Below are positions 1-20,000 of a DNA stretch of 20,000 nt, one piece after another. Source of the stretch: an uncultured virus (IMG/VR IMGVR_UViG_3300045902_000304) (taxonomy: Duplodnaviria; Heunggongvirae; Uroviricota; Caudoviricetes); IMG/VR virus record IMGVR_UViG_3300045902_000304; one strand, 5' to 3'. Under the pieces are notes generated by a model. That model was not told the origin of the DNA. It was given only the letters and a program-made list of their open reading frames with translations, and ran no database searches. The translations under genes and the position numbers were made by a program. The stretch's first letter is position 1; the number at the start of each line of letters is the position of its first letter.

Positions 1-1
1 T

Positions 2-2041
2 ACCATAAAGAAGTCGCAGAACTTTGACCCTTCGGCACAAATAGCAAATGCCGCAAAAGCAAGAAATGTTATGGGGCTGGAGGACGAGGAAGATTTAATC
101 TATGTAGGCACTCAAATTATTGAGAGTATCGTAGGTAAAATATCAAAGCAAAAGTATATGCCCAATGTGGCATTTATAGATGCAATGGCAGAGGATGCTA
201 AAATGGACTATGAGGCAAAGCTGTTTGCATCATTAATGCTATCACAAACAGGTGTAGAGATTGCAAAAATAGCCGAGCAAATAGGCATTACACCGGAAGA
301 TATACCTATGGATATGACAGACTTTGAGGTGCGCATAGAAAACCCGCCAAAGCTGTATAAGGAAAGCCAATTAGAGATAGGGATTCAAAGTATTCTTTAT
401 CAAAACAAAATAGAAGATATAAGCTATGAGGTATTATCGGATTTGGCTATTGATGGGATAGGCATTTTACATATCAACAGGTCAATGAATCAGCGCTCAA
501 TAAGCCGAGTTGACCCGATGAATTTTGGGTGCAGCAACTTCACCGATATAGGGGCTAAGGATATGGCGTTTGCCTATCACATTGACTTAGTAGATATCCC
601 TAAATTAAAGTACGAGGCACAAGGGCAAATAGACCCCGAAAAATTAAAGCAATTAAAGCCCGAGAAATACGCATATAATTATGGGTGGCTAATGTATGGC
701 TCAATGCTTAATTCAAGCTTGGTAAGTACCAATTTTGACAATAAAGCAATACGTATAAACTTCCAGATAACTACTAATAGCACCTACTATTTATTAGTAA
801 TGGAAGATGGACAGATTGTATATTCGGAAGACCCAAAAAGCGGCGGGAAGCCCGTTACTTTTAGAGAGCAATATACAGGCAAGTATATACCACAAATAGG
901 GGCTACATACGACTATGTGCGAAACAAAAGAATAGCACAGCCAATAACTCCAAACCCGGAAGAATGGTATAAGATTGATGTTACAAAGATATTTGGCGAC
1001 TATGTTGTGCAGACGGTAGGATTAAAAAGTGGTCGTATAGTTTCTTTGCTTGACAAAATAATGCCACATCTAAAAGCCATAAAACAGTCATGGCAAAAAT
1101 ATGTAGAGGCAGTAGATACGTTTATCCCTTTTATTACCGAGATAAACTACAATGCCATAGCTGACAATGTGCTTATAGGCAATGAGACATTAAGCAGAGA
1201 TGCTCTCATAGATTTATTTTTTAGTAAAAAAATAGTCGTTAAGGGTAAGATAGAAACCATAATGCCCGGGGGTAGGAATCAGCAAGCAGACCAAGCGGTT
1301 CAAATTATAGCCAATCAGGGTCAGCAAATGATAACTATGCTAAGGCAGGAGTTGGAAGGGCTTGTGACATTCACTAAAAGTATGGCAGGTACTCCTGATA
1401 TAGTTATGGGTGGTACGCCAAGTCCGTATATGCCGAAGGGTGTGGCTATGATGCAGGCAGAAGGTGCAGACAATAGTATGTATAATATAATATCGGCTAA
1501 TTATAGGATGCACCAGACCCTAATGGAGAACCTAATGTTTGACATGATAGTAAATGGGTATAAGGGGGTATATAGAAACAAGCCAGTTATTATCAATCCT
1601 GACAATTTTAATGCTGTGATAGCCAATTTGTCTGTGGAGTTGTCGCCTACACCAGAGCAGTGGAGCATATTGTTCAATGAGCTTGAACAAGCTAAGGCCA
1701 ACGGAACAGTAGATTTATCTACAATTGCACTCATACAAAGCATGGCCAATGCAAATGGTAATTTGAAACAGGCGCAAATGATGCTTGCGACCATAGAAAA
1801 AAGGAAGCGCATAGAGGCGCAGCAGCAAAGTATAGCATTGCAAAAAGCCAATGGAGAAGAACAGAGGGCAACAGCAGAAATGACCAATGCAATGAAGGTA
1901 GAGCTTGAAAGAGTGAAGGGAGAACAAATGAGGCTTACTAAACTATTGGAGAAGCTATTGGAAGAAAGCAAACAACCGCTAACTTTGCAAAGCGGATTAG
2001 ATATGGTGTCAAAGATTGATACCCCAGAGGAACAACAATAA
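2..2041 (+). CDS. Portal protein, crAss-like/Bacteroidota phage type (5'-truncated by the window edge)
   Basis: The frame is open from base 2 (TIKKSQNFDPSAQ...) into the 656-aa ORF, so the real start is probably upstream. Motifs 'ISRVDPMNF...AYHIDLVDIPKLK', 'SLLDKIMPH' and 'GGTP...GVAMMQAE' match my recollection of crAss-like/Flavobacteria phage portals. The C-terminus is Q/E/K-rich and coiled-coil-like, and the gene lies just before the scaffold and capsid genes. Confidence 0.8.
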   Translation, partial: TIKKSQNFDPSAQIANAAKARNVMGLEDEEDLIYVGTQIIESIVGKISKQKYMPNVAFIDAMAEDAKMDYEAKLFASLMLSQTGVEIAKIAEQIGITPEDIPMDMTDFEVRIENPPKLYKESQLEIGIQSILYQNKIEDISYEVLSDLAIDGIGILHINRSMNQRSISRVDPMNFGCSNFTDIGAKDMAFAYHIDLVDIPKLKYEAQGQIDPEKLKQLKPEKYAYNYGWLMYGSMLNSSLVSTNFDNKAIRINFQITTNSTYYLLVMEDGQIVYSEDPKSGGKPVTFREQYTGKYIPQIGATYDYVRNKRIAQPITPNPEEWYKIDVTKIFGDYVVQTVGLKSGRIVSLLDKIMPHLKAIKQSWQKYVEAVDTFIPFITEINYNAIADNVLIGNETLSRDALIDLFFSKKIVVKGKIETIMPGGRNQQADQAVQIIANQGQQMITMLRQELEGLVTFTKSMAGTPDIVMGGTPSPYMPKGVAMMQAEGADNSMYNIISANYRMHQTLMENLMFDMIVNGYKGVYRNKPVIINPDNFNAVIANLSVELSPTPEQWSILFNELEQAKANGTVDLSTIALIQSMANANGNLKQAQMMLATIEKRKRIEAQQQSIALQKANGEEQRATAEMTNAMKVELERVKGEQMRLTKLLEKLLEESKQPLTLQSGLDMVSKIDTPEEQQ

Positions 2042-2056
2042 TCAAAAAGTATATAT

Positions 2057-3136
2057 ATGGAAACGCAAGATTTAATATTAGCGGCTCGTGATGAGATGCA
2101 AAAGGCATTTCAAGCAGCAGCACCAGCCGAGCCGATAGCACCAGCCGAGCCAGCACCAGCCGAGCCGATAGCACCAGCCGAGCCAGCACCAGCCGAGCCG
2201 ATAGCACCAGCCGAGCCAGCACCTGCCGAGCCGATAGCACCAGCCGAGCCAGCTCCAGCAGAGCCGATAGCACCAGCCGAGCCTATACCAGCCGAGCCAG
2301 TACCTGCATTTACTCTTACCGAAGAAGAAAGGAATCAGATTACAAATTTGCTTGATAAGCTAAGAGACCCTGCACAGGCTATGGAGTATTTTGCCGATAA
2401 AGTGGCCGGCATTGATAATATATCCGTTGAAGATGTTTTGAAGGCAAGGTTTTCACAAAGTAAGTTTGGCTCAAACCCCAAAAACTATGATTTGTGGTTA
2501 AAGGCTAATTATCCCGGTATTGACCTTACCAACGAGATTAATTTCGACTTGGGAGAACAAGAGTACAATAAGCTATTGCTTGAAGTAGAAGCTTACAAAT
2601 CGGAACTTAAGGCCGAGAAACTTAATGCCTTAAAAAGCGAGCTTGAGATATTGCGCAAAGCCGCAGAAGCAATAAAACCCAGCCAACCACAAAACATTAT
2701 TGAAGATGAGGCCATACAAAAAGCAATAATCAAACAGGTCGAAGATGTATTTAATAACTATGTGCCTGAACCTATCGCTGTTAATGTAGAAGGGTTTGTG
2801 CCGATAGATGTTAAATCCGATACGTTTTTGCAGAAGCTTGATGCAGAGATACTCAAATTGAGCCAAGCGGGTCAGATAGCATACGTATCAGATAGCAATG
2901 GCATAATGCACCCTGACATTAAAAGCATTAAGGATAGGCTGTATTTACAGGAAACAATAAAAAGTCTGCAAGCGCAATTGCCTACTCTAAAAAAAGAGGT
3001 AGCCAATCAAGTTATTGCAGATGTTAGCAAGATAGCACAGCCCCCTTCTGCTTCGGCAGCACCAGAACCAGGGGGTAATTCAAATAGCCTTGTTGAATTT
3101 ATGGCTAACAAAGCTATGCTATATGCTAATAGATAA
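2057..3136 (+). CDS. Putative capsid scaffolding/assembly protein with an N-terminal Pro-Ala-Glu repeat
   Basis: 359 aa between portal and capsid genes. Low-complexity acidic N-terminus, helical E/K-rich body. Call is from synteny. Confidence 0.6.
   Translation: METQDLILAARDEMQKAFQAAAPAEPIAPAEPAPAEPIAPAEPAPAEPIAPAEPAPAEPIAPAEPAPAEPIAPAEPIPAEPVPAFTLTEEERNQITNLLDKLRDPAQAMEYFADKVAGIDNISVEDVLKARFSQSKFGSNPKNYDLWLKANYPGIDLTNEINFDLGEQEYNKLLLEVEAYKSELKAEKLNALKSELEILRKAAEAIKPSQPQNIIEDEAIQKAIIKQVEDVFNNYVPEPIAVNVEGFVPIDVKSDTFLQKLDAEILKLSQAGQIAYVSDSNGIMHPDIKSIKDRLYLQETIKSLQAQLPTLKKEVANQVIADVSKIAQPPSASAAPEPGGNSNSLVEFMANKAMLYANR
2120..2308 (+). repeat. Coding tandem repeat, 5 x 33 bp (APAEPIAPAEP) plus a degenerate tail
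   Basis: Unit gcaccagccgagccgatagcaccagccgagcca starts at 2120, 2153, 2186, 2219 and 2252. The first three are identical, the last two carry synonymous changes. Followed by IPAEPVPA to 2308. Confidence 0.97.
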
Positions 3137-3140
3137 TTTT

Positions 3141-3154
3141 TTTGTATATTTGCG
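3141..3154 (+). promoter_or_regulatory. Bacteroidota-type sigma promoter -7 box upstream of the major capsid gene
   Basis: TATATTTG at 3145-3152 fits TAnnTTTG and lies in the 52-bp intergenic gap before ATG 3189. No clean -33 TTTG box at the expected spacing. Confidence 0.65.
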
Positions 3155-3188
3155 GAATTAAACAACCATTATTTTAAAACTTTAAGTT

Positions 3189-4631
3189 ATGAACTCTCCA
3201 TTTGCTCAGATTACATCTACAACCCCCCCTTGGTCTGGAGGTGCAGCAGGCATAGACATAAATGGCGCTGCCAGTTTGTTTTTTGACCAGCTGCAAAAAA
3301 TGCAGAAGTGGCTTAGGCCAACCGAAGCTGTTTATGACGACAAACTGTTTCTTGGCACAGGCTCAATGCGTGCAGATTTACTGGGCATGGATGCCTATGG
3401 TGTTCAAGTAAATACAGACTTGATTTTTACAACCGAAACAGGCACATTGTTTCCGCCTATTAGCGGTGTCAGAACATCAGGCGGTGCAACGCCCGGTGCA
3501 GAGGCAGTTATCACGCTTGATGCAAGTAGCGTTTACTCTATAAATGGCAGCTTTGTATCATCTATTGCAGTAGGTAACATCTATGGTATAAACGGCACGC
3601 CTTACTCTTTTAGGGTAAATGCAGTTACAAAACCAATAAACAGCGCAACGCATACACTCACGGTAAAGCCGGAACAAAATGTGGCATTAAACACAATACT
3701 GTTAAATTCGGTATCTTACACCTTTGTAAGCCGTACAAGGTCTGACAAACCAGATGTTGAGTTTGGAGGCTCTTTGTATCGTCAGTTTGATAGATTTAAG
3801 CATGGCACAGGCTATATCAACACTTCACAGGACTTGACAAGTGAAGATTACAGACAGTTTACTTCTTTCTTGCTATCAACTGGCAATAATGTACCGGGTA
3901 CTGTGTTTGCCGATGATGTAATGACGAGACACGAAAGCGACAAGCATTTCCAAGTGCTGTTTGGTAGCGGTCTCATCCAAGACGGTGCGCCTTCTACATT
4001 AGGTACTTGGAATTACATCACCTCTTTTGGGGAAGGCATGGTGCTACCATCAGGGCTTGAAACAGTTTCTGACGTACAGGACATAGTTCTACAAGCTAAA
4101 ATACGTCAGGCAGGACAAGGGTTGTTGAAATTGTATATGGGTTCAAACAGAAAGTCTGCATTTGATGCCTTGTACGAGAATAGTACATCTAAGTTTGACA
4201 TACCCGAAAAACGCAACGACCAAATTGTGTATGCTTACGGCACAAAAGGCATAATCATTGATGGTGCTATGGTAGAGTTCAAAGAGTGGTTAGAACTCAA
4301 CTCAAACCGTATGTCAGACATTACCACAGGCATTGACGAATACAGAAGCAACTATTGGCAAAATGTGGTAGCGGTGCTGCCTTCTTCAAAGGTTACAACT
4401 TTTGATGCAAGAACCCAAAAAGATGTGACTGTGCCAATGTTCCAAGTAATAAGCAAAGGAGTGCCAGAGCGAGTTACTATGGGCGGTGAACCTGTGCTTT
4501 TACCACGCCGAGTAGTGCTACAAGAGCCATCAGACCTCAACAAAATGGCATACCGGCTGACAATCAATGAGGACTTTGGCGTGGCCGGAACGCTTGTGAG
4601 AAAAGCAGGTTACATTGTACCAACCGCATAA
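3189..4631 (+). CDS. Major capsid protein (probable HK97 fold, crAss-like size)
   Basis: 480 aa after portal and scaffold, bracketed by a promoter box and a strong terminator as expected for a highly expressed gene. Has a beta-rich insertion (about aa 90-185) and a capsid-like C-terminus ('LTINEDFGVAG'). Confidence 0.75.
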   Translation: MNSPFAQITSTTPPWSGGAAGIDINGAASLFFDQLQKMQKWLRPTEAVYDDKLFLGTGSMRADLLGMDAYGVQVNTDLIFTTETGTLFPPISGVRTSGGATPGAEAVITLDASSVYSINGSFVSSIAVGNIYGINGTPYSFRVNAVTKPINSATHTLTVKPEQNVALNTILLNSVSYTFVSRTRSDKPDVEFGGSLYRQFDRFKHGTGYINTSQDLTSEDYRQFTSFLLSTGNNVPGTVFADDVMTRHESDKHFQVLFGSGLIQDGAPSTLGTWNYITSFGEGMVLPSGLETVSDVQDIVLQAKIRQAGQGLLKLYMGSNRKSAFDALYENSTSKFDIPEKRNDQIVYAYGTKGIIIDGAMVEFKEWLELNSNRMSDITTGIDEYRSNYWQNVVAVLPSSKVTTFDARTQKDVTVPMFQVISKGVPERVTMGGEPVLLPRRVVLQEPSDLNKMAYRLTINEDFGVAGTLVRKAGYIVPTA

Positions 4632-4652
4632 ACTATAAACTAAACAACCACG

Positions 4653-4685
4653 TAATAAAAGAGGTATTAAAAACCTCTTTTATTA
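4653..4685. terminator. Intrinsic terminator after the capsid gene, potentially bidirectional
   Basis: Perfect 13-bp inverted repeat taataaaagaggt / acctcttttatta with a 7-nt loop; the A and T tracts form part of the arms. Confidence 0.8.
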
Positions 4686-4723
4686 TAGCCAAACGAAATA
4701 AAGGTAATAAATAAATAACCTAT

Positions 4724-5680
4724 ATGACCCCAGACGTAATATACAAGCAAGAGAGAGTTAAGTACAACAGGTATGAGCAACTGCCCGAAAAGATGCGTGA
4801 TGAAATAAAGGCACGCATGGATGCTTTCGGCAAGAACGAAATAAAGCTTTTTTATATGCCGAGGCATAATAACCACAGGATGCAAGTAGAAAGAGTGGTA
4901 ACCGTCAATGGTAGCGAAGCTAAAGTACTTACATCTTATGACAGGCCGATAGGCAATATCAGGCTTCAAAGCAGGTGGATAGTAACGCTTGAAATAGAAG
5001 GTGAAATCTATAATTTCCCCTTTGGGTTTATATCAAAGACAACCCCTGACGGCAAGCCAACATGGTCTCCTCCGACAGTAAAAGGAGACGGAACATTTGA
5101 ATTGCAAGGCTCTAACCCGGAACACAGAGAAATCTACAAGGCACTATTAGTTTTCCCTTTCTTTAAGAACAGCATATTTTCTAAAGAATACATCGAGCAA
5201 ATGGGTATTCGTCAGACGATTGAGGAAATTAAGTACAACCAACAAACACAAAATGCGATAAACGAAGTGGATAGAGTGCTTGCAAGAGCTTCGTTCCTCG
5301 ACAAGCTTGCAACACAACAGCTTGATATATTGAAGCGCAAGTTTGGAGTAGATAGCCATGAAAAAGTCATAAACAATGTTAAGGCCTATATTAAGCATTA
5401 TACAGATGCAGAGTGGGATAACTTTTTATCAGAATTAGCTATTGCCACTTTTACAGAAGCTTACGAGCTTGCAGCAGGTGCGTTTATATCTATTGAAGGG
5501 AATGTGGTAACCACTAAAACAGGCAAGACATTTACTATACCAATGGATTTCAACAATATTACCAACATCAAAGACCGAATTACAGCATGGGCAACAAACG
5601 CTCAGGCAGGGAAAGAGTTTCGTACACAAATAATTAATGAGTATCTTAGCGGGCAATACAGCACTAAAAAAGCTAAGTAA
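4724..5680 (+). CDS. Conserved phage protein following the capsid gene (head-module associated, function unknown)
   Basis: 318-aa ORF, tightly packed. Its stop overlaps the next ATG (TAATG). Position matches the conserved post-capsid gene of crAss-like phages. Confidence 0.55.
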   Translation: MTPDVIYKQERVKYNRYEQLPEKMRDEIKARMDAFGKNEIKLFYMPRHNNHRMQVERVVTVNGSEAKVLTSYDRPIGNIRLQSRWIVTLEIEGEIYNFPFGFISKTTPDGKPTWSPPTVKGDGTFELQGSNPEHREIYKALLVFPFFKNSIFSKEYIEQMGIRQTIEEIKYNQQTQNAINEVDRVLARASFLDKLATQQLDILKRKFGVDSHEKVINNVKAYIKHYTDAEWDNFLSELAIATFTEAYELAAGAFISIEGNVVTTKTGKTFTIPMDFNNITNIKDRITAWATNAQAGKEFRTQIINEYLSGQYSTKKAK

Positions 5681-5871
5681 TGGACACATTAGAAACTCTT
5701 AAGGCTAAATTATTAAAGAAATTACAGATAGATGCTAAAAATGGGTGTTCGTGGTCGCAAGAAGCATTTGATTTAAAAATATGCTATAATATTGCAAAGA
5801 CCCGTACATTTATAGGCGATATGATAAGTGCCAACAGGGTGTTGACATTTACATATAACAACTATCGGTGA
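5680..5871 (+). CDS. Small hypothetical protein (63 aa)
   Basis: The ATG overlaps the upstream stop (TAATG), consistent with translational coupling; it fills the operon gap. Confidence 0.65.
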   Translation: MDTLETLKAKLLKKLQIDAKNGCSWSQEAFDLKICYNIAKTRTFIGDMISANRVLTFTYNNYR

Positions 5872-5877
5872 TTGCTT

Positions 5878-6537
5878 ATGGATAATTTGACAGTAAAATT
5901 CTGGCATCTTGAAAAGATACCGCACGATTGGGAGATAGTTAGCTTCTACGAAAGCTGCTTGTCTTGGAATATATTTAACGGCTCTATTGTAATGGTATGC
6001 AATAGAGCCTTTTTATTGTCGGTAATAGAGCCATTAGAAATAGAGAGCCTGTTTGTGGATATAATAGTGGCGGAGGAGTACAAGCACGGCAGAGCACCTT
6101 TGTACATAGAGTTCCCTTTGGGGACAATATTTACATCAAACACACATTCGCAGTATGAAGATTTGAATAAGTACAACTTTGATGCAACTAAAACTTTGCT
6201 GCATACAGGTGAAAAGGGCGGAGAAATTTCAAGAGAAATTATAGTTTGGAACACCGATAAAAAACTTGATGACTATGTTGCCTTATGCACAGATTACGTG
6301 GCTCAAGGCGAAGATATAGACATTGTAGAGGGCAAGCTCCTATACGAAATGTATAATTATGACAGTGCAATGATTTACCATGATGCGGGGGTTAATAGGC
6401 ACGCATTAAATAATAATCCAAAAATTGCCGAAAACTTTGTAAATTTGCGTATGAAAACCATGCAGCAACACATGGGAGATAAAGCAACCCAAAATCTAAA
6501 ATCAAAGCTATGTCAACTACAAACTTTCCGGGCATAA
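5878..6537 (+). CDS. Hypothetical protein (about 219 aa)
   Basis: The ORF track starts at TTG 5872, but ATG 5878 is more likely. No motif recognised. The 3' end overlaps the next gene by 28 bp. Confidence 0.65.
   Translation: MDNLTVKFWHLEKIPHDWEIVSFYESCLSWNIFNGSIVMVCNRAFLLSVIEPLEIESLFVDIIVAEEYKHGRAPLYIEFPLGTIFTSNTHSQYEDLNKYNFDATKTLLHTGEKGGEISREIIVWNTDKKLDDYVALCTDYVAQGEDIDIVEGKLLYEMYNYDSAMIYHDAGVNRHALNNNPKIAENFVNLRMKTMQQHMGDKATQNLKSKLCQLQTFRA
6436..6449 (+). promoter_or_regulatory. Second putative Bacteroidota -7 promoter box, inside the upstream CDS
   Basis: tttgtaaatttgcg matches tttgtatatttgcg (3141-3154) at 13/14 positions and lies about 60 bp upstream of ATG 6510. Confidence 0.45.
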
Positions 6538-7319
6538 AAATATTCAGAAGCACTGTTAATAACAGAGCGATAGCCATATCCAATAGTGGCACAGGCACTC
6601 CAAATGATGAAATACCTATCCCCACATTATTAACAGGAACGCTTGCCAGTATATCTGGGGCAACAGTTGTAGGTGCGGGTACGGCTTTTGATACAGAAGT
6701 AGAGATAGGGCAAAACCTATACTTTATCAACCTTAACGGAACGCCTATACTTGTGGGCAAGGTGCAGTCAATCAATAGCGCAACAAACATAACGCTAACG
6801 GCCAACGCTTCATCATCGCCTGCATCTGGCTCTACTTTGGCGGTATCTCAAAAGTTTACAGGCACACAAGAGGTATTTCTTGTAAGGATACCAACGGTTG
6901 CTATAAACGATTCAATAAGAGCCATACCAAACATTGCTCAATTAAGACAAGCTAATCAGCTTAACGTGGTGCAGTATTGCAGTTTAAGCAGAACATCAGC
7001 GGTAGGGCAGCCTTTAGTAAATTCAACATTTGCCAATGTGCCATTTACATTACTAAGTCAGAATCAGTTCGCCGCAGGGGCATTACCCAACACAAGATTT
7101 ACCAATGCCGGGCAGCTACCTGCATTTATATGGATACAGATTACCCCTGTGGTTGATGGCAATAATAGATTATTTCAAAGCACGCAATGGCTGCATGACT
7201 GGGAAGAAAATTTGCCTTCAATACAAATAACCTTAAACACTCCTGACCAAACATTAAGAAATGCAGGTTATGTAGTGCAAAGCGGTCAAACAGCAGGAGG
7301 CGCACCATCAACCAACTAA
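6510..7319 (+). CDS. Virion structural protein (beta-rich; decoration or tail-associated)
   Basis: 269 aa, T/S/G/N-rich. 'TGTLASISGATVVGAGTAFDTEVEIGQ' resembles a motif common in phage fibre and decoration proteins. Confidence 0.55.
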   Translation: MSTTNFPGIKIFRSTVNNRAIAISNSGTGTPNDEIPIPTLLTGTLASISGATVVGAGTAFDTEVEIGQNLYFINLNGTPILVGKVQSINSATNITLTANASSSPASGSTLAVSQKFTGTQEVFLVRIPTVAINDSIRAIPNIAQLRQANQLNVVQYCSLSRTSAVGQPLVNSTFANVPFTLLSQNQFAAGALPNTRFTNAGQLPAFIWIQITPVVDGNNRLFQSTQWLHDWEENLPSIQITLNTPDQTLRNAGYVVQSGQTAGGAPSTN

Positions 7320-7331
7320 TTTATTAAGCCC

Positions 7332-8189
7332 ATGCCTAAGTTCACATTTAGCACATCTGGGCGGTTGAGCGTTTATTTTGATACAATAAACGCTACACAC
7401 TCTTTTGAAACAGGTGGAGTGGCTGCGGCATACATGGAGACGATTTCAGAATCGGCTTTATTTGAAACGTCTGGCAAGGCTTTGGCTGCTTTTGAAACAA
7501 TAAAAAATGTAGCCACATTTCAATCTGCTTCAACTATTAGAACCCCCTTTGAGACCTTTGGCGACAATGTTACCAAAGAACTATTGCTAAGGATAGGGCA
7601 AATAACTATTAGCAATGATTGCAGCACAATAACTGTAACGGATGATACAGGCGTATTTGAAGCAGGAGTAAATAATGGTGGCTATACACCGGAAGATGGC
7701 ACAGGAACACTACTAAGACCCAAAAGGAGTGAGGTAGATTTATATGTATTGACACAAAACATGACCACCCCTAACGCCCCTTTGGTGTATCATTTTATTT
7801 CAGACCCAACGGCAGTGCCATTTGTAGGTGAGGCAATAATATCTGAAAGCGGTATATACAGGGTGTATATGCTGGCTGTGCCTACGGGTGAAGATGTAGG
7901 TGATGAGCCTTCAATACAAGACTTTGTAAACACTACACTCGGATGGTTTATTGTAGAGGCAGCGATAGTGGTAAACTGCGAACTTGGAGACTGTGTGGCT
8001 ACAAGAGAATGGGATTACTTTGAGCAATTAGAATGCGGTAAGTGCGATAAAACATTTGTAGAGTTTTACTCAAACCTAATGGCTTTGTATGAAGCGCTTG
8101 GCACAAAAGACTATAATTTGGCCAATATCCTATATGCAGATTTGATTAAGGATTGTCAAGATAGAGGCTGTGGATGTAAAAACTGTTAA
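7332..8189 (+). CDS. Putative virion structural protein with a Cys-rich C-terminus
   Basis: 285 aa. Contains 'CSTITVTDDTG..NNGGY', degenerate N-terminal FET repeats and C-terminal C..C/CGKC/DCQDRGCGCKNC. Lies immediately before the fibre gene. Confidence 0.55.
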   Translation: MPKFTFSTSGRLSVYFDTINATHSFETGGVAAAYMETISESALFETSGKALAAFETIKNVATFQSASTIRTPFETFGDNVTKELLLRIGQITISNDCSTITVTDDTGVFEAGVNNGGYTPEDGTGTLLRPKRSEVDLYVLTQNMTTPNAPLVYHFISDPTAVPFVGEAIISESGIYRVYMLAVPTGEDVGDEPSIQDFVNTTLGWFIVEAAIVVNCELGDCVATREWDYFEQLECGKCDKTFVEFYSNLMALYEALGTKDYNLANILYADLIKDCQDRGCGCKNC

Positions 8190-8194
8190 GTGTA

Positions 8195-11100
8195 ATGAGT
8201 TTTCTGAACGAATTAAACGAGTACAATGGGAGAGCGGCAAGCAAGATAGCCGAACTAATTGCTCAACGCAATGAGTTAAAAGCTATAGGTGAGCCTGTGG
8301 CTGCTATTAACAAAAAGATAGCATTTATATCACAGCTTAAACAACTTGCCAATGATACAACGCTTAGCGATACACAGCGGCTTGAATACCTCACGTACTT
8401 AATAAACTATGCAGACCTGCTAAAGCAGCCTGTAGTACCTTTTACCCCCTATCAGCCAATACCCAATAACAACCCTTTATTTGCAGGGCAGCACAATGTC
8501 TTATCAGGGCTGCAAGGAGGCAATCCGGCATTGTTTGAATACTATCACGTAACCAACGCCCAAATAAGCTCATGGAACAATAAGGCGAGTTTGTCTGATA
8601 TAACCTTTAGTAACTTAGGTGGGCAGCCGTCAGACAATATTGCGCTTACCAATGTGCTTAATGGCAAGCAAAATATAATACCTAATGGGCTATCGGGGCA
8701 GTTTTATGCGTGGGATAAAACCTTTAAGTTTATCTATTGGAGTACGGTATCAGGCAAGCCCACAACGCTTGCAGGATATGGAGTTAGTGTAAATGACCCT
8801 TTGTTTGATGGTAAGTATTTGCAGCAAAGTAGTGTAGTAAACACCTATACAGTAGGCGCAAACACGCCAATATCCAATACCGACACAGTAGTGGGTATGT
8901 TTGGTAAGCTGCAAGGGCAGATAAATGCTTTGAGCGCATCGGCAGGAACAGTTACCTCAATAGGGATTGTAGGGCAGTCGGGGGTTTTTAGTATATCGAA
9001 TAGCCCAATAACAACAAATGGAAACATATCAATAGATTTCCAAAGTCAGCCCGCAAGAAATTTCTTAGCTTCTCCGACAGGAGGAAGTGGAGTTCCTACA
9101 TTTAGGACTATTACCTATGGAGACCTGCCAACGGCAATAACGCCGGGCGTTTATGGCTCTGCTACGGTAGTGCCTGTATTGACACTAAATGCACAAGGAA
9201 TAGTAACGGCTATATCTACTGCAACAATAGCGGGAGGGGGCAGTGTAACCAATGTGAGTGCGGGAAATTTGCTGCCATTATTTACTACAAACGTAAACAA
9301 TGCAAGCACTACTCCACAGATAAACTTTTCATTAGCCAATCAAAGCGCCAACTTAGTATTTGCCTCACCGGCAAGCGGCCCAGCGGGCGCTCCTTTATTC
9401 AGGGCATTAGTGCCTAATGATATACCCTCTGGTATTCCTATTTTTAAGATTTCTAATTTAACCGAAGAGTTAAACCAAAGAATTACCCGCAATGCAGTAC
9501 AATCGCAAATATTGGTAGCTAATGCAAGTAATCAGTTTGCACCTGTATTTATGAGTGGAGATGCCACTATAAATAATGTGGGTGAGATTACAATAAGTAC
9601 AGGGGCTGTTAGCTATTCAAAGATGCAGCCTACCAATGCGGGGCAGGTATTGCTTGGAAGGTTTGATGTAAATGCAGGTGAAATACAGCAAATAACTATT
9701 GGTAGCGGCTTATTTCTTGACCCAATAACAGGCATATTGACAAGTTTATTGGCCTCATTGCCTGACGGGGACTACGGAGAAATTACTGTATCTAATACAG
9801 GCTCTTTATGGATTATTAACAACAATGTAGTAGGCAACCAAAAAATCAGACAAAGTGTAGGGGCTTCTGTGATAGGCAGGGCAGCAGAGACAACGGGAGA
9901 TGTAGCCGATATAGTGGCAACTGAATATTCTGTATTACGAAAAGGCGCTGACGGCAATCCATTAGGATTTGGCTTATTACAAGCACAGCACCTTAACCCT
10001 ACGTTTTTATCAGGACAGGTATTAACAACTAACAATTTGGGTGTATTGTCATGGGTAAACCTTGCGGCAGGGGTAAGTGATGGCGACAAAGGAGACATAA
10101 CCGTATCCGGCGGAGGTGTTACATGGGCAATAAATAATCAGGCGGTTACCTATGCAAAGATACAAGATGTAGCGCCCAACTCTTTCTTAGCCAATGTAAC
10201 GGGCTCGCCTGCGGCTGTGCAAAGCATAAGTACGACAAGAATACCATTGTTTGCAACGGCAATAACAGGTACTGCTGATAACACTACATTTTTAAGAGGG
10301 GACGGCACTTGGGCTGTACCTTCCGGCGGTGGTGGTGGTGGCGGCACTAATAAAGTAACTTTTACTAACCAAACATCTGTAACAGTAACACACAACTTTG
10401 GATATGAGGTAATAATACAAGTATTTGATACAACAGGGAATAAGATAGTACCTGCCAATATACAAAACCAAAGTATAAATGCTTTTACGATAACTTTCCC
10501 AACTGCAACATCAGGATATATTATATACGGAGGATTAGGTGCAAGTGGTGGCTCGCCGGGTGGCACAAGCGGTGAAGTGCAATTCAACAATGGGGGTGCA
10601 TTTGGAGGTGTAAGCGGGGTAACGAGCGACGGAACTGCATTAACATTTAACACTGGCGCTTTATTGGGGGCTGATGCAAGAGCGGTAAGCTCGGCAGGGT
10701 TTATCATACAAAATAACGGAGCTCAAGATGTAGCTATATTTGGAGCAGGTGGTAATACCGGAGTATCTTTAATAGGAACAACCAATATAGGTTCAGGGGC
10801 TGCGGATTATTTACAAATAGCAGGAGGTACGGGTGCAACTATTGCAACAGCGCAAGGTAGTTCATCTAATATAGACATAAGATTTCAGCCAAAAGGTACA
10901 GGAGCAGTTGTAATAGGTGGTGGAACTCAAGCAACAGAGTTAAGGATATTGGAAGCAAGTGGGAATGGTAATAATTACACTGCTTTTAAAGTAGGAGCAA
11001 TGGCTGCTAATCTTGTATATACGCTACCATTGACAGGAGGTACAGGTGCTTTATTAAATGATGGGGCAGGTAATTTATCATGGGGTACTGTTGCAGCAGG

Positions 11101-12214
11101 TGCGGGAGGTAGTAATTTGCAAGTGCAGTATAACAATAATGGCGCACTTGCAGGCATATCTTTAGCTACTTTTAATAATAACGGAATAAGATTTAGTGAT
11201 GGTGGATTACAATTACTATCAGGAACAAATCAAACATTGACAATAAATACAAATCTTGCAGCAGCAAATAGGACTTATACAATACCTTCACATAATGCCA
11301 ATGCAACATTTGCATTATTAGAAAGAGGACAAACGTTTAGTGGTAGCAATACATTTTCAGCCACTAATACTTTTACTGAAACAGCAACATTTAATAAAAC
11401 ACCTTTTGGTGCTTCATTTACAACAACAAGTGCAATTGGATTTAATAATGGAGTAGGCGTAGGAGTACAAATATTAAATAGAGTATTAGCTTCTAATAGT
11501 ATCGGTTCATTTAATGTAGAAACACCAAACGGAACTCATAGGCATTTTAGAAGCACATATTCAGGAAGCAATGGTGCTTTAGTAAGATATTATTTTGGCC
11601 CCAATGATTTGGATGGAAGTGGCCTTTTAACAAGCGGCAATGATGCAGTATTTCATGTGCAAGGTAGAGGAGGCGGTTTTCAATTTGTAAGAGGCAGATT
11701 TTTAAGATTTGATGTAGGGGCTGCACAGGGAGTACAAGAGTTAATACAAAGCAATACCATTGATTTTGTAATTGGATATAATAAAAATTATCAACTTGGT
11801 GGTACAAATACATTAAATACATATTCAACTATTGCTGTAACAGGCAGAGAAAATATAATAGACAATGGGGCAAATGCAAATTTGACAATTACCAATTCTG
11901 CAACATTAGCTATTGATGGAACACCAACTTCAGGCAATGGAGTATCGTTTGCAAATACTCCTATGACTTTATGGATTAAACAAGGGCTATCAAGGTTTGA
12001 GGGTAAAGTAGGTATAGCAAATATAGAAGCTGTTGGCTCTGAAAATCAAGCACATTTAACTATTGGTGGTAGTAATACAAATATAGGCCAAATAAGATTG
12101 CTTAATGGCACAAACTATACAGGAAACCAAGATGGTGTGTTGTGGAGAGATGGCGATGACATTAAAGTAAGATTAGGAGGCACAACCTATAAAGTGGATT
12201 TAACCGCAATTTAA
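8195..12214 (+). CDS. Long tail fibre protein
   Basis: 1339 aa, G/T/N/S-rich, with duplicated fibre modules: 'QPARNFLASP..G.PTFR..DLP' / 'QSANLVFASP..G.PLFR..DIP'; 'DGDYGEITVS..W.INNN' / 'DGDKGDITVS..W.INNQAVTYAKIQ'; 'GGTSGEVQFNNGGAFGG' / 'GGSNLQVQYNNNGALAG'. Also a poly-Gly hinge and a helical N-terminal anchor. Confidence 0.85.
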   Translation: MSFLNELNEYNGRAASKIAELIAQRNELKAIGEPVAAINKKIAFISQLKQLANDTTLSDTQRLEYLTYLINYADLLKQPVVPFTPYQPIPNNNPLFAGQHNVLSGLQGGNPALFEYYHVTNAQISSWNNKASLSDITFSNLGGQPSDNIALTNVLNGKQNIIPNGLSGQFYAWDKTFKFIYWSTVSGKPTTLAGYGVSVNDPLFDGKYLQQSSVVNTYTVGANTPISNTDTVVGMFGKLQGQINALSASAGTVTSIGIVGQSGVFSISNSPITTNGNISIDFQSQPARNFLASPTGGSGVPTFRTITYGDLPTAITPGVYGSATVVPVLTLNAQGIVTAISTATIAGGGSVTNVSAGNLLPLFTTNVNNASTTPQINFSLANQSANLVFASPASGPAGAPLFRALVPNDIPSGIPIFKISNLTEELNQRITRNAVQSQILVANASNQFAPVFMSGDATINNVGEITISTGAVSYSKMQPTNAGQVLLGRFDVNAGEIQQITIGSGLFLDPITGILTSLLASLPDGDYGEITVSNTGSLWIINNNVVGNQKIRQSVGASVIGRAAETTGDVADIVATEYSVLRKGADGNPLGFGLLQAQHLNPTFLSGQVLTTNNLGVLSWVNLAAGVSDGDKGDITVSGGGVTWAINNQAVTYAKIQDVAPNSFLANVTGSPAAVQSISTTRIPLFATAITGTADNTTFLRGDGTWAVPSGGGGGGGTNKVTFTNQTSVTVTHNFGYEVIIQVFDTTGNKIVPANIQNQSINAFTITFPTATSGYIIYGGLGASGGSPGGTSGEVQFNNGGAFGGVSGVTSDGTALTFNTGALLGADARAVSSAGFIIQNNGAQDVAIFGAGGNTGVSLIGTTNIGSGAADYLQIAGGTGATIATAQGSSSNIDIRFQPKGTGAVVIGGGTQATELRILEASGNGNNYTAFKVGAMAANLVYTLPLTGGTGALLNDGAGNLSWGTVAAGAGGSNLQVQYNNNGALAGISLATFNNNGIRFSDGGLQLLSGTNQTLTINTNLAAANRTYTIPSHNANATFALLERGQTFSGSNTFSATNTFTETATFNKTPFGASFTTTSAIGFNNGVGVGVQILNRVLASNSIGSFNVETPNGTHRHFRSTYSGSNGALVRYYFGPNDLDGSGLLTSGNDAVFHVQGRGGGFQFVRGRFLRFDVGAAQGVQELIQSNTIDFVIGYNKNYQLGGTNTLNTYSTIAVTGRENIIDNGANANLTITNSATLAIDGTPTSGNGVSFANTPMTLWIKQGLSRFEGKVGIANIEAVGSENQAHLTIGGSNTNIGQIRLLNGTNYTGNQDGVLWRDGDDIKVRLGGTTYKVDLTAI

Positions 12215-12218
12215 GAAG

Positions 12219-13727
12219 ATGAAGCATTACAAAATAGTATTAGAAGGAGCTCTTGATGAAGTAGAAAAGACTATTGCGTCAGCAAGCACTATATCATTGA
12301 CAGATGGTAAAGTGTTTAATGTAACAGGCAATACAGCTATTACGGCAATAAATATACCCGAAGGAGCTACAAGAACACTAAAATTTGCAGGTTCTTTAGT
12401 GCTGACACATTCAAGTGGGTTACAGCTTTTTACAGGTAGTAATATAACTACACAAGCAGGTGATATAGCTCATTTTCAGGGAGTAAGTGGTGGAGCTATA
12501 ATGATTGGATATTTTAAGAAAAATGGTGAGGCACTTGTAGGTAGTGGAGGTGGTGGTGGGTTGGCTTTAACAGGGCAAAATTATGTATTAGTGCAGAGTG
12601 TAAATACAGGCAATCCATCGGCTGATGCAATTACTAATGGTGAAGCACTAAAACAAGCACTATTAGATGCTGATGCACTCGATATAGGTGCAAAAAGTGA
12701 AGATAATTTGGCAGTAGTATTGCTAATGCCCGGCACTTATGATGCTAATGGAACGCCTTTTACTGTACCTACATTTGTAGATATAGTAGGCATAAGTAGC
12801 AATGCCAAAGACACTATACTGATGAATAGTAATGGCGACTATACATTGCAGTATAATGAAAATGTAAACAGTGGATTGTTTAATGTAGATATAAGGCAGG
12901 GAAGTACATGCACTATATATGACAACGGAGAAACAGGGCAATATTATCGATGGGATAATGTGGTGATAAGTGGTGATGTAACACCTTCTGATGGCAGTAT
13001 GAATGAGTTCAAAGGGAAGTTTAGAAGAGTTACAGGAACTGCAATAGCATTTGCTTATCTTAATGGAGATATAGATATAGACTTTGAAGGAGAAGTGGAC
13101 TTTTTGGGGAGTGATAATATTTTGAGAGCGGGTAATGATTTCAATGGTGCTGTAAAAGGTAATTTTGGAAATTTTGGAGGTGGTTGTTTTAGAGCAAACA
13201 ATGATTTTAATGGTACTGTAAAAGGAACTTTGGGTGATTTTGGAGTTGGTTGTTTTGGAGCAGTCAATGATTTCAATGGTACGGTTAAGGGTACTTTTGG
13301 TGATTTTGGAGATAATTGTTTTAGAGCAAACAATGGAAATTTCAGCGGAACTTTAGAAGGGAATTTTGGTGATTTTGGGAATGATTGTTTTTATGCAGGC
13401 AATACCTTCAATGGAACTTTAGAAGGAACTTTTGGTGATTTTGGAACTAACTGCTTAGAAGGAGCAACACTTACACCAAAAATAATTAATGCTAATATTC
13501 CCGCTTCAAGTTCTTCATATAATTCAGGTACGATTATCCGCAATTCTATAATTAGAGGAAATGTGGATATACAAGGGAATGTAATCATCGAATACTCAAA
13601 AATATTGGGCAACATAACAGGCTCTGCAAGTAATGCTCAAATTATTTTCAATGCTGTAAAAGGTGCTATTGATAATTTTATCAACAGCATAATCAGCAAC
13701 AACATAGAAAACTTAAGTATAGAATAA
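12219..13727 (+). CDS. Tailspike/receptor-binding-like protein with beta-helix/beta-solenoid repeats
   Basis: N-terminal 'IASASTI..VTGNTAITAI..RTLKFAGSLVLTH..NITTQAGD' fibre module, then a Gly linker, a 'LKQAL...VLLMPGTYD...VDIVG' motif typical of the start of parallel beta-helices, and five 22-23-aa repeats. Confidence 0.7.
   Translation: MKHYKIVLEGALDEVEKTIASASTISLTDGKVFNVTGNTAITAINIPEGATRTLKFAGSLVLTHSSGLQLFTGSNITTQAGDIAHFQGVSGGAIMIGYFKKNGEALVGSGGGGGLALTGQNYVLVQSVNTGNPSADAITNGEALKQALLDADALDIGAKSEDNLAVVLLMPGTYDANGTPFTVPTFVDIVGISSNAKDTILMNSNGDYTLQYNENVNSGLFNVDIRQGSTCTIYDNGETGQYYRWDNVVISGDVTPSDGSMNEFKGKFRRVTGTAIAFAYLNGDIDIDFEGEVDFLGSDNILRAGNDFNGAVKGNFGNFGGGCFRANNDFNGTVKGTLGDFGVGCFGAVNDFNGTVKGTFGDFGDNCFRANNGNFSGTLEGNFGDFGNDCFYAGNTFNGTLEGTFGDFGTNCLEGATLTPKIINANIPASSSSYNSGTIIRNSIIRGNVDIQGNVIIEYSKILGNITGSASNAQIIFNAVKGAIDNFINSIISNNIENLSIE
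13125..13457 (+). repeat. Coding tandem repeat, 5 x 66-69 bp (xAxNxFNGTxxGxFGDFGxxCF)
   Basis: Units start at 13125, 13191, 13257, 13323 and 13392; the fourth unit has one extra codon. Confidence 0.92.
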
Positions 13728-13728
13728 A

Positions 13729-15465
13729 ATGATACCTATAAACTTTTACCAACTGCACGCTCCTAATCAAGGGGCTATACCTGCTCTTGACCTTGTTCAA
13801 ATATTTAACTACTCTACCTCTCCTAATGGCTATTCTGTTTTTCACCCCAACGCTAACAGACCTTTTCAGGTAGTGATTGACTTAATGGTTAGTCATTTCG
13901 TTGAAACTCTTATACACGCTCCTGTAAATGGTGCACCTATAATTGAAGTGCATACTTCACCCAATAATATTGACTATGAGCTTATTGGTACGCTCAACAC
14001 TACTTTCACAAGGGAAGAAAGACAATTTGCAATTAACCGTACTTGCAGATATATTAGGCTTACTTGTATATCACAAACTATACGTTTCCCTTTTATCAAG
14101 TTTATAGGCTCACCAACAGGTAATGCTTTCAGGCAGCCTAATCTCAAAGTAGTACGCAAAAGGGTTTGTGATTATATTGGCTTTAATATGTGGCCTTCAT
14201 CAGAAGTTCGTTTCTATAAAGACCTCAACTTTAGCCACCACAGATATTTTATGTTTTTCCGTTTTCACCGAAACAGACCTGAAAAACATAAATCTTATGC
14301 CTTTAAACCTATGTACTCTGGTGTGGCCGTAAGAGAAGGTTTTAGAGATTTAGAAGATACTATTAAGGCTTATCCTAATCGTATTCACATTCTTTCTTAT
14401 TCTAATAATACACCATTTATTGGCCCTGAAAATGGTGCGCCTACTGACCTTAATCAATTGGCTCATTACGCTTATGCTTTAAGTGTGAGATATGGCAACA
14501 AAGAAATGCCGGAAGCAAATATTATAGATACTGATTTTCCTCGTTGGAGACCACAAGAAAATATTACAGGCTTAAACCTGCCTGTTGTTTTCAATATCAA
14601 TGAATACGAGGGGCATTGGAAAGCTGATAGGATTACTCCTAAAGTAGCAGCAGAGGCTTATATTCGCTCTGAAAGCAATAATCCGGGTAATATCATTATC
14701 ACTCCTAATGCTACGGCTGGCTACTCTTTTAACTTTTGGATTGAGTTTGCACAGTATCTTACTCCAACTCAAAGAAGAAAGGTTAAAGCTATTGAGTTTC
14801 ATAAGTATTTATATGGCAATGGCAATCAGCATGAAGGCAATATAAAAAGTGCAGTTGCTCCTGAATCTATTTCTTTTATTGATGACTTACGCAAGTTTAG
14901 GCTGATGTGTGCTGTATATTTCCCTAATGCTCAAGTGTGGCTGACTGAAATAGGCTATGAAACATCAGGGCTCACAAGGGCATCTGTACCTGATATACCT
15001 AATCAAACTTACGCTGAAACTCAAGGCTTATGGCTTGTAAGGGTAATGCTGCAAACTATGGCTGCGGGTATTGACTTTACTACAATATATGCTATAAGCG
15101 ACATAAATGACTTAGAAAGTGGGCTATACAATCGTTGTGGTTTATGGACAAGGGCAAATACTGAACCGGATGGTATAAGCAAGCCTAAAGCGTCTTACTT
15201 TATTGTCAAACGTTTTCTTGATACGCTTGGTAACTATACTTTTAGGCAGATGCAAAACCGAAACGATGGTGTATTTGAATACCGATTTTTGCTCAACAAT
15301 AGACAGGCTTTTGTGTTTAATACTTTAGAAAATAATGTTAAACAAATTACACTTAATATACCTTCGGGTAATTATACTTTATTAAATTTGCTCACCGGAG
15401 AGACGCATAGTGTAAAGCGTAACGACCGAATAAATGTTAATCACGTACCTGTTATTGTTTACTAA
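13729..15465 (+). CDS. Discoidin/F5-8-like domain + clan GH-A (TIM-barrel) glycoside hydrolase
   Basis: N-terminal 'VVIDL...IEVHTS.NN.DY...CRYIRL' fits a discoidin/CBM32-like pattern. The catalytic region has 'NINE' (acid/base), 'IEFHKY', 'VWLTEIGY' (nucleophile), 'ETQGLWLVR' and 'GL...KPKASY', typical of GH5/GH39-like clan A enzymes. Confidence 0.75.
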   Translation: MIPINFYQLHAPNQGAIPALDLVQIFNYSTSPNGYSVFHPNANRPFQVVIDLMVSHFVETLIHAPVNGAPIIEVHTSPNNIDYELIGTLNTTFTREERQFAINRTCRYIRLTCISQTIRFPFIKFIGSPTGNAFRQPNLKVVRKRVCDYIGFNMWPSSEVRFYKDLNFSHHRYFMFFRFHRNRPEKHKSYAFKPMYSGVAVREGFRDLEDTIKAYPNRIHILSYSNNTPFIGPENGAPTDLNQLAHYAYALSVRYGNKEMPEANIIDTDFPRWRPQENITGLNLPVVFNINEYEGHWKADRITPKVAAEAYIRSESNNPGNIIITPNATAGYSFNFWIEFAQYLTPTQRRKVKAIEFHKYLYGNGNQHEGNIKSAVAPESISFIDDLRKFRLMCAVYFPNAQVWLTEIGYETSGLTRASVPDIPNQTYAETQGLWLVRVMLQTMAAGIDFTTIYAISDINDLESGLYNRCGLWTRANTEPDGISKPKASYFIVKRFLDTLGNYTFRQMQNRNDGVFEYRFLLNNRQAFVFNTLENNVKQITLNIPSGNYTLLNLLTGETHSVKRNDRINVNHVPVIVY

Positions 15466-15468
15466 AAC

Positions 15469-15942
15469 ATGAAGGCTTTATTTGAAAGTAAATGGTTATA
15501 CATAACTGCTTTTTTGTTTACTTTTTTGGGCGCTGCGCTTGACAGTATAGTGGAAAGATTTAACATTAAGAAAACCCTTAATATTGATGGGGATAGTGCT
15601 GAATTGAGCTATTCTATTATCCCTTCACCTAAGAACATAGACACTATATTTGTTACTTTCAATGATGGGAATTTCAGGTTTTCTAAACACTATTTTACTG
15701 GTAGCATAGTTTGTTTTGTGTCTAATCATTCAATGGGTGATGTGCGGTATAGGATTTATGTGAAAGGGAGGGCTGACTGGTTGCTACATGAGCTTTTAGT
15801 GAGAGAAAAAGATGTAGGGGCTTGGTTTGAATTGAGATACAGAAAATCTATAACTCATTACGCTGTGCATTTACAATCTATTGATTACAAGGGCAGGGAG
15901 ATAAACACGAGAATAGTTATTCATCAAAGGGATTTGCTATGA
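15469..15942 (+). CDS. Hypothetical protein with an N-terminal transmembrane/signal segment
   Basis: 157 aa with hydrophobic 'WLYITAFLFTFLGAAL'; last gene of the + strand operon. Confidence 0.65.
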   Translation: MKALFESKWLYITAFLFTFLGAALDSIVERFNIKKTLNIDGDSAELSYSIIPSPKNIDTIFVTFNDGNFRFSKHYFTGSIVCFVSNHSMGDVRYRIYVKGRADWLLHELLVREKDVGAWFELRYRKSITHYAVHLQSIDYKGREINTRIVIHQRDLL

Positions 15943-16037
15943 TTTGATTATTACTTCGCAAATATAGGTTGCGCTTGCTTGGCTTTTATCTTTAATTGGG
16001 GATTTAAGGGTTAGTTGCTATTTCTAAAATAAACGAG

Positions 16038-16343
16038 TTAGCGGCAATTGCAAAGACGACACCAACCCATCCTAAAATTGTGTATCATTTTTTGTGTTTC
16101 CTCTTGCTCATTATGGTCAATCAAAAATGTGTATTTCTGTTTAACCCATTTATTTGTCAGCAAGTCCAAAACTTCGTATTCTGTTTCGTGTTGCATTTCC
16201 CCCATAAAAGCAATAGCATCTGTGTATGAATAAACGTATTCCTTTTCAAATTGCGACAACTGACTACCGCTAACATTGGTTTGTGGCAAGTGCGGTTGAC
16301 GTGGTTTAATCAGCCTCAGTAATTCTAATAATCTTCTGTACAT
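16038..16343 (-). CDS. Hypothetical cassette-borne protein (101 aa) whose N-terminus is encoded by the attC-like hairpin
   Basis: The ATG is preceded by A-rich aaaacaaaaccttaaaat. The ORF reads through the hairpin arm (PHLPQTNVSGS), and its TAA stop lies within the GTTAGC core at 16037. Confidence 0.7.
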   Translation of the reverse strand: MYRRLLELLRLIKPRQPHLPQTNVSGSQLSQFEKEYVYSYTDAIAFMGEMQHETEYEVLDLLTNKWVKQKYTFLIDHNEQEETQKMIHNFRMGWCRLCNCR

Positions 16344-16402
16344 ATTTTAAGGTTTTGTTTTTCAAAATCCGCACCTGACCACAAGTTAAGTGCCGTTAGC
16401 TG
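16267..16402 (+). mobile_element. Integron attC-like recombination site (136 bp)
   Basis: CCGCTAAC (16267-16274) ... GTTAGCTG (16395-16402) as outer boxes. Inner arms ttgtggcaagtgcgg (16281-16295) and ccgcacctgaccacaa (16369-16384) pair with one extra base and one mismatch, around an AT-rich central loop. Confidence 0.75.
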
Positions 16403-16407
16403 CAATA

Positions 16408-16836
16408 TTAAAGAGCAGACAGCCTTTTTAAAACATCAACAGGAATATGACCGTCAAAAGGATATTTAGCCTTTTCAACAGCAGGAATTTTAAACAAGTC
16501 CCAATCCTTTGCTTCATAGTGGTTTGATATTTGCCCAGTAGGCAGAACTGCAACTACAATAAACCACCCGCCTCCAAAGCAAAGTTCACCGTCATTGTGC
16601 TTCCAACTTTTATGAACGTCATATAGTGGTTCTTTCATATTTGGAGGCATACTTTTGCCTTCTTTAATCTTTATCTCATTAACATACCAATCTTTTGCCC
16701 ATTCGTTAAATAGTGCAGCGTTGTAAACTTTGCGAAACTCATATGGTTCTGCAAATGTATGATAGCCATTGGACGTTTGACTAATATCTTGTCCATCGTT
16801 TTTTAGGCTTTTAAGTAAGTCGTTTATTTTATTCAT
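16408..16836 (-). CDS. Conserved phage hypothetical protein, 'GYHTF...GWFIV...GQIS.H...DGH' (WDGH-type) family
   Basis: Likely start is MNKIND at 16836, since the ORF track extension to 16893 runs through the decayed attC. Motifs SNGYHTF, KSWKHNDG, GGGWFIV, LPTGQISNHY, WDLF and FDGH match a widespread phage family as I recall it. Confidence 0.7.
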   Translation of the reverse strand: MNKINDLLKSLKNDGQDISQTSNGYHTFAEPYEFRKVYNAALFNEWAKDWYVNEIKIKEGKSMPPNMKEPLYDVHKSWKHNDGELCFGGGWFIVVAVLPTGQISNHYEAKDWDLFKIPAVEKAKYPFDGHIPVDVLKRLSAL

Positions 16837-16845
16837 AAAATTGTG

Positions 16846-16954
16846 AAATACGGCAGGCAAAATGTGTTTTGTAATATAACGGTAAAAGTACAAAGTTCAT
16901 CGTTTATTGATAGTTTTGTGTTCCATATATTTTCAGGTTGACAATCGTTAGCTC
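16846..16954 (+). mobile_element. Degenerate second attC-like site
   Basis: Ends in GTTAGCTC (16947-16954). The left end aatacggcaggcaa matches the reverse complement of the preceding cassette start (aatattgcagctaa) at 10/14. Inner arms no longer pair well. Confidence 0.4.
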
Positions 16955-16968
16955 ATGAGCTTTAATCA

Positions 16969-17262
16969 CTAAGTACTAATCACGTGCATTGGAATAATTT
17001 TTTTGCCGTTACATACATCGCAGGTTTCAAATATAGCTCCTGAATAGGAAGACCCCATTATCCTGCCTGTTCCATTGCATACAGGGCAACATTGATATGG
17101 AACTACTGTAGCTTTATTTGATGTTGTCCAATCTATTATTTCAGGTTGCTTTGCGTATTCAATGACTTTATATAAATCATCTCTCATTTCATCACGGCAT
17201 TGTTCATTGTATTGTTTTGCCGGATTAGCCAACCACTTTTTTATAAATGCTTCTCTTGTCAT
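16969..17262 (-). CDS. Small protein (97 aa) with a DnaJ-type CxxCxGxG zinc-finger-like motif
   Basis: Contains CPVCNGTG...CDVCNGKK. Likely start is MTREAF at 17262, which overlaps the stop of the upstream 25-aa ORF (ATGA). Confidence 0.7.
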   Translation of the reverse strand: MTREAFIKKWLANPAKQYNEQCRDEMRDDLYKVIEYAKQPEIIDWTTSNKATVVPYQCCPVCNGTGRIMGSSYSGAIFETCDVCNGKKIIPMHVIST

Positions 17263-17336
17263 ATTCCGTGATTCATCAATTTTATGCAATTGGTAAAAAA
17301 AATAGATTCCCTGATTATCAATGTTGGCTTTATCAT
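17259..17336 (-). pseudogene. Truncated remnant of a fifth repeat-protein paralog (25-aa ORF)
   Basis: MIKPTLIIRESIFFTNCIKLMNHGI* compared with paralog N-caps MIKPRLIIRK/R. It is preceded by the same 11-nt spacer (acaatacaacc) found between paralogs B and A. Confidence 0.75.
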
Positions 17337-17347
17337 GGTTGTATTGT

Positions 17348-18061
17348 TTAAATATTAGCCCTGTTGTAGTTTTTACGGGCAAATTCGCAATTCATAATCA
17401 ACCAGCTCACATCTTCATAATCAGGCCGCAAACTCTTATAATACTCCAACATATCAATAGTTTGAGCAAATTCGCAAGTCTCAATCAACCAACGCACATC
17501 TTCATAACTTGGTTTCAACCCCTTGTAATACTCCAACATCTCCGGCGTTTGGGCATATTTGCAAGTCGTTATAAGCCATCTCACATCTTTATAACTTGGC
17601 TTTAAACCCTTGTAATACGCCAACATCTCCTGCGTTTGTGTGTATTCGCAATACCTTATCAAACAGTTTACATCTTTATAACTTGGATTTAAACTCTTGT
17701 AATATGCCAACATCTCCGGCGTTTGGGTATATTCGCAATTCCTTATCAACCAGTTTACATCTTTGTAACTTGGATTTAAACCCTTGTAATACTCCAGCAT
17801 CTCCTCCGTTTGTGCAAACTTGCAAGTCGTTATCAACCATCTAACATCTTCATAACCCGGCTGTAAACTCCTATAATACACCAACATCTCCGACGTTTGA
17901 GCACGCTTGCATTTTCTTATCAACCAACTAACATCTACATATAGCTCACCTCTCTTTTCTATCTCTTTAATTGCATTAAATTCATCCGGTAAATCAGCAT
18001 ATCTATCACAAGGAGTTTCCAGTAAGTCAGTCTTTCTAATTATCAATCTCGGCTTTTTCAT
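17348..18061 (-). CDS. 29-aa repeat protein, paralog A (N-cap 58 + 5 x 29 + C-cap 34 aa)
   Basis: Repeat consensus MLEYYKSLNPSYKDVSWLIxxCEFAQTxE; lengths sum to 237 aa. Confidence 0.92.
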   Translation of the reverse strand: MKKPRLIIRKTDLLETPCDRYADLPDEFNAIKEIEKRGELYVDVSWLIRKCKRAQTSEMLVYYRSLQPGYEDVRWLITTCKFAQTEEMLEYYKGLNPSYKDVNWLIRNCEYTQTPEMLAYYKSLNPSYKDVNCLIRYCEYTQTQEMLAYYKGLKPSYKDVRWLITTCKYAQTPEMLEYYKGLKPSYEDVRWLIETCEFAQTIDMLEYYKSLRPDYEDVSWLIMNCEFARKNYNRANI

Positions 18062-18072
18062 GGTTGTATTGT

Positions 18073-18525
18073 TTAAATATTAATCTTGTTGTAGTTTTCA
18101 CGGACAAAATCACAAGTCTCAATAAGCCAGCTCACATCTTTATCATCCGGGGTTAAACTCCTATAATACTCCAGCATTTCAACGGTTTGTGCAAATTCGC
18201 AATGCCTTATCAGCCAGTTCACATCTTCATAATCTGGATTTAACCCCATATAATACTCCAGCGTCTCCGATGTTTGTGCAAATTTGCAAGTCGCAATCAG
18301 CCAGCTCACATTTTCGTAATCCGGGTTCAACCCCTTGTAATACTCAAACATTTCCTGCGTCTGTGCAATTTTGCAATGCTTTATCAGCCAGCTTACGTCA
18401 TCATACCTATTACCACGCTTCTCTATCTCGGCAACTACATCAAACTCATTAGGTAAATCAGCATATCTATCACAAGGTTTATCCAGTAAGTCAGTCTTTC
18501 TGATTATCAATCTCGGCTTTATCAT
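18073..18525 (-). CDS. 29-aa repeat protein, paralog B (58 + 2 x 29 + 34 aa)
   Basis: Same caps and repeat; 150 aa. Confidence 0.92.
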   Translation of the reverse strand: MIKPRLIIRKTDLLDKPCDRYADLPNEFDVVAEIEKRGNRYDDVSWLIKHCKIAQTQEMFEYYKGLNPDYENVSWLIATCKFAQTSETLEYYMGLNPDYEDVNWLIRHCEFAQTVEMLEYYRSLTPDDKDVSWLIETCDFVRENYNKINI

Positions 18526-18539
18526 GGTCTTTCTATTGT

Positions 18540-19253
18540 TTAAATGCTAACCTTGTTGTAGTTTTCACGGACAAATGTGCAATTCTTTATCAGCCAATTC
18601 ACATTTTTATAACTCGGCTTTAAACTCTTGTAATACGCCAACATATCAGTAATTTGGGCATATTTGCAAAACCTTATCAGTGAACTCACATCTTTATAGC
18701 TCGGATTCAAACTCTTGTAATACTCCAACATTCCCAAAGTCTGTGCAAACTCACAATACCTAATCAGCCAACTCACATCTACATAGCTCGGATTCAAACT
18801 CTTGTAATACTCTATCATCTCCGTAGTTTGAGCAAACTCGCACTCCCTAATAAGCCAACTTACATCTACATAGCTCGGCTTTAAACTCTTGTAATACTCC
18901 AACATCTTTGTGGTCTGTGCTAACTCGCACTCCCTAATAAGCAAACTCACATCTCCATAGTCAGGATTCAAACTCTTGTAATATTCCAGCATCTTTGTGG
19001 TCTGTGCAAACTCGCAATTCCTAATCAGCCAACTAACATCTACATAATCCGGCTTTAAACTCTTGTAATACTCCAGCATTCCCTTAGTCTGTGCTAACTC
19101 GCAATACCTAATAAACCAGTTGACATCCGCATACTTATTACCTCTATTCTCTATCTCTTCAACTACATCAAACTCTTCCGGTAAATCAGCATATCTGTCG
19201 CAAAGCTTTTTGGGCAAGTCGCTTCTCCTGATTATTAATCTTGGTTTTATCAT
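18540..19253 (-). CDS. 29-aa repeat protein, paralog C (58 + 5 x 29 + 34 aa)
   Basis: Same caps and repeat; 237 aa. Confidence 0.92.
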   Translation of the reverse strand: MIKPRLIIRRSDLPKKLCDRYADLPEEFDVVEEIENRGNKYADVNWFIRYCELAQTKGMLEYYKSLKPDYVDVSWLIRNCEFAQTTKMLEYYKSLNPDYGDVSLLIRECELAQTTKMLEYYKSLKPSYVDVSWLIRECEFAQTTEMIEYYKSLNPSYVDVSWLIRYCEFAQTLGMLEYYKSLNPSYKDVSSLIRFCKYAQITDMLAYYKSLKPSYKNVNWLIKNCTFVRENYNKVSI

Positions 19254-19264
19254 TGTTGTATTCT

Positions 19265-19999
19265 TTAAATATTAACCTTGTTATAGTTCTCACGGACAAA
19301 CGTGCAATTCTTTATCAGCCAATTCACATTGTTATCATCCGGTTTCAACCTTTTGTAATACGCCAACATCTCCTTTGTTTGAGCATATTTGCAATCTAAA
19401 ATCAGCCAACTCACATCTTTATAACCCGGCTGCAAACTCTTATAATACTCCAACATCTCCTTTGTTTTAGCATATCTGCAATCTAAAATCAGCCAGCTAA
19501 CATCTTTATAATCTGGCTGCAAACTCTTATAATACTCCAGCATCTCCGGCCTCTGTGCAAATTCGCAATTCGTTATTAGCCATCTTACATCTTTATAACT
19601 CGGCTGCAAACTCTTGTAATACTCCAACATCTCTGACGTTTGTGCATATTTGCAAAAACTTATCAACCAGTTCACATCTTCATAACTCGGGTTCAACCCC
19701 TTGTAATACCCCAACATCTCCGGCGTTTGGGTATATTCACAATTCCTTATCAACCAGTTTACATCTTTATAACTTGGCTTTAAACCCTTGTAATACTCCA
19801 ACATTTCCTCAGTCTGTGCAAACTTGCAAAAACGTATCAGACTGTTCACATTTTCATAACTTGGATTTAACCCCTTGTAAAACGCCAACATCTCATCCGT
19901 CTGTGCAAACTTGCAATTCGTTATCAGCCATCCCGCATCTTCATAATCTGGTTTCAGACTTTTGTAAAACGCCAACATCTCATCCGTCTGTGCAAACTT
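19265..19999 (-). CDS. 29-aa repeat protein, paralog D (at least 7 x 29 + C-cap; 5'-truncated by the window edge)
   Basis: The frame is open to the window end (KFAQTDE precedes the ORF-track Met at 19978). The N-cap is not in the window. Confidence 0.9.
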   Translation of the reverse strand, partial: KFAQTDEMLAFYKSLKPDYEDAGWLITNCKFAQTDEMLAFYKGLNPSYENVNSLIRFCKFAQTEEMLEYYKGLKPSYKDVNWLIRNCEYTQTPEMLGYYKGLNPSYEDVNWLISFCKYAQTSEMLEYYKSLQPSYKDVRWLITNCEFAQRPEMLEYYKSLQPDYKDVSWLILDCRYAKTKEMLEYYKSLQPGYKDVSWLILDCKYAQTKEMLAYYKRLKPDDNNVNWLIKNCTFVRENYNKVNI

Positions 20000-20000
20000 G

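Follow-up and report, generated by a model that had tools for sequence, protein, structure and literature searches.

Organization of the locus

The DNA analysed here is a stretch of 20,000 nucleotides from an uncultured virus, referred to below as the window. It covers a phage structural region, with portal-like and tail-fibre-like proteins and a protein of 1339 amino acids encoded on the + strand, after which a block of genes on the - strand extends from about 16040 to 20000. Within this block, a gene for a WDGH-domain protein (16408..16893, - strand; PF25311, E 1.2e-30) is the upstream neighbour of an imperfect hairpin (16267..16402, - strand), which is a candidate recombination site by its folds, its conservation and the pair covariation of its family. 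A gene for a protein of 101 amino acids (16038..16343, - strand) begins inside the hairpin: its ATG (16343-16341) lies in the loop, the loop and right arm encode codons 1-27 (MYRRLLELLRLIKPRQPHLPQTNVSGS; 16263..16343, - strand), here called the leader, and the stop codon (16040-16038) is contained in a short distal box (16037..16044) that reads GTTAGCGG, or CCGCTAAC on the gene strand. Hairpin and gene together form a cassette of 358 bp (16038..16395, - strand), as judged from homology limits and linkage. Its upstream border is a GTTA box (16395..16398; TAAC on the gene strand), where conservation begins in all alignments and where the crossover would fall.

The window contains one intact solo cassette and a single hairpin on the gene strand. 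A distant blastn search of GenBank phages with 15400-17400 returned two records, each covering 7% of the query, and no close relative, and an IMG/VR search with a neighbouring 578-aa protein returned no relative. No recombinase family, PF00589 included, was matched among the 16 open reading frames (ORFs) of the window that were scanned.

A 128-nt hairpin core with TAAC and GTTA feet

An initial annotation, made from the sequence alone, described a 136-bp imperfect hairpin whose inner box is repeated in reverse complement at the far end of the gene, and both parts of this observation are confirmed. On the + strand, the inner box CCGCTAAC occupies 16267-16274 and the outer box GTTAGCTG occupies 16395-16402, with inner arms at 16287-16295 and 16369-16377. 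The bases CAGC of the mismatched left box are supplied by the 3' end of the WDGH gene. The sequence GTTAGCGG at 16037-16044 matches the reverse complement of 16267-16274 in all eight positions. The core of the hairpin, from TAAC to GTTA, spans 128 nt (16271-16398), and its ends read TAACG...TGTTA on the gene strand.

Both strands of the 136 nt were folded as single-stranded DNA. The + strand gave -16.8 kcal/mol (z -2.28, with 3 of 200 shuffles as good) and the - strand -18.3 kcal/mol (z -2.75, 1 of 200). Taken alone, these statistics are modest. When the gene strand of the window was scanned for TAAC...GTTA pairs, the arm duplex at 16271-16398 reached -17 to -17.8 kcal/mol, against -8.1 for the runner-up, and the + strand yielded one weak and unrelated match (8610-8782, -12.5 kcal/mol). 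The combination of the fold, its uniqueness in the window, the conserved sharp borders and the repeated box match described below is therefore decisive for the reality of the hairpin. When 15800-16600 was compared with the full set of 4227 Rfam families (E up to 10), nothing fell on the hairpin and no attC family was matched; the three sub-threshold matches (mir-286, a lncRNA and a snoRNA) were treated as chance.

The 101-aa gene and its hairpin-encoded leader

The 101-aa ORF is a real gene, with 17 full-length relatives of 55-83% identity. None of these relatives carries a Pfam family or an informative name, and the protein itself matched no Pfam or PHROG family above cut-off and had no usable match in the protein atlas. 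The mean pLDDT of its AlphaFold2 model is 65, and a Foldseek search of the model against the PDB gave no match at E up to 0.001.

The leader has a distribution of its own. When the 101-aa protein served as the query of a translated search, 12 loci were retrieved from IMG/VR, 10 of which match a stretch of residues ranging from 1-24 to 1-45 only, and in a protein search about 30 proteins had just the first 27% of the query in common with it. Conversely, three relatives of the protein lack both the leader and the C-terminus that derives from the distal box, so the hairpin-encoded leader is an add-on to a pre-existing gene. On the cassette reading, the gene would be recently mobile cargo that lies outside the phage core.

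The same hairpin precedes unrelated genes

A hairpin of about 130 nt with roughly 90% identity to that of the window was found in 38 distinct contexts on phage and metagenome contigs. Searches for exact matches to a 20-23-nt segment of one arm retrieved 10 IMG/VR stretches, 33 metagenome contigs and one contig of a Cytophagaceae metagenome-assembled genome (MAG); the window has one copy, against 0.01 expected by chance. In DNA alignments of these loci about 130 nt are conserved, with sharp borders at TAAC and GTT and unrelated flanks, and 35 aligned copies have a mean column identity of 83%. The arm used for searching is invariant by construction, and the other arm, which did not serve as a query, is conserved too. 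Behind the hairpin the reading frame runs on into about 14 unrelated small proteins, as counted by eye. The initial annotation had made its reading depend on homologous hairpins flanking unrelated genes elsewhere, and such hairpins thus exist.

The box relation recurs with these cargos. The end of the cargo can be read in 36 of the 38 distinct copies, and the eight bases behind the hairpin equal the reverse complement of the cargo end in all eight positions in 27 of these 36, in seven positions in six and in fewer in three; such a match was attained in 2 of 2000 random trials. Five box types, AGCG, AGTG, ATAC, AGGC and ATAA, co-vary in this way; written in full they are GTTAGCGG, GTTAGTGG, GTTATACG, GTTAGGCG and GTTATAAG. 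In two loci (L011 and L127) whose cargo box differs from the common one, the opposite foot of the hairpin itself mismatches the cargo box, which argues that the boxes belong to the cargo, as they do in integron cassettes.

The contig of the Cytophagaceae MAG carries a variant of the hairpin. Its best recombinase match has 34% identity, in an open frame of 313 amino acids, and our guess is that it represents a housekeeping Xer.

Limits of the cassette

The same cassette, hairpin and 101-aa gene together, is present in three other contexts. In two loci (L001 and L126) homology to the window covers exactly 16037-16398 between unrelated flanks, with protein identities of 79-83%. The third is a 589-nt contig from a public sequencing run (record 22, run X6), which matches 16037-16375 and diverges directly before 16037. 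Five further contigs from public runs match within 16263-16399 only and diverge at both sides; the divergence point of the run contigs is 16398/16399. These runs were searched as assembled contigs, with X2 and X4 representing one sample and X1 possibly the source sample of the window. Among the assembled contigs, which lose rare variants, none joined the sequences on either side of 16038-16395 and no circular junction was listed.

The breakpoints predicted by the initial annotation are thus found at the boxes, with homology ending exactly at TAAC/GTTA in L001, L126 and the X6 contig. The evidence places the crossover within the four bases GTTA and does not support the more specific proposal of G|TT; the 4-nt GTTA repeats at 16037-16040 and 16395-16398 leave the register of the cassette ambiguous.

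Since the box relation is symmetric, it cannot tell whether a gene travels with the preceding or the following hairpin. Linkage is informative here. Among homologous cargos in differing contexts, the upstream hairpin alone was kept in 21 pairs and the downstream hairpin alone in none. This count is biased by the search, since 20 of the 21 pairs come from loci that had been found through this very hairpin and one pair (L055 and L056) is unbiased. A search with the cargo only, which found locus L141, recovered the same upstream hairpin in four of four loci. Linkage together with the unbiased cases indicates that the cassette consists of the hairpin plus the gene behind it, 16038-16395, so that the limits first proposed agree with the linkage evidence, thin as this becomes once search bias is removed. 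The cassette reading of the initial annotation is supported overall.

A unit made of a gene and its downstream hairpin was also considered and was rejected: one cargo is followed by eight different downstream sequences, and conservation of the downstream side alone was seen in no pair.

A wider family of hairpins in polar arrays

Many loci carry another hairpin behind the cargo, different in sequence and of the same build. We scanned the collected loci for TAAC and GTTA separated by 80-185 nt and joined by an arm duplex of -12 kcal/mol or better, counting both strands. This gave 417 matches in 865 kb, against 38 in block-shuffled sequence. Related loci have arrays of up to nine hairpins (up to seven in the 865-kb scan).

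The complementarity seen at the window extends through these arrays. The right box of a hairpin complements the left box of the next one at all four variable positions in 46 of 75 neighbouring pairs, a set that may still include loci overlapping in reverse orientation; many of the 29 incompletely complementary pairs are more than 900 bp apart, and a hairpin between them may have been missed. Within a single hairpin, the left box is fully complementary to the right box in 3 of 74 cases, and re-dealt neighbours lead one to expect 4.4. The principle invoked by the initial annotation for integrated cassettes, that the inverse core matches the start of the cassette's own gene unit and not that of the next, therefore holds family-wide, with 27 of 36 copies of the window's hairpin and 46 of 75 neighbouring pairs conforming to it.

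Covariation supports a conserved structure. RNAalifold was applied to the 107 diverse long hairpins that were left after duplicates had been removed at 75% arm identity, and returned 13 consensus pairs, 12 of which have compensatory changes. The share of paired cells was 92.7%, compared with 56.8% in shuffles and 35-47% in slid controls, a share that is partly built in because the hairpins had been pre-selected on arm duplex energy. The covariation test contributes a further point, namely that pairs of many types recur at shared alignment columns; the covariation score was 0.81 against 0.19, and none of 500 shuffles attained either this value or the paired-cell value.

The two strands of the hairpins are not equivalent. 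Of 257 hairpins, 232 have the more stable arms on the sense strand of the gene, 18 have the less stable arms there and 7 show no difference. At attC sites of integrons, strand choice is set by extrahelical bases on the bottom strand. The asymmetry of the phage hairpins consists of G.T pairs and an uneven internal loop: there are 607 G.T pairs on the gene-sense strand, 257 of them belonging to the polarity signature used, and 106 on the other strand, and one G.T pair is conserved in 103 of the 107 hairpins. A G.T bias on the sense strand is equally compatible with folding of the mRNA. Of 290 unique hairpins, 205 have an ORF of at least 40 amino acids that begins at a start codon in the loop and runs through the right arm; the other 85 have no such loop-start ORF.

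The neighbour of the cassette in the window is itself known as cargo elsewhere. In four loci (L055, L056, L057 and L067) the WDGH gene is a cassette cargo between hairpins with the boxes GTTATAGG and CCTATAAC. The box expected after the hairpin of the WDGH gene is absent from the window, so the gene looks fixed there.

A Xer-like recombinase adjoins the arrays

On one contig with the hairpin of the window (L006), an array of small genes on the + strand runs up to a gene (5667-6473 of L006) for a tyrosine recombinase of 268 amino acids. The best model for this enzyme is XerA_Arch, with 184 bits against a cut-off of 220, and it scores well below the cut-offs of the integron-integrase models TIGR02249 (151 bits, cut-off 265) and PRK15417 (104 bits, cut-off 435). 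Among solved structures, an archaeal XerA-like protein was matched in one stretch with 133 bits, compared with two broken stretches and 95 bits for IntI4, whose chain of 320 residues is also longer.

The position of the hairpins relative to this gene is strictly regular. In 80 IMG/VR loci with relatives of the recombinase, all 197 hairpins found lie upstream of the gene, within 5 kb, and none lies inside or downstream of it; about 70 of the loci have 5 kb of downstream flank. At least one hairpin is present in 61 of the 80 loci, most of the others having little upstream flank, and shuffled versions of the 80 loci contained none. By the TAACG...TGTTA signature, 169 hairpins are co-oriented with the recombinase gene and none is opposite, with 18 left without a call.

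Insertion of the cassette had been attributed to an IntI-like recombinase. This part of the initial annotation is not supported: the enzyme beside the arrays is Xer-like and falls below the integron-integrase cut-offs, and the search for an intI-like recombinase on the contig gave no match among the 16 ORFs scanned. PF00589 was likewise absent from four of five phage records that carry this hairpin, including records rated 93% and 100% complete. In the 93%-complete record, of 84 kb, the hairpin is single and the sole member of its family. Solo cassettes without an enzyme thus seem common, which suggests insertion in trans.

A proposed cassette system of phages

From the computed structure, conservation, cassette logic, arrays, recombinase link and strand bias we infer a recombination pathway in which the enzyme would act on the hairpin itself. 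The gene-sense strand, when single-stranded, would fold into the hairpin, and the folded site would be recognised by the short Xer-like tyrosine recombinase that related phages encode directly downstream of their arrays. A single strand would be exchanged inside TAAC, the box at the hairpin's 5' foot, a place that corresponds to the G|TT position on the + strand, and cassettes could be excised as circles and inserted at other TAAC-footed sites. Such a mechanism would explain why the last eight bases of a cassette complement the eight that follow its own hairpin, and not the box at the other foot. With no recombinase among the 16 window ORFs scanned, and none in four of the five phage records with this hairpin, the enzyme would need to act in trans; a co-infecting phage or the host may have provided it when the cassette was inserted behind the WDGH gene, where it is perhaps now fixed. 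We consider it likely that 16038-16395 is a solo mobile cassette of an integron-like phage system that relies on a Xer-like enzyme and that it was inserted in trans.

One crossover at the left box leaves two facts unexplained. One is that a hairpin of about 90% identity precedes some 14 unrelated genes and has another sharp break at its right box; the other is that WDGH cargos have differing hairpins before and behind them. An exchange involving the opposite strand might be the source of both, as might the manner in which cassettes arise.

Other explanations share some of these features. Integrons follow exactly the same cassette logic, and the outer boxes (AAC/GTT), the internal loops, the variable loop and the length of about 128 nt would all suit a true attC site in a canonical integron cassette, recombined by the IntI of the host or of another element. 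Phages are known to carry such sites, as the accessible text of one study reports 17 attC clusters without integrase in phages and recombination of five of six phage attC sites by IntI1 (Qi et al., 2023; PMC9892861). We nevertheless regard a canonical integron cassette as very unlikely, as the array-side recombinase falls below the integron-integrase cut-offs, is closer to XerA and has 268 amino acids as opposed to 320, and the genes begin in the hairpin on the folding strand, the reverse of the integron convention. In our scan the family was moreover absent from the methyltransferase region of Polaribacter phage P12002L, one of the published cases; the two weak matches of the scan both lie inside structural genes. 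The hairpins could instead be regulatory modules, acting as a terminator, a 5' stem-loop of the mRNA or a translation start, between which genes are shuffled by homologous recombination, in the manner of the promoter/stem-loop cassettes of T4-type phages. The start codon and an A-rich stretch in the loop, the G.T (G.U) pairs of the sense strand and the solo copies in phages without a recombinase would fit, and a hairpin conserved at about 90% could act as a homology patch. Homologous exchange cannot, however, produce cargos whose two ends are complementary and co-vary, array neighbours that differ in sequence offer it little homology, and it does not account for strictly polar arrays that abut a recombinase gene; we give this possibility a shade less credence than the canonical cassette.

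The strand bias and the start codon in the loop, with 205 of 290 hairpins opening an ORF of at least 40 amino acids, would also be expected if the hairpins served at the RNA level only, in leader translation or mRNA stability, and had spread through selection on expression. An RNA role could well coexist with recombination. As the sole explanation it is more improbable again, for the 85 hairpins without a loop-start ORF and the sharp breaks at TAAC and GTTA in unrelated genomes speak against it, as do the complementary cargo ends, the dissimilar array neighbours and the polar arrays at the recombinase. Least credible of all is a miniature transposable element, or an IS200/IS605-type end, inserting 3' of TAAC under the action of an HUH (Y1) transposase. 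The sub-terminal position of the hairpin, the fixed tetranucleotide at both borders and the lack of a target duplication beyond TAAC are reminiscent of such elements, but the Y1 transposase family PF01797 was found in none of the five phage records with the hairpin (it was present in 6 of 14 well-known genomes used as a control), the hairpin is not multi-copy, with one copy in the window and one in the 84-kb record, the element carries a conserved gene, and the arrays abut a tyrosine recombinase.

Comparison with known systems

The integron-like phage system proposed here has much in common with integrons proper. In both, cassettes are bounded by imperfect hairpins with AAC/GTT feet, the ends of a cassette are complementary to each other while the integrated site is a hybrid, arrays adjoin a tyrosine recombinase gene, and one family of sites serves many cargos. 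Near-identical attC sites are a feature of sedentary chromosomal integrons, such as those with the Vibrio cholerae repeats, and the phage core of 128 nt falls inside the range of about 57-141 nt that the initial annotation gave for attC sites. Along the attC bottom strand, the array of an integron precedes intI, which is in sense. Read along their folding strand, with each hairpin before its gene and the array before an in-sense recombinase, the phage arrays have this same layout with the cargo genes flipped. Integron cargo is a promoterless ORF that lies upstream of attC on the top strand and is served by a common promoter at attI, whereas the ORF of the window starts at ATG 16343 in the loop and runs away from it on the better-folding strand. 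The phage system further differs in its Xer-like recombinase, below the integron-integrase cut-offs, where integrons have IntI, a tyrosine recombinase with a specific extra helix, in the invariant TAAC/GTTA box with its conserved G.T pair, and in being carried by phages.

Two other systems offer partial parallels. CTX phage integrates at dif through the action of XerCD on folded single-stranded phage DNA, by exchange of one strand. A Xer-type enzyme would likewise act on a single-stranded phage hairpin in the arrays described here; unlike these, CTX inserts a whole phage genome into one chromosomal site, with no cassettes or arrays, and its site mimics the 28-bp dif. T4-type phages contain small accessory genes flanked by conserved promoter and stem-loop modules, which are shuffled among relatives by exchange that is thought to be homologous. 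The likeness lies in small phage accessory genes that are reshuffled beside conserved stem-loops; the T4-type modules are not known to have cassette ends that complement each other and co-vary, or a recombinase of their own.

A further precedent is provided by the phage clusters of attC sites lacking integron-integrases (CALINs), which share with the present system site-bounded cassettes in virulent phages, the absence of a nearby integrase and a proposed trade in cassettes (Qi et al., 2023; PMC9892861). A CALIN comprises at least two nearby attC sites without an integrase, as defined in the accessible text of that study (PMC9892861), and the window, with its one site, falls outside this definition. 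That study used the bacterial attC model to call its sites and IntI1 to test them, and its accessible text makes no mention of a Xer-like partner, a start codon in the loop or a TAAC/GTTA family (PMC9892861). Beyond these CALINs, the literature covered by our search, which extends to few subscription journals, contained no TAAC/GTTA hairpin cassette system with a Xer-like recombinase.

Significance

The acquisition and shuffling of small accessory genes in phages, many of which likely serve in counter-defence or host takeover, are largely unexplained beyond the term 'mosaicism'. The phages that carry the hairpins probably infect Bacteroidota. With less assurance than for the cassette itself, we favour the broader view that phages of Bacteroidota-type hosts run an IntI-independent counterpart of the integron, in which each hairpin, unlike attC, would be both the recombination site and an expression module that provides a start codon and a leader of 20-27 codons, and in which solo cassettes would be traces of exchange during co-infection. 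If this is true, every cassette would be self-expressing wherever it is inserted, and unrelated phages would have a common market of accessory genes. Phage mosaicism would gain a defined mechanism in the form of a structure-specific cassette system, which would represent a second, apparently independent solution to the problem that integrons solve and would tie Xer-type enzymes to folded single-strand recombination beyond the case of CTX phage. Accessory genes of phages could then be collected from metagenomes simply by scanning for the hairpins and reading between them.

Conserved features of the hairpin family

In alignment A5, which brings together 107 diverse long hairpins of the TAAC...GTTA family, the second helix has a G.T pair at its base (columns 31 and 166) that is kept in 103 members, although these otherwise differ greatly from one another. 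This pair may serve as a recognition mark or as a mark of the strand. Hairpins counted at the phage recombinase loci fall into two length classes, one of approximately 86-91 nt and the other of approximately 123-130 nt. In the short class, 51 of 74 hairpins are devoid of a loop start codon leading into a long open reading frame.

Variant copies of both hairpin and cassette were also observed. In the metagenome contig L127, one cassette occurs twice in tandem, the copies being 591 bp apart, with the same leader and 59-aa cargo in each and with the left arm truncated in one of the two. A contig from a Cytophagaceae metagenome-assembled genome (L103) carries a hairpin with the same right arm and a longer, different loop lacking the leader ORF; no typical array was found near this variant.

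Recombinase relatives in Bacteroidia

Relatives of the 268-aa Xer-like phage recombinase, 38-49% identical to it, are present in 172 of the 401 sampled Bacteroidia genomes, a tally that includes one unpublished genome (G100). These relatives are encoded by longer open frames, mostly of 270-550 aa and commonly of 360-400 aa. TAAC...GTTA hairpins lie within 1.5 kb of the recombinase relative in 6 of the 25 Bacteroidia loci read (L224-L248). In all six the hairpins are downstream of the recombinase gene and of opposite polarity, whereas in the phage arrays they are upstream and, where their polarity could be called, co-oriented with the gene.

Surroundings of the cassette in the window

Upstream of the cassette, the box GAGCTAAC (16954-16947, gene strand) is located 5' of the WDGH gene (16408-16893, minus strand), and a stretch similar to the hairpin loop accompanies it within 16894-16954; together, box and stretch may represent a decayed hairpin. 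The N-terminus of the WDGH protein resembles, as judged by eye, a diverged leader. On the other side, 27 nt past the cassette end, a third GTTAG-type box, GTTAGTTG (16010-16017), belongs to direct-repeat family D1 and could be either the remnant of an old site or a chance occurrence. In L126, a locus with the same cassette in another context, GCTAAC likewise occurs a second time, a few bases beyond the cassette end.

Further upstream, four neighbouring paralogous genes occupy 17348-20000 on the minus strand and encode proteins of 237, 150, 237 and more than 237 aa, in which a unit of about 30 aa, typified by ...EMLEYYKSLNPSYKDVSWLIRNCEFAQT..., is repeated in tandem. They are separated by only 11-14 nt, no TAAC...GTTA hairpins are found between them, and a family search returned nothing above the cut-off.

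Cargo relatives outside the cassette format

Three protein relatives of the 101-aa cargo (P0016-P0018) are leaderless, and their C-terminus is longer than that of the cargo and different from it. Because they represent the cargo gene in a form other than a cassette, they could aid in reconstructing the birth of a cassette.

Follow-up and report, generated by a model that had tools for sequence, protein, structure and literature searches.

An attC-like hairpin carrying a start codon at the probable head-body junction of a phage gene cassette

The locus

The window, i.e. the whole 20,000-nt stretch of uncultured caudoviricete DNA that was analysed, carries a small minus-strand open reading frame (ORF P0001) whose start codon lies inside an imperfect hairpin, hereafter the M head. 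The features of the locus are listed below in the direction of transcription.

16876..16952, minus strand: possible decayed site, GCTAAC ... CGTTAT, 76 nt; core pairing only, missed the -13 kcal/mol cut-off
16408..16836, minus strand: upstream WDGH-domain gene (PF25311, E 1.2e-30), stop TAA at 16410-16408
16269..16400, minus strand: M head, imperfect hairpin site of 132 nt from GCTAAC to GTTAGC, 83-92% identical in 11 viral loci
16398-16395 to 16274-16271, minus strand: inner span of the M head, TAAC to GTTA, 128 nt
16395..16400, minus strand: 5' core box GCTAAC (R''-like), conserved across upstream contexts
16369..16384, minus strand: 5' arm TTGTGG-(T)-CAGGTGCGG, the bracketed T (16378) being extrahelical
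16343..16038, minus strand: ORF P0001, 101 aa, translation MYRRLLELLRLIKPRQPHLPQTNVSGS...NCR*
16263..16343, minus strand: ATG (16343-16341) and 27-codon leader MYRRLLELLRLIKPRQPHLPQTNVSGS, found on 41 proteins of 19 body families
16281..16295, minus strand: 3' arm CCGCACTTG-CCACAA, pairing with the 5' arm with one G.T wobble and also coding P-H-L-P-Q
16269..16274, minus strand: 3' core box GTTAGC (R'-like), the head/body junction; identity falls after GTT(A)
16263..16274, minus strand: 5' terminal inverted repeat of the body, GTTAGCGGTAGT, encoding V-S-G-S
16056..16250, minus strand: core of the small body protein, conserved from F32 to R96, with 24 invariant columns in alignment A3
16037..16048, minus strand: 3' terminal inverted repeat, ATTGCCGCTAAC, encoding N-C-R-stop
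16040-16038, minus strand: stop TAA, inside GCTAAC 16042-16037

The stop codon of the WDGH gene lies exactly 12 nt ahead of the M-head TAAC, and this -12 offset recurs in 9/34 and 29/203 elements. Comparison of the window DNA with named phage records returned only two short matches, both in the WDGH gene. One site in the window is intact (16269-16400), accompanied by a core-only end (16037-16042) and the weak remnant at 16876-16952, and none of the 19 ORFs in the 20 kb matched a recombinase family. The locus is an orphan single cassette at the end of a minus-strand gene block.

It had been predicted from the sequence that the ATG and the A-rich stretch before it sit in the loop between the two hairpin arms, that the 3' arm and core are translated in frame as PHLPQTNVSGS (GTT AGC GGT giving V S G), and that the ORF ends ...NCR* at the TAA of GCTAAC 16042-16037 on the opposite boundary. 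All three readings held when ORF and sequence were checked. A start farther downstream, at an internal Met, would have undone the prediction; the body is conserved from F32 on, ahead of the first internal Met (M47), and the start must therefore lie in the hairpin. The P0001 body was assigned to no Pfam or PHROG family and had no Atlas look-alike, and its relatives were absent from the named phage records searched. The Pfam match RTP1_C1 was sub-threshold (E 0.0013) and was rejected as an identity for the protein. The AlphaFold model of P0001 (mean pLDDT 65) gave no Foldseek match to the PDB at E <= 0.001.

Hairpin structure and conservation

Eleven viral loci that are otherwise unrelated shared the M head at 83-92% identity. 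An exact 24-mer from it was present in 9 viral and 29 metagenome contigs and in none of the bacterial and archaeal representative genomes. Conservation ended sharply at TAAC and at GTT(A) and reached upstream of the ATG: across 23 unique upstream contexts TAAC was conserved at 0.91-1.00 against 0.39-0.43 for the preceding 3 nt. The 3' arm was invariant in 11/11 sequences, every third codon position included, and the copy in locus L001 carried a compensatory stem change (GGTGgGG / CCcCAC). Hairpins of the same build with different stem sequences were found at 6-8 per array in four related loci, against 0 in shuffled sequence, and other heads whose stem sequences differ have the bulged T at the same position. 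The architecture is that of attC (TAAC...GTTA cores, a conserved bulged T, fixed mismatches, variable loops and covarying stems), in sites of 49-139 nt.

The window copy taken singly was less distinctive. Its fold energy was not significant (z -1.16 on the plus strand, -1.61 on the minus strand) because two substitutions, TTAA in place of the consensus TTGG at 16388-16385, weaken the core-proximal stem. The hexamer GTTAGC occurred 15 times in the window against 10.9 expected, which is no enrichment. Sigma-70-type promoters (3 against 3.6 expected) and terminators (1, on the other strand, against 0.8) were likewise unenriched, by a consensus that may not suit the host. The scan for tRNA and tmRNA found neither, and the only match to a known RNA family, mir-286 (E 0.32), was taken as chance.

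The leader and the proteins that carry it

The M-head leader was present on 41 of the 53 proteins found with P0001. These fell into 19 non-homologous body families joined to the leader at GTT; in other phages, at least 19 unrelated small proteins owe their start codon and opening 24-27 codons to this site. At the DNA level 39 occurrences were recovered, with 13 distinct body-end pairs. Conversely, the P0001 body family stands behind at least four leader types (at least three besides its own) and is leaderless in P0016-18, and other heads code for unrelated leaders. The leader is accordingly not confined to homologs of one protein; such confinement would have told against the original prediction. 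Of the two arrangements that had been put forward, these 19 families and the occurrence of the body behind other leaders support the one that takes the minus strand as top strand and has every site lend a start and in-frame leader to the following cassette; the data lend no support to an inverted self-contained cassette.

Variation within the leader was examined by codon. Codons 2-16 contained 9 synonymous and 25 non-synonymous variant codons, a synonymous fraction of 0.26 against 0.24 expected, and variation at codon positions 1, 2 and 3 was 0.148, 0.098 and 0.098, with no third-position excess. In-frame stops occurred in 0/28 unique copies, with stops in both other frames, and conservation continued through the 40 nt 5' of the ATG. 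In the AlphaFold model residues 2-12 form a predicted amphipathic helix, and the linker after it is disordered. The amino acids being unselected and only the frame kept open, the leader looks like a translation-start adaptor rather than a functional peptide.

Cassette ends

The two ends of the window cassette (16263-16274 and 16048-16037) pair at 10 Watson-Crick and 2 G.T positions of 12. A core followed the stop in 37/39 M-head occurrences, and in 34/37 the ends paired at 9-11 Watson-Crick plus 1-2 G.T of 12; of the remaining three, one has 7+1 pairs and the other two had been anchored wrongly by the script. In 137 pairs of adjacent elements, taken as an independent set, 5.35 of 8 positions paired with the flank of the next element; the element's own flank gave 2.81, and permuted flanks 2.77 (maximum 3.03 in 200 permutations). 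The first (VSGS) and last (NCR-stop) residues of the body are dictated by these inverted ends. A pattern of the form xxVSGS ... [CY]R* on small phage proteins, put forward alongside the prediction, proved real, and the 12-nt inverted ends that every cassette carries account for it.

Comparison across loci establishes, at the level of sequence, that the TAAC and GTT(A) cores are the points at which heads and bodies have been re-assorted. Fifteen FKEWYLEF bodies were followed after TAAC by 10 different four-base continuations, and one body was found to separate from its upstream and its downstream hairpin alike. Strict integron logic, in which a hairpin always moves with the body ahead of it, was not supported, because bodies part from both of their neighbouring hairpins. 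That parting is likewise not foreseen by an integron model that strictly allows one crossover per site.

The same-sample data were contigs, which cannot reveal transcripts or rare excision products. Head depth in these contigs was 122 versus 19 in X1, and 66 versus 3-5 in X2/X3. Divergence of contigs from the window was seen at 16263 and 16272 to one side, at the three positions 16385, 16398 and 16399 to the opposite side, and also at 16037; a loose contig end fell at 16272, in the 3' core box. In run X4 a contig ran on beyond 16037 into an L001-type hairpin. Sequence comparison places the junction at GTT(A) to within about 2 nt.

Arrays and the associated recombinase

In related phages the hairpins form co-oriented arrays that end at the gene for a 268-aa Xer-like tyrosine recombinase. 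At 80 such loci, 248 co-oriented hairpins lay upstream of the recombinase gene (0.72 per kb) and 4 downstream (0.0096 per kb); the shuffled control contained 4 hairpins, and 66/80 loci had at least one hairpin upstream. A tyrosine recombinase was found in 1/5 of the related viral records searched whole, which are 24-57% complete. The related arrays carry many DNA methyltransferases and small zinc-ribbon proteins as cargo.

The best family match of the array recombinase was NCBIfam XerA_Arch, at 184 bits and below the cut-off of 220, and its best solved relative was XerA of Pyrococcus abyssi (4a8e; full-length alignment, E 1.4e-37). The match to TIGR02249 reached 151 bits against a cut-off of 265 and was split into two stretches, which does not amount to the IntI-specific domain; alignment with IntI4 (2a3v) was restricted to residues 21-180. 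The site is attC-like and not a canonical attC, and its partner enzyme in the relatives is Xer-like and not IntI. Relatives of the recombinase in bacterial and archaeal representative genomes did not exceed 48% identity, and hairpins were present at few of their loci. Cultured relatives, at 31-40% identity, were those of Cellulophaga phage Ingeline and Polaribacter phages Freya and Leef. The nearest cellular and cultured relatives of the cassette system are of Bacteroidota type. No TAAC...GTTA hairpins were found beside the integrases of Freya or Ingeline, and these phages therefore offered no natural experiment.

An attI was not identified at the recombinase-linked arrays. The M head was tried as an attI-like single entry site and rejected on its mid-array position, as it is the second of six sites in L022 and the third site in L023.

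Folding strand and site classes

The coding strand gave the more stable fold in 196/203 elements. Element stems contained 154 G.T pairs against 19 A.C pairs, with 103 of the G.T pairs at one fixed position. In integrons it is the bottom strand that is expected to fold; here the coding (top) strand folded better, as a matter of folding preference only. The G.T wobbles on the coding strand are compatible with RNA structure as much as with folded top-strand DNA. Starts within the loop were found in 70/120 long elements and 1/80 short elements, in phases 1 : 3 : 2 at 50 : 14 : 6.

Proposed explanation and alternatives

The best reading of the locus, which we regard as probable, is that of a single head-body junction in an integron-like system of gene cassettes carried by uncultured phages. 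The M head is one of a large family of hairpin sites of the form TAAC...GTTA. The long loop carries an A-rich putative initiation region, an ATG and some 24 codons, which remain in frame across the 3' arm and the GTT core. The body has no start codon of its own and is bounded by 12-nt inverted ends belonging to it, GTTA-N8 ... N8'-TAAC. A Xer-like recombinase would exchange such cassettes on folded single-stranded DNA of the coding strand, and since the head would supply the translation start signals, a start-less captured body could be expressed. The leader peptide itself would be a passenger, comparable to ORF-11/ORF-18 of attI1 but fused in frame. We infer recombination from comparison; none of the sequences examined contained an excision circle, an empty site or the event itself. 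A wider proposal is put forward more tentatively, as one that may or may not hold: phages of Bacteroidota-type hosts may possess a recombinase-driven system resembling exon shuffling, with folded coding-strand hairpins in two classes, one of them a portable head with the start and a leader in a preferred phase, behind which a small Xer-like enzyme would insert start-less bodies bounded by inverted ends of their own. Captured fragments would thereby become expressed, and unrelated accessory or anti-defence proteins would share identical N-termini.

If the proposed explanation is true, a site-specific recombination site doubles as a translation-start module, so that start-less captured DNA is expressed at once, phage accessory genes can be reshuffled like cassettes, and the integron principle takes in phages, a Xer-like enzyme and the coding strand. 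It would also offer a concrete case of how cassettes and their sites are built. Identical N-termini and ..NCR/..NDR C-terminal tails on small phage proteins would then reflect the site and not homology, and such site-derived termini can produce false protein families and misplaced gene starts. The M head would amount to a compact, portable expression adaptor.

Three other readings were weighed against this one. A chance inverted repeat beside an ordinary small gene whose start was called too far upstream would fit the insignificant fold energy and the unenriched hexamer of the window, and is given next to no credence: it is already refuted by retention of the element in 11 viral loci with covarying stems, by the spread of the exact 24-mer through 29 metagenome contigs and by a body conserved from F32, ahead of M47. 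Very improbable, too, is a functional role for the conserved N-terminal peptide itself, as a RiPP-type leader or as a signal for targeting or packaging common to many cargos, with the hairpin incidental. Internal proteins of phage T4 are a precedent for N-terminal signals common to unrelated phage proteins, and the predicted amphipathic helix with its disordered linker, the open reading frame and the presence of the leader on many small proteins would suit such a role. Against it stand the absence of purifying selection on the amino acids, conservation that carries on into the 40 nt ahead of the ATG and as far as the 5' arm, the invariant synonymous sites of the 3' arm, the leaderless body homologs P0016-18 and the unrelated leaders of other heads.

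A more serious contender, although still an unlikely one, is that the hairpins are mRNA regulatory linkers resembling the PeSL elements, and that the genes are shuffled by homologous recombination during co-infection with no dedicated enzyme. Such linkers have published precedent (PMC2839356, PMC4122927). The wobbles lie on the transcribed strand, which is also the stabler one, the recombinase is absent from most site-bearing records and from the window, and a 128-nt M head of 83-92% identity suffices for homologous recombination. Recombination within the head cannot, however, produce homology that ends exactly at GTT(A) and TAAC between unrelated flanks. It also leaves unexplained the covarying, cassette-specific inverted ends of 12-16 nt and the polar association of hairpins with the recombinase (248 upstream, 4 downstream), and the promoter and terminator signals that the reading calls for were not enriched, with the caveat given above as to the consensus. 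Two chimeric heads in L025, whose breakpoint falls in the conserved pre-ATG loop, favour this reading and suggest that ordinary homologous recombination acts at least as an additional route of exchange beside the site-specific one preferred here.

Relation to known systems

The phage arrays resemble integrons, especially sedentary chromosomal ones with near-identical attC sites, in their imperfect hairpins with 5' ...AAC and 3' GTT..., extrahelical bases and variable loops, in the unrelated small genes between sites, and in co-oriented arrays with a tyrosine recombinase adjoining. Stop codons often lie in the AAC core in both, and the 5' end of a cassette after GTT complements its own end before AAC, as in a circular cassette. 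Integron arrays adjoin a divergent intI, with attI and Pc at the integrase end, whereas the phage arrays lie upstream of a co-oriented recombinase, a 268-aa Xer-like enzyme without the IntI-specific insertion. Further differences of the phage system are the better folding of the top strand, inverted repeats of 12-16 nt as cassette ends, the parting of bodies from both neighbouring hairpins and, at long sites, a start codon and leader that belong to the following gene. It also differs from Xer/dif in that the recombinase gene sits at phage cassette arrays and not at a chromosome dimer-resolution site. The window is not itself a CALIN, as this is defined by at least two close attC sites with no integrase nearby and the window has only one intact site.

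A parallel to the in-loop start is found in class 1 integrons and their fused cassettes, where, according to passages of PMC8876359, ORF-11/-17/-18 of attI1 provide an initiation region and a short ORF across the crossover that help start-less cassettes. That source also states that the peptide sequence matters little and that the cassette core can supply stop codons. The M head resembles this aid in having its ATG in the loop and an ORF that crosses GTT in frame. The attI1 ORF as described there terminates and acts by translational coupling from a single attI, whereas the M-head ORF runs on into the cassette as a true fusion, and start modules of this kind are present in many different attC-like sites. 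The PeSL cassettes of T4-type phages are described in the passages drawn on here (PMC2839356, PMC4122927) as promoter-terminator motifs exchanged by homologous recombination. They share with the phage heads conserved intergenic stem-loops that flank variable accessory genes, hyperplastic regions and a supposed modular shuffling; unlike the heads, they encode no protein leaders, and neither a recombinase nor covarying cassette ends is reported for them in these passages.

Of the head/body system only fragments appear to be in print, namely the phage CALINs in passages of Qi et al. 2023 (PMC9892861). That paper describes attC-type sites around DNA methyltransferase cassettes of virulent phages, with 17 CALINs recovered by generic attC detectors. 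The term 'start codon' is absent from its main text, and the family, the covarying ends and a Xer-like partner go unmentioned in the passages and supplement rows drawn on here. One of its sites, P12002L_attC1, is given there as the only tested site without a verified IntI1 junction. Its primer sequence in that source corresponds to the 49-nt short-class member present in the record of the phage itself, with the same size and loop (TCGTTTTAATG) as the element at 8433-8481 of L025.

The hairpin gene in the window

The window comes from an uncultured tailed phage; in it, a + strand structural block (portal phrog_6547 and tail-fibre-like proteins) adjoins small genes grouped on the - strand. The gene under study encodes P0001 and starts within the M head, an attC-like hairpin site. 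The head supplies the first codons (the leader), and the cassette segment that follows the GTT(A) core is termed the body.

16269..16400, - strand, M head of 132 nt, from GCTAAC to GTTAGC
16343..16038, - strand, P0001 open reading frame, translation of 101 aa
P0001 body, - strand, inverted end pair GTTAGCGGTAGT / ATTGCCGCTAAC

All sequence statements of the original prediction proved correct on direct re-reading. The ATG, together with an A-rich stretch, is enclosed by the arms TTGTGG-T-CAGGTGCGG and CCGCACTTG-CCACAA, which are flanked by GCTAAC (16400-16395) and GTTAGC (16274-16269). The codons over arm and box read PHLPQTNVSGS, and the stop is the TAA within a third GCTAAC (16042-16037). The WDGH gene upstream of the head stops exactly 12 nt before TAAC. 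Taken alone, the fold of the head was unremarkable (DNA fold z-scores of -1.16 and -1.61), the box hexamer was not enriched within the window, and none of the Rfam families or tRNA models fitted the hairpin. No recombinase was found within the 20 kb, so the P0001 cassette is an orphan here. Comparison with other loci supports the P0001 gene as a putative start-less cassette body behind a portable head that doubles as an attC-like site.

Two further features of the - strand block were recorded. At 17348-19999, four neighbouring paralogous genes of 237, 150, 237 and at least 237 aa are made of 87-nt (29-aa) tandem repeats (17-23 copies detected), for which Pfam returned no confident family. At 16969-17382, a small protein whose C-terminus is CxxC-rich gave weak, sub-threshold matches to Anti-TRAP and DnaJ zinc-finger models; its gene is followed by GCTAAC and a weak TAAC...GTTA remnant at 16876-16952.

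One head with many bodies

A protein search with P0001 returned 17 true homologs and 35 small proteins matching mainly at the leader, at up to 96% identity and aligned over little beyond the N-terminal quarter to half of P0001. Among the sequences compared, the leader is shared by clearly different bodies. By regular expression and BLASTP clustering it was present in 41 of 53 proteins, a lower bound because the search finds only proteins with common 5-residue words. These fall into 19 body families, which excludes a leader confined to P0001 homologs and supports the second reading of the original prediction, that each site donates a start and an in-frame leader to the following cassette. Some gene calls extend upstream of the ATG with identical residues, so the pre-ATG DNA is conserved too.

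The 132-nt head is 83-92% identical across 11 viral loci whose neighbour genes are mostly unrelated. In the alignment, a 24-mer spanning eight 3' arm codons shows no variation, even at third positions, and one copy carries a compensatory stem change. The exact 24-mer occurs in nine viral contigs (one copy each) and 29 metagenome contigs (two copies in one) and was absent from representative bacterial and archaeal genomes. Conservation starts at TAAC (23 unique upstream contexts) and stops at GTT(A) (25 unique downstream contexts), part of the 3' arm being fixed by how this set was collected. In locus L045 the 24-mer occurs twice, 591 nt apart, in a tandem duplication of the head plus its 36-aa, zinc-ribbon-like body; the context of the 5' arm differs in the second copy.

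Site family and strand

Related loci were scanned for TAAC...GTTA pairs with flanks able to pair. Each of four related viral loci contained 6-8 coding-strand hairpins within 3-6 kb; shuffled sequences contained none and the window only one. Genes between the sites encode DNA methyltransferases, Dam, DUF3307, a DnaJ-domain protein and small zinc-ribbon proteins, and open reading frames upstream of sites stop in TAAC or exactly 12 nt ahead of it. Stem sequences differ completely from site to site while the build is constant: TAAC is followed by 3-4 additional bases, one C.A position is fixed, a T is bulged and G.T wobbles are present. This is covariation. The better-folding strand was the coding strand in 196 of 203 unique array elements. 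G.T pairs outnumbered A.C pairs by 154 to 19, with 103 of the G.T pairs at a single position of the cassette-end helix, where the window has the same pair.

Site lengths are bimodal, at approximately 80-99 nt and 110-139 nt. An ATG whose open reading frame continues at least 30 codons beyond GTTA was present in 70 of 120 long sites and in 1 of 80 short sites, so dual coding of the kind seen in the window is a regular feature of long sites. Most long-class leaders are 15 to 28 codons in length; the G of GTTA occupies codon phase 1 in 50 sites, phase 3 in 14 and phase 2 in 6.

Inverted ends of bodies

The 8-12 nt that follow GTTA at one site form the reverse complement of the nucleotides that precede TAAC at the next, so every body is closed by a cassette-specific inverted repeat. 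In the M head set, a core followed the stop in 37 of 39 occurrences, and the ends paired at 9-11 Watson-Crick plus 1-2 G.T positions of 12 in 34 of the 37. For L031 and L044 the script had anchored on the stop codon; the continuation of the true core there does fit. Pairing in L050 amounts to 7+1 positions, and the core of L004 is mutated. An independent set of 137 unique adjacent pairs gave 5.35 paired positions out of 8 between successive sites; a site's own flank gave 2.81, and permuted flanks gave 2.77 (maximum 3.03). Translated, the ends yield V-[S/I/M/R]-x-S at the beginning of the body and tails such as NCR*, NYR*, NDH* or ..DV*, and the two covary. The xxVSGS-type motif that the original prediction mentions from unrelated small phage proteins is real, and is explained by these coding inverted ends.

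Re-assortment of heads and bodies

The M head is preceded by unrelated genes and followed by unrelated bodies. The FKEWYLEF body (15 occurrences) shows 10 different four-base continuations after TAAC. Locus L001 and a contig of sequencing run X4 have the same hairpin type behind the P0001-type body, but the window has backbone sequence there, with the break exactly at 16037. In metagenomes containing the window, depth over the head was several-fold above that of the flanks (from contigs only, and with run X1 possibly the source of the window). Contigs depart from the window at two positions on one side (16263 and 16272) and at three on the other (16385, 16398 and 16399). Both TAAC and GTT(A) thus behave like junctions, which exceeds what a one-crossover integron model predicts.

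Locus L025 carries two reciprocal chimeric heads 3.8 kb apart (5433-5559 and approximately 9270-9400), one joining the M 5' arm to another 3' arm and the other the reverse. Integration of a circle by in-loop crossover would leave this pattern. Since the breakpoints lie in the loop, some exchange also takes place within it, either Campbell-like or by homologous recombination.

Taken as sequence comparisons, these data show modular re-assortment at the cores, covariation, a strand bias and, in relatives, a link to a Xer-like recombinase. Such an enzyme would act on folded coding-strand DNA, and translation would begin at the in-loop ATG of the head.

The leader as peptide or adaptor

The conserved body of P0001 spans F32-R96 and the first internal Met is M47. 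Because F32 precedes M47, the start in the window must lie within the hairpin, which disposes of the possibility, raised in the original prediction, of a real start downstream at an internal Met. Across 28 unique M copies, the variant codons at leader positions 2-16 divided into 9 synonymous and 25 non-synonymous (synonymous fraction 0.26 versus 0.24 expected), with no third-position excess. Leader variability equalled that of the 40 nt before the ATG. None of the 28 copies had an in-frame stop in the leader, and both other frames have stops. Some homologs of the P0001 body lack a leader and begin at a Met of their own. The predicted P0001 structure comprises a helix (2-12), a disordered stretch (13-26) and a body of modest confidence, and no fold match was found for the model. 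On this evidence, the leader probably has no peptide function.

At L002 (2860-3260), a homolog of the P0001 gene retains an in-frame leader behind a decayed head: GTAA stands in place of GTTA, the 5' arm is degraded, and no TAAC follows the stop.

Recombinase in relatives

Of five related viral records searched whole, all of them incomplete, only one has a tyrosine recombinase. In one related locus, a 268-aa tyrosine recombinase is encoded approximately 320 nt beyond the last hairpin. It scored 184 bits with NCBIfam XerA_Arch and 151 bits, in two stretches, with an integron-integrase model, both below cut-off. It aligned with XerA (4a8e) over its full length and with IntI4 only to residue 180. 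By the defining feature of IntI, the array-linked enzyme is classified from its sequence as Xer-like and not IntI.

Relatives of this recombinase were collected from viral contigs (96 found, 80 kept). The 80 loci contained 248 hairpins upstream (0.72 per kb, nearly all co-oriented) and 4 downstream (0.0096 per kb); the shuffle control gave 4. At least one upstream hairpin was present in 66 of the 80, and upstream sequence was shorter than 1.5 kb in 10 of the other 14. Around recombinases of at most 35% identity in bacterial genomes, hairpin density was 0.033 per kb, and some of the few loci with hairpins resemble ordinary integron arrays.

Bacterial MAG contigs L175, L194 and L165 have 3-4 long TAAC...GTTA hairpins beside recombinases that share approximately 30% identity with the phage enzyme. 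They probably represent ordinary integron arrays, so the scan also detects classical attC sites. In Polaribacter phages Freya_10 and Freya_1 (L135-L137), similarity in the compared stretches starts 67 nt before the integrase gene. The approximately 4 kb upstream in Freya_10 (10 small genes) is unrelated in Freya_1, and no TAAC...GTTA hairpins were found upstream of either integrase.

Comparison with known systems

No description of the TAAC...GTTA site family was found in the non-subscription full-text literature searched. In the available text of Qi et al. 2023 (PMC9892861), 17 CALINs (attC clusters without an integrase) are reported in phages by generic detectors, including one in Polaribacter phage P12002L; the term 'start codon' is absent from the main text. 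The P12002L_attC1 primer sequence given there matches a 49-nt short-class element in the P12002L record, and attC1 is described as the only site without a verified IntI1 junction. The functional attC2 corresponds to an opposite-strand prediction ending in a cassette-end core. On the - strand of P12002L (L139), short-class members, the published attC1 among them, lie between methyltransferase genes at approximately 29990-30060, 30900-30960 and 38030-38090.

The closest precedent for the dual coding is ORF-11 and ORF-18 of attI1, which, according to the portion of the source available (PMC8876359), are short, span the crossover and aid cassettes without start signals, their amino-acid sequence mattering little. 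Unlike these, the head open reading frame forms an in-frame fusion, and many sites contain the start module. The closest analogue outside integrons, from the available text of PMC2839356 and PMC4122927, would be the PeSL (promoter-early stem-loop) modules of T4-type phages.
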